DNA of 59,819 nucleotides from a virus (taxonomy: Duplodnaviria; Caudoviricetes). The DNA lies in IMG/VR virus record IMGVR_UViG_3300033149_006677, positions 1-59,819 of that record. One strand, 5' to 3'. Of the stretch, positions 1 through 59,819 are shown piece after piece (the first letter of the stretch is position 1; every line of letters begins with the position of its first letter). The position numbers and the translations under genes were made by a program. Below the pieces are notes generated by a model. It ran no database searches, had not been told where the DNA came from, and saw only the letters and a list, made by a program, of their open reading frames with translations.

Positions 1-114
1 ACATTATGTCAACTGAACATATGTTCTATAGAACAGGCGTTCTATTGACATAATAGTGGAACAAATGTTCTATTGACATAACGCATTCGAACATATGTTC
101 TAAATGGCCCTAGC
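1..114. repeat. Direct terminal repeat, left copy (genome circularity or assembly overlap)
   Basis: 1-114 is identical to 59706-59819. Confidence 0.95.
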
Positions 115-132
115 CCGCTAGAACATATGTTC
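15..132. promoter_or_regulatory. Array of five LexA (SOS/Cheo-type) boxes GAAC-N4-GTTC
   Basis: GAACATATGTTC 15-26, GAACAGGCGTTC 31-42, GAACAAATGTTC 59-70, GAACATATGTTC 89-100 and 121-132; matches the Gram-positive/Chloroflexota LexA consensus. Confidence 0.75.
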
Positions 133-143
133 TAGCGGGCTAG
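110..143. repeat. Perfect 34-bp palindrome centred on a LexA box
   Basis: CTAGCCCGCTAGAACAT|ATGTTCTAGCGGGCTAG. Confidence 0.9.
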
Positions 144-183
144 TTTGTGTTGGGGCAAGTGCGTGTTTTTCTCAAGTGCTGCC

Positions 184-564
184 TTACTCGAACTTGACGC
201 CATACTTGGCGCAAAAGCGCTTGACGTACTCGATAACGTCTTTATTGACTGCTGCGCTTGCCTTTGCGTCTATCATACTGGGCAAGCTTTGCGCGCAAGC
301 TTTGCCCGTTCGCCAGTCCACAATAGCGCTTTTTATTCTGTAGCACTTGGTGTTTTCGAACAAGTAGGCCACAAAGTAGGCAAAGTGCCAAAAACAAGGT
401 CTTGCCAAAGTGCGCCCGTTCTTGCCCAAAGCCTTTGGGCAAGTGTTGGCAAGTAGTCTAAACTTGAGACTACGTCCTACTTGGCGCACTTGCGCGCTTG
501 GTCTAGTGCCCGTTGCCCGAAAAGCTTTCTCAAGCTCATCCGTAGTGACGCCCCAAACGTTCAC
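184..564 (-). CDS. Early hypothetical protein (basic, 126 aa)
   Basis: GTG start, GAAAGGGGG RBS, own sigma70 promoter. Confidence 0.7.
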   Translation of the reverse strand: MNVWGVTTDELEKAFRATGTRPSAQVRQVGRSLKFRLLANTCPKALGKNGRTLARPCFWHFAYFVAYLFENTKCYRIKSAIVDWRTGKACAQSLPSMIDAKASAAVNKDVIEYVKRFCAKYGVKFE

Positions 565-611
565 AGTGCCCCCTTTCTATTCTGTTTTTAAAGTGCCCCA
601 AACACAGCCCA

Positions 612-640
612 AGCCTAGCATAAAAGCGCTTTTTTGTCAA
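612..640 (-). promoter_or_regulatory. Sigma70 promoter
   Basis: TTGACA-N17-TAGGCT with extended -10 TG. Confidence 0.7.
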
Positions 641-701
641 AAACACAAAAACGACACACGATAAAGCGTCGTGTGTCGTTCGGAACGGAACGCTTTGTAG
701 T

Positions 702-983
702 TTAAGCGTAGTTTAAAGTGTCCTCTATTTGTTCCAGTTTGTCCTGCAAGCGTATAATAGCGTCTATCGCTTGCTTGTCGTTGACAACGACAAGCTTTTC
801 GTTGTCGTTTGGCCATACAACGTCGCAAAGTGTTTCTAGTAAGCGTTGCGCTTGTATTACTTGTTCCCAAGCGTTACTTATTGCGTCTTGTAGTTCCTCT
901 TTGCGACGTACAATATAAGTAACGTCGCCAAGTGCGTCTTGTAGTGATAGCAAAACGTCGCTAGTGTTAACGTACGTAGTCAC
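702..983 (-). CDS. Early acidic helical protein (93 aa)
   Basis: GTG start, GGAGGTG RBS, upstream TTGTGC-N17-TATCGT promoter (1038-1066). Confidence 0.75.
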   Translation of the reverse strand: MTTYVNTSDVLLSLQDALGDVTYIVRRKEELQDAISNAWEQVIQAQRLLETLCDVVWPNDNEKLVVVNDKQAIDAIIRLQDKLEQIEDTLNYA

Positions 984-1598
984 TTTGTCACCTCCGTCGC
1001 TCCGTGTTCACTTGTGCGTTCCGTTCCGTTCACACCAACGATAACACGTCTTGCGCCAAAGCACAACCGCAAAAACGCTTAGAGCGTCTAAGCATATATG
1101 CTTATATGCTTTTGTGACAACGTTGTAACTATTTTTGTGACAGTATGTCACTATCGCTTGTCGTTTTGCTTGTGACAGCGTTTGTCGTTACTGCACTACA
1201 AAACCAGAGAAACCAGATATTTTTTGTCCTGTTTTGCGACACTAGCCAAACTAGAGAAAGCGGATACTTTTTGTCCTGTTTGTCGCCATAAAGCGGACAA
1301 AATAGCTCTTTTTTGTCAACTTTACAATAACGACTTGACAATAAGGCCGGTACCCCCTCTTGACATAATAAGTGGTCGGCCTAACCCCCTCCCGCGCCAT
1401 TTCTGCACTTTTCACTTGACACACTTGCTCTTTATCAAAACGACGGCACCCGTTATAGATACCGTCGTGAACATTATGCGTGTCAAGCACGATAAGGGCA
1501 CGTAGTGCCCATTATGCGGTCTGGGTTTTGCCCCTCAGATTTGGAATGAAGCGTTATAGTGAGATTTTAACTTGACACATCCCAAAGTTAGGGACACA

Positions 1599-2060
1599 CT
1601 AATAGAGGAACCAATATCCTTCCACGTTAACGATAGTCCCCTCGCTAGCTGAGGGCTGGCCATTTGTTACGACGATGTAGAGATAGCCCAAGCCTGTTTT
1701 CCCCTCACGCCCTAGGCAAAAGCTCATAGTTCCGTCTCTAGCATCTCTCCATGCATGTGGGATATGGGGCACGTTAAGCTTGGGGCAGAAGTGAACACAG
1801 CCTGTACGGTTATAACCAGCGAAGCGAAAGCTATGAGCATTAGCAAGTCTATATACCCAGTCAGTCACATACTCTTTGACCTCATCCTCAAGGTCAAAGA
1901 CACGGATCGCCTCTTCGAGATGGTTCATAATCCAGACTTGTGTTTCCTTTGGTAGGGTCTTCTTATTATCGTTAAGAATCCTTACAAGCTGATTATGGAC
2001 CACGGAGACGACTTCATTCTTAAGATCGAACAGCTTGATCAATTCATGAGTAGTAGCCAT
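1599..2060 (-). CDS. Hypothetical protein
   Basis: ORF with AAGGAG RBS. Confidence 0.7.
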   Translation of the reverse strand: MATTHELIKLFDLKNEVVSVVHNQLVRILNDNKKTLPKETQVWIMNHLEEAIRVFDLEDEVKEYVTDWVYRLANAHSFRFAGYNRTGCVHFCPKLNVPHIPHAWRDARDGTMSFCLGREGKTGLGYLYIVVTNGQPSASEGTIVNVEGYWFLY

Positions 2061-2072
2061 TAGTTTTTCTCC

Positions 2073-2456
2073 TTATGGTTGAGAACACACGTAAGCTTTG
2101 CCGAAAGCATCGAAGAGTGAACGGATGGTGTGTTCAGCAACTTCTTTACACTGGCGACAATCCTCGAACGTAAACGGTTGGCGCTGGCGGATGGTACATA
2201 TAGCGTCGGTGACATCCTTATCGATGTCCACGAGAGAAGCGTAGAGGACATTCATACCCTTGGTGGTGTTGTCCTCTGGTGGTAGCAAAGGCAATCTTTG
2301 TTCGAGCGCCTCAATGCACTGAGTGAGAATCTCGTGAGTGACGGAGAGATAACTCAGCTGAGACACGACGATAGGATAATCCTTTGCCTCTTGGAGATAA
2401 TAGAGACAATAGAGTATTTGAGTGGGGTCTACGCCGGTAAGTTCTTTACTGAACAT
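2073..2456 (-). CDS. Hypothetical protein
   Basis: ORF with AAGGAG RBS. Confidence 0.7.
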   Translation of the reverse strand: MFSKELTGVDPTQILYCLYYLQEAKDYPIVVSQLSYLSVTHEILTQCIEALEQRLPLLPPEDNTTKGMNVLYASLVDIDKDVTDAICTIRQRQPFTFEDCRQCKEVAEHTIRSLFDAFGKAYVCSQP

Positions 2457-2521
2457 CGATGCTCCTTTACATTATGCTAGCCGAATGATTTGCAAGCCCA
2501 TATCCTATTTCCTCCCAACAC

Positions 2522-3010
2522 TTACTCTGAGTTCGGATGGCGTTTGCGAATCCATATTTCACACTTCCTCTTCCGCTTTGGCATTTCCTTTGGCGTATCA
2601 GTAACGCTTAAGGAAAACCACGGAGGACATCCTTTAGATTTCCAAAGATTGAACAGAAAATCGAAATCTGGCCGGAGATACGCGTCTGCTGTACTGTCCC
2701 ATGCAAACTTTATCACTTGCCAATCAGGGGGAGCATGCTCAATATGGTAGACATCTACCTCAACGAGCTGCGTGTCCTTAAATAAATCCCCAAGGGCACG
2801 AGCAGACGACTCTGTGATACCGACCTCTATGTAAGTAAGATCGGGAAGATTAACATTGATATACCTATGCTTGATCTCATCTCCATACAATTCACGTGTT
2901 AGGTCGAGAAGGCGCAAGCCGCCAGTATAGTCTTTGTGTACACCATAGGGTACGTATACCTTTGGCTTGCCATCCTCAGTTAGAAAATTGAAGCGAACAT
3001 AGAATTCCAT
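2522..3010 (-). CDS. Hypothetical protein, paralog of 3022-3432
   Basis: VRFxFLTED...GGLRLLD...ARALGDLF shared with neighbour. Confidence 0.75.
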   Translation of the reverse strand: MEFYVRFNFLTEDGKPKVYVPYGVHKDYTGGLRLLDLTRELYGDEIKHRYINVNLPDLTYIEVGITESSARALGDLFKDTQLVEVDVYHIEHAPPDWQVIKFAWDSTADAYLRPDFDFLFNLWKSKGCPPWFSLSVTDTPKEMPKRKRKCEIWIRKRHPNSE

Positions 3011-3021
3011 TCTACATCTCC

Positions 3022-3432
3022 TTATGCTTCTGGGCCCAAGTAAAGCTCTTTGGGACAACCTTTGGCTTTCCACGTCTCAAGCAGAAATTGACTACTCGGA
3101 TATATCGTAGCGACTATGTCTCCCTCTTCCATTTCCGTTTGCCACACAGAGGGAGCATATTTGATATAGTAGACTTGTACATCTACCAAGTGCACATCCG
3201 CAAACAAATCGCCGAGGGCTCGCGCTTCAGCCTCTGGAAGCTCGACCTCTACAGAAGTTGCAGTGTAAGATTGGACATACACATCCTTTGGGCGAACATC
3301 TTCACCATATTTAGCTCGCACCTCATCGAGTAACCGCAAGCCGCCGATACACTCTTCATCAATACCATGAGGCTTATACCTATCTAGTCTGTTATCCTCT
3401 GTTAGAAAAGTAAAGCGAACTACAAAATTCAT
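3022..3432 (-). CDS. Hypothetical protein, paralog of 2522-3010
   Basis: Same motifs; AAGGAG RBS. Confidence 0.75.
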   Translation of the reverse strand: MNFVVRFTFLTEDNRLDRYKPHGIDEECIGGLRLLDEVRAKYGEDVRPKDVYVQSYTATSVEVELPEAEARALGDLFADVHLVDVQVYYIKYAPSVWQTEMEEGDIVATIYPSSQFLLETWKAKGCPKELYLGPEA

Positions 3433-3538
3433 CTTATATCTCCTTTCCAAGACATGCGATGATCAGCGCCATAACAGCGCCAACCAGTGAAACGATACTT
3501 AACGCCAAAGCTACTTCTTCCATTACCACATTCTCCTC

Positions 3539-3973
3539 TTAGTCATCGGACTGCGCCGACTCTTCCCACTTTCTGTTTACATCGCCAATCAGCTCCACAA
3601 TTAGCGTATGCAGAGAAATAATCAATTCTTTTCTCGCCTCAGCCGTAGTCGCGACATCGCCTTGTAACACCGAAACAAGTACAGCCAATATGCCCTCTAT
3701 CTTGCTTCTAAGTATGGAGCCTGGATCAACACATGGATCGCCTCCTTTCCTCCTTTCAATGTCAAATAGCTCTATGATATGCCTGTAGTCATCATAGTAG
3801 CCCTCTAGAGTATAGGCGTATCGGCAGCTGGCATCTGTATCCCTGGTTAAGTACATACCCTGAAGAGCATTCATCAGTTCTGATTCTATCCGTTTGCGCA
3901 TGGCACCTCGCATATTCAATTCCTCTAAACCCATCTCTTCTCTTTGGCGAGACTCACTAGAACAAATCCTCAT
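3539..3973 (-). CDS. Hypothetical protein
   Basis: Distal part of ORF 3539-4225; start uncertain. Confidence 0.55.
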   Translation of the reverse strand: MRICSSESRQREEMGLEELNMRGAMRKRIESELMNALQGMYLTRDTDASCRYAYTLEGYYDDYRHIIELFDIERRKGGDPCVDPGSILRSKIEGILAVLVSVLQGDVATTAEARKELIISLHTLIVELIGDVNRKWEESAQSDD

Positions 3974-3977
3974 CGCC

Positions 3978-4232
3978 CTACCACCCCCATTTATCCAAGT
4001 ATTCTTGTCGGCGAATGTTATCCATAACCTCTTCCTCAATATCCTTTGGCAATCGAGAAATATATCGAGTAAACTTAGTACCACGAGGCAAATGCCGTGG
4101 TGTAAGACATCGCTGCCCCCAGGCCGGATGAAGTCCGCAAAACACGTGTACCCACATTTTGTATTGAGGATAATACTTGTAAATATCCTCATGAAGAGGA
4201 TATTCGCTCCAGCGCATAATACCAAATTTCAT
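3978..4232 (-). CDS. Hypothetical protein, paralog of 55381-55626
   Basis: WS..H.DIY..W...C...RCL....RG.KFT shared. Confidence 0.7.
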   Translation of the reverse strand: MKFGIMRWSEYPLHEDIYKYYPQYKMWVHVFCGLHPAWGQRCLTPRHLPRGTKFTRYISRLPKDIEEEVMDNIRRQEYLDKWGW

Positions 4233-4320
4233 CTTACCCTCTCCATTTCCACTGGTCCCATTGTAATGCTGAGAATTAGAAATAGTGTTTCCATATCACC
4301 TTGCCCTCCTTTCTAGCTAT

Positions 4321-4349
4321 ACTATAGCACACTTTTGTATCTTTGTCAA
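4321..4349 (-). promoter_or_regulatory. Sigma70 promoter for leftward genes
   Basis: TTGACA-N17-TATAGT with TG. Confidence 0.8.
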
Positions 4350-4477
4350 GAGACGCCAAAACACGTATTTGCCTTGCGCATTTGGCAACATGGCACTATA
4401 CTACAAGCAGTCTCGTCTGCCATGTGCAGAAGGAGCAATCGGGAGTAGTGTGCTTGACACTACTCCCAGCACAGCCA

Positions 4478-4506
4478 TTGACACCTCCTATATAGTCATG
4501 TATACT
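4478..4506 (+). promoter_or_regulatory. Sigma70 promoter for the packaging/structural operon
   Basis: TTGACA-N17-TATACT; preceded by a hairpin at 4441-4467. Confidence 0.75.
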
Positions 4507-4517
4507 TGAAGTAGATT

Positions 4518-4925
4518 ATGTCAAGGAGGAAAGCTATGCCGCTACCCAAGGGCAGCTTTGATGTTACAAAAGAAGAGGTGCAGCGCGCTATTGAATCGTC
4601 TCGTAGCGGCTTGCTGACAGATATTGCACAGAGACTTGGTGTTTCGCGTGCCGCGCTGTCGAAGTATCTAAAATACTGGCCCGATCTTGAGGAGCTACGG
4701 CAGCAGAAGAGAGAGACGTTTTTGGACCTTGCCGAGGATAAGCTGATGGGGCTCGTAGAGAATGGCGACCGCAAAGCTATCTTCTTCACCTTGGAGCGAC
4801 TAGGCAAGAATCGTGGTTATTATCGCCAAGAGGAACGCAATGTAACGCAGCGTGTAGTTATGGACGTAACCTATACCGATGAAGCACCAAAGACGGTAGT
4901 AGAGATGGACGATGACAATCGTTAG
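4518..4925 (+). CDS. terS: Terminase small subunit (HTH)
   Basis: HTH (IAQRLGVSRAALSKY), directly upstream of TerL. Confidence 0.75.
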   Translation: MSRRKAMPLPKGSFDVTKEEVQRAIESSRSGLLTDIAQRLGVSRAALSKYLKYWPDLEELRQQKRETFLDLAEDKLMGLVENGDRKAIFFTLERLGKNRGYYRQEERNVTQRVVMDVTYTDEAPKTVVEMDDDNR

Positions 4926-6207
4926 AGAGGTTCGACTTAACATAAAATTGCCGAGGCCACATCCGAAGCAGAAAGAGATCAAGGATAGCCCAGCGAAGCG
5001 CAAGGTGATCTGTGCTGGTCGCCAGGCTGGTAAAACTACACTTGCTGCTATGGCTGCGATCGAGAGCGCACTAAGAGGTGGCCATGTGTTATATGCCGCG
5101 CCGACGGCGATGCAGACACAACAGGTGTGGGACTATTGCAAGACCTGGTTAGACGAGCCCATAAGCATGGGCTTTATTCGTAAAAACGAAACGGACCGCG
5201 TTCTGGAATTTCCTATACATGCCAGACATAACGGCGTCAGGGGAAGGATCCGTTGCGTTACCGCCTGGAATGCTAGCCACTTGCGCGGCGGGCATGAGAA
5301 TATGCTTATCCTGGACGAGTTTGCTCATATGGATGAAGAGGTCTGGTCTATGGTTGGCGCGCCGATGTTGCTTCGCACGAACGGCGTGGCCTGGTTCATC
5401 TCTACACCCAATCGCAGAAACCACTTCTATAAATACTATCTGCAGGCTATGGAGGATGGCAAGCGCTGGCAAGCCTGGCACTTTACAAGCCATGATAACC
5501 CATATCTAAGCAAAAGCGCGCTGGAAGAGATCACCAAGGATATGACGCGCAGCGAATATCTACAAGAGATCATGGCCGAGTTTCTGCCCGATAGTGGTAC
5601 GGTCTTTAGGAATATCGCTAACTGCATGAAGGCGCAACCGACTACTCCGCAAGAGCATGAGGGACATACTATTATCGCTGGTATTGACTGGGGAAGGACC
5701 AACGACTACACAGCAATATCTATTGTCTGTGCAGATTGCCGCTACGAGCTGGATAGAGCTAGGTACAGGCACATGGATACGTTAGAGCAGATTTCGAGGA
5801 TCAAAGAGCTGGTACATCGCTGGAACGTCATGTTTATGATCCCCGAGCAGAATTCTATTGGTATGCCTATTATCGATATGATATTAGACGATGAGGGATT
5901 CAAGGGTGTGCGCGTGGAGCCGATCACGGTTTCTGGAAAGAATAAGCAGGGGTTAGTGAGAGCCCTGGCACTGGCACTGGAAAGAGAAGAGTTTTTCTGG
6001 CAGCAGGACCCAGAGCTTGGCGTTAGAGACCCGTGGACACAGGAGCTAATGGCTTATGAGGAGCACGTAAATCCGAAGACGAATGTCGCTACATATAGTG
6101 CGCCAGCGGGGATGCACGATGATACTGTTGTCGCTAGGATGTTGGCCTACTATGGCTTGGATATTTGTGCTCCGATCTCTATATCAGATGTAACCTTTTG
6201 GGATTAG
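4912..6207 (+). CDS. terL: Terminase large subunit
   Basis: Walker A GRQAGKT, Walker B LILDE, ISTP, nuclease GIDWG...HDD. Confidence 0.95.
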   Translation: MTIVREVRLNIKLPRPHPKQKEIKDSPAKRKVICAGRQAGKTTLAAMAAIESALRGGHVLYAAPTAMQTQQVWDYCKTWLDEPISMGFIRKNETDRVLEFPIHARHNGVRGRIRCVTAWNASHLRGGHENMLILDEFAHMDEEVWSMVGAPMLLRTNGVAWFISTPNRRNHFYKYYLQAMEDGKRWQAWHFTSHDNPYLSKSALEEITKDMTRSEYLQEIMAEFLPDSGTVFRNIANCMKAQPTTPQEHEGHTIIAGIDWGRTNDYTAISIVCADCRYELDRARYRHMDTLEQISRIKELVHRWNVMFMIPEQNSIGMPIIDMILDDEGFKGVRVEPITVSGKNKQGLVRALALALEREEFFWQQDPELGVRDPWTQELMAYEEHVNPKTNVATYSAPAGMHDDTVVARMLAYYGLDICAPISISDVTFWD

Positions 6208-6212
6208 GAGAT

Positions 6213-7661
6213 ATGGCTACACTTTGGGAAAAGATTCTAAAGGCGCTTGGATTAACCAAGGAGAAACAGGACGATGGCCTACGAGCTATCTATGAGAACG
6301 AGCTCTATGAGGATTTGTCTCTAGAGGACAAAAAGCGTCTGGAGAAGTATGAAGCTGCGTGGCGTTATTATCGCGGCGAGCATAAGCCACAGCTCAAAAC
6401 CATTTCTGGTCTTTCTAACGATAACGTAATTCTTAACTACTCTAGGCGCATTGTCGATAAGGGCGTGTCCTTCCTCTTTGGGAAAGAGGTTGAGTTCCAA
6501 ATCGAAGAAGGGCGTGAAACTGAAGCCGAACGAGCACTGAATCGGATTTGGGGGCCAGAGAATAAGCGTGGGGCGTTTCTAAATGAGTTGGCCATTAATG
6601 GTGCCGTTTGTGGTACGTTCTATATTCAAATCGTTCCTTCACCAGTTGAGGGTGAGCCGCCGAGGTTGATCAATCTGAATCCAGCAGTAGTCTTCCCTAT
6701 TTATAACCCGATGGATGTAGACGACGTTTTGGTCTATGAGTTGCGCTACTTGGTTGGCCGCAAGATTAGACGGCAGGTTTGGGCTATCAGTGAGAATAGG
6801 CAAAACTGGATTTTCTGGACAGAGGAAAAGCAGCGAAATAAATGGGTGCTTATTCCGATGCCCGTTATGAATGCTTATGGTCAAGTAGAGATGTCCACAG
6901 AGCCTCAAACTTGGCCTTATCCTTGGGCGCCGATCGTGGCTGGGAAAAACCTGCCTAATCCCAACAGCTTTTTCGGTCTGAGCGATCTGGAAGATGCCGA
7001 CGTGAACGATGCTATTAACTTTGTTGCCTCGAACACGAACCGTATTTTGAAGATCTATGCCCATCCAGTTGTCTGGGGGCGAAATATGGGGCGAGATAAG
7101 CTGATTGACTGGACGCCAGGGAAGGCGCTGAACCTGGGGCCTTCGGGCGAGATGCATGCACTTGAGATGGAAAGCGATATGGCCGCAAGCCGCGACCACC
7201 TGAAACAGCTTATTAAAGCCTATCACGAGATCGTCAGGGTGCCCGAAAACGACCCAGAGTCTCTTCGCCTTGGTTCTATGTCTGGCTTTGCGCTGAGGAT
7301 CCTATATAGCGATCTGATTGAGAAGACGGAAACCAAGAGAAGACTATATGGCGATGCGCTGGTGCGGGTATCGCAATATGCATTGGAGCTTATGGGTTAT
7401 CCTAACCAGAACGTGAAGATTCACTGGCAAGATCCGCTACCAGTGGACGAGAGGGCAGAGATTGAGCGCGATCGATTTGACCTGGAATATGGTCTGGCAA
7501 GTAGAGAAACCGTTATGATGCGCAGAGGGCTTGACCCCGCAGTAGAAAGAGAGCGGATCGCCGCTGAGCAAGCCCAAAGCGGAGAAATTGGCGCAATGCT
7601 ATTGAGGGAGTTCGAAACTGGACGACAACAAGCGGAAGCAGAGGCGCTCACCATCGAGTGA
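6213..7661 (+). CDS. Portal protein (SPP1 gp6-like)
   Basis: YYRGEH, NYSRRIVD...FLFG, SGFALR motifs; position after TerL. Confidence 0.9.
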   Translation: MATLWEKILKALGLTKEKQDDGLRAIYENELYEDLSLEDKKRLEKYEAAWRYYRGEHKPQLKTISGLSNDNVILNYSRRIVDKGVSFLFGKEVEFQIEEGRETEAERALNRIWGPENKRGAFLNELAINGAVCGTFYIQIVPSPVEGEPPRLINLNPAVVFPIYNPMDVDDVLVYELRYLVGRKIRRQVWAISENRQNWIFWTEEKQRNKWVLIPMPVMNAYGQVEMSTEPQTWPYPWAPIVAGKNLPNPNSFFGLSDLEDADVNDAINFVASNTNRILKIYAHPVVWGRNMGRDKLIDWTPGKALNLGPSGEMHALEMESDMAASRDHLKQLIKAYHEIVRVPENDPESLRLGSMSGFALRILYSDLIEKTETKRRLYGDALVRVSQYALELMGYPNQNVKIHWQDPLPVDERAEIERDRFDLEYGLASRETVMMRRGLDPAVERERIAAEQAQSGEIGAMLLREFETGRQQAEAEALTIE

Positions 7662-7704
7662 GCTAACGGGTCTGTATCTAGCCCTTACTAGACCAGCGAT
7701 AAAC

Positions 7705-8577
7705 ATGATTCAGTCGTTATTGCTGGCGGTTAGGGAAGCACGGGCCAACAATAAGAGAATAACGATTCCCAGCATTAGGCGTCTGGAGCTATTCCAAAGG
7801 GGAATGCGCGAGACGGCCGAGGCAATGCAGGAATTCACACGTCAGATTGAGCCGATCCTTTATTCCGAGGTGGAGTTCGGCTTGCGATCTGGATTGCATG
7901 ATGGCATCGTGAGGTTGCGGCGGAAGGCGCCCAATATCCCCTTCGCTGAGCTTTCAGAGGAGGGCCAAGACGCCTTTATAGAAGCCTATATGCGTAGATT
8001 ACCGATCAGAGAAGATACTTTGGCGCGCTTCCCTGAAAAGCATCAGAAACATATTGAGAAGAGCATACTGTTTTTGCTCCTCTCCTCTCTTGGCACGAGT
8101 GTCGTGTATGATAGAATCTACGATATTTTTGGAAAGCCATTGACGAATGCATTGCGGATTATAGATCACGAACAGTTTCGTGCTTATCGAGAGGCTATGC
8201 TAGCCCAATGGCGATACAACGAGCGATACGTCACGGGATGGATCTGGGTATCGCAGAGAGATTCTCGCACCTGCTTATCTTGCTGGGCGCTAGATGGCAC
8301 CTGGTTTCCTATCTGGGAGCCATTCTCGGATCATCCCAATGGGCGATGTTATCCAGAGCCTGCTTTGGCGGGAGAAGAGAACCGCTTTGTCGGTCGCGGA
8401 GAGAAAGAATTTATGTCTTTGCCTGAAGACATTCAGCTTGACATAATGGGTCCTGGTAAGTATAATCTATGGCGACAGGGTAAGGTTAAACTGTCCGACT
8501 TCATAGATGAATATAATGATCCATTGTGGGGTCGAATGTATAGAGAAAAGCCCCTAAAAAAATTAAGGGGGGAGTAA
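7705..8577 (+). CDS. Minor head protein (MuF/SPP1 gp7-like)
   Basis: D.RTC..C..LDG...HPNGRC motif. Confidence 0.85.
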   Translation: MIQSLLLAVREARANNKRITIPSIRRLELFQRGMRETAEAMQEFTRQIEPILYSEVEFGLRSGLHDGIVRLRRKAPNIPFAELSEEGQDAFIEAYMRRLPIREDTLARFPEKHQKHIEKSILFLLLSSLGTSVVYDRIYDIFGKPLTNALRIIDHEQFRAYREAMLAQWRYNERYVTGWIWVSQRDSRTCLSCWALDGTWFPIWEPFSDHPNGRCYPEPALAGEENRFVGRGEKEFMSLPEDIQLDIMGPGKYNLWRQGKVKLSDFIDEYNDPLWGRMYREKPLKKLRGE

Positions 8578-8578
8578 A

Positions 8579-8887
8579 ATGCCTTTTACAGATGCACCGT
8601 GGTCTACACCAGAGAGCAAGTTATCGACTCAGGATTTCTGTTCTGTTTGCTTGATTAACTTTAATGAGGGCGACAGAGATACTTGGGTAAAGAGTAAGTG
8701 CAAATTGCCAGTGCGCTCTCGTCCTGGTGCTCCCTATAATAAGAATGCGATTAGAAATGCTATTGCCAGGCTTAGCAAGACAAAGGCGCCGAGAGAGGCC
8801 AAAAGAAAGGCTGCCCGTAAATTGCTTCGTCTAGCTAAAGAGGCTGGGATCCAAACGGGCGAGATGCTTGCAAGGATGGCCAGATAA
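8579..8887 (+). CDS. Small basic head-region protein
   Basis: KLPV...NAIRNAIAR; position. Confidence 0.6.
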   Translation: MPFTDAPWSTPESKLSTQDFCSVCLINFNEGDRDTWVKSKCKLPVRSRPGAPYNKNAIRNAIARLSKTKAPREAKRKAARKLLRLAKEAGIQTGEMLARMAR

Positions 8888-9171
8888 TGAGTAAAATAGA
8901 TAGGGAAATAAAATCTATGATGGATGTTTACCATCCACGCATAGTTACATATAAAGAGCTGAGAAGGAAGCTTCTCCCTCTCTGCCACGGATTTAAGTGG
9001 GGAGAGGACACGATTCGGGATTTGTGGCTTATGGGAGCTCCGGTCCCGAATCCTGGGGGAAAAGAGGAAGCGCGGATCTTACTTCCGTCTCAGTTTAAAA
9101 AGTGGTTTGACGATGTTGCCTACCGAGTAGGAAAGGCCATCGAAAATATAATGAATATAGAGGAAGGCTAA
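8887..9171 (+). CDS. Hypothetical protein
   Basis: Translationally coupled ORF. Confidence 0.6.
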   Translation: MSKIDREIKSMMDVYHPRIVTYKELRRKLLPLCHGFKWGEDTIRDLWLMGAPVPNPGGKEEARILLPSQFKKWFDDVAYRVGKAIENIMNIEEG

Positions 9172-9172
9172 G

Positions 9173-9871
9173 ATGACTGACAAAGAGAACGCGACGCCGG
9201 CGGAAATGGGCGATAGTGAAGAGCAGTCACAAGAAAATACCGTTACTACGCAGGACGCCAGCGGAAAAATGGCGGATGCTACAGTAGCTGAAGATGCCGT
9301 TAACGAGCAAGAGACGCAAGATCAGAATGATCCTGCATGGCTTAAGAAGCGACTTGAGCGTGAGCGGCGAAAGCTGGAGCGTAAGCTCAAAGAACAGTAT
9401 GGAGATTACGACCAGCTGAAGAAGGCGGCTGAAGAGCTGCAAAAGATTAAGGATGCTCAAAAGACGGAACAAGAACGTCTACAAGAGCAATTGGCAAAGA
9501 CACAGGCACGTCTCGCTGAGCTTGAACAGCAAGCAACAGAGCGCGCAATTCAAATGGCGGTTATGCAGGCTGCACAAAAAGCAGGCATGATTCGCCCAGA
9601 GTTAGCCTATAAACTGGTTGATCTTACTGCGCTTACTGTAACAGAAGATGGCGCAGTAGAAGGCGCAGAAGAGGCTATAGAAGAGGTTCTGGAGATGATG
9701 CCAGAGTTGCGCAAGAAAAAGGTGCCGACTGTTACTGCCGTTAATCCTTCTCAAGCGGCCAATCCGCCTTCGAAAACAGATGAAGATCGCATGCGGGAGT
9801 ACTTTGGTAACTCGCCTTCGTCTTTTTGGAATGGCAGTGGCGTTCGGATAGTCAAGGGACCACTGTCATAA
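9173..9871 (+). CDS. Capsid scaffolding protein
   Basis: Acidic N-terminus, coiled coil, RLERERRK...YGDYDQLK; precedes MCP. Confidence 0.8.
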   Translation: MTDKENATPAEMGDSEEQSQENTVTTQDASGKMADATVAEDAVNEQETQDQNDPAWLKKRLERERRKLERKLKEQYGDYDQLKKAAEELQKIKDAQKTEQERLQEQLAKTQARLAELEQQATERAIQMAVMQAAQKAGMIRPELAYKLVDLTALTVTEDGAVEGAEEAIEEVLEMMPELRKKKVPTVTAVNPSQAANPPSKTDEDRMREYFGNSPSSFWNGSGVRIVKGPLS

Positions 9872-9893
9872 AATGCTCTAAAGGAGAACTACT

Positions 9894-10742
9894 ATGGCTA
9901 TCTCTAAAGTAAGCGATCTCAATGATCTCTTTAACGAAATCTACGAAGATGCGCTTTTTGTGGCCCGTGAGGCCAATATCATGTCTGGTCTTGTTCAAAA
10001 CCTATCGGCGCGGGGCTGGATGGATCGCAAGGTTGGCATCTATCCTGAGGTAACTGCCGTCGCTGTTGGTGAAGCGGAGGATTTCACTTCTCCGACCACG
10101 TTTGACAAGACTCTTAACGCCACACTTTCGCCTGGCGAAGTGATGGCACAAATCTTGCTGAGCGACCGAAGGATTGATACTGATCCAGACAATGCTCGAC
10201 AAGATGCTGCTCGTGAGCTTGGCATGGCAATTGCTAAGAAAATCGATGTTGACTTGCTAGGCGATTTTTCCGACTTTACCACTGACAAAGGGCCTGGTGC
10301 TGGTGGGACGGCAACCATCGCAAAGTTTGCGACAGCGGTAACCGTTCTGCGGAACGAAAACGCTCCTAACCCCCTGTATATCGTGCTGCATCCATATCAG
10401 TGGCATGACATCTGGGTAGAGCTTGGTCAGCCCGCCGCCAACAAGGCACTTCTTGGCGATGTTGCCAACCGCGCATTGCGTGACTTCTTCGTTGGCGATT
10501 GGTTGAACTGCCAGTGGTTTGTCAGCTCTAACATCGAGGTTGATGATAGTGATGATGCCGTTGCTGGTGTCTTTAACCCGCAGGCGCTTGCACTGGATAC
10601 TCGCAAGCCTCCGACGTTGGAGATTGAGCGGGATGCGTCCAAGCGCGCGTATGAGCTGAACATGTCTGCCGGTTACGCTCATGGCGTGTGGCGAGACGAG
10701 TTTGGCGTCAAGTATACATCCGATGCCAGCGAGCCGAGCTGA
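9894..10742 (+). CDS. Major capsid protein
   Basis: 282 aa, ELGMAIAKKID, VLHPYQ, strong RBS; position. Confidence 0.85.
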   Translation: MAISKVSDLNDLFNEIYEDALFVAREANIMSGLVQNLSARGWMDRKVGIYPEVTAVAVGEAEDFTSPTTFDKTLNATLSPGEVMAQILLSDRRIDTDPDNARQDAARELGMAIAKKIDVDLLGDFSDFTTDKGPGAGGTATIAKFATAVTVLRNENAPNPLYIVLHPYQWHDIWVELGQPAANKALLGDVANRALRDFFVGDWLNCQWFVSSNIEVDDSDDAVAGVFNPQALALDTRKPPTLEIERDASKRAYELNMSAGYAHGVWRDEFGVKYTSDASEPS

Positions 10743-10757
10743 TAGGAGGTACTAACA

Positions 10758-11147
10758 ATGTTTCAAAGTGAAGTAAGGTTTCCGATCGTAGCGACTCTTG
10801 ATTACGATCCTGGTGCAGACGATGTTATCCCCCTGTGGAGATGCCCGTCTGATCTCGAAGGCGCGGTCATCAAGAGTGCTATGGCGGTTGTAGCAAACAG
10901 TGTGGCGGCAAGCACGACCAACTACTTTAGCCTGAATTTGCTAAACGGTGGCACGGCTGGCACCGCTACTACGGTAATCTCTAGCACAGTTGGCGGTACC
11001 GCTGGCTGGACTGGCCTCACCCCAAAATCGTTCACGATTTCGGCTGGCACGATCGCTGCTGGCGAAGTTGTATGTCTGAAATACAATGAGAATGGCACGG
11101 GCACATTCACTCAGCTTACCGTACAGCTGGATGTGGTATACAAGTAA
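10758..11147 (+). CDS. Capsid decoration/cement-like protein (Thr/Gly-rich)
   Basis: Follows MCP, beta-rich. Confidence 0.55.
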   Translation: MFQSEVRFPIVATLDYDPGADDVIPLWRCPSDLEGAVIKSAMAVVANSVAASTTNYFSLNLLNGGTAGTATTVISSTVGGTAGWTGLTPKSFTISAGTIAAGEVVCLKYNENGTGTFTQLTVQLDVVYK

Positions 11148-11151
11148 AGAA

Positions 11152-11183
11152 AACAGGCGGTAGATTATAATCTACCGCCTGTT
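11152..11183 (+). terminator. Perfect 32-bp palindrome (terminator or mRNA stabiliser after capsid genes)
   Basis: AACAGGCGGTAGATTA|TAATCTACCGCCTGTT. Confidence 0.6.
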
Positions 11184-11197
11184 ACAGGGAGAATACT

Positions 11198-11548
11198 ATG
11201 CGTACTTTTATGGAGTATCTGCAAAGATGGTTTCAAGGCGCCGAGACTCCTAATGTTGATGTTGCCTCGATCACTCTTCCCAGCGCCGTTTACAATGGGC
11301 AAAAAACTGTTACCACGGCGGGCACGGCGGAAGCGTTGGCATCTTCTCAAGAGCTAGTAAGTGGGGTAAGAATCAAGGCACTAAGTGGTAATGCAGGGAA
11401 TATCTATGTGGGCGATTCTAGTGTAGATTCTAGCAATGGGTTTGTGTTAGGTGCTGGTGAAGAGATATTCGTTGAGATAGACGATTTAGCGAAGGTATAC
11501 ATCGATGCTGATAACAACGGCGAGGGGGTAAGCTATCTTGGCTGCTAG
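11198..11548 (+). CDS. Virion structural protein
   Basis: IKAL..N.GNIYVG beta-sandwich pattern. Confidence 0.55.
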   Translation: MRTFMEYLQRWFQGAETPNVDVASITLPSAVYNGQKTVTTAGTAEALASSQELVSGVRIKALSGNAGNIYVGDSSVDSSNGFVLGAGEEIFVEIDDLAKVYIDADNNGEGVSYLGC

Positions 11549-12290
11549 ACACAGGCTCAGGCCAGCATGGAGAAGGCGCGCTGATGTCTCTGGTTTGTGG
11601 ACCCCGCGCAAGCTGGGCTCTGCGCTTAAACTGTGGCTCAGGGCTGACGGGGAAACATATCAGGATGATGCTGGTACTGTTCCTGCGGTTAACGACGGGG
11701 ATGTAGTTGGGTGCTGGAAGGATCAGAGTGGAAACGGGAATGATGCTGCTCAGGCAACGACGAGCAAGAAGCCATTACTGAAACTGGGGATCAGAAATGG
11801 AAAGCAAGCATTGCTGTTCGACGGCACCGATGATTACTTATGGGCCAATCTCATGCAATCATTATCGCAGCCGTTTAGCGTATTTGCCGTAGCCCAACTA
11901 CTAGTAGCTGGAGACGATACGGCAAAACATATCATTGGTGGCTCAACAACAGACGAGCTTTCTCTTGGACAGCATCCATCAAGCAACTGGTTTTGCAATG
12001 CAGGAACAACGCTTCAGGATGGAAGTGCTGACGAAAATTGGGATATCTGGTCTGTGCTTTTTAATGGGGTGAACTCTGAACTACGTATCAATGGTAACAA
12101 TGTGGCATCTGGGGATGCGGGAACAAATAATCCAGACGCAACTGCCATTGGCAGAATGGGACCCTTTTCGACTGGTTTTTGGGAGGGATATATAGCGGAG
12201 ATTATTATCTGCGATCCCAGCCCAACTAATAATGATCGAGACAAAGTAGAATCTTATCTAGCCAAGAAATACGGGATAACATTATCATGA
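11538..12290 (+). CDS. LamG/concanavalin-like fibre protein
   Basis: LWLRAD, WKDQSGNGNDA, FDGTDD, G.IAEIII motifs. Confidence 0.75.
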   Translation: MAARHRLRPAWRRRADVSGLWTPRKLGSALKLWLRADGETYQDDAGTVPAVNDGDVVGCWKDQSGNGNDAAQATTSKKPLLKLGIRNGKQALLFDGTDDYLWANLMQSLSQPFSVFAVAQLLVAGDDTAKHIIGGSTTDELSLGQHPSSNWFCNAGTTLQDGSADENWDIWSVLFNGVNSELRINGNNVASGDAGTNNPDATAIGRMGPFSTGFWEGYIAEIIICDPSPTNNDRDKVESYLAKKYGITLS

Positions 12291-12619
12291 CAGAATGGAT
12301 TTATCGTCTCTATGCTCTTTGCCCAATAGATGAAGAGGAAACCATCAACGCCTTGTGGGGTTTGATCGCCCCTGGTCCCATCGAGGCAGAAACACAAACC
12401 TTTGGCGTGCCGTTCTCTGCTGATGGCAGAGAGCCCGCCACATATCGAGGCATCTCCAGCGCAGCTACAGAAGAGATGATTGCTGTGCTCAAGGAGCTGG
12501 AGCCAGAGATGGCGGGGCTGGAATACCTTGTGCAGGACTATGACAAGATCGAGATCAGCTTCACAGATTGGATTGCTGGGCTTGGATTGAAGCAAATTAT
12601 CCCTGAGGAATTGGTATGA
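12287..12619 (+). CDS. Hypothetical protein (fibre-associated)
   Basis: Coupled ORF. Confidence 0.6.
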   Translation: MTEWIYRLYALCPIDEEETINALWGLIAPGPIEAETQTFGVPFSADGREPATYRGISSAATEEMIAVLKELEPEMAGLEYLVQDYDKIEISFTDWIAGLGLKQIIPEELV

Positions 12620-12807
12620 AAACGATCGTTATATTGATCAAAGACGACAAGACGGGCAAGACACGCAAGCGCTTCGTCGCTCTTGAAGATGGTTCTCCTG
12701 AATATGGGGACTTGGATCAGGAGCTGGACGCTAAGGACAAAGCTATCGTAAAAGCAGCTCTAGATGCTGTTGAGAAGCATGCCAAGAGAAAGAAGGAGAA
12801 AAAGTAA
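12616..12807 (+). CDS. Hypothetical protein
   Basis: Coupled ORF. Confidence 0.55.
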   Translation: MKTIVILIKDDKTGKTRKRFVALEDGSPEYGDLDQELDAKDKAIVKAALDAVEKHAKRKKEKK

Positions 12808-12983
12808 AAATGTGCTTTATTGGGCTCGCAATGTTTGGATGTCTGGTGATGTTGTTGATATTGATATGTTTTCTCGTCGATGCAGGCGTGTTTTTGCCCA
12901 AAAAGAGTAGTGATAGCGATGATGGCTTCCAGTATCGACGGTAGAGTTGATGGAATAGAACTATTCACAGAGGTATCAGTTTT

Positions 12984-13688
12984 ATGAAAATCTTAATCAC
13001 TGGCGCAGGCGGATTTTTTGGTTCCTGGTTAATTCCCAAGTTACGTGGACACAAAATCACCCAATATGATATTAAAGATGGGCATGACATCTTCGATGCG
13101 AAATGCTTATTAGAAAAAATGCAAGGACAGGACGCGGTTGTTCACCTAGCCGCTTATCCTAGCTATAGAACAGACATCTATCCGCAACTGTATACTCGTC
13201 TGAATATCATCGGGGTAGCCAAAGTCGTCGAGGCTATGTTGAAAACGGGAACGAAAAAGTTGGTTTACATCTCTAGCGGTTCGGTTTATGGCTTCGGACC
13301 AGAAAGGCCGATGGAAGGTTGGGTAACTCCACCGATTACAGAGGAACAATTTCCTACCAAAGAGCAATGGAAACTACTCGACGTTTATTCTGCCTCTAAG
13401 CTGGCTTGTGAAGCTTGGTTGAAAAACATACAAGATATTAATACCATTATTCTCAGGATAAATTGTATTGAGCCATATCATGAAGGCGCCAAAGACAGAG
13501 GGGATCATTGGGGATGGTGGTGCAGTCAGCGTTTGGCTGCGCGCGCAATCAGAGCCGCGCTTATCTATGATACAGATTATATGATAGTAAACGTCGGCGA
13601 AAAGAATCCCAATCTAGATACCACCAAGCTCAAAGAATTGCTCAGGGTGTTACGCAAACAAAGAAAGGATAACGAAGATGTTACGTAA
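12984..13688 (+). CDS. NAD-dependent epimerase/dehydratase (extended SDR)
   Basis: ILITGAGGFFG, VVHLAA, ISSGSVYG, YSASK. Confidence 0.9.
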   Translation: MKILITGAGGFFGSWLIPKLRGHKITQYDIKDGHDIFDAKCLLEKMQGQDAVVHLAAYPSYRTDIYPQLYTRLNIIGVAKVVEAMLKTGTKKLVYISSGSVYGFGPERPMEGWVTPPITEEQFPTKEQWKLLDVYSASKLACEAWLKNIQDINTIILRINCIEPYHEGAKDRGDHWGWWCSQRLAARAIRAALIYDTDYMIVNVGEKNPNLDTTKLKELLRVLRKQRKDNEDVT

Positions 13689-14958
13689 GGAATTTGGCAT
13701 AGGCCCGTTCTATCAGAGCTTTCCAGAGTCTGGTAACGCGGTACAGCCTATCAAAGAGCTCGAATCTCTTGGAATCCCTATTGTTGTTCGTTGTATGGAC
13801 ACGGATCGTATGTCGAGGAATCCGTTTCCTGGGCACATCGTGCATACTCGCCTGTGGCTTGAGCTAGATGCACATCGTAAGGGTGATGCCTTTGAACACT
13901 CTCTGATGGACCGAGGAGTAGAGGGCGCCAAGCAATACATTGAGTATTTGCGCCCACGTTACGAACGACTTTTGGCAATGGGCCTTGAGCATATTTCCGC
14001 TACGAATGAGCCACATCCACACGTCGTAGAGCAATTGCAAAGATACACCGATTTCGAATGCTATTGGGCCGAGCAAGTTGGAAGAATGGGTTTCAAGCCT
14101 TGGGTTTGGGATTGGGGAGTTGGCTGGCCCCCCGAAAATACCGAAGAGATCTGGGGCAAGGCGGTAGAAGTTGCGCGCCAATATGGCGGAGGGCTTTGTG
14201 TTCACGAATATGATGCCCCTACTTTGTTCTCCAACCTTGGTTACCACACATTGCGCCTTCAGATGTATGTTCCCAGGCTAGTAGAGCTAGGCTTCGTTTC
14301 TCCAGAAGACGATGGCTGGATTTTTATAGGTGAGTGCGGAATCGATGGTGGTGTTATCGACTGGCGCCATGATCCTGATTTTATAGGCATAACTCCCAAG
14401 AAGGGCTGGCGAGATTGGGCCAAGTCTTGGGCGTATGATGGCTCAGAGTATGGTTTGCCAAAGAAGACTTCGCTAACAGAGGAACTCTACTTTGCCATGC
14501 TCAAAAAGCTTTGGAATTACTACAAAGAATGGCCCGTACTTGGTGCGACAGTCTTTGTTACCCACCCGTTCAAAGATTGGCAGAGCTTTGACTACAATGC
14601 AAAGTTGATTCGCTTAACAGCCGACGAGTATATCAGAGTATATCTGGAACCAGAGGCGCCATCTGAGGATGAGCTCCCAGAGCACATCGCCAAAATTGCG
14701 CCGAGGATCATAGATTTTGCCCACGAGGTTGTATTACCGCTGAATGAAGAAGCAGCGCTTTTCCGCGCTGGATATGCAAGGGGATTAATGCCTGCCAGCG
14801 ACGAATATGGCTTTATCGACATAGACAAAGATGGCAACACGACTTGCGACATTGTTCTCCAAGTCTTTCGCACAAGGGACAATCCCTACAAGCTCTATAT
14901 CGGCATGTGCGATAGAGGTAAATGGGATAAAGTCTACTGGCTTGAGACTGATAACTAG
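13678..14958 (+). CDS. Clan GH-A-like glycoside hydrolase
   Basis: NEP acid/base motif, HEY, IFIGECG nucleophile motif. Confidence 0.6.
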   Translation: MLRKEFGIGPFYQSFPESGNAVQPIKELESLGIPIVVRCMDTDRMSRNPFPGHIVHTRLWLELDAHRKGDAFEHSLMDRGVEGAKQYIEYLRPRYERLLAMGLEHISATNEPHPHVVEQLQRYTDFECYWAEQVGRMGFKPWVWDWGVGWPPENTEEIWGKAVEVARQYGGGLCVHEYDAPTLFSNLGYHTLRLQMYVPRLVELGFVSPEDDGWIFIGECGIDGGVIDWRHDPDFIGITPKKGWRDWAKSWAYDGSEYGLPKKTSLTEELYFAMLKKLWNYYKEWPVLGATVFVTHPFKDWQSFDYNAKLIRLTADEYIRVYLEPEAPSEDELPEHIAKIAPRIIDFAHEVVLPLNEEAALFRAGYARGLMPASDEYGFIDIDKDGNTTCDIVLQVFRTRDNPYKLYIGMCDRGKWDKVYWLETDN

Positions 14959-14960
14959 GC

Positions 14961-14988
14961 TTTACAAATCGACAAAGCATGGTATAAT
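14961..14988 (+). promoter_or_regulatory. Internal sigma70 promoter
   Basis: TTTACA-N16-TATAAT with TG. Confidence 0.65.
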
Positions 14989-15018
14989 AGTATCACACAA
15001 TAACATATAAGGAGAGTT

Positions 15019-15804
15019 ATGCATCTCTGCATAAACCCTACTTGGAAGTGCCAGAACAATTGTATGCACTGCTGGTTAAACCACTCCATTCGTCAACGCC
15101 CCCAACTTCTGAATGCTAGCACCCGCCCCCTTGAAGACTGGATAAAGGCAATCAAGCGTACCAAGCCAGAGCTGGTAGACATCGCTGGAGGAGAGCCCCT
15201 GCTAGTTCCTTGGATTGCCGATCTAATTGCTAGCTGCCCAGAGACAAGATTTGGACTTAGCACAAATGCTTTGAGCATAGAGGGTGTTCGAAGACTAACC
15301 AAAAAGCGCTTGGCGAACCTAATATCTATCAATGCTAGCATTCACCCAGAGACGAGAAAGCGAAACTATGGCGCATTCTTTTTCTTGCAGGTTCGGCGCT
15401 TGGTAGACGCTGGTTATACAGTACATTGCAATGTCGTCGATTACGAAGATACCGTAAAAAGGGCCGAACATATTATCCAAAGGCTTAACCTACTCAAGGT
15501 GCCGGTAGTCGTTTCGCCATACGAAAACGTTAAAGAGCTGGCGAAGCTTTCTCCGATCAAGCTTCGCTGTAAGGCTGGACGGAATCATCTAGTTGTCGGC
15601 CCAGACGGGCTTGCATGGCCTTGTCTAACTACATTGCGTTCACCATATTGGGAAGAATATATCCTTGGCAATTGGCTAGATGATGATATTGACTTAAGCA
15701 AAGTCCCCAACCCATGCATGTTAAGATGTACAGACTACTTTGTCCTTATTGGCAAGCACCATGCTGGTGATATGTGGGGTGTAAAGCCAGAGCAAGTAAA
15801 ATGA
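15019..15804 (+). CDS. Radical SAM protein with SPASM/twitch-like C-terminus
   Basis: CQNNCMHC, GGEPLL, C.AG....V.PDG...PC. Confidence 0.9.
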   Translation: MHLCINPTWKCQNNCMHCWLNHSIRQRPQLLNASTRPLEDWIKAIKRTKPELVDIAGGEPLLVPWIADLIASCPETRFGLSTNALSIEGVRRLTKKRLANLISINASIHPETRKRNYGAFFFLQVRRLVDAGYTVHCNVVDYEDTVKRAEHIIQRLNLLKVPVVVSPYENVKELAKLSPIKLRCKAGRNHLVVGPDGLAWPCLTTLRSPYWEEYILGNWLDDDIDLSKVPNPCMLRCTDYFVLIGKHHAGDMWGVKPEQVK

Positions 15805-16343
15805 AAATAGACGGTAGATGCCTAACCATTCCCGAATTCATACAATATGTAGATAGTCTCACAAATATGAGCCCTCCGATTGCCATTTTTCTACATCACA
15901 CATGGAAACCTACTACACAGGGCTGGGGGGGAAAGCGCACAATTCGGGCTATGGCCAACTTCTATGAGCAAAAGATGGGCTGGGATGCTGGGCCACACGT
16001 CTTCGTGGCGCCAGATGGGATTTGGCTTTTTACCCCCTTGGATCGAGACGGCATAGGCGTCAAGGGACATAACAAATGGACCAAGCATATAGAAATGGTT
16101 GGTAACTATGATACCAAGTTACCTGAGGGCGCAATTCTTGAAAACACCATTGCTGTTCTTGGCTACCTACTATACAAATTTGGCCTACCAATGCAGAACC
16201 TATTATTCCACAGAGATTTTTCGTTCAAGACCTGTCCTGGAAAAATGGTAACAAAGGAGTGGATTTATCCAAAGGTCGGGCTTTGGATAGAGAAATATAT
16301 CACGGAGACGATAAAGAGGAAGATCGATGCGTATTCTGGCTAG
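15801..16343 (+). CDS. N-acetylmuramoyl-L-alanine amidase (Amidase_2)
   Basis: LHHT, GPH.FV, IEMVG, HRDF..KTCPG. Confidence 0.85.
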   Translation: MKIDGRCLTIPEFIQYVDSLTNMSPPIAIFLHHTWKPTTQGWGGKRTIRAMANFYEQKMGWDAGPHVFVAPDGIWLFTPLDRDGIGVKGHNKWTKHIEMVGNYDTKLPEGAILENTIAVLGYLLYKFGLPMQNLLFHRDFSFKTCPGKMVTKEWIYPKVGLWIEKYITETIKRKIDAYSG

Positions 16344-17499
16344 TTCAAATTCGATGCATGCGCCAACTGGATATGGCGTACAAATGAAAGGCTTGTTACC
16401 AAGGCTACAAAAAGCGGGTCATGATATTGCTATGTTCGCGTGGTATGGCCTCGACGGCGCTCCTATCAATGCGGGGAAGATAAAGATCTATCCAAAGGGG
16501 CGACATCCTTTTGGGGCAGACGTTATCGGGCTACATGCTAGAGATTGGCGCGCAGATGTAGTCCTTACGCTGCAAGATATTTGGCCATTGCCAGAGGGCT
16601 ATGGAGCACAATGTGGCGTTCCGTGGTTGGCCTGGTTTCCCGTAGATCATGAGCCAGCGCCGCCGAGAGTAGTCGCCAGGGCAAAGGAGGCTTCTTATCC
16701 CATTACATACAGCAAGTTTGGCTATGAGATGATGAAAGAAGCCGGCGTGGAGACAACGTATATCCCACACGGAATTGATACAGGCGTTTTCTGTCCTGGT
16801 GACAAGAAGGCTGCGAGGGATCGCCTTGGCTTGCCACATTCCGCGTTCATCATAGATATGGTCGCCGCCAATAAAGATGTTCCAAGCAGAAAGGCTTTGT
16901 GCGAGAACATTCAGGCATTCAAGATTTTTCACGAGAGGCATCCAGACTCTATCCTCTACTTACATACGAGCATGATGTCTCCAACTGGTATTAACCTGCT
17001 GGCGTTTCTAAAGAGAATTGGCTTGGGAGACGACGCTGTACGCTGTGTAGATCAATATCGTTATAACAGTGGGCAATTGTCGCAATACTACATGGCGCTT
17101 ATCTATCAGGCCAGCGACCTTCACCTCGGTGCTGCGATGGGAGAGGGCTTTGGTATTCCGATCTTAGAAGCACAGGCTTGTGGCACCCCCGTGATCACCA
17201 CTAACTTTACGGCAATGCCAGAGTTAACTTGGTACGGTATCGCGGTTGAGCCCCTGCAACTTTTCTATACGCCCCTGGATTCATTCCAAGCGTGGATAAG
17301 CATTGAGAATGTAGCTGAGGCACTAGAGACCATCTACTCTTGGGATCAAGATACGCACAAATCTCTTCGTGCGAAGGCACTTGAAAAGGCACGGGAGTAT
17401 GATTGGGACAAACTGATTGAGGAGTATTGGCTACCCTTCCTGCAACAGGTTGAAAATGAGCTTGGCGCAGGTCTCAGCATGGTAACGTTTGAAGGATGA
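16327..17499 (+). CDS. GT4 glycosyltransferase
   Basis: PTGYG, IPHGID, EGFGIPILEAQACG. Confidence 0.9.
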   Translation: MRILASSNSMHAPTGYGVQMKGLLPRLQKAGHDIAMFAWYGLDGAPINAGKIKIYPKGRHPFGADVIGLHARDWRADVVLTLQDIWPLPEGYGAQCGVPWLAWFPVDHEPAPPRVVARAKEASYPITYSKFGYEMMKEAGVETTYIPHGIDTGVFCPGDKKAARDRLGLPHSAFIIDMVAANKDVPSRKALCENIQAFKIFHERHPDSILYLHTSMMSPTGINLLAFLKRIGLGDDAVRCVDQYRYNSGQLSQYYMALIYQASDLHLGAAMGEGFGIPILEAQACGTPVITTNFTAMPELTWYGIAVEPLQLFYTPLDSFQAWISIENVAEALETIYSWDQDTHKSLRAKALEKAREYDWDKLIEEYWLPFLQQVENELGAGLSMVTFEG

Positions 17500-18743
17500 G
17501 AATAGCACTATATAACCCACCAGTTTTTCACTATACAGGCATACACTATGCGATTAATCCGCCGCTAGGGCTACCTATTCTTGGTTCGGTGTTGCGCAAT
17601 GCGGGCCACGAAGTGGAGATCGTAGACCTAGAGGCGTTAATGATTTCGCCACAGCGTTTAAGCATGCAATATGCCAAGCAAAAGGAGCGCTGGCCTGACG
17701 TTGTTGGATTTACCTGCCTATCACAGAACGTGCGTGGTGTTGCGGATGCGATCACAGCATTGCGATATGCTGGCTTCGACAGACCTATTATTGTAGGTGG
17801 GCCACATGCAACGTTGTTCCCTAAAGAGATTCTAGATATTGGTGCCGATATTGCCGTTCGTGGCGAATGTGAAGGAAATATCGTATCGATCATAGAGAAT
17901 CTTGAGGGGCCTATCATACAGGGGCAGAGAATGCCCATTGAGGATATTCCCGTCCCTCTTTGGGGAAGGCATATGCCAAAGCCAAACCAATACTCTGGCA
18001 ATCTCCCGAGGATAGATTTCCCAGAGGCGATCACTATGTGGTCGCGTGGTTGCCCACATCGCTGCATTTTCTGTGCTAATCCTGTATTCAGACGCCAAAA
18101 GATACGGCGTCGTCCTCCAGAAAACATCTTGGAGGAATTACAGGGGCTACGACGTTACAACATTCGTAGCCTTTTCGTTTACGATGATGAGCTTGTCGGC
18201 GGCGGAGGAGTGAGTTGGCTTTCCCAAGTATGCTATACCATTGCGCCACTAGGATACACTTGGAAATGCCAAGGACGCTGCTCTAAGCGCTTTGTAACGA
18301 AGGATCTACTACAGCAAATGTATGATGCTGGTTGCAGGGCGATAATGTGGGGCATAGAATCTTTTCACGAAGATATTTTACATAACATTCGCAAGGGGAC
18401 TACTGAGGAAGACATTTGGCATACATTACGTGCTGCCCACGAGGTTGGAATTGGCAATTGGGCTTTTCTGATGGTTGGAAACTACGGCGAAACAGAGAAG
18501 CATCTAGCTTATACAGAGAGGCAATTAACGAAAGCCGTCCGAGAGGGTCTTATCCAATGGCGACAGGTCACGGTATGCACACCCACTCCTGGCTCCGATC
18601 TATACACGATAGCACAGCAAGAAGGATGGTACACAAAGCCACCAGAAACTGGTCCACAGATGGCACAGGTATATTCGTCTACCCCTTGGCTTACCGCGAA
18701 ACAGATCAAAAAGTGGAAAATGAGGCTAGAAGCAGCAAGATGA
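17496..18743 (+). CDS. Cobalamin-dependent radical SAM enzyme (class B methyltransferase-like)
   Basis: PPLGL, VGGPHAT, SRGCPHRCIFC, GIES. Confidence 0.9.
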   Translation: MRIALYNPPVFHYTGIHYAINPPLGLPILGSVLRNAGHEVEIVDLEALMISPQRLSMQYAKQKERWPDVVGFTCLSQNVRGVADAITALRYAGFDRPIIVGGPHATLFPKEILDIGADIAVRGECEGNIVSIIENLEGPIIQGQRMPIEDIPVPLWGRHMPKPNQYSGNLPRIDFPEAITMWSRGCPHRCIFCANPVFRRQKIRRRPPENILEELQGLRRYNIRSLFVYDDELVGGGGVSWLSQVCYTIAPLGYTWKCQGRCSKRFVTKDLLQQMYDAGCRAIMWGIESFHEDILHNIRKGTTEEDIWHTLRAAHEVGIGNWAFLMVGNYGETEKHLAYTERQLTKAVREGLIQWRQVTVCTPTPGSDLYTIAQQEGWYTKPPETGPQMAQVYSSTPWLTAKQIKKWKMRLEAAR

Positions 18744-19711
18744 AAGTGATGATGTTACACTATAGGCAAGATCGTGGCGGTGGAGCAGAAAGCTCCTTAC
18801 GCGATCTATCCAAAGCGCTTGAGATGTGTGGGGTCGAAGTCGTTCAGTGGTTTGGCCCAGTAGAAGGGGGCATCAAGTTACATCGACCAGACATAGTACA
18901 CGTTCAGACGGTTCATTGTGTCGGTTGGGGGCGAGCATCAATCGAGTGGCTACAAAAGAATAACTATCCTCACCTATTGGCGCTGCACGACTATTGGTCT
19001 TTCTGCTCTGGCAGGATGTTGCTAAGACTTGGGGATATGTCTTGTGCCGCCGTGGACGGCGTCTGTGATGGAAATTGTGATAACGTAAACGTTTTCGACA
19101 TTTGGGGAAAACTAGTAAACAACTCACCAACCATTACGTTTAACCCATACTCTGTAGAAATCTTTGAGCGAAACGGAGTAAAGATAGATTATTGCGTTCC
19201 ACATGGTATCGACACAGACTTCTTTAAGCCAGGATTAATAAAGTGTCTAGATGCGAAAATCGTTACTGCAACAGCTTGGCCTGGTGCACTAACGAAGGGA
19301 ATGCATATCTTAGATAAGGCATTAAAGAAAGCGAAGCTTACCGCGAGGTGTATTTCGAGCGTATCGCGAGCGGAAGTCCGCGATGCCTTGCGAGAAGCGT
19401 CTATTTTTGTCTTCCCATCTTGCTATGAGGAGACCTTTGGCCTTTGCCTAGCGGAGGCGATGGCATGTGGTCTTGCCTGTATCGCTTCCGATGTAGCAGG
19501 CGCAAAATATCAGGCGGAACAATCGGATGCCGTCGTTATTGTTCCAAAGCGAGACCCCGATGCTTTAGCGGAGGCACTGCACAAGCTAGCTACAATGCCT
19601 CACAGACGATACTACTTGGGGCTTATGGCGCGTAACTACATGGAACAACACGGCACTCTTTTGCGCATGGGCCAAGATTATGTTAAGATATACCAAGAAC
19701 TAATCGGATAG
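18740..19711 (+). CDS. GT4 glycosyltransferase
   Basis: GGAE, LHDYW, PHGID, ETFGLCLAEAMACG. Confidence 0.9.
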   Translation: MKVMMLHYRQDRGGGAESSLRDLSKALEMCGVEVVQWFGPVEGGIKLHRPDIVHVQTVHCVGWGRASIEWLQKNNYPHLLALHDYWSFCSGRMLLRLGDMSCAAVDGVCDGNCDNVNVFDIWGKLVNNSPTITFNPYSVEIFERNGVKIDYCVPHGIDTDFFKPGLIKCLDAKIVTATAWPGALTKGMHILDKALKKAKLTARCISSVSRAEVRDALREASIFVFPSCYEETFGLCLAEAMACGLACIASDVAGAKYQAEQSDAVVIVPKRDPDALAEALHKLATMPHRRYYLGLMARNYMEQHGTLLRMGQDYVKIYQELIG

Positions 19712-19718
19712 GAAAACT

Positions 19719-20297
19719 ATGGCAATCAGAGATGGTATGTCAAATCTTATAGCCAGGTTACGCAGACTTATCAGTGATACCAATAATGAAGTCTGGGATA
19801 ACGACGACCTACAGGATGTTCTAGATGAATTCAGAGTAGATATTTTTGAAGAGTCACTGATTAGCAAGCCACAGATCATCTATTCAGACGACGAGTCGAA
19901 AACTGTATATCACTGGTACTATTCCAAATACGGTAATTTTGAAGAGGCTACCAGTGGGACTCTTGCCTGGCGCGTCTACGATCATCTTGGTGAAACCATA
20001 GGTACTGCAAACTACACGGCAGATTATATTCGGGGGCATATTTACTTTACAGCGGACCAAGAGGGAAGCGCCAGGTATTTAGATGCAAGAAGTTATGACA
20101 TCTATCGTGCGGCGGCATACTTGTGGCGCGAACGCGCAGGGCAATTAACAGACCGTTACAACATAAGCATCGACGGCCATAGGATGAACAGATCTGAATG
20201 GTTCGAGCACTGTATGCAAATGGCTGAGCGATTCGAGCAGCTCGCGGGGCCCACGGTATCTACGCTGGTAAGACATGATGTTAACATAGAGGGATAA
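19719..20297 (+). CDS. Head-tail connector/adaptor
   Basis: LRRLISD...DIYRAAA; position. Confidence 0.6.
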   Translation: MAIRDGMSNLIARLRRLISDTNNEVWDNDDLQDVLDEFRVDIFEESLISKPQIIYSDDESKTVYHWYYSKYGNFEEATSGTLAWRVYDHLGETIGTANYTADYIRGHIYFTADQEGSARYLDARSYDIYRAAAYLWRERAGQLTDRYNISIDGHRMNRSEWFEHCMQMAERFEQLAGPTVSTLVRHDVNIEG

Positions 20298-20671
20298 TGT
20301 TAGAGACAAACGAACTAGCTAATATCAGAGCTGACATAGAAGATACATTTGACAACACATGCACAATCTTACGCCCCACGATTTCGTTCACTGCTAGCAG
20401 GGCAGTGACGACTACCTGGGGCACAGTAGCTACAAATGTAGCTTGCACGCTCAGGAAATCGCAGGGACAGATTGCGGGTACCCGTGCTATTGCTGGAGAC
20501 AAAATTATAGAACAGGCGACGTATTATTTAAGCTTGCCATATGATCAAGACATTAAGGTTTCAGACCGTGTGGTTATAAACAACACCACATACGATGTTC
20601 GCACAATAAATGCCGATGACGCAACACGTGGCTGTCTACGCGCCGTGATAGACGAGGCAGAAACAGAATGA
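20297..20671 (+). CDS. Head closure protein
   Basis: CTILR...LP...DI...DRV; position. Confidence 0.65.
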   Translation: MLETNELANIRADIEDTFDNTCTILRPTISFTASRAVTTTWGTVATNVACTLRKSQGQIAGTRAIAGDKIIEQATYYLSLPYDQDIKVSDRVVINNTTYDVRTINADDATRGCLRAVIDEAETE

Positions 20672-21189
20672 TAGCCAATAAAATTAGGATAAGGTTCATT
20701 AAAGATGATAGAGTGCTACAAAGAATGATCCGGCAATTAAGGGGCAAGCCAGCCAGGATTGTTCATGACGGCGTACCTTATGGTGTTATTCAGGAGTTTG
20801 GTTCGGCAACCAAGGCAGAGGGACCAGTGCCCAAGACGCCGGCATATGAGATTCTCCCAAAGGAGAAGCAAGCGCTCTATTGGCCTGAGCTTGGGCATCC
20901 AATATCTAAGGTTGGCCCGCCTGTTACGAGGCCACACCCAGGCGTAACGCCCACACCATTCCTGACGCCTGCGGTAGAGCAACATCGCATCACATACATG
21001 AGAGGCGTTAGCAGCAAAAGGTTTCTAAGTCGGCCAGATGCAGTGATTGAGGATATTGCGCGCAAGGTATTAGCGTCGGCATTGCAAAGAGTCCCAAGAG
21101 ATAGTGAGGAATTGGCTAAAAGCCTAAAGTCTAGTAAGCCAGAAGATGTTCCTCACATCACAGAACATACTATCGGGATCAAGCTATAA
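20668..21189 (+). CDS. HK97 gp10-like neck/tail completion protein
   Basis: YG..QEFG, HPG..P.PFL.PA. Confidence 0.7.
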   Translation: MIANKIRIRFIKDDRVLQRMIRQLRGKPARIVHDGVPYGVIQEFGSATKAEGPVPKTPAYEILPKEKQALYWPELGHPISKVGPPVTRPHPGVTPTPFLTPAVEQHRITYMRGVSSKRFLSRPDAVIEDIARKVLASALQRVPRDSEELAKSLKSSKPEDVPHITEHTIGIKL

Positions 21190-21191
21190 AG

Positions 21192-21593
21192 ATGCGAGAA
21201 ATAGACATTGCCTTAGGAAGTCATTTAATAGCCAGCACAGCGCTAACTTCTTTGTTGGCAGACACGACATCTATTTATCTATATCGCGCTAACGATGAGG
21301 CGCCGTTACCGTACGTGGTCTATTTTCAGAGCGCTGGTGTAGATGAAAACTCTTCGCCAAGACGAGCACGGAGAGTTACCTATACAATCAAAGCGGTATC
21401 GTTAGATTTAGATACTGCCCTACAAATAGAAGAGGTGCTCGACACTGTAATGGATGACAGCCCAGACTTGAATCCAACGTCATGGGGAAATTATAGGACT
21501 GAGCGCATTTCTGATATAATGTATGCCGAAGAGTCCAAAGGGCTCACATATTATCATGTTGGAGGCCAGTGGCGAATATACATCGCCAAATAA
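21192..21593 (+). CDS. Tail terminator (DUF3168-like)
   Basis: IY...A....PLPYVV; position. Confidence 0.7.
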   Translation: MREIDIALGSHLIASTALTSLLADTTSIYLYRANDEAPLPYVVYFQSAGVDENSSPRRARRVTYTIKAVSLDLDTALQIEEVLDTVMDDSPDLNPTSWGNYRTERISDIMYAEESKGLTYYHVGGQWRIYIAK

Positions 21594-21605
21594 CAGGAGG
21601 AAACT

Positions 21606-22010
21606 ATGGCGACAACTGGAAGAATTTCTGGAAAGGACGTATACATCGAGTTTGATGGCATAGACATCAGCGGCGATGTTACCTCGGTGTCTTGGACCGA
21701 GGACGGCGATGTCGTAGATGTTACAGCCGCGAACGACAGCTTTCACTACTACGTCACGACCAGAAAAGATGGCACGCTGGATGTAGAGGCGTTCTTTGAC
21801 GCAAGCACGACAACGGCATTTGACGCGGTGGCCGTGAATACTGCTGGGACGCTTATCGTTGCGCCAGCCGGTACCGCGAGTGGCAATCCGAAATACACTT
21901 GGGATCGCGCTATCGTGTCTAGCCGCGGTGTAACCATCCCATTCGATGGTGGCGTCACTTGGACAGCTACATTCCAATTCTCTAGCGAAGTCTCGGAGAG
22001 CACGTACTAA
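21606..22010 (+). CDS. Tail tube protein
   Basis: DISGDV..V....D.VDVT; position. Confidence 0.75.
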   Translation: MATTGRISGKDVYIEFDGIDISGDVTSVSWTEDGDVVDVTAANDSFHYYVTTRKDGTLDVEAFFDASTTTAFDAVAVNTAGTLIVAPAGTASGNPKYTWDRAIVSSRGVTIPFDGGVTWTATFQFSSEVSESTY

Positions 22011-22318
22011 TGGCTGAAGTAGTTATCGCTGGTAAAAAGGTCATCTTAAAAGAGCGTGTTGGCGGAAAGGATGGCTGGAATGCCTTGCGTATCATCTCAA
22101 GGCATTTCAAAAAAGGTACAGATCCAATCGCCAACATGGAATTCGAGGACGCAGTAGCTATCTGCAAATCGATGATCGAGTCTTGGGAATTCGAGGGCGA
22201 TCCGTCGGCTATCGAAAGCTACCAAGCGTTGGATACAATCACGGAGTTCTTTCCGCTGATTGCCGCCGTGATTCAAGAGATGAACAAACATATTGAAACG
22301 AGCCAGCAAAAAAACTAA
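22010..22318 (+). CDS. Tail assembly chaperone G
   Basis: Ends in slippery A AAA AAC before TAA. Confidence 0.75.
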   Translation: MAEVVIAGKKVILKERVGGKDGWNALRIISRHFKKGTDPIANMEFEDAVAICKSMIESWEFEGDPSAIESYQALDTITEFFPLIAAVIQEMNKHIETSQQKN

Positions 22319-22548
22319 CTAAGGCCACATTCGTTTCTCTTCGATATGGCGAGCCTATGCCTTGGGATGTGCTCAGATGGTATCTAGTAGAGTTAACTGG
22401 ATGGACCCTTGAAACAATAGATAGTCTAACCATAGAAGATATTTTATCTTGTTTGGCATACCATCGTGGAAGGGCTGCCATAAAGGAAGTAGATACGGTA
22501 GTGGCGCAGACCAAAGCGGCCGGTCGCAAACGTAGGAGATGGAGATAG
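22308..22548 (+). CDS. Tail chaperone GT extension via -1 frameshift
   Basis: -1 frame after CAAAAAAAAC is open and continues into ORF 22357-22548. Confidence 0.75.
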
Positions 22549-22551
22549 GCA

Positions 22552-25500
22552 ATGGCAGGACTTGGTGCGCCAACACAGATAGCATCGCTTTTTGCAGTCA
22601 TAGGTGCGGACTTAAGCCCTCTCAACAGAGGGCTTAGATCCGCATCTTTTGCTTTGACGAGGTTCCAGCGCACATTTGGAACCATTTCGGATGCTATCTC
22701 TAATGTTGGGCGCGCACTAACGCTTGGTATCACATTTCCCGTAATCGGGCTTGGTACAGCGATTATCGGCGCAGCCACAAAGTGGGAAAGCGCTTTTATT
22801 GGTGTCCGAAAAACGGTCGATGCCACAGAAGAGCAGTTTGCGGAATTAGACAAGCAACTGCGAGATATGTCGCACAGAATTCCGCTAACCCCCTTCGAGC
22901 TAGCAGGTATCGCGGAAATCGCTGGTCAGCTAGGCTTCCCCATAGAGCAGATTGAACAATTTACCGAGACTGTTGCTCAGATGGCCGCTAGCACGAATAT
23001 GAGCGCGGAAGAGGCAGCTATGAGCTTGGCTCGCTTCCTGAACATTACCAAAGAGCTAGGCCCAGCCGGTACAGACATGGCAAGGCAATCCGAGCTAGTC
23101 GGCGCAGCCATTGTTGATCTTGGTAACAATTTCGCTACTACAGAGACCGAAATTTCGAGTATGGCATTGCGAATTGCTAGTGCCGGCGCCGTCGCGAATA
23201 TGACCCAAGATGAAATTCTTGGCATCGCTGCCGCGCTGTCTTCTCTTGGTGTCCACGCCGAAATGGGCGGTACCGCAATCTCTAGAGTTATCTTAAACCT
23301 TGCCAGTGCTATGAATACTGCTGGTGGCGAAATCGTAGATAACACAGACAAAATGGAAAAGTCTCGAGAGAAAATCGAGAGGCTCAAAAATGACATCGCC
23401 ATCGTTAACCAGCAGTTGAGTGAATACAACGAGAAGACAAAACCCTCTACTATTATGCGAGCGCAAGAGCGACTCCGACGTTACAATGAAGAGCTAGAAG
23501 AGGAGATTGAAAACTTAGCTGCGCTGCGAGAGCAACACGGTATGCTCAAGGACGATGTCAAGGCCATCTACGCTGAGGTGATGGGAATAAGCGTAGAAGA
23601 GCTTACAAAAATGTGGGAAGAGGGCCCAACAGATGCGATACTGGCGTTTATTCAGGGCCTTGGCCGCATGGCGGATGAGGGCAAAGATATTTTGCCCATA
23701 CTCAAGGACCTGAAGCTGAGCAATGTTCGGACCAGAGACGTATTGCTTCGTGCCGCCGCTGGTTACGATACCCTAACGGCAGCGGTCGATAGGGCGCATA
23801 ACGCATACCGAAGAGCAATTGAGGGAGATTCGGCACTTGTAGCGGAGGCCGAAAAGCGCTTCAAATCTTTCGAGTCTCAGCTCAAGATTACGAAAAACCT
23901 ATTAATCGATATGGGCATCACGATCGGGACTACGCTATTGCCCCCATTGAATGAGTTCCTTAAGACCATCAAGCCAATTATCGAACGGATGATAGATTGG
24001 GCGGAGACCCATCCAGAACAAACAAAGCTAGCTGTGGCCATCGCTGCCACCGCCGCGGCGGTTGGACCATTGCTCATGCTTCTAAGCGCCCTTATGACAC
24101 CAATGGGTCAAATAACATTCACGCTATCCACCCTGATAGCCCTCTTCTCGCTTGGCGATGATACGCTCTCCAAGCTTGGCGATACGGTAAAGACATTTGC
24201 ATCCGATGCCCTTCGCAAACTCGGCGAGAAGATTAAAAATACAGACTTTGGACAGTTAGCCAAGGACATCTTAAACGGCATCGCCGCTAAATCGGAAGAT
24301 CTCAACTCTTGGGCTATCTCCTTTATTGGTTCGGCACGCGATGCGCTAGCAGAAGGTCTTGGTGTAGAATCTACATGGTCAGCTATCGGGCAAAAGATGA
24401 TCGAAAAGATAAAGCCCGCTGTCGATGCGCTTGCGACTTGGGCATCCGAGTTAGGGGGAAAGCTCATAGAGGCACTTGCCAATGCCCTCGGTGCGGAGGA
24501 CACATCGTATGAGTCGATCGTCACCGCAATCTTGGGGGGGCTTGGTAGAGTTGTCATCGACGCCAGTGAGTTCGCCGGCAACATTTTGCACAACATAGCT
24601 GAATTTGTTGGTAGCGAGAAAGCCCAGTCTTACATGGAGGAAATAGGCGAGAACCTGGCTACAGCGCTTGCTACATTCTTCCAATCGGATACTAAGATGG
24701 GCGAGGATGTTATAACTGCCCTTATCGGTGCTATGGCCCAAGCAGCTATCGACGTAAGCGCGCTTATGGCGAATTTACTGGGAACTATGGAGGCGTTTAT
24801 AAAGAGCGATGCTGCCACTACTTTTGTCCAAGGCATTGGAAAAGGGCTCGGTGAAGCTATCGCCAAGGTATTCGATATAGAACATGGTCTTGGTGTTGGC
24901 ATCCTGCTGGCAATAATCAGAAACATCGCTAGGGCGATAGCATCCAGCCGCAAGATATTTGGAACCATCGCCGCCAATTTCTTGGGTGGTTTTATCGAGG
25001 GGCTCACTGGTACAAAACTGACAGACAAGCAAATAGAAGCACTTGCCAAAGTTATTGCCCCAGTATCTGTTCTAGGGAAGAAAATCGATGAGAACTTAGA
25101 AAAAGCCACGGCTACGCTAATTGGTCCTGCGTGGGAAAAGATTGGGGAAGATCCCAAGACACAGCAGCAAATCTATGACATGCTATTTCCATCGATCGGT
25201 GTTGTCCCACAAGAAACCATTAATGAGGCGCAAGAGTCTGGCACGACGATCAGTGGCGAGATCATTTCTGGCATAGTCACCGGAATGAATGAAAAAAAGG
25301 CAGAAGCAAACGATGCGATAAAGGACATAGCAAATACGCTGATAAACATCGCACAAGATATACTCGGGATTCGGTCCCCCTCCAAAGTATTCTTAGATAT
25401 TGGCAAGGCCATAGGTGAGGGCCTAAAAGCTGGTATTGTCTCCAAGATCAGAGAGATTGCCAACGCAGCAGCCGATATGGTCAGAGCCGCAATCCAGGCA

Positions 25501-26427
25501 GCACGAGAAGCCGCAGCCATTGCCTCTCCATCCAAGGAGTTTGCTGAGATCGGTGAGCTTATGGGGCAAGGCTTAGCAGAAGGAACACTTGCCACAACGG
25601 GGTTGCTCAACGACTCTTGGAAACAAATTATAGATGGGATTGTAGAAGACACCGAAGATGGATTTAAGAGGATCAAAGAGGGCTGGCTAGACAATGCCAA
25701 GAAGTTCCGCAAGGTAATCAGCCGCGTGATTGACAATGTCAATAAGGCGTTTGAGAGAATAGACATTGTAACCTCTATTCTCTCTGGTGCTGAAGACTAC
25801 ATAAAGGAAATGTTAATCGATCCGCTAGAAGAGTCTCTCAGTGGGGTGGAGGATGAGATCAAGACACTCCAGCGAAAATTCTATCTCACTGAGGAAGAGC
25901 AGGCTCGCCTAAATGAGCTACTTGCAGAGCGAGATCGTCTAACTGGAGAAATAGAGGCCAAAGAGAACAGGATCGCGCAAATAAGAGAAAAGCAGACTCA
26001 GATCGACTTTCTGAGAATGCAACTAGAGCTTTTGACCCTTATCAAAGATTCTGGGCTAGATGCGAAAGACATATTGAGCGGTATTCAGCTTGGTCTAGAG
26101 GCAGACGCCGAGGCGATCTTTGACGCGATGTCTCAAGTACTTGATGCGTTAATAGAACAGGTGAACGAGCAGCTTGGGATTGCTTCGCCGTCCAAGGTCT
26201 TTGAGAAAATCGGCCAATTGATGATGGCTGGTATGGAGAAGGGGATCAAAGAATCTATGCTTAAGCCCGCGGTTGCTACCAGAGACGCGATAACACAAAT
26301 CGCGAACAATAATATGACTATGAACCGCAAAGATGTAATAGTTATCAATGATAGATCGGCGCAGGCTGCTTTCTGGTACTCGCGTCGCGAAACTGAGCTG
26401 CGCAAACTTGCGATGGGAATGATGTGA
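22552..26427 (+). CDS. Tape measure protein
   Basis: 1291 aa, TP901-type core (ESAF.GV.KT, LGNNFATTE), repeated I.SPSK.F. Confidence 0.95.
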   Translation: MAGLGAPTQIASLFAVIGADLSPLNRGLRSASFALTRFQRTFGTISDAISNVGRALTLGITFPVIGLGTAIIGAATKWESAFIGVRKTVDATEEQFAELDKQLRDMSHRIPLTPFELAGIAEIAGQLGFPIEQIEQFTETVAQMAASTNMSAEEAAMSLARFLNITKELGPAGTDMARQSELVGAAIVDLGNNFATTETEISSMALRIASAGAVANMTQDEILGIAAALSSLGVHAEMGGTAISRVILNLASAMNTAGGEIVDNTDKMEKSREKIERLKNDIAIVNQQLSEYNEKTKPSTIMRAQERLRRYNEELEEEIENLAALREQHGMLKDDVKAIYAEVMGISVEELTKMWEEGPTDAILAFIQGLGRMADEGKDILPILKDLKLSNVRTRDVLLRAAAGYDTLTAAVDRAHNAYRRAIEGDSALVAEAEKRFKSFESQLKITKNLLIDMGITIGTTLLPPLNEFLKTIKPIIERMIDWAETHPEQTKLAVAIAATAAAVGPLLMLLSALMTPMGQITFTLSTLIALFSLGDDTLSKLGDTVKTFASDALRKLGEKIKNTDFGQLAKDILNGIAAKSEDLNSWAISFIGSARDALAEGLGVESTWSAIGQKMIEKIKPAVDALATWASELGGKLIEALANALGAEDTSYESIVTAILGGLGRVVIDASEFAGNILHNIAEFVGSEKAQSYMEEIGENLATALATFFQSDTKMGEDVITALIGAMAQAAIDVSALMANLLGTMEAFIKSDAATTFVQGIGKGLGEAIAKVFDIEHGLGVGILLAIIRNIARAIASSRKIFGTIAANFLGGFIEGLTGTKLTDKQIEALAKVIAPVSVLGKKIDENLEKATATLIGPAWEKIGEDPKTQQQIYDMLFPSIGVVPQETINEAQESGTTISGEIISGIVTGMNEKKAEANDAIKDIANTLINIAQDILGIRSPSKVFLDIGKAIGEGLKAGIVSKIREIANAAADMVRAAIQAAREAAAIASPSKEFAEIGELMGQGLAEGTLATTGLLNDSWKQIIDGIVEDTEDGFKRIKEGWLDNAKKFRKVISRVIDNVNKAFERIDIVTSILSGAEDYIKEMLIDPLEESLSGVEDEIKTLQRKFYLTEEEQARLNELLAERDRLTGEIEAKENRIAQIREKQTQIDFLRMQLELLTLIKDSGLDAKDILSGIQLGLEADAEAIFDAMSQVLDALIEQVNEQLGIASPSKVFEKIGQLMMAGMEKGIKESMLKPAVATRDAITQIANNNMTMNRKDVIVINDRSAQAAFWYSRRETELRKLAMGMM

Positions 26428-26428
26428 A

Positions 26429-27874
26429 ATGCCATTCAAGCTAACACTTGAGAGATACAACGAGGCAACAGTAAACCTAAATAGTGGTTCCGTGCCTGGA
26501 TTTTGGCTTGATAGCGGAGATGATAATTGGCAGGCCAAGGAACCCACATCTGATCCCTTTGACGCGCCGCAGACGATAACCGAAGAATTATCGCTTCTTG
26601 TCAAGGGAACAAGCCACGACAGTCTTGCACAATTGCTGCAAGACCTGAACGACATGAAGCAAGCTGTACGGGACTTTGAACTACACAAGCCTATGGCAAA
26701 GCCTGTGTGCATGCATGTTCAGTTAAGTGATGAATCGTATGAGAGAGTCGCCCTCATACGTAGATTGGACTCGGCAGAAGTTTCCAGCTCCGCCTCAGAT
26801 TTGATAGAGGAATATATGCTTCGCTTGGCACTCTCTATTGATCGGATGCCATACTGGGAGACATTTGATGACTTAGACATGTCGTCATATGAAACTGAAC
26901 TTCTGCCATCTAGCACATGGGGAACAGCACCAGTGGTTGAGATGCATCTCAATGTCAATGGAGATGCAAACGCGCGAGTTGCCAAACTACTATTACAGCA
27001 TATTAGCACGGGGGGCACAATACAGAACCTGTGGCTTGGGATTAGAACACATGGTTTTGAGGCGGACGCGCTGGGACATACATTTGTGCCATACTTTGAG
27101 GCGGAGAGTGGCGTTTACGCCAAGGGAACAACCATTTCTAAAATTCCCAGCGCTGAAGCTTTTGGTGGAACATTTGTGCGTATCCCAAGTGGGGTTTCTA
27201 GCTGGATGGTAACCACTAGATGGATTCTCGGCGAATCTCTTTGGGGGTCTCCAAACGTATACTTGGAGAATCAATTCGGCCGCTATTTATGGCTGATGAG
27301 GGCACGCGCCGGTAATGATGGAACGTGGAGCACAAGGTTACTATGGGGATACAGAGCAATGGATGATAGGGACTTCTCTCCAGGGCCTACTGTTGACATA
27401 ACGGGAACGGCTTGGCACATCTATGAAATGGGCTACCAAAGTGTCCCACTGTACGACATGCGAGATGGAATTGGCAATTCACTCTATACAGCGGGGTATG
27501 AGATTCGTTTACAAGCAAAACAAAATGGTGGAACCAGTGGCTTAGATATTGATGCCATTGTGATGATCCCAGTGGAAAACGGTATCTTGTCCGTAAAGAA
27601 CGCGAATCTCGAGGATTCAGATCAGCTGATATTCCAAACATATATGGATGAATCTATACATTGTATGTCCATAGATATAGAAGATGAGTCTGTCGAGTTA
27701 ATTCCTGAGTTTAGCTCAGATGGTTTCTACTTGCCACCAGGCGGTACTGCATATCTTATTCTAGCCGCATCTCAGGGAACCTCGACTGTGAATGATGCTA
27801 TTTCGTATTGCTCTATTACGCAGTACATTTACATAAATGAGCGCTATCACTCGCTACGCGGAGCGGATACATAA
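26429..27874 (+). CDS. Distal tail/baseplate protein
   Basis: Follows TMP; beta-rich. Confidence 0.6.
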   Translation: MPFKLTLERYNEATVNLNSGSVPGFWLDSGDDNWQAKEPTSDPFDAPQTITEELSLLVKGTSHDSLAQLLQDLNDMKQAVRDFELHKPMAKPVCMHVQLSDESYERVALIRRLDSAEVSSSASDLIEEYMLRLALSIDRMPYWETFDDLDMSSYETELLPSSTWGTAPVVEMHLNVNGDANARVAKLLLQHISTGGTIQNLWLGIRTHGFEADALGHTFVPYFEAESGVYAKGTTISKIPSAEAFGGTFVRIPSGVSSWMVTTRWILGESLWGSPNVYLENQFGRYLWLMRARAGNDGTWSTRLLWGYRAMDDRDFSPGPTVDITGTAWHIYEMGYQSVPLYDMRDGIGNSLYTAGYEIRLQAKQNGGTSGLDIDAIVMIPVENGILSVKNANLEDSDQLIFQTYMDESIHCMSIDIEDESVELIPEFSSDGFYLPPGGTAYLILAASQGTSTVNDAISYCSITQYIYINERYHSLRGADT

Positions 27875-28986
27875 TGACTAGTATCCTTCTCCTTGGCAGA
27901 CTAACGGATAATATGCCCTTTCTCGGCAATATCACAAGTATCGCTAGAGACTGGCAACGCTCAACAGATGCAATCGGCGGATATTCCGAGGCATCCTTTC
28001 ATATTTCTAATCTCTCCAGAGGAGAGTTAGTAGATTTTTACAACGAGAACTTAGGCTGCATTATCCGAGAGACGAGTTATGGTCTTGTCACCTGGGAAGG
28101 CATGATCGTAGAAATGCGCCTAATCATTAACGATGTGGAGTATATACGCACACTAGACGCGGACTGGTTCCACAATAAGGTTGGCGTAATTTACAGTAGT
28201 GGCCCGAACAGGCTGACGATTCCTTTCGACTACGATCAAGAGTCAATAGATACATATGGTGAAATGCAATATATTATCTCCCTGGCAGGAGCGACCAGCG
28301 AGGCAGCAACCGCATTACGAGACAGACATCTCAAGGAGTTTGCTTGGCCCAGGTCGAGGATGGTTGGGCCTATCCCGTTTGGATATTGGACACGCAAACA
28401 GCAAGGTTTGCATATAATGTGTCTAGGGCTTTGGAATACACTGAATTGGCGCTACCACACAACAGCCAATGAAGATCAAGCATCAATCAGCGTTGCTGCA
28501 CTAGTGCAAGAATCTGAATTCATATCTGCCGGCGAGATACAGGATAATACCATGACTGTTCGGGTTGATGGCGATCCAAGACCGATAAGGCTCGGAGATG
28601 CCATTGCCGATATTGCCGAACAGGGCGATATTGATGGCAATATGTGGCAAGTTGGTGTTTACAATAACAGGCAGCTAGTATATGAGCAGGCGCCACAGGA
28701 GGTGGACTACGTAATTCGAGGGGGGAGACTTACCGAGCGAGTAGGCAGTGAGATTCCTCTTCCTTTTGTAAAGCCTGGCAAATTAGTTAGAAATGATGAT
28801 GCACCAAGAATATATACCGCAAACAGGGCGGAGGATATATGGAACGATCCAACTGTCGCCTACATAGAATCCGTGCAGTTTCGTGCCCCCAATGAGCTAT
28901 CGTTGCGACTTTATGGCAAAGAGCCACTGACAAGCACACTACAGCTACATATCGCCAGAGGATTTTCAAATGTTACGCAGGTCTAG
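27874..28986 (+). CDS. Tail tip/hub protein
   Basis: WEG.I, S...YG motifs; position. Confidence 0.6.
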   Translation: MTSILLLGRLTDNMPFLGNITSIARDWQRSTDAIGGYSEASFHISNLSRGELVDFYNENLGCIIRETSYGLVTWEGMIVEMRLIINDVEYIRTLDADWFHNKVGVIYSSGPNRLTIPFDYDQESIDTYGEMQYIISLAGATSEAATALRDRHLKEFAWPRSRMVGPIPFGYWTRKQQGLHIMCLGLWNTLNWRYHTTANEDQASISVAALVQESEFISAGEIQDNTMTVRVDGDPRPIRLGDAIADIAEQGDIDGNMWQVGVYNNRQLVYEQAPQEVDYVIRGGRLTERVGSEIPLPFVKPGKLVRNDDAPRIYTANRAEDIWNDPTVAYIESVQFRAPNELSLRLYGKEPLTSTLQLHIARGFSNVTQV

Positions 28987-29416
28987 ATATTGGGGAACTA
29001 AAGAGCAGCTTTTTGAAGCGAATGTCATCAATACACTGATGTACAAGTTTGTTCCGCTACAAACCGAGGCCACTAGCACAAACTGGGACGGTGATTCTTT
29101 TAGCACGACCTCGGCGACGAAAATTGATTTAAGTAGTGAATTCGGCATACCAGATAACGTGAAGGCTGTATTGGTGCGGGTGAGTGCGCGAGATAGTGGA
29201 TCGCAAGCTGGCGGCAGACAATACATTATTTTGGGGCCTAGCAGCACATCTGGTGGCGCATTGGTGCTCGAATTGTCTGGGGTAGATAACGATGCTTGGC
29301 GACACGAAACGGGCATTATTCCCTGCGATGACAATGGTGATATTTACTATACCATAAGTGCCAGCGGAACAGACACTATGGAAATTTACTTATATATCTT
29401 TGGATATTGGATATGA
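28970..29416 (+). CDS. Minor tail protein
   Basis: IP...KAV...GYW pattern. Confidence 0.5.
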   Translation: MLRRSRYWGTKEQLFEANVINTLMYKFVPLQTEATSTNWDGDSFSTTSATKIDLSSEFGIPDNVKAVLVRVSARDSGSQAGGRQYIILGPSSTSGGALVLELSGVDNDAWRHETGIIPCDDNGDIYYTISASGTDTMEIYLYIFGYWI

Positions 29417-30351
29417 GCAAGCTAGGACTATGGTTTAAGGACATGCCAGATATAACCGATGATATAACCAGGCTTGTTGCTCACAGCAACATCCCTTGGC
29501 TTAAGGTTGCCATACCAGACAGATGGGGTATACCGCCGTCGGCTATTTTTCGCATGCAAACTATAGTGGCGTCGTTTCCATTACGAGATGACATAGAATA
29601 CGTCAGGCAGGGGAAATGGGGCGCGATAGAGTATTTCAATGCTTATAAGAAGCGATACCAAGCGCTAGCGGCGATGGACATAAGAGATTTTACGGGGCCA
29701 AGTGGAGGAAGTGCACCTTTGGATGAGGATAACGATGCGGTAGCTAGCTTTTGGCTTGAATGGAGTCAGCTTGTCGTAGCGCTGGATTGCCATCCCTGGA
29801 TTCTCTCCACAAGCCTTGGCGGACTAGACATATTATCTGGCAAATACGATGAGGCTATTGCATTCGCCGTGAAGCACGATGGTGGTGTGGAAATACCCGC
29901 CGCCGATCTTTTCTCTCCAAAGTATTATTATCTTGTAGAGAGGGTGGGCAATAGGCCATCGATTCTAGCTAGCGAGACGGACCCAAAGAGAAAGTGGAAG
30001 CAGCTATTGGAGTATGACGATAAGCTGGCCGAAGAAGAAAGCATTGCCGCAATCATCGTAGACGCTGGTGACGACAGAATTGTTTCGCAAGTTGTCAAAA
30101 AGCATGCTTTTCCCAGCAGTATAGAGGCAATTATTGTCAACAAGATGCGTGGCAAAACTTTATCTTTGCACGAAGATAAATTACTATCATATGGGCGGAC
30201 GATTGGACTAGCTCCAATCTCCGAGGAAATTATTGTAGGGCCATATTTTGCTCAAGCATTCATGTGCCTTCAGAAGCCAAACGAGCGATTTGTTCTGTAC
30301 TATTCGCCAGACAGATCGCGCGTGGTTAAAAAGATAAAGCTAAGGTCGTGA
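29413..30351 (+). CDS. Degenerate paralog of the GH-like protein at 13678
   Basis: GA.EY......RY..L.AM and C-terminal GL.P.S.E shared; NEP absent. Confidence 0.55.
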   Translation: MSKLGLWFKDMPDITDDITRLVAHSNIPWLKVAIPDRWGIPPSAIFRMQTIVASFPLRDDIEYVRQGKWGAIEYFNAYKKRYQALAAMDIRDFTGPSGGSAPLDEDNDAVASFWLEWSQLVVALDCHPWILSTSLGGLDILSGKYDEAIAFAVKHDGGVEIPAADLFSPKYYYLVERVGNRPSILASETDPKRKWKQLLEYDDKLAEEESIAAIIVDAGDDRIVSQVVKKHAFPSSIEAIIVNKMRGKTLSLHEDKLLSYGRTIGLAPISEEIIVGPYFAQAFMCLQKPNERFVLYYSPDRSRVVKKIKLRS

Positions 30352-30728
30352 TCATGGAAACGTTGCTGTTAAATCTTGGTGCTACTGTTGGTGGGTTCTC
30401 TGGTCTGGTCGCTATGGTTTTAATGATTTGGTTTTTGAGGCTACAATCTGCTATACAGAAAAATATGGAGAACAGAAGTATGGCAGATCAAGAATTGCTG
30501 GACACACTTGTACAGGAAATTGTCTCTGCAAGACACGAGAGCAACGACATTATCAGCGCCAACACGGAAGCGCTGACAAAGGTTGCCATTCTATTGGCGC
30601 AACTCTCCGATGACCTAGAGCGTCATAACAGAGAAACCACCAGCATGCTAACAGAGTTAAGTAACTACGTAAGGAAGGGCCAAATTGACAAACACTCGCT
30701 GGACACAAGAGGAAGTACATCTTCTTAA
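30348..30728 (+). CDS. Membrane-anchored coiled-coil protein (lysis-associated?)
   Basis: N-terminal TM helix. Confidence 0.5.
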   Translation: MIMETLLLNLGATVGGFSGLVAMVLMIWFLRLQSAIQKNMENRSMADQELLDTLVQEIVSARHESNDIISANTEALTKVAILLAQLSDDLERHNRETTSMLTELSNYVRKGQIDKHSLDTRGSTSS

Positions 30729-31596
30729 CATGCTTTACCAACGTGGGCTCACCTATGAGCAGATAGCCAATGAGCTCAGGTCGAGGGGTATTAACCGCAC
30801 CGTAAAGGCGGTTATTAAAAAGGTAAAACGAGAAAGGAAAAAGGACAGATCAAGTTGGTACGTCAACATCATTCCATCTCCAACAGAGCGCTTTGACAAG
30901 CCCTTGGAAGTAGAAGAGGACAACATCGTCCTCTTCTTTGATATGCATGCTCCATTTCATGATGCCAGGTGGATAAACTTGGTCATAGAGCTCGCGCTGA
31001 AGTACGATTGCTCACTAGCTGGTATCGGCGGCGATCTTGTAGACTTTACAGCGCTGAGCAAATATGGGCGTCAGGAGCGTGTAGAGCTGGAGGATGAGTT
31101 CCGCTCGGCCGAACAGATTATCTCTGCGTTGGCAGACACATTCGATAGAGTAGTCTACTGTGGTGGAAATCATGAGATGCGCCTGCCACGGTTAACGGGC
31201 AATGCACTGAACCTACTGGACACCATGAAGTTTTTCGTTAGGCGCGAAAATGTATTGCTAACTGACTATCAATGGTTTATAATACGTAGTGCAGGGGAAA
31301 AGTACTATGTAGAACATCCGAAAAACTTTTCCTCACACGCGACACTGGTACCAAAGGCTCTATGCAGCAAATTCTTATGTCACGTCATCGCTGGTCATGG
31401 TCACCGATGGGGCATAACAAGAGATGCCTCCGACAACTTCTGGGCCATAGATGCAGGGATGTGCGCAGACATAAAAAGACTAGCCTACGTTTCCAAGGTA
31501 CACAGTCGCTTGCCCAAAATGTCTCAAGGGGCAGTTATTATCAAAGAAGGTATCCCAATTTTACTCTCACCGAACAACATAGACTTTTATCGTTAA
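30685..31596 (+). CDS. HTH + calcineurin-like metallophosphoesterase
   Basis: DMH, GGDLVD, GNHE, GHGH. Confidence 0.85.
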   Translation: MTNTRWTQEEVHLLNMLYQRGLTYEQIANELRSRGINRTVKAVIKKVKRERKKDRSSWYVNIIPSPTERFDKPLEVEEDNIVLFFDMHAPFHDARWINLVIELALKYDCSLAGIGGDLVDFTALSKYGRQERVELEDEFRSAEQIISALADTFDRVVYCGGNHEMRLPRLTGNALNLLDTMKFFVRRENVLLTDYQWFIIRSAGEKYYVEHPKNFSSHATLVPKALCSKFLCHVIAGHGHRWGITRDASDNFWAIDAGMCADIKRLAYVSKVHSRLPKMSQGAVIIKEGIPILLSPNNIDFYR

Positions 31597-31605
31597 GGAG
31601 GACCC

Positions 31606-31902
31606 ATGTTCGAGGAAATTTTGAGCAACGTCACCGTTTTGGCATTTCTAGCCGTTACGCTGTCGAAGGTAATAGAAAACACAATTGGCAAGCTGTACGA
31701 GAACATTCCCGTTCTCAAAAACTACAAGTGGACTATTATCTTTTGGAGCATTCTTGCAGGAATTCTGCTTTGTCTCAGGGCGGAGATCGGCATTTTGCCC
31801 GCGCTCCCCCCTCCGGACAATTATATACTGGCCGGTGTGATGGTCGGCTGTGGCGCTGGCCTCTTCTGGGACATCGTTCTAGACCCTGGCCCAAATTCCT
31901 AG
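31606..31902 (+). CDS. Holin-like membrane protein
   Basis: About 3 TM segments, end of late operon. Confidence 0.55.
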   Translation: MFEEILSNVTVLAFLAVTLSKVIENTIGKLYENIPVLKNYKWTIIFWSILAGILLCLRAEIGILPALPPPDNYILAGVMVGCGAGLFWDIVLDPGPNS

Positions 31903-31911
31903 GAGCTATCT

Positions 31912-31939
31912 GGGGATGGATTGCATCCATCCCCTTTTT
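31912..31939 (+). terminator. Rho-independent terminator
   Basis: GGGGATGGA-ttgca-TCCATCCCC-TTTTT. Confidence 0.85.
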
Positions 31940-31951
31940 GGCGTCTCATAT

Positions 31952-31980
31952 TTGACAAGTGAACAAGTATGGCATATACT
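31952..31980 (+). promoter_or_regulatory. Sigma70 promoter
   Basis: TTGACA-N17-TATACT. Confidence 0.8.
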
Positions 31981-32018
31981 ATACGAGTAGCACACATACT
32001 ATAATGTAAGGAGAACAA

Positions 32019-32216
32019 ATGGGAAAGCTAGTTACTGTAAGAAAGCTCACTGAGCGATATAATGTCGCGCCATCTACGATTCGTAAATACATTTACGAAG
32101 GGAAGTTTAAGTCAGCAACCAATTTTGACAGACGCTGGTATATAGACGAAGACGAGGCAGAAATCGTCCTTGCAGCTTTCGACACGCAGAAGGAGAGAGA
32201 TGGTCGAGATAAGTGA
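32019..32216 (+). CDS. Excisionase-like HTH protein
   Basis: HTH_17-like pattern (TIRKYI..G..W.I). Confidence 0.7.
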   Translation: MGKLVTVRKLTERYNVAPSTIRKYIYEGKFKSATNFDRRWYIDEDEAEIVLAAFDTQKERDGRDK

Positions 32217-32550
32217 AGAAATCCGCAAGCTTGGCGAGTTAAAAGGGTATCTATCTATTAAGGATATTGTCCGAGGGACACATTTGAGCGAGTCATCGAT
32301 TCGCAGCCTCATCTATTCTGGTGAGCTACCAGCCCGAAAGGACGCTGGTATCTGGAAGGTATCTGTCGAAGACCTTGAAAATATGCAACCGAAGGATCAC
32401 AGGAAGCGCAAGCTTTCTGATGAGGACGTTCGTTTTATCAGGGAAAATAGGGGCAAGATTTTACAAGAGGACCTTGCCAAGATGTTTGGCGTATCCACGT
32501 CACACATTAGCTATATTCAGCTGAGGAAACGACGCCCAAATGTCAGATAA
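32200..32550 (+). CDS. Double HTH DNA-binding protein
   Basis: GELPA.K..W.V then KLS..DV..IR...LAKMFGVS. Confidence 0.7.
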   Translation: MVEISEEIRKLGELKGYLSIKDIVRGTHLSESSIRSLIYSGELPARKDAGIWKVSVEDLENMQPKDHRKRKLSDEDVRFIRENRGKILQEDLAKMFGVSTSHISYIQLRKRRPNVR

Positions 32551-33184
32551 CGTTCCTATTTTGGCACAGGTTATTCCCCATGCCAAGCCAACACTTGTCT
32601 CTTTGGATTTCGATCCTAATATCACCGAGGAGCAATTTGGTTCCGTTTTGCACTGCCTTGTAGACATGCAGGTATTTTCAGGAAGGTATCTTCCTATCTA
32701 TCTTGGTGATGCTCTGAACTATGGAGAGATGCGCTGGAAAGAGACTTACGCGCAATATGTAGACATAACGGGGCTCCGCGTCGAGTTACTCAGAGATTAT
32801 AAGTGGGTTATGGGGCGCGTACCCAAGGCGATTAGGAGAGAAAACCTGTACTACGGACATTACAAGGCAGTTGCGCCACTCAGCACTATTGAGGAACGAG
32901 CGGCTTGGCTGGATTGGGCGGACAAAAATAACGTCTCGACAACGGAGTTAAGAGAGGCGATTAAGTTAACGCGCTCACAGAATGAACCAGAAGAAGAGGT
33001 GCTACCACCAGAGGATGATAAAATCCTGTTAAGTAACGAGCCCGAAGATGTTTCACCAGAAGATGTTGACATCAGGGATATTGTTATAGCACTGGTAGCT
33101 ACTGCCAGGAAAGAGGCTTGGGATCAAGTCTGGGAGCTGATAAAGATCCTCGCTCAAAAATACAACATCGCCTACCCCGAATAA
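32540..33184 (+). CDS. LmbU-like DNA-binding protein
   Basis: GD.L.YGE..., WV...VP...RR..L...H...VA.L...WL..A. Confidence 0.55.
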   Translation: MSDNVPILAQVIPHAKPTLVSLDFDPNITEEQFGSVLHCLVDMQVFSGRYLPIYLGDALNYGEMRWKETYAQYVDITGLRVELLRDYKWVMGRVPKAIRRENLYYGHYKAVAPLSTIEERAAWLDWADKNNVSTTELREAIKLTRSQNEPEEEVLPPEDDKILLSNEPEDVSPEDVDIRDIVIALVATARKEAWDQVWELIKILAQKYNIAYPE

Positions 33185-33204
33185 CGCTCTCAGGCTCGAT
33201 ACAT

Positions 33205-33242
33205 AAAAAGAGAGAGCTCCCGTTTTGGGAGCTCTCTCTTTG
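33205..33242. terminator. Bidirectional intrinsic terminator (ends Y-RNA transcripts on minus strand)
   Basis: AAAAAGAGAGAGCTCCC-gtttt-GGGAGCTCTCTCTTT. Confidence 0.85.
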
Positions 33243-33335
33243 TGAAAGGGGCGGGAACGGAATCACACAGCGAACAAGAAAGGAGCGATGAGAGTGAGAG
33301 AAGGAGGGTGCTGTGTCGTATTATTCTGTTTTATC

Positions 33336-33405
33336 GCGGGCAAATATCGGTATGGGAATTCGGCAATCGTCAACATTATTGATAACCCATACCACTCGGC
33401 CCTGC
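33336..33405 (-). ncRNA. Y RNA-like ncRNA 1 (Ro60-binding core; transcript probably runs to ~33205)
   Basis: GGGC(C)GA/UUGCCC bulged-C helix, GGUAUGGG/CCCAUACC stem, UUAUC; promoter gives +1 at 33405; adjacent to Ro60. Confidence 0.85.
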
Positions 33406-33411
33406 ATAACT

Positions 33412-33440
33412 ACTATAGCACAAAAAACCTAGCTTGTCAA
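33412..33440 (-). promoter_or_regulatory. Sigma70 promoter of Y RNA 1
   Basis: TTGACA-N17-TATAGT with TG. Confidence 0.85.
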
Positions 33441-33445
33441 GGTTC

Positions 33446-33553
33446 GCGGGCAAGGTGCGATACGGGGATTAAGCGGCACATGGCCACTGGGGTTTCAAAC
33501 CGATAACCCGTATCTTTCGGCCCTGCATTAGCAGGAACCCCCACGGTTCCTGC
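33446..33553 (-). ncRNA. Y RNA-like ncRNA 2 (core 33446-33526) with 5' hairpin 33531-33553
   Basis: GGGCCGAAAG (GNCGAANG motif), GAUACGGG/CCCGUAUC stem with compensatory changes vs copy 1, UUAUC. Confidence 0.85.
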
Positions 33554-33560
33554 GTAAACT

Positions 33561-33589
33561 AGTATAGCACAAAACGTTTGTCTTGTCAA
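33561..33589 (-). promoter_or_regulatory. Sigma70 promoter of Y RNA 2
   Basis: TTGACA-N17-TATACT with TG. Confidence 0.85.
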
Positions 33590-33602
33590 GCCCCACAGAG
33601 AA

Positions 33603-33627
33603 GGAAAGCGCCCTTTGGGCGCTTTCC
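33603..33627 (-). terminator. Hairpin downstream of Ro60
   Basis: GGAAAGCGCCC-ttt-GGGCGCTTTCC. Confidence 0.65.
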
Positions 33628-33676
33628 CGATGGCCCTCGGCCATCCACCTCCACTACAGGATTGCCTATATTATAG

Positions 33677-35341
33677 CTAATCTCTCTTGGAGAACAAATC
33701 TCCACGGACAAATCTTTCCAATACTTTCAGTGCGCCCGTGTCAAGACCAACGATGCCTAGCGAACCAGGGTCCTCTGGGTCGAGAATTGTTATATCCGTA
33801 GCCGTCATCGCAAGGACAAAAATCTTTGCGTCTGGATTCACATATTTCCGATACTGTTTAAGCGCCTCTACTGGATGCGTATCACCATACCACGTTTCGG
33901 AGTCGGTGATAACACCGAATACATCAACTTTGATATTATTATGTAGGGCATACAGCATCGGCGCGGCACAATCTGTAGCACCAAAATATAGGCGATTCGA
34001 TCGCTCAATCACATCTCTTGGCCCATCACCTGGCAGTACGATCAATGGTTGCACGTGATGAGAAAACGCAGTAGTTCTCACCTTGTCCCCAAGCTTATTT
34101 ACGAACATGGATGCTATAGCGGCGCCCGCTTCCCTACAGGTAATGTTCCTCATGGGGCTTTCCCAATCCATAGACCCAGAGACATCAAGCGCCAATAACA
34201 CCGAGGTATCTCCCAGATCAACATTATCCATAGACAGGAAAAATGCTTGCTCAAGCGCGGCCTCAATATCGTGGTCAATTTGAAGCCTATCTCTTACTGC
34301 ATCTGGGTCTTGCATATACATCAGCTGTAGGTATTTATCCTCTTTCGGCTTAACATATGCTAGCAATGCCTGCAATACAGACATAGGATGGATTCTCGCA
34401 ACGCGCAGATATTTTGGACTGGTAACCCTGCTGATGAGCAGCTCCTTATACTTCTTATCTTTCCAAATGCCGCGGGAGCCCAGTTGCCGTATATTTCTGA
34501 GCAATGCGTCGAGTGGCATATCGGGCAGCAGCTCTTTCCAAACGTCATCGTCATTCAGCCATTTGCCTGGCACAAACTCCCAAGCAGCGCGGTTTTCTCT
34601 GATGAGCGATATAACCTCTTCCTTGGTCTGTGCTCTCTTTAGCCTTTCGACAAGACCGATCGATGGTAACGAAAACAAATCGCAGAATTCTACAGACTCG
34701 CGCTCTACTTTTCCTAATGCCCAACGGTATGCCAGGTTATGTCTCTTGTCTTGGCATCTCACATGTGCCAGGCGCAAGACATCCCTATGCGTCCAGCGTA
34801 CCCCCTCGATAGTTCTGCCTTGGTACTTGGCCATTTGGAAACCAATAGCGTCAAGATCTTTGCCATTATACCAGCTTTCGATCAGTCGTCTGATTCTACG
34901 ACCCCAGCCACGCAGTGCGTTAATATAGTGTACGAACATGAACAGATGTGTACCCGTGCGCACTACTTTGCGGAATGCGCAACCCGCATACCTATAATCG
35001 TCCTTAAAGGCGATTAGGTCAGGTAGAAAAGCAACAGCCAGGGCAAAAAGCGCTGGATTGTTCTTGGGCGCTCGCCCCTTGGTAGAGACATCGACGATCA
35101 TATCGATCGCCTTTTTGTAGTTTTCGTTTAGACACTCTTTGATGCGTTCGTAGTTGCTCTTAACGAGGTCGCGCTCTTTTACATAGTACGTACCGCCCTC
35201 AGCACCGAGAATCAGAAAGCGCTCAAATGCTTCCCACTTATCGGTTCTATAAGCATAGCCACCCGCATTATTTGGTTGCATTCCTGGTGGCGGCTCGCTT
35301 TGTAGCATACCCAACTGCATGAAATGTTTTGCGTATGGCAT
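33677..35341 (-). CDS. rsr: Ro60/Rsr TROVE + vWA RNA-binding protein
   Basis: NNAGGY, RFLILG.EGGTYY, GRAPK, RTGTHLF.F, GWGR, KYQ.R, WTHRD.LRLAH, DVSGSM, TDC, TDSETW; AGGAGG RBS. Confidence 0.95.
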   Translation of the reverse strand: MPYAKHFMQLGMLQSEPPPGMQPNNAGGYAYRTDKWEAFERFLILGAEGGTYYVKERDLVKSNYERIKECLNENYKKAIDMIVDVSTKGRAPKNNPALFALAVAFLPDLIAFKDDYRYAGCAFRKVVRTGTHLFMFVHYINALRGWGRRIRRLIESWYNGKDLDAIGFQMAKYQGRTIEGVRWTHRDVLRLAHVRCQDKRHNLAYRWALGKVERESVEFCDLFSLPSIGLVERLKRAQTKEEVISLIRENRAAWEFVPGKWLNDDDVWKELLPDMPLDALLRNIRQLGSRGIWKDKKYKELLISRVTSPKYLRVARIHPMSVLQALLAYVKPKEDKYLQLMYMQDPDAVRDRLQIDHDIEAALEQAFFLSMDNVDLGDTSVLLALDVSGSMDWESPMRNITCREAGAAIASMFVNKLGDKVRTTAFSHHVQPLIVLPGDGPRDVIERSNRLYFGATDCAAPMLYALHNNIKVDVFGVITDSETWYGDTHPVEALKQYRKYVNPDAKIFVLAMTATDITILDPEDPGSLGIVGLDTGALKVLERFVRGDLFSKRD

Positions 35342-35366
35342 AGTTACCCTCCTATTGTCTGAAGAT

Positions 35367-35434
35367 ACTATAACATAAAGGCGCGAGTTTGTCAAATATC
35401 GAGACTTGACTAGCTTTTCGTTTTGTGCTATACT
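35367..35434. promoter_or_regulatory. Back-to-back sigma70 promoters (Ro60 leftward; structured RNA/replication genes rightward)
   Basis: TTGACA-N17-TATAGT on minus; TTGACT-N17-TATACT on plus (35406-35434). Confidence 0.8.
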
Positions 35435-35440
35435 ATTATC

Positions 35441-35592
35441 GTCGGTGGGCGAGCTAGTTAGTGACACCCCAATATCCCCAAACAACTATTAACAAGCTCA
35501 AGTCACATTGCAGAAGACTCCGAAAACCGCACAAAATACCCAACGCGCAGATAAATGCCCACCGGCAGTGGGGCGGGAATTCCCGCCCCACT
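35441..35592 (+). ncRNA. Candidate structured sRNA or 5' leader
   Basis: Starts at predicted +1; 10-bp closing stem around ~105-nt A/C-rich loop; 26-bp palindromic hairpin. Confidence 0.5.
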
Positions 35593-35617
35593 AAATACTA
35601 TAATAGAGGCTTGCCTG

Positions 35618-36523
35618 ATGTATCCTGAAATGATACGATTAGCGCAAGAGCGCTGGAACATAACGTTAAAACACAAGACACAGCACGAATGGGCAGGGCC
35701 ATGCCCATGGTGCGGTGGAGAGGATCGATTCCTGGTTTGGGAAGAGGGTAATTATTGGTGTAGACAATGCAAGAGGGACGGATGGGTGACAAAGAACAAT
35801 CACCAAGAATTATCTTTGGCCGAAGAGAATCGCCTCAGGATCGTTAGGCTAGAACAAGAGATAAAGCAAAATCAGAAAGCCGTGGACAAACGGCTTTCTG
35901 CGTTAGAGAGGATGGTTAGAACCAAGGAACACATCCTATTTCACGAGCTATTGAGGAAAAACGATGAGGCAAGAGAATGGTGGTGGCAGCAAGGAATCTT
36001 TGATGAGGCAATAGAGAGATGGTTATTAGGATATTGCCCAAAGTGTCCAACAGATCGAGAGCAAAGACCTAGCTACACCATCCCTGTTTTCCAAAACGGA
36101 AAACTAGTAAATATAATCCATCGCCTACATGGTACAAACAAAGACAAGTACAGGCCACACATCGCTGGTCTTGGCTCAAGACTATTTAACGCCGATTTGC
36201 TTAAGCGCGATATTTCTGATATATATATTGTCGAGGGGGCAAAAAAGGTAATTGTCCTCGCTCAAAACTACATAGATGCCGTAGGTATCTGTGGGAAAAC
36301 TAACTTCAAGCCCTGGTGGGCAAAGTCATTTAAAAAGTTTCGCAAAGTATATGTGTGTCTTGACCCAGATGCAGTTGAAGATGCCATTCGAATCGCCAGG
36401 ATGATAGGGGAAAATGCCAGAGTAGTAAGGCTCCCCTACAAGCCTGACGATTTTTTTGTTCATATGAATGGTACCTTACAGGATTTTCAGGCTTACGTAT
36501 CGCTTGCCAAAAGAGTATGTTAA
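35618..36523 (+). CDS. DNA primase (Zn finger + TOPRIM)
   Basis: GPCPWCGGEDRF..CRQC, IVEG, CLDPD. Confidence 0.85.
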   Translation: MYPEMIRLAQERWNITLKHKTQHEWAGPCPWCGGEDRFLVWEEGNYWCRQCKRDGWVTKNNHQELSLAEENRLRIVRLEQEIKQNQKAVDKRLSALERMVRTKEHILFHELLRKNDEAREWWWQQGIFDEAIERWLLGYCPKCPTDREQRPSYTIPVFQNGKLVNIIHRLHGTNKDKYRPHIAGLGSRLFNADLLKRDISDIYIVEGAKKVIVLAQNYIDAVGICGKTNFKPWWAKSFKKFRKVYVCLDPDAVEDAIRIARMIGENARVVRLPYKPDDFFVHMNGTLQDFQAYVSLAKRVC

Positions 36524-36532
36524 GGAGTGCAC

Positions 36533-38299
36533 ATGAATCTGAACAGCTCGATCTTTGAACGCGGTCTTCCCTGTGATGCAGTAGGCTTACTGGTATACAT
36601 GTTATCCAAGCCGAAGGGCTGGAAATTCTCAATGAAAGAGCTCCAAGAGCAATGGGACATGGGGCGGACAAAGTTGAGGAGATTACTCAAGATTCTGCAA
36701 GACAAAGGATTCTTGGTACGCAAGATGCTCCACGACAAAGACGGGCGCATAGTTTGGGATTGGCAAGTTTACGATGAGCCACAAGAGATAGAGTCTACCA
36801 CCGACGGAAAATCGACCTATGGTAAATCTACCGTTGGGAAAAACACCACCGACCGAAAACCTGCCTATGGTTATTCTACCACTGAAGCTAGCATCGCCAC
36901 TGTAAATACCACCGACAGAAAACCGACCTATGGTAAACCAAAGACCTGCATCGAGGTAACCTGTTATCCTGAGTTTGCTGGTGTACTAACCAGGGATGCG
37001 ACCGCAGATGCTGAGTTCACAAACGGGTATACCAGAGGCGGAAAAGTAACCGACGGTGTGGAGATTCGGCGCTACGACATCGGCAACACCAGGGGTACAA
37101 AAACAACCGATGGCGCGGTAATTAATTATATAAATTATAATTCTCTAGAAAGTTTAATTAACTCTAGGGTTAATTTACCCGATTTAGGGAAGATTAACTC
37201 TACAGAGGTTAAAGATAGAATCCCTTCTGAGTGTAAAGGGTCTTCTGGAGATAAAATTACAAAAAGAATTTCTGGGGTTTGCGTTAGCAAACCCCAGAGC
37301 TCTCGGAGCTTTAGCTCCGAGAGCTTAAAGAATTATATATTTAACAACGCGCGCGCGCGCGATGGCGAATCTAACCGCATGCTTATCTGGAAAACGAACT
37401 TTGAAGGCCCTGAATTTGCTCATCGGCCTGATACAAGCGAGGCGGATCCAACGCTCAGAGAAAAAACGAGTGCGGATGCAGACGTTAACCCTTGGCGAGA
37501 TAACAGAACTGAGGAGCCAACTGTAAGGTTCATCCCGATAAGCGACATCGTGGAAATAATTCCCAAAGAAAAGGTTGTAAAATTCACTCCTGTGTGGAAG
37601 GCAGCTGGATTGGAATCCGAGCCCGAAGACATCCCGTGGTGGGAGGATCCCGAAACCGATGAAGCGCAAGAGAACCCCTCTTCCCTTGGTAACCAGAAAG
37701 AAGCAGGCATTCCTGCTATCGAGAGGAATTCCGAAAAAGCAGAGGATGAGAGCCCGCACGCTATTCAGCGTGCGGGCGAGGCGTCTACGACGCCTCAATC
37801 GCGATCTTTGTTTTCCGTTTCTGGCATGGATGTATCTTCGTGCAAAGACAAGAATTCACCAGACAAGATGCCAAGGGAAGGGAAGCGAGAGCTTTCACCG
37901 CATCAGGCGCTCTTCTCCGCCTTGGCAAGCGTCTGCAATATCGATTGGCGTCTAGCTACACAAGTACAAAAGGGGCAACTTAATCGTGAGAGCTCTCTCC
38001 TGCTCAAGGCTGGTATCACTCCCGACGATCTGTTCGAGTTCGGCGAATGGTGGGATAACCACTCTTGGCGGAGCAACATGCGAGGGCGATACAGACCCCC
38101 TGGCCCGTGTGAGGTACGAAAGGTTTGGGGGGAATTCGAGGCTTGGAAGGAGGAAAATGCTGAAAGAGGTGACATGACGGTACTTGATTTGCAAGAGGAG
38201 AGAACAGAGGTGTGGGATTTGAGTGAGAAGAGAACATTGGTGCTCGACCTATCGATCGGGAATGGGAAGATCATAAAGCGAACAGAAAGCGAGGGATAA
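36533..38299 (+). CDS. Replication initiator (wHTH N-terminus, internal iterons)
   Basis: GLLVYMLSKP..W..L...G.L wHTH; lies between primase and DnaB. Confidence 0.65.
   Translation: MNLNSSIFERGLPCDAVGLLVYMLSKPKGWKFSMKELQEQWDMGRTKLRRLLKILQDKGFLVRKMLHDKDGRIVWDWQVYDEPQEIESTTDGKSTYGKSTVGKNTTDRKPAYGYSTTEASIATVNTTDRKPTYGKPKTCIEVTCYPEFAGVLTRDATADAEFTNGYTRGGKVTDGVEIRRYDIGNTRGTKTTDGAVINYINYNSLESLINSRVNLPDLGKINSTEVKDRIPSECKGSSGDKITKRISGVCVSKPQSSRSFSSESLKNYIFNNARARDGESNRMLIWKTNFEGPEFAHRPDTSEADPTLREKTSADADVNPWRDNRTEEPTVRFIPISDIVEIIPKEKVVKFTPVWKAAGLESEPEDIPWWEDPETDEAQENPSSLGNQKEAGIPAIERNSEKAEDESPHAIQRAGEASTTPQSRSLFSVSGMDVSSCKDKNSPDKMPREGKRELSPHQALFSALASVCNIDWRLATQVQKGQLNRESSLLLKAGITPDDLFEFGEWWDNHSWRSNMRGRYRPPGPCEVRKVWGEFEAWKEENAERGDMTVLDLQEERTEVWDLSEKRTLVLDLSIGNGKIIKRTESEG
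36797..37212. repeat. Putative origin: three iterons plus AT-rich tract
   Basis: ACCACCGACnGAAAA-n4-CCTATGGT-like at 36797, 36845, 36908; AT-rich 37119-37212. Confidence 0.65.
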
Positions 38300-38300
38300 C

Positions 38301-39272
38301 ATGGCCGTTAAGAATCTCGATGCTATCATTCACGACCCCGCCACAATAGCCTCTTCCTGGTTGCAATTCGTAGAGCACAACAAGGATTTACCAGGGATAA
38401 CATGGGGCATCAAGGAGCTCGACGATGTAATCTTGCCGCTCAGACCTGGTGAGTTAGTTGTACTGATGGGCAGGCCAGGACATGGGAAAACGAGTCTTGC
38501 TTTGTGGTTGGCGCTGAAAGTAGCTAGAGAGATCAAGGCCGAGCAAGAGGAAAAGGATGAGATAGACAACAGGGTTGTCTGTATCTGCTCTTGGGAACAA
38601 ACAGTTGAGGAACTCGAAACGATAATTCAGAGCCGTGATGGGCTGACAACATCCGATCTGATCTGGGGCAATGTAGACGCCGATGCAATTCGGCGCCGCG
38701 TTGTTGACCGCGCTCGTCTCCCACTTTGGATAATCGGGTACAGCATGCAGCATGCTGGTGAAGAGATGCCGAGGATGACGCCCGATATTATATTCTCCGC
38801 GATCGAGGAGATGGAAAGGAAATACGACACGCATCCGAAGCCTGCCTTGGTGGTATTCGACTATCTACAGCTGATCCCAGTTCCAAGCGCAAGAGATCGT
38901 GTTAGAGAGGTTACAGAGGCTACTCTACGGGCAAAGGAATTGGCTTTGCGCATTGGCGCACCGATTATACTTTGCGTACAGGCATCCAGAGAAGCGGACA
39001 AGAGAAATCCCCCGATTCCCGCGCTTGGCGATTGTCAGTGGAGCTCTGGCGTGGAACAGGCTGCCGATCTTGTGCTTGCTGGTGTAAGGCCATTCCAAAT
39101 CAGTGGTTTACAAACCATAAAGCTGGATGATGGCAGAGAGGTCGAGGTTAACGAAAATGTCTTGATCCTGCGTGTTCTCAAACAGAGATTCGGAACCGGT
39201 TATGGTACGTTTGCACTTTACTTTGATCCCGCTCGACTTGTGTTGCAAAGCCTTACCGCTCAAACTATTTGA
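38301..39272 (+). CDS. dnaB: DnaB-like replicative helicase
   Basis: GRPGHGKT, DYLQLI, Q..R, EQAAD, KQRFG. Confidence 0.9.
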   Translation: MAVKNLDAIIHDPATIASSWLQFVEHNKDLPGITWGIKELDDVILPLRPGELVVLMGRPGHGKTSLALWLALKVAREIKAEQEEKDEIDNRVVCICSWEQTVEELETIIQSRDGLTTSDLIWGNVDADAIRRRVVDRARLPLWIIGYSMQHAGEEMPRMTPDIIFSAIEEMERKYDTHPKPALVVFDYLQLIPVPSARDRVREVTEATLRAKELALRIGAPIILCVQASREADKRNPPIPALGDCQWSSGVEQAADLVLAGVRPFQISGLQTIKLDDGREVEVNENVLILRVLKQRFGTGYGTFALYFDPARLVLQSLTAQTI

Positions 39273-39297
39273 CAAACGTCGCAAAGTATGCTATGGT
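39269..39297 (+). promoter_or_regulatory. Sigma70 promoter
   Basis: TTGACA-N17-TATGGT with TG. Confidence 0.7.
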
Positions 39298-39333
39298 ATA
39301 CCTGAAGGTAAAACCAAACTATAGGAGGGTGTC

Positions 39334-40266
39334 ATGGAAAAGCTAAAACTCGGTTCATTGGAAATTGCCTACGAAAAGGCTGAGGACTTGCCAGCGCTCT
39401 TTGAAAAGATGCGCAAACTCATGGCTTCTATTGGAGCGATGAAAAAGGATGGCAAGAACACATACTTTGGATACAAATTTGTATCCTATGAGGCGATGGC
39501 TGCGACCATCAGAGCTTCTCTGGTGAATGTTGGCCTTGCCTTTTTTGTGTGCATCGACGACGTTACGGTCGAGAATGGCAAAGAAACCACGGTGGTTGTT
39601 CGAGGTAGAGAGGAAAAGAGTGTGCCGCGCAATCATCGGCTTGTGACGGGGGCGTTGTATTTCGCAGATGTTAACACGGGTGCGATCGTGCGCGTGCCGT
39701 GGGCTGGTGAGTCATTCGATAGCTCTGACAAGGGCTTGGCTAAAGCCGCGACATTCTTGGAGAAGTACGGCTTGCTACGCAACATTCTTGGCACCGAAGA
39801 GGGCGAGGTTGATCCAGATATGGATGCCGATCTCGTTCATCACTCTAGGCCGGTGGTGAAAAAGAAAGGAGAGGATGAGCGATTTACGTATATGCTTGGG
39901 GCGATTGAGCCTGTAGCAAAGAGGCTGAAGTTAGATGCGGAAAAGCTTCTCTATGCTATCACTGGCAAAAAGACGTTCGAGGAATTGCTGCAACTGTTCC
40001 CTACGATTGCCAAAGAAAAGAAAAGCCTTAATGCGTTTATCGAGAGTATGGTGATGGCTGCTGAGGTGCTTTACGCATGTCACCAAGCGCGATCTGAGGG
40101 CTTGACCGTGCCGAAATTAGTGGAGGTGCTCAAAAACGAAAACATGCTATCTCGGTACGATGAGAAATATGGTCGGGCCAATATCCTGTTCATCAACAGG
40201 CAAGCTGGTATTGAAGACATCGTGGATGTTTGGGTTAGTGCTGGCGAGGAGTTAGGAGGACTATGA
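39334..40266 (+). CDS. ERF-family single-strand annealing protein
   Basis: K.G.N..GY.F, D..DKG..KA.T...KY, DPD. Confidence 0.75.
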   Translation: MEKLKLGSLEIAYEKAEDLPALFEKMRKLMASIGAMKKDGKNTYFGYKFVSYEAMAATIRASLVNVGLAFFVCIDDVTVENGKETTVVVRGREEKSVPRNHRLVTGALYFADVNTGAIVRVPWAGESFDSSDKGLAKAATFLEKYGLLRNILGTEEGEVDPDMDADLVHHSRPVVKKKGEDERFTYMLGAIEPVAKRLKLDAEKLLYAITGKKTFEELLQLFPTIAKEKKSLNAFIESMVMAAEVLYACHQARSEGLTVPKLVEVLKNENMLSRYDEKYGRANILFINRQAGIEDIVDVWVSAGEELGGL

Positions 40267-41366
40267 GAATGAAGGTATCGCGTAACGTTTTGAACTACGG
40301 CTTGAACTTGGTATCCAGGGTTGTGCCGACGCGTGCTGGGCTGCCGATTTACACGTGTGTGCTTTTTGATGCGTCACCAGATGGGCTTGTGCTGACGGGT
40401 ACGGATGTAGAGAGAACCATTCGGTGCAAGCTGCCAGCGGATGTGGATGAGGGCTTTACTGTGGCTGTCGGCTGTCGTCTTCTGCGTGACTTGGTAAAAG
40501 CGATGACCGCTGATGATATAGATGTCAACATAGAGGGCAAAAGCATGGTGCTGAAGTCAGAGCACATGCGATATACATTGGACATCATGAGAGCTGAGGA
40601 TTTCCCAGAGTTTGTGATGCCAGAAGTTGAGCCCGTAGTGGCTATGTTATCTGATCTAGCTGCTGCTATCAAGCAGGTGTCGTTTGCGGCGTCATCTGAG
40701 GTGTCGCGGCCTGTTCTCACGGGTGTTCACATGGTGCTTGATGGGGAAAGGCTTGAGCTTGGTGCTGCGGATGGATACCGTCTATCCAGGACGAAAATAG
40801 ACGCGCATGGCAAGCCGTTTGATGTGATTGTGCCTGTCGGTGCGTTACGCGAGCTTGCTGTGCTGGCAGATGTGAGCGAGGTGGTTGAGATCAGGCTAGC
40901 CCCGAATCGTCCACAAATCGTATTTGACATTGGCGATATTATCATCGCGTCTCAGCTGTTGGAGGGGGCTTATCCAGATTTTGACGCGATTATTCCAAAG
41001 GAGCATAAAGTTTCTGTAAAGATGGACAAGGGGCGATTCGCTTCTGCGGTTCGGGCTGCGTCTATTCTGTCATCTAGATCGGAGGTGTCGAGGATATTAA
41101 AGAGCTCCTATATCGATCTAGAGATAACAGGCGATGGCGTCATCGTTAAGAGTGGGGTTTCTGGTGTTGGTAGCATGGTTAGTCAGGTGCCTGCTACAGT
41201 AGAGGGTGAGGCGATGTCACTATCCGTGGCGGCGCGGTTTTTGCAAGATGCTTTAGGCGCGATAGAAGAAGATGAGGTTAGTATCTATTTGCAAGAACCG
41301 TTGGCGCCGATGCTTATCTTAGGTGGCGAATTTCCAGAGCAAGTGGTTATGCCAGCTAGTAGGTGA
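40263..41366 (+). CDS. dnaN: DNA polymerase III beta sliding clamp
   Basis: 367 aa, GTD.E, DFP, RPVLTGV, ADGYRL, EG.YPD, VVMP. Confidence 0.95.
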   Translation: MRMKVSRNVLNYGLNLVSRVVPTRAGLPIYTCVLFDASPDGLVLTGTDVERTIRCKLPADVDEGFTVAVGCRLLRDLVKAMTADDIDVNIEGKSMVLKSEHMRYTLDIMRAEDFPEFVMPEVEPVVAMLSDLAAAIKQVSFAASSEVSRPVLTGVHMVLDGERLELGAADGYRLSRTKIDAHGKPFDVIVPVGALRELAVLADVSEVVEIRLAPNRPQIVFDIGDIIIASQLLEGAYPDFDAIIPKEHKVSVKMDKGRFASAVRAASILSSRSEVSRILKSSYIDLEITGDGVIVKSGVSGVGSMVSQVPATVEGEAMSLSVAARFLQDALGAIEEDEVSIYLQEPLAPMLILGGEFPEQVVMPASR

Positions 41367-41533
41367 AGGATCATGAATGAAGGTTTTGTTCAAATCGAGG
41401 AAAAGATCGACGAGCTCATGGCCTATATGGTGGCCGTGGGAGTGGTAAAAACGATCGGTGAGATTAGGAAGATAAAGGAATTGGCCGAGGAAATTATTAG
41501 GGCCTGCGAGCAAGTGGAGGAGAATGCCGAGGG

Positions 41534-41839
41534 ATGAGGATAGCCATACACTTTTTGCTCATCGTTCTGATAAACATGGCGATAAGTGGAAAGGTGCGAA
41601 ACTTTTCGGCAAGCGTCTTTCTGTCTGGATTCTTGAGCTATCTACTCATAATGTTCATGGGTACGGTACTGAAATTCAAATTGGATCAGTGGTCTGAAGT
41701 CTGCTTTTGGTTACTTGGAATGTTTCTGAGTATAATTATCTGGCGCAATTCGAGCGCTAGCGATTCGGTTATATTGATAGTTACGCTTCTCATATCGCTT
41801 ATTGCCTGTGTGATTCTGCGGGCAATCTTTATGCTTTAG
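41534..41839 (+). CDS. Small membrane protein
   Basis: About 4 hydrophobic segments. Confidence 0.55.
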   Translation: MRIAIHFLLIVLINMAISGKVRNFSASVFLSGFLSYLLIMFMGTVLKFKLDQWSEVCFWLLGMFLSIIIWRNSSASDSVILIVTLLISLIACVILRAIFML

Positions 41840-41848
41840 GAAGGTAGA

Positions 41849-42244
41849 ATGTACAGTACAGCATTTATTATTGGGAATCTTGGTCGCGATCCAGAGCTTA
41901 GATATACAGCCAAGGGTACACCTGTCGCGCAATTGAATGTAGCGGTTACTAATGGTTATGGTGATAATCAGGAGACGGTGTGGTACACCGTCTCCGTCTT
42001 TGGTCGAATGGCTGAGCTGTGTGTGGAGTATCTGAAAACTGGTAGTATGGTGCACATTCGGGGGACAATTCGGAAGCCGTATGCGTATCTGTCGAGGGAT
42101 AATGAGCCGAGAGCAATCCTACAGATGGTTGCGCATGACATAAAATTCTTGTCTGGGATAAAGCGGAAGAGCACGAAAACAGAGAGCAAATTGCCGAAGG
42201 CGATAGAGGAAGCCGCGGAGGGTACGGAAGACATTCCATTCTAG
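41849..42244 (+). CDS. ssb: Single-stranded DNA-binding protein
   Basis: IGNLGRDPELRYT..G, C-terminal DIPF. Confidence 0.95.
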   Translation: MYSTAFIIGNLGRDPELRYTAKGTPVAQLNVAVTNGYGDNQETVWYTVSVFGRMAELCVEYLKTGSMVHIRGTIRKPYAYLSRDNEPRAILQMVAHDIKFLSGIKRKSTKTESKLPKAIEEAAEGTEDIPF

Positions 42245-42256
42245 GCAGGATGTCCT

Positions 42257-42595
42257 ATGCCGTATCGAAACAAAGAAGATAAGATCAATGAGGCCATAGA
42301 CAAAGTCGTATTTGAGGGCTTAACCGTTGGTAAAGCGGCCAAGGCGGTAGGTATCTATGATTCTAGTATTTACAGGTACCTAAAGAAGCACGGTATGAAT
42401 TCTACAATGCTTCTAGCCATGTCGAGGGCCATTCATGCACGGCAGGAGGGCAGATGTGATTTGTGCGGTATACTAGAAAGCGAAGATGATTCACCACATA
42501 TCAATGGACGCTGTGAGGTTTGTCGCAGCGTTTATGGCGATGCGCCTGTCGCAGAAGTCATGAGGAGAATTCTATTTCTGATAGATAATGCCTGA
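42257..42595 (+). CDS. HTH + Zn-finger protein
   Basis: AAKAVGI...IYRY, CDLC...CEVC. Confidence 0.6.
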   Translation: MPYRNKEDKINEAIDKVVFEGLTVGKAAKAVGIYDSSIYRYLKKHGMNSTMLLAMSRAIHARQEGRCDLCGILESEDDSPHINGRCEVCRSVYGDAPVAEVMRRILFLIDNA

Positions 42596-42893
42596 TAAAG
42601 CAGATCGTAACACGAAAGAACTAGATAATGCGTTAGAACGTCTTGGTTGGTCGCTGATCAAGACACACGGTGTTGGTCGCTCCGCAATGCTTGGTGGTTT
42701 TCCAGATCGCATAGGCGTAAGGGATTGGCACATCTGCTTTTTCGAATACAAGTCTATAAATGGTAAACTCACGCCGGCGCAAAAGAAATTTAGGGATACG
42801 TATGCGGCGCCGTATGTGATTTTACGCAAGCCTGATGATGCAGTCTGGTTTACGCAAGAGGTATGGCCGTGGATAGTGAAAAATTGCGGTTGA
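42588..42893 (+). CDS. VRR-NUC/PD-(D/E)XK resolvase-like nuclease
   Basis: GFPD...FEYK..GKLT..Q. Confidence 0.8.
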   Translation: MPDKADRNTKELDNALERLGWSLIKTHGVGRSAMLGGFPDRIGVRDWHICFFEYKSINGKLTPAQKKFRDTYAAPYVILRKPDDAVWFTQEVWPWIVKNCG

Positions 42894-43186
42894 AGGTACT
42901 AGAGCGGGATAGTTATCTCTGCATCAATTGTCTGTGTGAAGGGCGACTGAAGCAGGCGGAGGATGTGCATCATATTGTTCACCGCGGAAAGGCGCCCGAA
43001 TCGCTTATCTGGCGATTAGAGAATATGATTTCGTTATGTCGAGATTGCCACAACAGGGCCAATTCTAAGGAAGCAAAATTACGGCATCTGCGTTTCATGG
43101 AAAAGCGATATGGTTACAAATATGAGGAACAACCATGGATCGGGATACTGGGGCGAGCGTCTTTGCGCAAAGATATTTTGCCCTAA
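42863..43186 (+). CDS. HNH endonuclease
   Basis: RD.YLC..C, VHHI, N...LC..CH. Confidence 0.85.
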   Translation: MAVDSEKLRLKVLERDSYLCINCLCEGRLKQAEDVHHIVHRGKAPESLIWRLENMISLCRDCHNRANSKEAKLRHLRFMEKRYGYKYEEQPWIGILGRASLRKDILP

Positions 43187-43187
43187 C

Positions 43188-43216
43188 TTGACAAACTCAG
43201 CAAAGTGTGCTATAGT
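43188..43216 (+). promoter_or_regulatory. Sigma70 promoter
   Basis: TTGACA-N17-TATAGT with TG. Confidence 0.8.
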
Positions 43217-43379
43217 ATAGTTGTCAAGCGAAAAAGCCTGGTCTAGTCTTCCGTAGGGAGGACTATATTATAAAAAATTCCTGGTATCTAGAGCCATCAA
43301 GTGAAGAGAAAACGCCAACCAAGTGGGGATAAGATGACCAGGGCTTATCCCCATACAAGCAAAAGAAAGCGAGGCCAGA

Positions 43380-43721
43380 ATGAGCGATCTTTATGTCCAT
43401 CTCGTAGACCAAGAGGGGTATTCAGAGGCTGAGGCTGCCGAAGCCGTGGATTTAGCCGTACAAGATCATACAGCTTGGCGAGCTAAGGCAAGGAGGATGG
43501 CAAAGAAAAGGATGAGGGAAAAGCCGATCGACCAGGAATTGTACAGGCTGGCGCAGAATCTTGAGGATATGGCACTGCTATTGAGCAACATCCCTGAAAA
43601 GGGTGCCGAGCGGGACACGGTGTTGGAGGTGATCAAGTATGACATGAAAGGGATGGCGATGAAGTTCGGTGAGATGATCGATGAGCTAGACAAAGAGATG
43701 GGCAATGGGCGATGGGGGTGA
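43380..43721 (+). CDS. Hypothetical protein
   Basis: First ORF after structured leader. Confidence 0.6.
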   Translation: MSDLYVHLVDQEGYSEAEAAEAVDLAVQDHTAWRAKARRMAKKRMREKPIDQELYRLAQNLEDMALLLSNIPEKGAERDTVLEVIKYDMKGMAMKFGEMIDELDKEMGNGRWG

Positions 43722-43724
43722 AGG

Positions 43725-43961
43725 ATGCCAGATATTGCTACCATAAACGAAAAGCTGGATGACTATGCAGAGCAGCTAGCTATGCTATCCGACATAATCA
43801 AGGGTCGTAACTACATGTTGGATAGTGCAGGGCAAAAGGAATTGTGCCAGTTTATTATTGAGGATGTGCACAATATCATTATGGCGTCACTATTAGTGTA
43901 CATCGATCTGAAAGAGGTTGTAGAGGAGGGTGCAAATGAGCGCTCTGTCAGTAATCGGTAG
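43725..43961 (+). CDS. Hypothetical protein
   Basis: ORF in operon. Confidence 0.55.
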   Translation: MPDIATINEKLDDYAEQLAMLSDIIKGRNYMLDSAGQKELCQFIIEDVHNIIMASLLVYIDLKEVVEEGANERSVSNR

Positions 43962-44036
43962 TTTCTGTTGTGGCTTTTTGGTGCTCTGCATGTTGCTATT
44001 CGCGATTGACGTTATGTTGAGGGGAAGGGGCATGTA

Positions 44037-44495
44037 ATGGTTGCGGAAAAGAGGCACAATGGCTTACTGCTCTTTTTCGTCGCCGGCATCGTTATTGCTC
44101 TGGTTTGGCTTAGTTGTGTGCCGAGCACATGTGTACAGAAGACGACTGTTCTAATGGGTGATATACGTGTAAAGCTACGTGCCGACAACCATGCGTTTGA
44201 GAAACATGGGACTTCGGCGTGGGACTATCTTCGGAAGCACAATTACCAAGAGGTGTGGCACAGTGAAAAAAGGCAAGCATTTATGGTAGATCATTGTGAC
44301 GTGCGCACGAATATGTGCGCCGTTATGTTTTTAGGGGCGAGGGATTTAAAGACCAGCAATCTGAGCCTCTTAACCAGAGCTGAGCTGGATGCGCTTATAG
44401 ACAATCGCCTACAGTTGACGTGCTTTTGGATGCCACGGGCGCGTCTGCTTCGTAAGGCTGCAATAGATCGGTACGTAAGATTATGGCCGAGGTGA
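44037..44495 (+). CDS. Secreted/membrane-anchored protein
   Basis: N-terminal hydrophobic helix, HA..KHG. Confidence 0.55.
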   Translation: MVAEKRHNGLLLFFVAGIVIALVWLSCVPSTCVQKTTVLMGDIRVKLRADNHAFEKHGTSAWDYLRKHNYQEVWHSEKRQAFMVDHCDVRTNMCAVMFLGARDLKTSNLSLLTRAELDALIDNRLQLTCFWMPRARLLRKAAIDRYVRLWPR

Positions 44496-44502
44496 TAAGG
44501 CA

Positions 44503-44967
44503 ATGGACTTTGTATTTGATGCACCTTCTCGATTGGATGAAATAAAGAATCTCGAAAATTCATGCGTCATAGATGGCGGATTTACCGTAGAGTATTCCTT
44601 TGATCGTCAGTGTTGGAAGTCTTTGGATGTTGAGTCGGCCACTTTGTTTCCTGACGATGTCCGTATTATTTGGAGTAGGTGGTTTGGGCCATTTAGGGTC
44701 AAGTGGCATAAAAGCGAGCCTAGGGTAGTGGCTACCACACGTGACACGGCCGCAATAGATTTATTCAGGGCAGCTAGTGTTTGTAATGTGCCGTGGTGGA
44801 TTCGGTGTTCGGGAGAAATTATAGAGGCCCTACTTACAGGAGAGCCCGATCATTTTCTGTATATCATGTGTTATGGCATGTATGTCGAGGACACCAAGAT
44901 AGAGGATGGATATTGTGTGGTGACTGTCTCTATGAGCGGTCCGAGATGTTATATCGAGAGTAGTTAG
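44503..44967 (+). CDS. Hypothetical protein
   Basis: ORF with GAGGTG RBS. Confidence 0.55.
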   Translation: MDFVFDAPSRLDEIKNLENSCVIDGGFTVEYSFDRQCWKSLDVESATLFPDDVRIIWSRWFGPFRVKWHKSEPRVVATTRDTAAIDLFRAASVCNVPWWIRCSGEIIEALLTGEPDHFLYIMCYGMYVEDTKIEDGYCVVTVSMSGPRCYIESS

Positions 44968-44977
44968 GAGGATTACT

Positions 44978-45463
44978 ATGGCTGAAGAGATTCTTGCGCC
45001 CGCCCCCATTCCCGAAACAGAGAAATGCAAAGTCTTTCTATCGGGATCGATAGAAATGGGGACCGCCCATAAATGGCGGAGAAAAATTATTGATGCACTG
45101 TTGAGTGAGCGCGTTGTTTTTCTCAACCCGCGGAGGGAAGACTGGGATTCGTCTTGGTCACAGAGCGTTGATAATCCAGCCTTTGTTGAGCAAGTGGAAT
45201 GGGAACTTGCCGGTTTGGAGCAAGCAGATGTAATCGCCGTGCATTTCCAACCAGGCACAAAAAGCTCCATCACACTCTTAGAGCTCGGCTTGTGGGCTGT
45301 TGAGTGTAGGAGGGGTGATAAGAAAATTATCGTGCATTGTCCCGAAGGCTTCTGGCGCAAGGGGAACGTGGATATTGTGTGTAAACGATATGGTATCCGA
45401 CAGGTTGACTCAGTGGATGAGCTTATTGAGGCATTAAGAGAAGCGATTCATCGGCGTGGGTAA
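44978..45463 (+). CDS. Nucleoside 2-deoxyribosyltransferase-like protein
   Basis: VFLSGSI...W, NPRR, QVEWE, S.ITLLELG, F.RKGNV. Confidence 0.85.
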   Translation: MAEEILAPAPIPETEKCKVFLSGSIEMGTAHKWRRKIIDALLSERVVFLNPRREDWDSSWSQSVDNPAFVEQVEWELAGLEQADVIAVHFQPGTKSSITLLELGLWAVECRRGDKKIIVHCPEGFWRKGNVDIVCKRYGIRQVDSVDELIEALREAIHRRG

Positions 45464-45484
45464 AGATAGGTATCTAGGTACTAC

Positions 45485-45937
45485 ATGACCAAGATAGGAG
45501 GAATGAGAGTGAGGTTCTTTGTTATTCTGAACGTGAAGAATCTTGAAAAGGGAGAGCAGGTATGGCCGAAGGATAAGCCTGGTGGGCTCGCACTTGTGGA
45601 CAGGATTCGAGAAGAGTATCCGCAGGTGTCGCTCTCTGACATCGTTTCCGAGCCCATTCAGCGCTACAGACAGAAAGGCAAACGCGTAGCGATAGAGATC
45701 CATGATGAGGGACTTATCCGAGAGATCGGTAGGCGCTCTGGCGCATTCATGAACCACAATGCTGTTGAGGTTGATGTTAGCCTTGGGCTTTTGCAGGAGC
45801 GTTATTTGATTTGGGATGTGAAGCGAAGTGATTACGGGACGCTCCTGGTCGCCGAGATTTTGATGGATAAGTTTATTCTCGATTGGTTTGGGCGGATTCG
45901 CTGGCGCCCAGTAAAAGTGAAGTCATGGATGCTATAG
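45485..45937 (+). CDS. Hypothetical protein, distant paralog of 2522/3022 family
   Basis: GGL.L.D..R..Y motif. Confidence 0.55.
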   Translation: MTKIGGMRVRFFVILNVKNLEKGEQVWPKDKPGGLALVDRIREEYPQVSLSDIVSEPIQRYRQKGKRVAIEIHDEGLIREIGRRSGAFMNHNAVEVDVSLGLLQERYLIWDVKRSDYGTLLVAEILMDKFILDWFGRIRWRPVKVKSWML

Positions 45938-46188
45938 TTTAAGTGGTGAGGTGCTGAATGCTGGGCGTAAGTGAATGCCGGTTGGTCATTCGGTTGGCAT
46001 CAGAGCTTGCTGAGTGTTTGAGAAAATACGACAAATTGAATGCTCGTAGTGATGATATCGAGCCGAGGGCATCGGCTGATATGCTGAATACTATGGAGAG
46101 GGAGATTGCTTCTCTCATGGGCGAGATCGAAACCGCTACGGTTGATTTTTGGGGTAGCAATGCTTGGCTGTTTGAAGAATGATGATAA

Positions 46189-46851
46189 ATGGAGGAGAAA
46201 ACTAAAGTGGGGATGTTAGTCTACACCTTTGGTTACCAGGGGCGCGATCCGCAAGAGTTGCTAATGTTGTCGAGGCGACATAAGGCTGCAATAATCGATG
46301 TGCGCTATCATCCGCTGTCCGAGGACAAGCGGTGGAACAAGGGTGCGCTCAAAAGGCTGTTTCGAGAGCACTATTTTTGGATCCGCGATTTCGCAAGCGT
46401 CCGCGATGTGTGTGATGGCAAGGCGAGAATCGTGAATTTTTGGAGTGGTGTGAAGAAGTTGAGAGAGCTTTATTATTGCTCATATATACTTCTTTGCGAG
46501 GAAGAGCATCCAGATGACTGTCATAGAACGACCGTCGCCAAGTGGTTAGACGAAGAAGTGGCTGGATTTGAGTACAAGGGCGACATGGGCAATATGGATG
46601 TTGTCTTTGTGGAATCGGTGGTCTTTAGCTGGTTAGTGTCATTGACCAAGCGCCGCGGAGAAAGCGGGAGAAATCCGCGCCTCGGCTTTACAAAGGTAAT
46701 CTCTGGTTGGTGCGTTATTCCTGGCTGTGAGAAGCAACCATACATTGGGATTGAGATGTATGGAACCGACAAGGAAATTCGCAGGATGGTTGATAAGGCT
46801 ATACAGAGGCGGTTTGCTCAAGCGTATGTACATGTTTTCGAGAAGGGGTAG
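46189..46851 (+). CDS. DUF488-family protein
   Basis: YTFGY, DVR..P.S, LLC.E....CHR. Confidence 0.75.
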   Translation: MEEKTKVGMLVYTFGYQGRDPQELLMLSRRHKAAIIDVRYHPLSEDKRWNKGALKRLFREHYFWIRDFASVRDVCDGKARIVNFWSGVKKLRELYYCSYILLCEEEHPDDCHRTTVAKWLDEEVAGFEYKGDMGNMDVVFVESVVFSWLVSLTKRRGESGRNPRLGFTKVISGWCVIPGCEKQPYIGIEMYGTDKEIRRMVDKAIQRRFAQAYVHVFEKG

Positions 46852-46882
46852 TAATGCTTGGCTGTTTGGAGAATGATGATAA

Positions 46883-47293
46883 ATGGAGAAGAAAACTAGA
46901 GTTGGAATGTTAGTTTACACATTTGGTTACCAGGGGCGCGATCCGCGAGAGTTGCTTACGCTTTGCAAGCGTAAGGATGCCGTTGTGGTCGATGTGCGTT
47001 ATTCGCCACGATCTAGAAACCCGCGTTGGAATAGGCGGATGCTAGAAAAAGTGCTTGGCGAGCGTTACGTCTGGATTCGCGAGTTTGGAAATAAAAACTA
47101 TGCGACTGGTGGCAGGATCAAGCTTGTGGACTTTGCCGCTGGAGTGGAGAAACTGAATGGCTTGCAGTATAATTGTTGTATCCTTCTTTGCCAAGAGGCG
47201 GATCCCGACAAGTGTCATCGGAAGGTGGTGGCAAGAATGTTGAATCGGCAGGGCTTTGTCTATCTTGGCGAGCTGAAAGGAAAAGCGAGATAA
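46883..47293 (+). CDS. DUF488-family protein (duplicate)
   Basis: Same motifs; DNA repeat 46152-46262 vs 46846-46955. Confidence 0.8.
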   Translation: MEKKTRVGMLVYTFGYQGRDPRELLTLCKRKDAVVVDVRYSPRSRNPRWNRRMLEKVLGERYVWIREFGNKNYATGGRIKLVDFAAGVEKLNGLQYNCCILLCQEADPDKCHRKVVARMLNRQGFVYLGELKGKAR

Positions 47294-48006
47294 TGGCGGG
47301 GAAATCAAAGATCGAATGGACAGACGCTACATGGAATCCGACTATGGGCTGTACCAAGGTTAGCCCAGGTTGTAAGCATTGCTATGCAGAGCGAATCGCC
47401 AAGAGGCTTAAGGCGATGGGAGTACCTGGCTATGAGCGCGGCTTTGAGCTGAGCATCCACAGTAACCTCTTGGACCGCCCTTTGCGCTGGCGGAAGCCTA
47501 GAATGGTATTTGTAAACTCTATGAGCGATCTCTTTCATGAGGATGTTCCTGAGTGGTTTATTCAGAGTGTTTTTGCGATCATGCACAAGGCTTCGTGGCA
47601 TACGTTTCAGATTCTTACCAAGCGCTCTGGGCGCTTGGCGGAGCTTGCTCAGAAGCTGGATTGGGCGGAAAACATCTGGATGGGGGTGTCGGTGGAAAAT
47701 GAGGATTACTTGTTTCGCGTAGATGACTTGCGAAAGACTGAGGCCAAGATCAAGTTCTTATCGTTAGAGCCATTACTTGGCCCGCTTCCGCGTTTGGATT
47801 TAGAGGGGATTGATTGGGTTATTGTTGGTGGGGAGTCTGGCCCCAATGCTAGACCTATGGACATCGGCTGGGTGAGAGAAATTCGTGACAAGTGCCTAGA
47901 GGCAGGGATTCCGTTTTTCTTCAAGCAATGGGGTGGAGTGAACAAAAAGAGCACGGGGCGTGTCTTGGATGGAAGAGTCTGGGATCAAATGCCAAGCAAG
48001 GGGTAG
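47293..48006 (+). CDS. DUF5131 (phage Gp37/Gp68) radical-SAM-like protein
   Basis: SKIEWTD.TWNP..GC.KVSPGC.HCYA, FVNSMSDLFH, GGESG, FFFKQWGG. Confidence 0.95.
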   Translation: MAGKSKIEWTDATWNPTMGCTKVSPGCKHCYAERIAKRLKAMGVPGYERGFELSIHSNLLDRPLRWRKPRMVFVNSMSDLFHEDVPEWFIQSVFAIMHKASWHTFQILTKRSGRLAELAQKLDWAENIWMGVSVENEDYLFRVDDLRKTEAKIKFLSLEPLLGPLPRLDLEGIDWVIVGGESGPNARPMDIGWVREIRDKCLEAGIPFFFKQWGGVNKKSTGRVLDGRVWDQMPSKG

Positions 48007-48090
48007 TTGGGTAGCAGATAGGCCGGTACCATTTTGGTCGGAAGCTATTAGTGAGTTGGCTAATAAGAATTGGAGAAGAGGAGTGGAATA

Positions 48091-48372
48091 ATGTTGAAGT
48101 ATCATAGTTGTGGCGAGCCGATCTGGGAAAACAGAATCTGGAACGGCAAAGCATGGATAAATGTGTATTTGGGACGAGGCGGATTGCCGGCAGAGCGCTG
48201 TCCGCGTTGTACAAGATTGATTATGGAGGATGATCTATCGCCGGTGTGGCTCGATGACTTCTCGGATCTCATTAAATGTGAAAGAGAGGGGATAATCTAT
48301 GATTTAGGATATGACAGTGGCTGGAATGCTGGTTATCGTCTAGGTGTTGAGGATGGGAAGAGGAAGCGATGA
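48091..48372 (+). CDS. Small Zn-finger-like protein
   Basis: HSCG...CPRC. Confidence 0.5.
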   Translation: MLKYHSCGEPIWENRIWNGKAWINVYLGRGGLPAERCPRCTRLIMEDDLSPVWLDDFSDLIKCEREGIIYDLGYDSGWNAGYRLGVEDGKRKR

Positions 48373-49232
48373 GCATGGGAAGGCTAGCGCCACTTCGATG
48401 GTTCGGGGGCAAGTATCATCTTGCGAATAAACTCCTCCCGCTTATTCCCGATCATCATACCTATGTCGAGGTATTTGGTGGTGGGGCTATGCTGTTGTTT
48501 GCTAAGGCGCCATCTCCCGTTGAGGTGTACAATGACATCGACGGTGGCCTGGTAAACTTCTTTCGAGTGATACGCGATGAAAAGAAGTTTAAGCAATTCC
48601 ATAGGCTTGTGTCGTTGACGCCCTACTCTAGAGAGGAGTATTACTTCTGCCGAGATACATGGGAAAGCATTGAGGATGATGTTGAGAGAGCGTATAGGTG
48701 GTACGTTGTAGCGAGAATGGGCTTTAGTGGCGATTTTTCGAAAGGGGGGTGGAGCTTTGCAGTTACGGCGTCCGTGAATGGTATGGCTCAGCCCTGTTGG
48801 CGATGGCTCTCTGGTATTGACAAATTGCCAGAGATTCACAAAAGAATTATAAGAGTTCAAATAGAGCATTATGATTGGAGGAAAATTTTAGAAATATACG
48901 ACACTGAAGATACATTCTTTTATTGTGATCCCCCATATATCTTGAGCACCAGGCGTAGTGGTGGGTATAGATACGAAATGACGAATGATGATCATAAAGA
49001 GCTAGTGGCTGAAGCCTTAAGACTCAAGGGCAAGGTCATGCTGAGTGGATACGATCATCCTATCTACAAGCCACTTGAAGATGCAGGATGGAGCAAGCGA
49101 CAATTCGATGTCGCTTGTGTCGCGGCTGGGCGCACTCGTGCTACTGGATTGCGGGGCGCGGGTTCTGCTAGTCATCAGCGGCGCACAGAGTGTGTGTGGA
49201 TGAACTATGAGATACAGAGAAAGCTATTCTGA
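48369..49232 (+). CDS. Dam-like (D12 class) N6-adenine methyltransferase
   Basis: W.GGK, YVEVFGGG, YND, DPPY. Confidence 0.95.
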   Translation: MSMGRLAPLRWFGGKYHLANKLLPLIPDHHTYVEVFGGGAMLLFAKAPSPVEVYNDIDGGLVNFFRVIRDEKKFKQFHRLVSLTPYSREEYYFCRDTWESIEDDVERAYRWYVVARMGFSGDFSKGGWSFAVTASVNGMAQPCWRWLSGIDKLPEIHKRIIRVQIEHYDWRKILEIYDTEDTFFYCDPPYILSTRRSGGYRYEMTNDDHKELVAEALRLKGKVMLSGYDHPIYKPLEDAGWSKRQFDVACVAAGRTRATGLRGAGSASHQRRTECVWMNYEIQRKLF

Positions 49233-49433
49233 GCTAGGAGGCGTAAATGAGCGAGACTCTTGTGGATGATGTGCGACGACTTATTATTGCTGCTCTAAGG
49301 TGGTACGAAATGAAGTCTGCGGCCAATGCCAGAGAGCTGAGGAACTCAGTTACGGCGCTGTTGTCTGATTTGCGACAAGAAGGGTACGACGAAGATCGCA
49401 TAGACGAGCTATTGGATACATGGAGGAAAAGTA

Positions 49434-50168
49434 ATGGAAAAGCAAATTAGTGGCATTTTGTACCAGCTGACGGAGCAAATCTTTCTAAAAGAGGGACGAC
49501 ACGATCTACACAGCGCATGTTATGGCGCCGAGTATGAGACGGATGTATTTATGATGCATCCTTACTGTTGGTGCCAAAGAGACGAGTGTCCTTGGTGTCG
49601 GGCGGAGGATCCAATGCCTAACTTCTGGTACAAGCCTACCGATTTCAAGGTTTGGTGGTATAAGTATGTTGGGCGCGACATGACGTGTAAGGGAAACTAC
49701 CCTCATGATATGTATGTTAAATGCTTTGAGAGCCTATGGCCCAAGGATAGCGATGAAAATTGCTGGTACTTATTGTTAGAAGAATCAGACATGGTGGCTA
49801 AGCTAGTCTTATGCTTTAATGTCTACGATACAGGATCTAAGGTAGAAGGCGAGATCCCGCTGATGACTTGGTTCGGTTGGCTTTTTGGGTGGGATTTCGA
49901 TGCTTTGTTTTCGGGACTCTTGGATGGGCTTCAGCTGGCGTACAATGACAAAGAGCTGATAAGACGAATTGAGGAGCTGGATCGGCAATATCCGAGCCTT
50001 CGTCGTCTTATCGCCAAGAGGGCGACCGAGTGGCATTTCTCGATGATCGAGTGGCACGAGAAATGGATTAATGAGATCAAGCAAAATGTTCTCAAGGGCA
50101 ACCTTCAGGATGTAACGCCTAGTATGTATCTCTTTGGCGCAGAGGATCTGACGGATGATAGCGAATAA
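49434..50168 (+). CDS. Hypothetical protein (Cys/Trp-rich)
   Basis: ORF in operon. Confidence 0.6.
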   Translation: MEKQISGILYQLTEQIFLKEGRHDLHSACYGAEYETDVFMMHPYCWCQRDECPWCRAEDPMPNFWYKPTDFKVWWYKYVGRDMTCKGNYPHDMYVKCFESLWPKDSDENCWYLLLEESDMVAKLVLCFNVYDTGSKVEGEIPLMTWFGWLFGWDFDALFSGLLDGLQLAYNDKELIRRIEELDRQYPSLRRLIAKRATEWHFSMIEWHEKWINEIKQNVLKGNLQDVTPSMYLFGAEDLTDDSE

Positions 50169-50892
50169 TATGCGGGTCTTTAACCAAGAGCTTTTAAAGT
50201 ATATACCAGAGCACAAGATATACGTCGAGATGTTTGGTTCGGCGGGGGCTTTGCTTTTTACAAAGCCTCCTTCCCAAGTGGAGGTCTATAATGACATAGA
50301 TAGTAATTTGATAAAGCTCTTTGAGGTTTTGCGAAATGTAGTAAAACTTCAAAGCTTTTCGAGAATTGCGAATTTTCCCGATTCATTTATGGGGAGCGAG
50401 TCCCAGGATGAGGAAGGGACCCAGGATTGGGCTTTTTACGTGCGCCTGCATGAATGGTTCAGCAGGGTCAGATCGGTGCTAGATGATAGCAATGTGTACC
50501 GCTCACATAAGCATGTGCAAAGAATCATCCATAATGTTCGTGGACATGGGTCCAAATGGTTAGAGGATGTAGACGGGCTGGAGCAATTGTATGCGCGCAT
50601 GCTTCGAGTGCAGATCGAGCACTACGATTGGAGGAAGATATTCGACATTTACGACAGGCCCCACACATTCTTCTATTGCAATTTCTTGGCTGACTATTGT
50701 GCTGGCATGTTACCAGAGGAGGTAGATGAGTTTATAGAGAGAGCGGATGCGATAAAAGGGATGGCAATGGTTGTTGGGACTAACGGCATCCGCGATAAGT
50801 TGCAGGATCATGGGTGGCATTGTATAATCATAGAGGACGTGGTTGCCCCTGTCATCTTTGTCAACTACGCTCATTCCATCAAGATAATCTAG
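50155..50892 (+). CDS. Degenerate Dam-like methyltransferase (no DPPY)
   Basis: YVEMFG, EVYNDID retained; FFYCNFLA replaces FFYCDPPY. Confidence 0.75.
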   Translation: MIANNMRVFNQELLKYIPEHKIYVEMFGSAGALLFTKPPSQVEVYNDIDSNLIKLFEVLRNVVKLQSFSRIANFPDSFMGSESQDEEGTQDWAFYVRLHEWFSRVRSVLDDSNVYRSHKHVQRIIHNVRGHGSKWLEDVDGLEQLYARMLRVQIEHYDWRKIFDIYDRPHTFFYCNFLADYCAGMLPEEVDEFIERADAIKGMAMVVGTNGIRDKLQDHGWHCIIIEDVVAPVIFVNYAHSIKII

Positions 50893-50904
50893 AGGGGAAA
50901 ATGA

Positions 50905-51765
50905 ATGCCACGAAGTATAACGAAGCCTTTCACATGGTTAGGAGGAAAGCATTTTCTTGTCGGCAAATTGCTACCCTTGGTACCACATCATAAAGCGTAT
51001 ATAGAGCCATTTGGCGGTGGCGCTAGCATGCTGTTGAGAAAGGACCCTGCGCCGATTGAGGTATATAACGACATTGACGCAGGGCTTGCTAATTTCTTTA
51101 GGGTTATAAAAGATGAGGAGAAGTTTAAGAGATTCTACCGAATGGCTGTGCTTACATTAGTGTCTCGTGAAGAATACATGGTATGCCGAGACACATGGCA
51201 AGATGAGAAGGATGATGTCATACGGGCGTATAAATGGTTTGTCGTCGCGAGATTGTCTTTTGGCGGATTGTTCGCTGAGGCATGGGGCTTTTCGGTAAAT
51301 TCCACGTCCAACAACATGGCTCAGCGTTGTGCGTCCTGGATGTCTGCGCTAGCTGGCATGGTAGATGTACACGAGCGATTCAAAAACGTGATAGTTGAGA
51401 ATGCTGATTGGCGTGTTATCATGGATAAGTATGACTCTCCTGATGCTTTTTTCTATCTTGATCCGCCTTATGTTCCATCTACTCGTCGGGCCGGTAAGTA
51501 TGCGCATGAGCTGACTATGCAAGACCATGAGGATTTGATTGAGCGGATCCTGAAAGCGGAGGGCAAGATTCTGCTGAGTGGCTATGACAATGAGCTATAC
51601 GATGGATTGGTCGATGCGGGTTGGACAAAGATGGTGTTCGAGACTACATGTTTCGTTATCGCGCATACCACATTGACGAAAAACCTAGGAAAGGGCGCAT
51701 TGAAGGACCAAAAAAGGCATGAGACAATATGGATGAATTATAACGTGGGGGGCGGATTATGCTAG
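50905..51765 (+). CDS. Dam-like (D12 class) N6-adenine methyltransferase
   Basis: WLGGK, YIEPFGGG, DPPY. Confidence 0.95.
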   Translation: MPRSITKPFTWLGGKHFLVGKLLPLVPHHKAYIEPFGGGASMLLRKDPAPIEVYNDIDAGLANFFRVIKDEEKFKRFYRMAVLTLVSREEYMVCRDTWQDEKDDVIRAYKWFVVARLSFGGLFAEAWGFSVNSTSNNMAQRCASWMSALAGMVDVHERFKNVIVENADWRVIMDKYDSPDAFFYLDPPYVPSTRRAGKYAHELTMQDHEDLIERILKAEGKILLSGYDNELYDGLVDAGWTKMVFETTCFVIAHTTLTKNLGKGALKDQKRHETIWMNYNVGGGLC

Positions 51766-52082
51766 AGACATTCTTGGTTTTGGCGATTCTTGCGATAGCT
51801 AGGCAATATGATGTGTCAGAGCAGTATATGGAATGCATAATATATCATGAGTCGGCAGGCGATCCTGCTGCTGTTGGCGATGAGGGCGAAGCTATTGGAT
51901 TGCTCCAGTGGCATGAGGACTCGTGGAGATTCGTTAGAGAGAAGATGGGCGAGGACCCATCGCCAGAGTTAAGATGGAACCCGATCGAATCTGCAAAAAC
52001 GGCCGCGTATGCCATGCGACAACTCGGTTTGTGGCATTGGTGGTCTACTCACGATATGTGCAAGCAATTCCTTGAGCCGTGA
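51759..52082 (+). CDS. Secreted lytic transglycosylase/lysozyme-like protein
   Basis: Signal helix, II.HES, GLLQ. Confidence 0.7.
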   Translation: MLETFLVLAILAIARQYDVSEQYMECIIYHESAGDPAAVGDEGEAIGLLQWHEDSWRFVREKMGEDPSPELRWNPIESAKTAAYAMRQLGLWHWWSTHDMCKQFLEP

Positions 52083-52124
52083 CGATGCTGAAAAAAACTT
52101 TAACGTTTTCCGATACTTTTGTGC

Positions 52125-52160
52125 AAAAAAAGAGAGGGCGCCACATCGGCGCCCTCTCTT
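52125..52160. terminator. Bidirectional terminator between convergent arms
   Basis: AAAAAAAGAGAGGGCGCC-acatc-GGCGCCCTCTCTT. Confidence 0.85.
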
Positions 52161-52178
52161 GTAATGCTAGCTTTGTAG

Positions 52179-53234
52179 TTACTTGATCTCTTTCACCTTA
52201 TCCCTGATGGCGCGCAAGGCTATAGGCCATGTGTCCTTGCCATCGTACATGGCAAACGCGACGGGCATTGCGCGCTTAGGGATATTCTTCACAACCCATT
52301 GTGCGAAGCTTGCGCGATCTTGGTCAAGCTCTGACGCAATGTTGGCTTTCGTGCATTCAGAGACAACCTCGAGGGCATGATTCTCTATACGCGATACGAT
52401 GGACAAAATACGGGGCAAGAATTCGTCTGGTATTCCCTCGATGTAGTCGGGTAAAGAACCATCCAGCATATACTGGTAGATGCGCTTGGGCGACATATTG
52501 TAGAGCATACGATGGACTCTAAGATAGTCATCGCCCTTGAACTTGAATCGTTGGCCGTCCTTGAATCTTGCTACAAAGCCTTCCATCTCCGCAGCTTCTA
52601 TCTCTCTGGTCGCATCGATGAGCTCATCGATGTTACGGAAGAACCACATTTTAGGCGTAGACAGATTCAGCTCCTTGGCTAATGGCAGAAACTCTGTCAT
52701 CCAGTAGTCCTGTCCCGTAAAGCGATCAATGCAGCCTATTAGCACCAATTCGCTTTTTCCCTTGTAATCTACTACTATTCGGTTTTCTGGATAGATAATC
52801 TCGAATAGCAGCGTTAGATTGTCGGGGATCTTGGATACATCCACGTGCTTGTTGAGCCATTCGGTTGCCCATAGTGCTTGGTCGGATGTAAACGACTGCT
52901 TTGTCGCAATCTTGTGTTCGCCATTCTCGCGATACAAGATGCCCAGGGAGCCGTCCATCTTTGTGGTCACTTCCCGAAGGGGGGCGGATGTGACCCGCCC
53001 CCCTTGATTCCAGTTGAAAAACTTTTCGAATGGTAGCGCGACAATCTCTCTCGTGCTTGGATTGAGAATAAGGCCACGGCAGATACGCTCTACCCAAGGC
53101 CATTTATCCTCTATCACCGCATTCCTGGTGTAGTGCAGTAGCACCAGATCATTGTGTTTTATGCGGCGGATGTTCCAGAGCTTTTCGATTTCTACGCCGC
53201 GCTCGATCATGTCAAACAGGACACTGATATTCAT
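52179..53234 (-). CDS. T4 Rnl1-like RNA ligase
   Basis: CRGLI, PFEKFFN, KMDGSL, FE, EGFV, KFK...Y. Confidence 0.9.
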   Translation of the reverse strand: MNISVLFDMIERGVEIEKLWNIRRIKHNDLVLLHYTRNAVIEDKWPWVERICRGLILNPSTREIVALPFEKFFNWNQGGRVTSAPLREVTTKMDGSLGILYRENGEHKIATKQSFTSDQALWATEWLNKHVDVSKIPDNLTLLFEIIYPENRIVVDYKGKSELVLIGCIDRFTGQDYWMTEFLPLAKELNLSTPKMWFFRNIDELIDATREIEAAEMEGFVARFKDGQRFKFKGDDYLRVHRMLYNMSPKRIYQYMLDGSLPDYIEGIPDEFLPRILSIVSRIENHALEVVSECTKANIASELDQDRASFAQWVVKNIPKRAMPVAFAMYDGKDTWPIALRAIRDKVKEIK

Positions 53235-53244
53235 CTCGTCTCTC

Positions 53245-53604
53245 CTAGATGCCAAGCTTGCGACGAATTAGCTCCACGAATTGTGGACAATACTTGGTTA
53301 TAGCATGTGGTCGCTTGTCGATGAGGCTTTGAGCAATGCGCTTTATTGCGTCCATTGCATCCTCGGCATAGATGGTCGCTGCAATACGGTCGTCTATGCT
53401 AGGATGTGCCCCCTCGCCCCATCGTTTCAAAATATCAATGGTCTCCGACGCGTCTTGGCGCGTCATGTCCTCTGTCTGTAGATCGAACTGGTCAACGAAT
53501 TCCGCAACAGTTGGGAATGCGTCACGGTAGAGATCCGCTTGGCGCTTAATGCGCTCAACTAGATCGTTGATATAGGCCAATTGCTTTTCTGTAGCTTCTC
53601 TCAT
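53245..53604 (-). CDS. Hypothetical protein
   Basis: ATEKQL.YI..L...AS..ID; AAGGAGG RBS. Confidence 0.7.
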   Translation of the reverse strand: MREATEKQLAYINDLVERIKRQADLYRDAFPTVAEFVDQFDLQTEDMTRQDASETIDILKRWGEGAHPSIDDRIAATIYAEDAMDAIKRIAQSLIDKRPHAITKYCPQFVELIRRKLGI

Positions 53605-53807
53605 CGCTGTTTCCTCCTTGCCATTATCCAGGCGTTTCTAATCAGCCTCAGCATTCCAATGGTGAATATAACGATATTCAGGTATAGCAATGCATATCCC
53701 CCTTCCCATGTATCTTTGCGCAAAGATACATGCTTTATTCTGATGTTTTTGTACAGACCCATAGGCCAATGAGAATAGCCAGCGTGAATGACAGCATAAA
53801 CACCAAG

Positions 53808-54197
53808 TCATTCATCTTTCTCCTCCACTACATCTCCTGACGTTACAACATCTTCTGGCTGGTACCCCGAGTTTTCACATGCTCTCTGCAGGAGATCTTC
53901 ATCTACCAGATCGTCAGGCTTCACCCATTTTCTTTTGCGATAGCATTTGACCAAGTAGTAGATTTCTCCCAGGGTTCCCGTGACTGGTAATGTTGGCAGA
54001 TAGATGCCCATGTCGCCAAGGTTGCCAATGCCATATTCGTCGATGACAGTTTTTTTGAATACCTCCAATGTTACTTCCGCATCTTTGCACCAGCATTCCC
54101 AAAGCTTTCGCAATCCCTCGTCAGGATCCTTACATGCATAATAGTCGTTACCATCGAACACGATAGTCGCAAAATAGTAATTAGTCTTGCTCATCAT
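53808..54197 (-). CDS. Hypothetical protein
   Basis: ORF with RBS. Confidence 0.6.
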   Translation of the reverse strand: MMSKTNYYFATIVFDGNDYYACKDPDEGLRKLWECWCKDAEVTLEVFKKTVIDEYGIGNLGDMGIYLPTLPVTGTLGEIYYLVKCYRKRKWVKPDDLVDEDLLQRACENSGYQPEDVVTSGDVVEEKDE

Positions 54198-54582
54198 CCC
54201 CCTCCGCAAAATAGATGTGATTTACTTCATCGTCGCTTATCTCAATTGGGATAAAGCTCGGCGGGATGGAGGCCTCGCCGAGAAGATGCATCAGCCGCTT
54301 CTCATCTACTGGTACATAGCATTGCGCACAGCGCACAGCACCATGATACCAGTAACGAAAGATGGTGTTACTAAAGTCGCTTTCGATGTAGGTAGGCAGC
54401 AGATTGCTCACCTTTTCGATAGGTATCGGTTCGCCCTTGGCGATCATCTCTTTGACTTTCGCCATGCCTTCGGCAAACTCCGCTTGCCACATCTCGAATA
54501 GTCTAGAGAGAATTAGAGAACGGGATGGTTCGATCGTGAGCTTCTCTCCATCCCACAGCGTAAAAACATCATACACCCTCAT
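54181..54582 (-). CDS. Hypothetical protein
   Basis: ORF with GAGGAGG RBS. Confidence 0.6.
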   Translation of the reverse strand: MRVYDVFTLWDGEKLTIEPSRSLILSRLFEMWQAEFAEGMAKVKEMIAKGEPIPIEKVSNLLPTYIESDFSNTIFRYWYHGAVRCAQCYVPVDEKRLMHLLGEASIPPSFIPIEISDDEVNHIYFAEGDDEQD

Positions 54583-54585
54583 CTC

Positions 54586-55002
54586 TCATTCCTCCTCTTC
54601 TAGCAATTGTCTGTTTAATCGCCGTAGCGCGCCATACATGTGTGGTTCCGGTGGCATGATAATAAGCGCGTCGGCATCTGAGTACCATACCCAGTCTAGG
54701 CCAATGCTGTAAAGTATCTCGGTGATTGCCTCGACTGTTGTCATGCGCAGTATCTTTGGCCTAATGACTTCCAGGAAATCTTTTATCCCGCGGATGCACA
54801 ACGCCTTTTGAATGGTTGCAAAAGGGGCTACTCTCTCGAAATTCTCTTCGGCGATTGGCTTAGAAATCCTCCAATCTCCGTATGGTCGCCAATCGCCGTC
54901 GTTCCAGAATTCGCATTCCGGTCCTTTGTATCCAGCATTGGCCGGCAAGATGCACTTCTTCAGAATGCCCACGTACTCGTATGATCGCTTTAGCCTGCTC
55001 AT
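54586..55002 (-). CDS. Hypothetical protein
   Basis: ORF with GGAGG RBS. Confidence 0.6.
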   Translation of the reverse strand: MSRLKRSYEYVGILKKCILPANAGYKGPECEFWNDGDWRPYGDWRISKPIAEENFERVAPFATIQKALCIRGIKDFLEVIRPKILRMTTVEAITEILYSIGLDWVWYSDADALIIMPPEPHMYGALRRLNRQLLEEEE

Positions 55003-55397
55003 TTTACCTCCAATGGATAGCGGACGATTAGAAGCATATCTTTCCATTCGTAGTATGTCCAGTCATCGGCGTCAGCAGCATTTGCTATCGCCTCGATGGC
55101 AGCACGAAACGCTTCAGGTGCGATGTCACCCACAAGCCCTAGATGGTTAAGCTCTGTTCCGATGCTCACGATAAGGGGCTCGATCCCATATATTTCGAGG
55201 GCATTGTACTTTGGGATTCCGATGGGCATCTGCTCCGTTAGATTTTGGAGCTTCACCATCCACATTGGGATGAAGTGCTTTGATCCGAACGGGGAGGAAT
55301 CGCTCTCCTCTGTTCGCAATGGACAGTTTTCCCAATCGTCTTTGTTGAACACGGTAACGATGTTGTAGCGCACGGAGATTTCATCGTCGTGAATCAT
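54999..55397 (-). CDS. Hypothetical protein
   Basis: ORF with RBS. Confidence 0.6.
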   Translation of the reverse strand: MIHDDEISVRYNIVTVFNKDDWENCPLRTEESDSSPFGSKHFIPMWMVKLQNLTEQMPIGIPKYNALEIYGIEPLIVSIGTELNHLGLVGDIAPEAFRAAIEAIANAADADDWTYYEWKDMLLIVRYPLEVK

Positions 55398-55626
55398 TTT
55401 GCTCCCTCCAGAATGCTAGGTTCGCATCAATCTCTTGTTTGATACGCTTGGGCACATGTCCAGTGCGGTAGGTGAATTTTGCCCCCCTGCCTAGGATGCG
55501 CCCAGAAAGACAGCGATCAAGACCTTCTGGTAAATCGCAATATGCCTTCACCCAAGCCTTCTCATCTTGTACGTACACATAGATGTCTCTATGTGTACGA
55601 CTCCATTTGATTACACCATAGCTCAT
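55381..55626 (-). CDS. Hypothetical protein, paralog of 3978-4232
   Basis: Aligned motifs. Confidence 0.7.
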   Translation of the reverse strand: MSYGVIKWSRTHRDIYVYVQDEKAWVKAYCDLPEGLDRCLSGRILGRGAKFTYRTGHVPKRIKQEIDANLAFWREQNDSRR

Positions 55627-55967
55627 TCCATGCCTCCTCTTTTGACATTTGTTGCTCCGAGACCATCTGCGCAGCGCGGTAGGTTCTCATCGTAGACCTC
55701 CAGCGCATGTCGTGCTAGCTGGTACCAATCGACGCGCCCTAGCGCACGATTGGTCAGGTCAGTGACAATGCCGCTGTCTTCGGGAATTTGGCTGATCAGG
55801 TCAAAAACCCAATCCTCGACGAAATTGCAGATGCTGTCGGCAAGCGTAAACTCATCGAGTTTCTGCCCCTCATTCTCCATCTCTTGCAGCATCTCTTGGA
55901 TACATTCCTCAATCCAGAGGTTAAGCGCCCATGTCTCTTTGTTGGCCCATCCCAGAAACTTTTCCAT
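55623..55967 (-). CDS. Acidic early protein (GW.N.ETW family; possible DNA mimic)
   Basis: GWANKETWALNLW...VDW..LA; D/E-rich. Confidence 0.65.
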   Translation of the reverse strand: MEKFLGWANKETWALNLWIEECIQEMLQEMENEGQKLDEFTLADSICNFVEDWVFDLISQIPEDSGIVTDLTNRALGRVDWYQLARHALEVYDENLPRCADGLGATNVKRGGME

Positions 55968-55979
55968 TTTGCTCCTTTC

Positions 55980-56231
55980 TCATCTGAAACTAGGTATGTA
56001 CCAATCGTCGGCGGGGATACCATCTGCCAAGTTTTCGTATTCCCACCGACGTAGGATGCGTGTAAGGCTTGAACATGCTTTCCAGCGTTTCTTTGGATCT
56101 TTTGTTCTCTGGATGACCCGAAGGTCATCCAGAGCGCAGCGCAATTGCGTTTTTCTGAGATGAAGCGCGATAGCTTCATCTCGAAGGTACTTTGCCAATT
56201 CTCGGACAGTCATCACGTAGTCACAATCCAT
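55980..56231 (-). CDS. Hypothetical protein
   Basis: AAGGAGG RBS. Confidence 0.6.
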   Translation of the reverse strand: MDCDYVMTVRELAKYLRDEAIALHLRKTQLRCALDDLRVIQRTKDPKKRWKACSSLTRILRRWEYENLADGIPADDWYIPSFR

Positions 56232-56524
56232 CGCTCGTCCTCCTTCTCATGCTCGTCGTAGTAATTGAGAAGGGCCCTTATGCATGCCAAGCGGCTTCTG
56301 AATGGCCCTATCTCAATTCCCTCCCAGGCATCACCATTTTCATCGACGCCATGCAGGAACCCTCGCCATCCGCCACGTGAGTAGTAGACAGATGCTCGTA
56401 TCCCCGCTTGGAATGACGTACCGTCGCGATGCTGTATCGGCATGTCGCAGGGCTGTATGGGGACATCATCTGACAGCGTAAATGTCTCGACACGATACCA
56501 ATACCATTCGCTTTCTCCTGGCAT
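56213..56524 (-). CDS. Hypothetical protein, paralog of 59202-59474
   Basis: GW...LHGV...G......GPF..R. Confidence 0.65.
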   Translation of the reverse strand: MPGESEWYWYRVETFTLSDDVPIQPCDMPIQHRDGTSFQAGIRASVYYSRGGWRGFLHGVDENGDAWEGIEIGPFRSRLACIRALLNYYDEHEKEDERWIVTT

Positions 56525-56536
56525 CTTGCTCCTTTC

Positions 56537-56803
56537 TTAGATTAGCCCCAAGATCAATGGCCAAGCCGGATAGCCATGTGGGCAATGGCCATCCGGTTCT
56601 ACCCAGCATCCGTCCGGCGTTTCGCAAACGCCATCCATCATTTGCTCCACCATGTCGTCGAAGCTCGGGACATCATGGAGCTCCCAGAACCCATTGTGTT
56701 TCTCTGCTAGATGGTCCCTCTTCTCTTTGGGGATAGATGCCTTGTAGGCTCTACCATCTAGCAGGCCGTCGGAAGAGATGTGGAAAAACACGTATGCTTT
56801 CAC
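56537..56803 (-). CDS. Small Cys/His protein
   Basis: CE..DGC.VEPDG.CPHG...LGLI. Confidence 0.7.
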   Translation of the reverse strand: MKAYVFFHISSDGLLDGRAYKASIPKEKRDHLAEKHNGFWELHDVPSFDDMVEQMMDGVCETPDGCWVEPDGHCPHGYPAWPLILGLI

Positions 56804-57108
56804 AATGCTACCCCCTTGTGGATCATGACGTAGGTCCATGGCCAGTTTACGGACATGGCCCACTCATAGAATTTAGCACTAGCGTAGGCTAATGCTACCG
56901 ACAATTTGACATTGTCGCGCTCAAGTATCGCAGATGCTATCTTGAGGGCGACATCAGCAGCGCGAGGATCAAACTCGTAGAACGATGCGATAGCGCTGAA
57001 AGCATCGCTAACTGCGCTATCGTCCTCGAGATTGTGCATAGCCTCTGTAATCTTGTCACAGACACTCATGGCTTCCTCGCTGTACAGGATCATCGCTTTT
57101 CTGTTCAT
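56800..57108 (-). CDS. Hypothetical protein, paralog of 57120-57383
   Basis: AF...ASFY...ALKIA.AI. Confidence 0.7.
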   Translation of the reverse strand: MNRKAMILYSEEAMSVCDKITEAMHNLEDDSAVSDAFSAIASFYEFDPRAADVALKIASAILERDNVKLSVALAYASAKFYEWAMSVNWPWTYVMIHKGVAL

Positions 57109-57119
57109 TTTGCTCCTTT

Positions 57120-57383
57120 CTAGACAATGGTCCACTCTAGGAAACATTCTTTGGCTTGCTGGAGTGCATCCTCCAGCAAGCCTCGATCGCCCTTCCGTAT
57201 GGCATCGGCTATCTTCAGCGCGATGCCGAGTGCGGAATGCTCGTAGCAATAGAAAGATGCTACAGAGCAGAAAGCACAATCCACGAAAGCGTGATTGTCG
57301 CTGTGCGCGATTGCTTGCTCGATATCATCGAGAGCAACCGCTGCATCCCGAAAATAGTTCAGCCAATTCTTTTGTTCAGCCAT
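57120..57383 (-). CDS. Hypothetical protein, paralog of 56800-57108
   Basis: Same motif. Confidence 0.7.
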   Translation of the reverse strand: MAEQKNWLNYFRDAAVALDDIEQAIAHSDNHAFVDCAFCSVASFYCYEHSALGIALKIADAIRKGDRGLLEDALQQAKECFLEWTIV

Positions 57384-58113
57384 GGTTTATCTCCTTTGCA
57401 ATTTCTGTTTTGATAAGGATTGGCTTACACTTGAATGAGTGTGCCAACGCATTTGCAAGGCTCGTCTCATGGCCAGGCCAGACGTATAGCAGATGCTCCG
57501 AGGGCGCACAGATGACACGAGGACAATTAGGAATGGTTACGTATTCTCCTTGGATGCGAATATCGGGGTACCACTTCTTTAATTCCTCAAAGCTCAAGAT
57601 GAATTCTGAGGAGAGAATGGTGTCGACAGCGCAGATCTTTTTTGCGAAGCAAACCATTTCGTACTCGCTGACATCAAACGCCCAAGCCAATGACTGATAC
57701 TCATTGGCAAGCTCAAGCGAATGCTCTGCCAGGAGTCGAATGGCCCGCTCGGAGCATTCGAGAGTGCCGAACGATGCCTTGTCGACGCCAATTATGTCGT
57801 CGCCGATGGCTCGCGCAGCGTCTCGGCAGATTGGCAAGCCAAGCGGATCTGCCTTGGTTCCTACCCATGCTTCAAAGACTGGTGCTAATCGGTACACACA
57901 CCAGACATCATCATCTGGTGAGCGCGTCCAAATGGCAGCCAGTCGAGCTTCTGCATTGTACCCGACGACTGATCGGTGCAGCCAAGCACGATCTTCTAGC
58001 TCGTCTACATTAGTCTCTTTGGGATGATGCAGAAGCCTCTTGGTGACAAATTCGCCATAGGTGCGGTACATCGCACTACCGAACCGTGGATTGCGGACCT
58101 TGTAGCATTGCAT
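57376..58113 (-). CDS. Hypothetical protein, paralog of 58177-58911
   Basis: MQ.Y.V, R.AP...AWV, G.D, EEL.KW, P.EH.L, KP.L. Confidence 0.75.
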   Translation of the reverse strand: MQCYKVRNPRFGSAMYRTYGEFVTKRLLHHPKETNVDELEDRAWLHRSVVGYNAEARLAAIWTRSPDDDVWCVYRLAPVFEAWVGTKADPLGLPICRDAARAIGDDIIGVDKASFGTLECSERAIRLLAEHSLELANEYQSLAWAFDVSEYEMVCFAKKICAVDTILSSEFILSFEELKKWYPDIRIQGEYVTIPNCPRVICAPSEHLLYVWPGHETSLANALAHSFKCKPILIKTEIAKEINHG

Positions 58114-58176
58114 AGTGTACCTCCAAGATTGTTGCTAGAGGGAATGAGCGATAAGCGCCCATTCCCCAGGGCGGAC

Positions 58177-58911
58177 TCATTTGACAACGAGCAGAACAGG
58201 CTTCATGCCGAACTGCTCTGTGATGAGGTCACGCAGATTGCGTGACTCGTGAGCATGAAGCTCAAGCCTGTGCTCATCTGGCGTGTAGACAATTCGTCTA
58301 TATGAGCATGTCGTATAGACGTATGAATTGTCTTCACGGACTAGCTCAGCGAATGGGTAGCCAGGCCGAATGTATCGGTCCTCGTCCATCCACTTTGCTA
58401 ATTCCTCCAAGGTCTCTACATTCTTCGTTCCTTCTGGATTGTGGAGAAGAAACTTGAACAATGCTAGAACTTTGTCGTCATCTACTAGCCCTTCCCATAC
58501 CCATGCTGTATGGGAGAGGGTGATGGCCGCGACAAGAATGTCATGAGCTAGACGCTTGCGAGCATTCTCACCTTTCTTGGCATTGGTGTAGACAGGCTCA
58601 TCTATACCAACCACATGCCCGCCAAGCTGCCATGCGGCGAACTTGGCGACCATTGAGTTTGCCGCCAGCACCCATGCGTCTAGCATAGGTGCAATGCGGA
58701 GGGCGGCACGAATTGGAGTACCGTCAACATCTACGGAGAATAGTGCAATGCCAGCCTTCCAGTCGTAGCGGACATCATCTACCAGGACTCTTAGAATGTC
58801 GTCGTCCTGGTAGTCCGAGGCGAACCATTGGAGTCGCCTCGCCATTGTCTTCCCTACGAGATGACGCATAGCCATCTCGTAGCGGAAACCATCTACCCGA
58901 TACCACTGCAT
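58177..58911 (-). CDS. Hypothetical protein, paralog of 57376-58113
   Basis: Same motifs; GGAGGTG RBS. Confidence 0.75.
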   Translation of the reverse strand: MQWYRVDGFRYEMAMRHLVGKTMARRLQWFASDYQDDDILRVLVDDVRYDWKAGIALFSVDVDGTPIRAALRIAPMLDAWVLAANSMVAKFAAWQLGGHVVGIDEPVYTNAKKGENARKRLAHDILVAAITLSHTAWVWEGLVDDDKVLALFKFLLHNPEGTKNVETLEELAKWMDEDRYIRPGYPFAELVREDNSYVYTTCSYRRIVYTPDEHRLELHAHESRNLRDLITEQFGMKPVLLVVK

Positions 58912-59120
58912 GTCACACCTCCCGTGGACATTGTGACCAAGAGCACCATGGCCTTCTCTTGGTCATTAGAATATAAAAACAATCCGCAGTCCACGGCGCC
59001 ACATGAGCACCAAGACTGCGGATGCCATAGCCAGCCACAGAGACATCGTTGTCTCTCGTTATCATTATTCTTTTTTCTGAAATGTCGTGGGAGCTCATAA
59101 TGCCTCCCAGAGAGTTATCA

Positions 59121-59193
59121 TGTCGCCAGCGGGACTCGAACCCGCATTCTGGCCTTGAAAGGGCCATGTCCTATCCAGTTAGACGATGGCGAC
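59121..59193 (-). tRNA. tRNA-Glu (anticodon UUC), no encoded CCA
   Basis: GTCGCCA/TGGCGAC acceptor stem, TGGCC-CTTTCAA-GGCCA anticodon arm, GCGGG-TTCGAGT-CCCGC T arm. Confidence 0.93.
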
Positions 59194-59201
59194 GGCAGAG
59201 C

Positions 59202-59474
59202 TCATTTCTCTATATCATACATGTCGCATATTTCATCTAATCGCTTTAGTGCAGCCATGATAGCAGTTGGACGATTGGGAAACGGACCCATGATGCTATC
59301 GTGCCAATGGCCGTAGTCGATAACACCATGGAGAAGGACCTTCCAGCCATCCCTTTCACACCAGACAGTTGCTTGAATGCCTGGCTGACAGACCATGCCA
59401 AGCACTTCGGAGAAATGCATAGCTGGCCCTTGGGATGTGAGCGTGAAGACCTCAATTCCGACTCTGGGGTTCAT
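59202..59474 (-). CDS. Hypothetical protein, paralog of 56213-56524
   Basis: AGGAGG RBS. Confidence 0.65.
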   Translation of the reverse strand: MNPRVGIEVFTLTSQGPAMHFSEVLGMVCQPGIQATVWCERDGWKVLLHGVIDYGHWHDSIMGPFPNRPTAIMAALKRLDEICDMYDIEK

Positions 59475-59705
59475 GTTGCCTCCTGTAGTAAATTGCAAAA
59501 GCTCTAAGCTCATCGAGCTTTTGTCACATGCTGTAGCTCTGAGCATTCGGGATGTGGGATGCGACACAGGATAGTAAATGCTCAAAGCTCTCCAGGAATG
59601 CCGCTTTTCCCCCATGAGGCTCTATCCCAGAATGCCCCAGGATGAGCCTCATGGATAGGAATGGGGGAACATGAAGCTGGGGCGCCTCATCCGTTATGTC
59701 AAGTT

Positions 59706-59819
59706 ACATTATGTCAACTGAACATATGTTCTATAGAACAGGCGTTCTATTGACATAATAGTGGAACAAATGTTCTATTGACATAACGCATTCGAACATA
59801 TGTTCTAAATGGCCCTAGC
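59706..59819. repeat. Direct terminal repeat, right copy
   Basis: Identical to 1-114. Confidence 0.95.

What the first reader, a model, noticed from the sequence alone, without database searches (positions are those of the whole stretch)
33205..33405. Y RNA with a 3' multi-target antisense tail against the phage's own early mRNAs: candidate Ro60-tethered RNA guide
Seen: Y RNA 1 starts at 33405 (minus) and has no terminator until 33205-33242, so it carries a ~95-nt 3' extension. This includes a 7-bp stem (ACACAGC/GCUGUGU) around a C/U-rich loop, reading ACCCUCCUUCUCUCACUCUCAUCGCUCCUUUCUUGUUCGCUGUGUGAUUCCGUUCCCGCCCCUUUCACA. It aligns colinearly with the + strand at 981-1034, the antisense of the 5' UTR/RBS of early gene 702-983: blocks TCAC, CTC, TCGCTCC, TGTTC.CT, TGTG, TTCCGTTCC, TTCACA occur in the same order. 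Other segments match further early-gene initiation regions: GCTCCTTTCTT (56528-56538), GCTCCTTTCT (55971-55980, 57112-57121), CTCTCATCGCT over the ATG of gene 53604 (53598-53608), CATCGCTC and CCTCCTTCTC (56229-56248), CCCCTTTC (570-577), and ACCCTCCT at the Ro60 RBS (35346-35353). Established: bacterial Y RNAs are modular, with a Ro-binding stem plus an effector domain that can tether Rsr to PNPase. Inference: the effector here is a mosaic base-pairing guide that brings Ro60 (and perhaps a nuclease) to early mRNAs to silence them, or to host RBSs generally. I know of no described Ro60 RNP of this type. Caveat: anti-SD cores match any RBS, so the signal lies in the flanks and colinearity.
Basis: partly seen in the sequence, partly recalled or inferred. 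Interest (0 to 1): 0.92.

Follow-up and report, generated by a model that had tools for sequence, protein, structure and literature searches.

The report
Phage Y RNA with pyrimidine-rich trailer
A phage carries a Ro60 gene followed by two small Y RNA genes, and the odd C/U-rich stretch after the last Y RNA looks like the reverse of an ordinary gene start rather than a purpose-built guide against early phage messages.

Summary
It has a Ro60 gene (TROVE plus vWA_Ro60), two tandem Y-RNA-like genes each behind a near-consensus sigma-70 promoter, no terminator until 33207-33241, and a 92-nt C/U-rich stretch (33243-33334) with a 7-bp stem and two anti-Shine-Dalgarno cores. All cited short matches exist.

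The claimed specificity does not hold:
- The 'colinear' match to 981-1034 scores at chance (110 of 300 shuffles do as well).
- Pairing to gene leaders beats plain shuffles (0 of 200). It does not beat shuffles that keep the two anti-SD cores (17-20 of 200).
- The supposed early genes are no better targets than the replication block (p=0.70).
- 24 of 91 antisenses of real gene starts pair with leaders as well as the tail does.

On the + strand the stretch reads like a phage translation-initiation region. Its best match is the start of gene 45503, with 23 of 27 identical.

None of 38 bacterial Y RNAs of the same class has such a tail.

Most likely this is a 3' trailer of a Y RNA precursor. A real anti-SD riboregulator remains possible at about 0.2. 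No RNA data or diverged relatives were available to decide.

The parts
35367..35395 (-). Promoter of the Ro60 gene (TTGACA-17-TATAGT, TG-extended)
   Evidence: 11 of 12 consensus positions; one of six promoters of this class in the genome
33677..35341 (-). Ro60 / Rsr homologue, 554 aa
   Evidence: PF05731 TROVE, PF25045 vWA_Ro60; 92% identical protein P0002 in a Logan contig; at most 36% identity to actinophage Ro60s
33603..33628 (-). Hairpin after the Ro60 stop codon, without a proper T run; not called a terminator by the scan
   Evidence: sequence read; absent from the terminator list
33561..33589 (-). Promoter of Y RNA 2 (TTGACA-17-TATACT, TG-extended)
33531..33553 (-). 5' leader hairpin between the predicted start of the Y RNA 2 transcript and Y RNA 2
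   Evidence: -17.8 kcal/mol; kept in relative X1 despite a 1-nt loop deletion
33446..33526 (-). Y RNA 2 (81 nt); no terminator follows it
   Evidence: Rfam RF00019 15 bits, E 4.3. Shares the 5' GCAGGGCCGA..GGGUUAUC and 3' UUGCCCGCGA strands with Y RNA 1, with two compensatory pair changes in the upper stem. Its internal hairpin is kept through changes in X1.
33412..33440 (-). Promoter of Y RNA 1 (TTGACA-17-TATAGT, TG-extended)
33336..33405 (-). Y RNA 1 (about 70 nt): basal stem with bulged A, 8-9 bp upper stem, small apical region
   Evidence: Rfam RF00019 25 bits, E 0.01, and RF01656 19.3 bits; fold; model R1
33243..33334 (-). The 'tail': 92-nt C/U-rich (67%) spacer between Y RNA 1 and the terminator. 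On the + strand it reads as a purine-rich leader plus RBS plus ATG (33288).
33265..33316 (-). 7-bp stem (33316-33310 with 33271-33265) closing a 38-nt loop
   Evidence: MFE -10.25 kcal/mol, z -1.5; the stem is unchanged in X1
33301..33308 (-). Anti-SD core 1, CCCUCCUU, in the loop
   Evidence: X1 has C>U at 33300, just 3' of it
33277..33286 (-). Anti-SD core 2, GCUCCUUUCU, in the loop; complement of the + strand RBS-like AGAAAGGAGC
   Evidence: X1 has C>U at 33283 inside it
33207..33241 (-). Intrinsic terminator (15-bp stem, 5-nt loop, TTTTTAT), shared head-to-head with the convergent + strand late gene 32540-33184
   Evidence: In X1 there are 9 substitutions and 2 deletions, yet a 13-bp stem of equal energy remains (-27.8 kcal/mol in both).
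33288..33506 (+). 72-aa ORF antisense to the Y RNAs; judged non-coding
   Evidence: no Pfam family; 11 nt differences give 7 aa differences in X1; only 2 nt between GGAG and ATG, seen in 3 of 54 real starts (spacer 2 nt or less)
45487..45513 (+). Translation-initiation region of gene 45503-45937 (144 aa, unknown function): best match of the tail anywhere in the genome. It is either a paralogous sequence or the best candidate target.
   Evidence: 23 of 27 identical to the + strand of the tail; score 34; 0 of 300 shuffles on that strand, 1 of 300 on either strand; duplex -41.3 kcal/mol

Best explanation
The stretch 33205-33405 is the last transcription unit of a phage Ro60-Y RNA cassette. Host RNA polymerase starts at a consensus sigma-70 promoter (33440-33412). 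It transcribes the ~70-nt Y RNA 1, runs on through a 92-nt spacer, and stops at the only terminator of the cassette (33241-33207). That terminator also closes the convergent late operon. Transcripts from the Y RNA 2 promoter, and possibly from the Ro60 promoter, have no terminator of their own and end at the same place. The Y RNAs must therefore be cut and trimmed out of longer precursors, as shown for bacterial Y RNAs. The Ro60-bound stems survive and the spacer is a 3' trailer that is discarded. The trailer looks like an anti-RBS guide because its complement has the composition and motifs of an ordinary translation-initiation region of this phage: a purine-rich leader, AGAAAGGAGC, then ATGAGAGTGAG. 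That is most simply a remnant or duplicate of a gene start such as that of gene 45503, left next to the late terminator when the cassette was acquired in the opposite orientation. What is shown: the cassette anatomy, the Y RNA class, the lack of early-gene specificity, and the TIR-like complement. What is inferred: processing at about 33335, loss of the trailer, and the relic origin.
For: PROCESSING IS BUILT INTO THE CASSETTE
- Y RNA 2 has a 5' leader hairpin and no terminator before the Y RNA 1 promoter.
- Chen et al. 2014 (PMC4201824, passages read) report that M. smegmatis YrlA/YrlB are 'processed from a single precursor'. [quoted passage not shown]
- In bacterial relatives the same class of Y RNA sits inside tRNA arrays or in the Ro60 leader, on the Ro60 strand.

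THE TAIL IS NOT PART OF THE FAMILY DESIGN
- Of 38 bacterial Y RNA matches with E<0.01, 0 have a downstream 92 nt with pyrimidine fraction of 0.67 or more (maximum 0.63).
- 0 of 38 have C/G of 3 or more, and 1 of 38 has any CCTCC/CTCCT.

COMPLEMENTARITY IS GENERIC
- Core-preserving shuffles do as well as the tail (17/200, 20/200).
- There is no early-gene preference (p=0.70 against the middle block).
- The colinear alignment is at chance (110/300).
- Of the antisenses of 91 real gene starts, 24 pair as well on average, 8 have as many leaders at -30 kcal/mol or below, and 7 have as good a best hit.

THE + STRAND IS TIR-LIKE
- The PWM score of 11.0 is the 63rd percentile of the phage's own 91 starts.
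- Only 56 of about 119,600 positions reach that score, and 34 of those are called starts.
- Its purine content is within the range of sense strands (109 of 5716 windows as high). As a - strand transcript it is outside the range of all sense windows (0 of 5715).

STRUCTURE
- The tail's own structure is weak (z -1.5).
Against: - The tail is the most C-rich, G-poor and anti-SD-rich piece of any transcribed strand. CTCCTT occurs 5 times in 57 kb of sense strand and twice in these 92 nt. C/G of 3.0 is reached by 0 of 11,443 sense windows. A passive relic explains this only if the relic story is true, and no relative lacking the cassette was found to show that.
- Two SD-like cores 25 nt apart are not what a single gene start leaves behind.
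- Both cores lie in the loop of a hairpin, followed by a strong terminator. That is sRNA-like anatomy.
- Residual excess over core-preserving shuffles: 12 leaders at -30 kcal/mol or below against 6.2 expected (5/200), and 5 minus-arm leaders against 1.8 expected (5/200).
- The tail is the least diverged part of the non-coding module in relative X1: 2 of 93 positions against 31 of 399 elsewhere (Fisher p=0.063).
- The tail is identical over 33196-33346 in an X4 contig that carries a different Y-RNA-like sequence upstream.
- Both X1 changes are C>U in the RNA, which would keep pairing with G.
- The mature 3' end was not observed.
Confidence: 0.5

Rival explanations
1. The tail is a working anti-Shine-Dalgarno / anti-initiation riboregulator made from the strong Y RNA 1 promoter. 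It either stays attached to Y RNA 1 or is released by a cut in the A/U-rich linker (33334-33317) as a terminator-stabilised small RNA. Its two C/U-rich cores, held open in a 38-nt loop, pair with strong RBSs. They pair best with the start region of gene 45503 and with several minus-arm and middle-block genes, and so lower translation initiation or trigger cleavage. This would work like the C-rich-motif sRNAs RsaE/RoxS.
For: - Two anti-SD cores lie in a predicted loop, followed by a strong terminator.
- Anti-SD motifs are rare on all other transcribed strands (CCTCC 0.24 per kb, CTCCTT 0.09 per kb) but dense here.
- Pairing to leaders exceeds dinucleotide shuffles (0/200 for all leaders).
- More leaders reach -30 kcal/mol or below than with core-preserving shuffles (5/200).
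- There is a 23-of-27 complementarity, with an 11-bp perfect helix over the start codon of gene 45503. It is reached by 1 of 300 shuffles on either strand.
- The tail is 98% identical in X1 and 100% in X4. The two X1 changes are C>U, compatible with G.U pairing.
- It is driven by one of only six consensus extended -10 promoters in the genome.
- Precedent: RsaE/RoxS bind SD sequences through duplicated C-rich motifs, one of them in a loop (PMC6158497, passages read).
Against: - Mean pairing is not better than shuffles that keep the cores (17-24 of 200), so no target-specific flanks are demonstrable.
- There is no class specificity.
- The antisense of an ordinary gene start does as well in 24 of 91 cases.
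- The stem is not significant (14/200).
- One X1 change weakens core 2, from CUCC to CUUC.
- A general anti-SD RNA would also hit the phage's own translation.
- Nothing bears on Ro60 tethering, and a 3' extension is not where Y RNA effector modules sit in known Y RNAs (established knowledge, recalled).
- None of 38 related bacterial Y RNAs has such a tail.
Confidence: 0.2
2. The tail is a transcription insulator. As an untranslated, unstructured, C-rich and G-poor RNA it serves as a Rho loading (rut) site. It backs up the intrinsic terminator so that the very strong Y RNA promoters do not send antisense transcription into the convergent late operon.
For: - C/G ratio of 3.0 over 78 nt. It is reached by 0 of 11,443 sense-strand windows (median 0.78, 99th percentile 1.60).
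- Weak structure.
- The position is right: directly upstream of the point where the cassette meets the 3' end of late gene 32540-33184.
- Three consensus promoters fire toward this point.
Against: - A 15-bp GC-rich terminator with a U run already stands there.
- Composition alone does not explain the two anti-SD cores, because dinucleotide shuffles pair worse with leaders (0/200).
- The host is unknown, so its dependence on Rho is unknown.
- rut sites have no sequence signature that could be tested here.
Confidence: 0.12
3. The + strand is the functional one. The RBS-like AGAAAGGAGC and ATG at 33288 start a small protein (72 aa, 33288-33506) or a short leader peptide, translated from late-operon read-through. 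The C/U-rich - strand would then be only its complement.
For: - TIR score in the 63rd percentile of real starts.
- Open frame of 72 codons that stays open in X1.
- It shares its first four codons' DNA (ATGAGAGTGAG) with gene 45503.
Against: - 11 nt differences give 7 aa differences in X1, so there is no sign of purifying selection. The same differences preserve the Y RNA 2 hairpin on the other strand.
- The X1 change at 33283 weakens the RBS, from GGAG to GAAG.
- Only 2 nt separate GGAG from ATG. Spacers of 2 nt or less occur in 3 of 54 real starts that have GGAG.
- No Pfam family.
- No + strand promoter in 32800-35400 apart from 35406.
- The ORF lies behind the late terminator and runs antisense through two strong promoters.
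Confidence: 0.05

Closest known systems
Bacterial and phage Y RNAs next to Ro60/Rsr (YrlA, YrlB, Yrn1, Yrn2; Chen et al. 2014, PMC4201824) and Thermus phage phiLo Ro60 with Yrl1/Yrl2 (PMC12135203)
   Same: - A Ro60 gene with two Y-RNA-like genes beside it on the same strand.
- 5' and 3' ends pair in a bulged stem with the conserved CCGA / GGGUUAUC-type strand.
- Maturation from longer precursors is the rule in the studied bacteria (passages).
- phiLo also has two Yrls (passages).
   Different: - Here the Y RNAs lie downstream of Ro60, each with its own consensus promoter. In phiLo and in 3 of 6 actinophage loci examined they lie upstream.
- There is no tRNA-like domain: no RF02553 YrlA match at E up to 10.
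- They are short, like metazoan Y RNAs and nematode sbRNAs.
- A 92-nt C/U-rich stretch precedes the terminator. It is absent from 38 of 38 related bacterial Y RNAs.
Metazoan Y RNA (Rfam RF00019) and nematode stem-bulge RNAs (RF01656)
   Same: These are the best Rfam matches of Y RNA 1 (25 and 19.3 bits). Five bacterial matches of my model reach the RF01656 gathering score.
   Different: The phage RNAs are below both gathering scores (38). They have bacterial promoters and an intrinsic terminator instead of Pol III signals.
C-rich-motif sRNAs of Firmicutes (RsaE / RoxS; PMC6158497)
   Same: - Duplicated C-rich motifs, one in a hairpin loop, that pair with G-rich SD regions of several mRNAs.
- Terminator hairpin at the 3' end (passages).
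   Different: - No sequence relation.
- Here there is no separate promoter: the stretch is fused behind a Y RNA.
- Pairing beyond the cores is not demonstrable.
- No expression data.
Rho utilisation (rut) sites
   Same: C-rich, G-poor, poorly structured, untranslated RNA of about 80 nt. The definition is recalled from general knowledge.
   Different: It sits in front of a strong intrinsic terminator. Rho dependence is untested and the host is unknown.

Membership tests
Y RNA (Ro60-associated ncRNA) | Encoded beside a Ro60/TROVE gene, same strand | tested here: met
   Ro60 lies at 33677-35341 (-) and the Y RNAs at 33526-33446 and 33405-33336 (-).
Y RNA (Ro60-associated ncRNA) | 5' and 3' ends form a bulged stem carrying the conserved Ro-binding strands; match to a Y RNA covariance model | tested here: inconclusive
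   The fold shows the stem. RF00019 gives 25 bits (E 0.01) and 15 bits (E 4.3), both below the gathering score of 38. In support, model R1 built from the two RNAs finds 81 matches in other Ro60 loci, 81 of 81 on the Ro60 strand.
Y RNA (Ro60-associated ncRNA) | Base pairs kept by compensatory change | tested here: met
   Y1 versus Y2: U-A to C-G and G-C to A-U in the upper stem. X1 versus the window: the Y RNA 2 internal hairpin goes from U.G to U-A with the stem kept. These are few sequences, so the support is modest. The X1 Y RNA 1 has one G>A that breaks a pair.
Y RNA (Ro60-associated ncRNA) | Bound and stabilised by Ro60 | not testable with these tools
   Needs co-immunoprecipitation.
YrlA-type Y RNA | tRNA-like domain (T-arm, acceptor-like stem) | tested here: not met
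   No RF02553 match at E up to 10 in 33100-33750. Actinophage loci do give RF02553 matches at 26.7-36.6 bits.
Trans-acting anti-SD sRNA (RsaE/RoxS-like) | C-rich / anti-SD motifs exposed in unpaired regions, 3' terminator hairpin | tested here: met
   The cores at 33308-33301 and 33286-33277 lie in the 38-nt loop. The terminator is at 33241-33207.
Trans-acting anti-SD sRNA (RsaE/RoxS-like) | Complementarity to target initiation regions beyond what composition and the SD core give | tested here: inconclusive
   Mean energies are not above core-preserving shuffles (17-24 of 200). The count of strong duplexes is marginal (5/200). The 45503 match is reached by 1 of 300 shuffles. Real-TIR antisenses do as well in 24 of 91 cases.
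Trans-acting anti-SD sRNA (RsaE/RoxS-like) | Exists as a stable RNA | not testable with these tools
   It needs RNA 3'/5' end mapping, which none of the tools used here gives.
Rho-dependent terminator / rut site | C>G skewed, unstructured, untranslated stretch of about 80 nt | tested here: met
   C/G of 3.0, reached by 0 of 11,443 sense windows; z -1.5.
Rho-dependent terminator / rut site | Termination depends on Rho | not testable with these tools
   The host is unknown and there are no transcript data.
Protein-coding gene on the + strand (33288-33506) | Purifying selection on the protein; recognisable relatives | tested here: not met
   7 aa changes from 11 nt changes in X1; no Pfam family.

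The most novel reading that the evidence does not exclude
The phage has fused a multi-target anti-initiation RNA to a Y RNA gene. The strong Y RNA 1 promoter makes a bipartite transcript whose 3' part carries two exposed anti-SD cores plus an 11-nt anti-start-codon segment. That part binds the initiation regions of strong-RBS messages: gene 45503 first, then several early and middle phage genes, and possibly host messages. Either as a free sRNA or while held on Ro60, it hands them to a 3'-5' exonuclease recruited by the Ro60-Y RNA particle. That would be the first sequence-guided Ro60 RNP.
Probability: 0.12. Interest if true: 0.85.

Novelty: new member of a known kind. Interest (0 to 1): 0.3.

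Why it matters
Phage Ro60-Y RNA modules are known, but their purpose is open. The phiLo study proposes hijacking of host PNPase.

This phage devotes three of its six consensus promoters to such a module and also carries an Rnl1-like RNA ligase and a tRNA. It is therefore a compact case for studying what a viral Ro60 particle does.

If the C/U-rich trailer were functional, it would give Ro60 a sequence-directed targeting mode that has not been described. My search for papers holding 'Y RNA', 'Ro60' and 'Shine-Dalgarno' listed only two reviews. As the evidence stands, the trailer is more likely a by-product.

The useful lesson is methodological. The antisense of any gene start in a strong-SD genome shows 'mosaic' matches to many other gene starts.

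The covariance model also shows that short, sbRNA-like Y RNAs beside Ro60 are common in Verrucomicrobiota, Chloroflexota and others. Rfam covers them poorly.

Tried and rejected
RELATIVES
- Ro60 peptide patterns and a degenerate Y RNA pattern found nothing in IMG/VR.
- The neighbouring late gene and a replication gene found no relatives there either.
- JGI metagenome contigs gave nothing with the Ro60 alignment (192 pattern hits, 0 confirmed) or with the Y RNA pattern.
- GTDB genomes gave nothing with the Y RNA pattern.
- GenBank phages hold only Ro60s of 36% identity or less (354 records). The only DNA matches are 63 nt long.
- The only close relatives are Logan contigs. Run X5 laid nothing. 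X3 covers only 33092-33258 and parts of 33557-34100.
- The differences table omitted 8 rows, so the divergence counts use the 40 rows shown plus the indels.

RNA EVIDENCE
- No RNA holder was listed by the look-up of sequencing runs, so the 3' end could not be examined.

ACTINOPHAGE COMPARISON
- YrlA-like matches appeared in 3 of 6 loci, upstream of Ro60. This says nothing about the tail.

PALINDROME HALF-SITE
- GGGGCGGGAA in the tail also forms the 26-nt palindrome at 35567-35592. However, there were 5 matches against 2.94 expected, and 22 of 100 shuffles did as well. I rejected it as an operator.

OTHER REJECTED READINGS
- A promoter for the tail inside Y RNA 1: none was found.
- Minus-strand ORF 33263-33376 (37 aa): it has no SD, so I did not pursue it.
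- Tail as a third Y RNA: model R1 finds only Y1 and Y2 in the window.

METHOD LIMITS
- The gene list for the leader tests came from my own crude caller. It was pruned from 107 to 91 ORFs by dropping 3 calls inside 33196-33676 and ORFs under 60 aa with an SD match under 5.
- Four starts were then corrected by hand, giving 93 genes. The results did not change.
- RNAduplex allows long internal loops and ignores accessibility. An IntaRNA-type run was not available.

TOOLS AND FILES NOT AVAILABLE
- Supplementary files of Chen et al. 2014 (lists and alignments of phage Y RNAs) were not seen. They could show whether similar short phage Y RNAs or trailers are already listed.
Full report
WHAT THE WINDOW IS

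The window is a complete virus record of 59,819 bp with 114-bp direct terminal repeats. Its gene blocks are:
- + strand structural genes from about 4.5 to 33.2 kb, including terminase, portal and major head protein.
- A short - strand block at 33.2-35.4 kb.
- A + strand replication block at 35.5-52.1 kb, including a primase zinc ribbon, a DnaB-like helicase and a methyltransferase.
- - strand blocks of small genes at 52.2-59.6 kb and 0.2-4.2 kb.

THE CASSETTE

The gene at 33677-35341 (-) encodes a 554-aa Ro60 homologue with TROVE and vWA_Ro60 domains.

Three near-identical TG-extended consensus promoters point the same way, at 35395, 33589 and 33440. A stricter pattern finds only six such promoters in the genome.

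Behind the second and third promoters lie two small RNAs. They share the strands GCAGGGCCGA...GGGUUAUC and UUGCCCGCGA, and they differ by two compensatory pair changes in the upper stem.

Y RNA 1 matches Rfam Y_RNA at 25 bits (E 0.01) and Y RNA 2 at 15 bits (E 4.3). Both are below the gathering score of 38. There is no YrlA match.

I built a covariance model from the two RNAs and searched 80 bacterial Ro60 loci (35-40% protein identity) and six actinophage loci. It found 81 matches at E up to 1, and all 81 are on the Ro60 strand. Five of these reach the gathering score of the nematode stem-bulge RNA family. The Y RNA identification is therefore sound. These are short, metazoan-like Y RNAs without a tRNA-like module.

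THE OBSERVATION

The scan finds no terminator on the - strand between the Ro60 gene and 33241. The single terminator at 33241-33207 has a 15-bp stem and a U run, and it faces the end of the convergent late gene 32540-33184. So the primary Y RNA 1 transcript should carry about 92 nt of extra sequence plus the terminator. Y RNA 2 transcripts should run through Y RNA 1 as well.

TESTS OF THE INTERPRETATION

(a) Colinear match. The match to 981-1034 has local alignment score 25, and 110 of 300 dinucleotide shuffles score at least 25 on that strand.

(b) Duplex energies against leaders (-30 to +12) of 91 genes.
- The tail gives a mean of -22.1 kcal/mol. That is better than 200 of 200 dinucleotide shuffles.
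- If the two cores CCCUCCUU and GCUCCUUUCU are kept and the rest is shuffled, 17 of 200 controls do as well for all leaders and 24 of 200 for minus-arm leaders.
- The difference between minus-arm genes and the rest is matched by 29 of 200 plain shuffles and 86 of 200 core-keeping shuffles.
- With four gene starts corrected (93 genes), the figures are 20/200, 18/200 and 54/200.
- Minus-arm and middle-block leaders do not differ (p=0.70). Both exceed late leaders (p=0.011 and 0.004), and the controls reproduce that difference. It goes with how often each class has GGAG/GAGG: 24/26, 20/28 and 28/38.
- The only residual signal is the number of strong duplexes: 12 against 6.2 expected overall, and 5 against 1.8 in the minus arm. 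Each is reached by 5 of 200 controls.

(c) Antisense of real gene starts. I took the antisense of each of the 91 real gene starts in the same 92-nt geometry.
- 24 pair with the other leaders as well on average as the tail does.
- 8 have as many strong duplexes.
- 7 have as good a best hit.

The 'mosaic' is therefore what any gene-start antisense shows in this genome.

WHAT THE STRETCH LOOKS LIKE

On the + strand it reads as a purine-rich leader, then AGAAAGGAGC, then ATGAGAGTGAG.
- A weight matrix from the phage's own starts scores it at 11.0, the 63rd percentile of real starts. Only 56 positions in both strands reach that score, and 34 of them are called starts.
- The best match of the tail anywhere in the genome is the start region of gene 45503-45937, with 23 of 27 identical. 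None of 300 shuffles reaches that score on the same strand, and 1 of 300 does on either strand.
- As a + strand sequence its purine content is high but within range (109 of 5716 sense windows). As a - strand transcript it is outside everything else the phage transcribes. Its purine fraction of 0.326 is matched by 0 of 5715 windows. Its C/G of 3.0 is matched by 0 of 11,443 windows. CTCCTT occurs twice here against 5 times in 57 kb.

The 72-codon + ORF is not a conserved gene.
- In relative X1, 11 nucleotide differences give 7 amino-acid differences. The same differences keep the Y RNA 2 hairpin on the other strand.
- Its RBS-to-ATG spacing of 2 nt is rare.

RELATIVES

No relative was found in IMG/VR, JGI metagenomes, GTDB genomes or GenBank phages. 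Logan contigs gave three partial views.

X1 (Ro60 92% identical) covers 32900-33838 with 49 differences.
- The tail has 2 of 93 positions changed. Both are C>U in the RNA, and one lies inside core 2.
- The terminator has 11 of 35 positions changed but keeps its stem and energy.
- Y RNA 1 has 3 of 71 changed and Y RNA 2 has 5 of 87.
- The tail's lower divergence is not significant (2/93 against 31/399, p=0.063).

An X4 contig is identical over 33196-33346 and then continues into a different Y-RNA-like 3' half. So Y RNAs are exchanged while the trailer and terminator stay.

Among 38 bacterial Y RNA matches with E<0.01, none has a C/U-rich, C>G-skewed downstream region, and 1 has any anti-SD pentamer. 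There the Y RNAs sit in tRNA arrays or in the Ro60 leader.

READING

Processing of Y RNAs from polycistronic precursors is documented (PMC4201824, passages). The layout here requires it, because Y RNA 2 has a 5' hairpin leader and no terminator.

The most economical account is that the tail is a 3' trailer. Its anti-RBS look comes from a TIR-like sequence on the other strand, probably a remnant or duplicate of a gene start beside the late terminator. Confidence is 0.5.

This leaves unexplained why there are two SD-like cores, why they sit in a loop, and why the stretch is so well kept.
- A working anti-SD riboregulator of the RsaE/RoxS kind (PMC6158497, passages) therefore stays alive at about 0.2. 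The Ro60-tethered version of it is at about 0.12.
- A Rho-loading insulator is at 0.12.
- A functional + strand start is at 0.05.

COMPARISON WITH KNOWN SYSTEMS AND NOVELTY

The cassette is a new member of the known phage Ro60-Y RNA kind (Chen et al. 2014; the phiLo study, PMC12135203, passages). Its layout is unusual: the Y RNAs lie downstream, each has its own promoter, and there is no tRNA-like module.

No paper in the library combines Y RNA, Ro60 and Shine-Dalgarno pairing beyond two reviews (listing only).

The guide idea is not refuted, but none of the controls aimed at it gives it support.

Noticed in passing
52179-53234 (-), 59121-59193 (-), 33336-35341 (-): The phage combines an Rnl1-like RNA ligase (phrog_562, E 7e-60), a tRNA-Glu(UUC) and the Ro60/Y RNA cassette. 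This looks like an RNA repair and quality-control toolkit, reminiscent of the bacterial rsr-yrlBA-rtcBA operon.
   Followed up: partly
35406 (+), 43188 (+), 35395 (-), 33589 (-), 33440 (-), 4349 (-): Six near-identical promoters of the form TTGAC-N14-16-TGnTAnAnT were found. Three of them serve the Ro60 cassette. 35395 (-) and 35406 (+) are a divergent pair 11 bp apart.
   Followed up: partly
35567-35592: A perfect 26-nt palindrome (centre GAATTC) lies between the + promoter at 35406 and the primase gene start. It is followed by TATAAT, so it may be an operator or a leader hairpin. Its half-site recurs in the tail at 33248-33257, but not above chance.
   Followed up: partly
L009-L088 (bacterial Ro60 loci): The model built from the two phage Y RNAs finds short Y-RNA-like elements on the Ro60 strand in many Verrucomicrobiota, Chloroflexota, Armatimonadota, Poribacteria and Myxococcota loci (81 of 81 matches co-oriented). 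They are often inside long tRNA arrays; for example, L026 has 14 tRNA matches. In the 20 loci scanned, Rfam's gathering scores catch only 5 of them, as nematode sbRNA, and none as YrlA.
   Followed up: partly
33346 / run X4 contig: A relative's contig is identical to the window over the terminator and tail (33196-33346). It then switches to a different Y-RNA-like 3' half resembling Y RNA 2. This suggests modular exchange or deletion among tandem Y RNAs.
   Followed up: no
33387 (X1 variant): In relative X1 the conserved GGGUUAUC strand of Y RNA 1 carries G>A, which breaks a pair of the upper stem (predicted energy -24.0 to -18.5 kcal/mol). Y RNA 2 changes are compensatory. Y RNA 1 may be under weaker constraint than Y RNA 2.
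   Followed up: no
33838-34010: In relative X1 a 171-nt segment inside the Ro60 gene (vWA region) has the same length but is too diverged to align at 80%. The flanks are about 95% identical. This is either a mosaic patch or a fast-evolving surface.
   Followed up: no
1-114 and 59706-59819: 114-bp direct terminal repeat.
   Followed up: no
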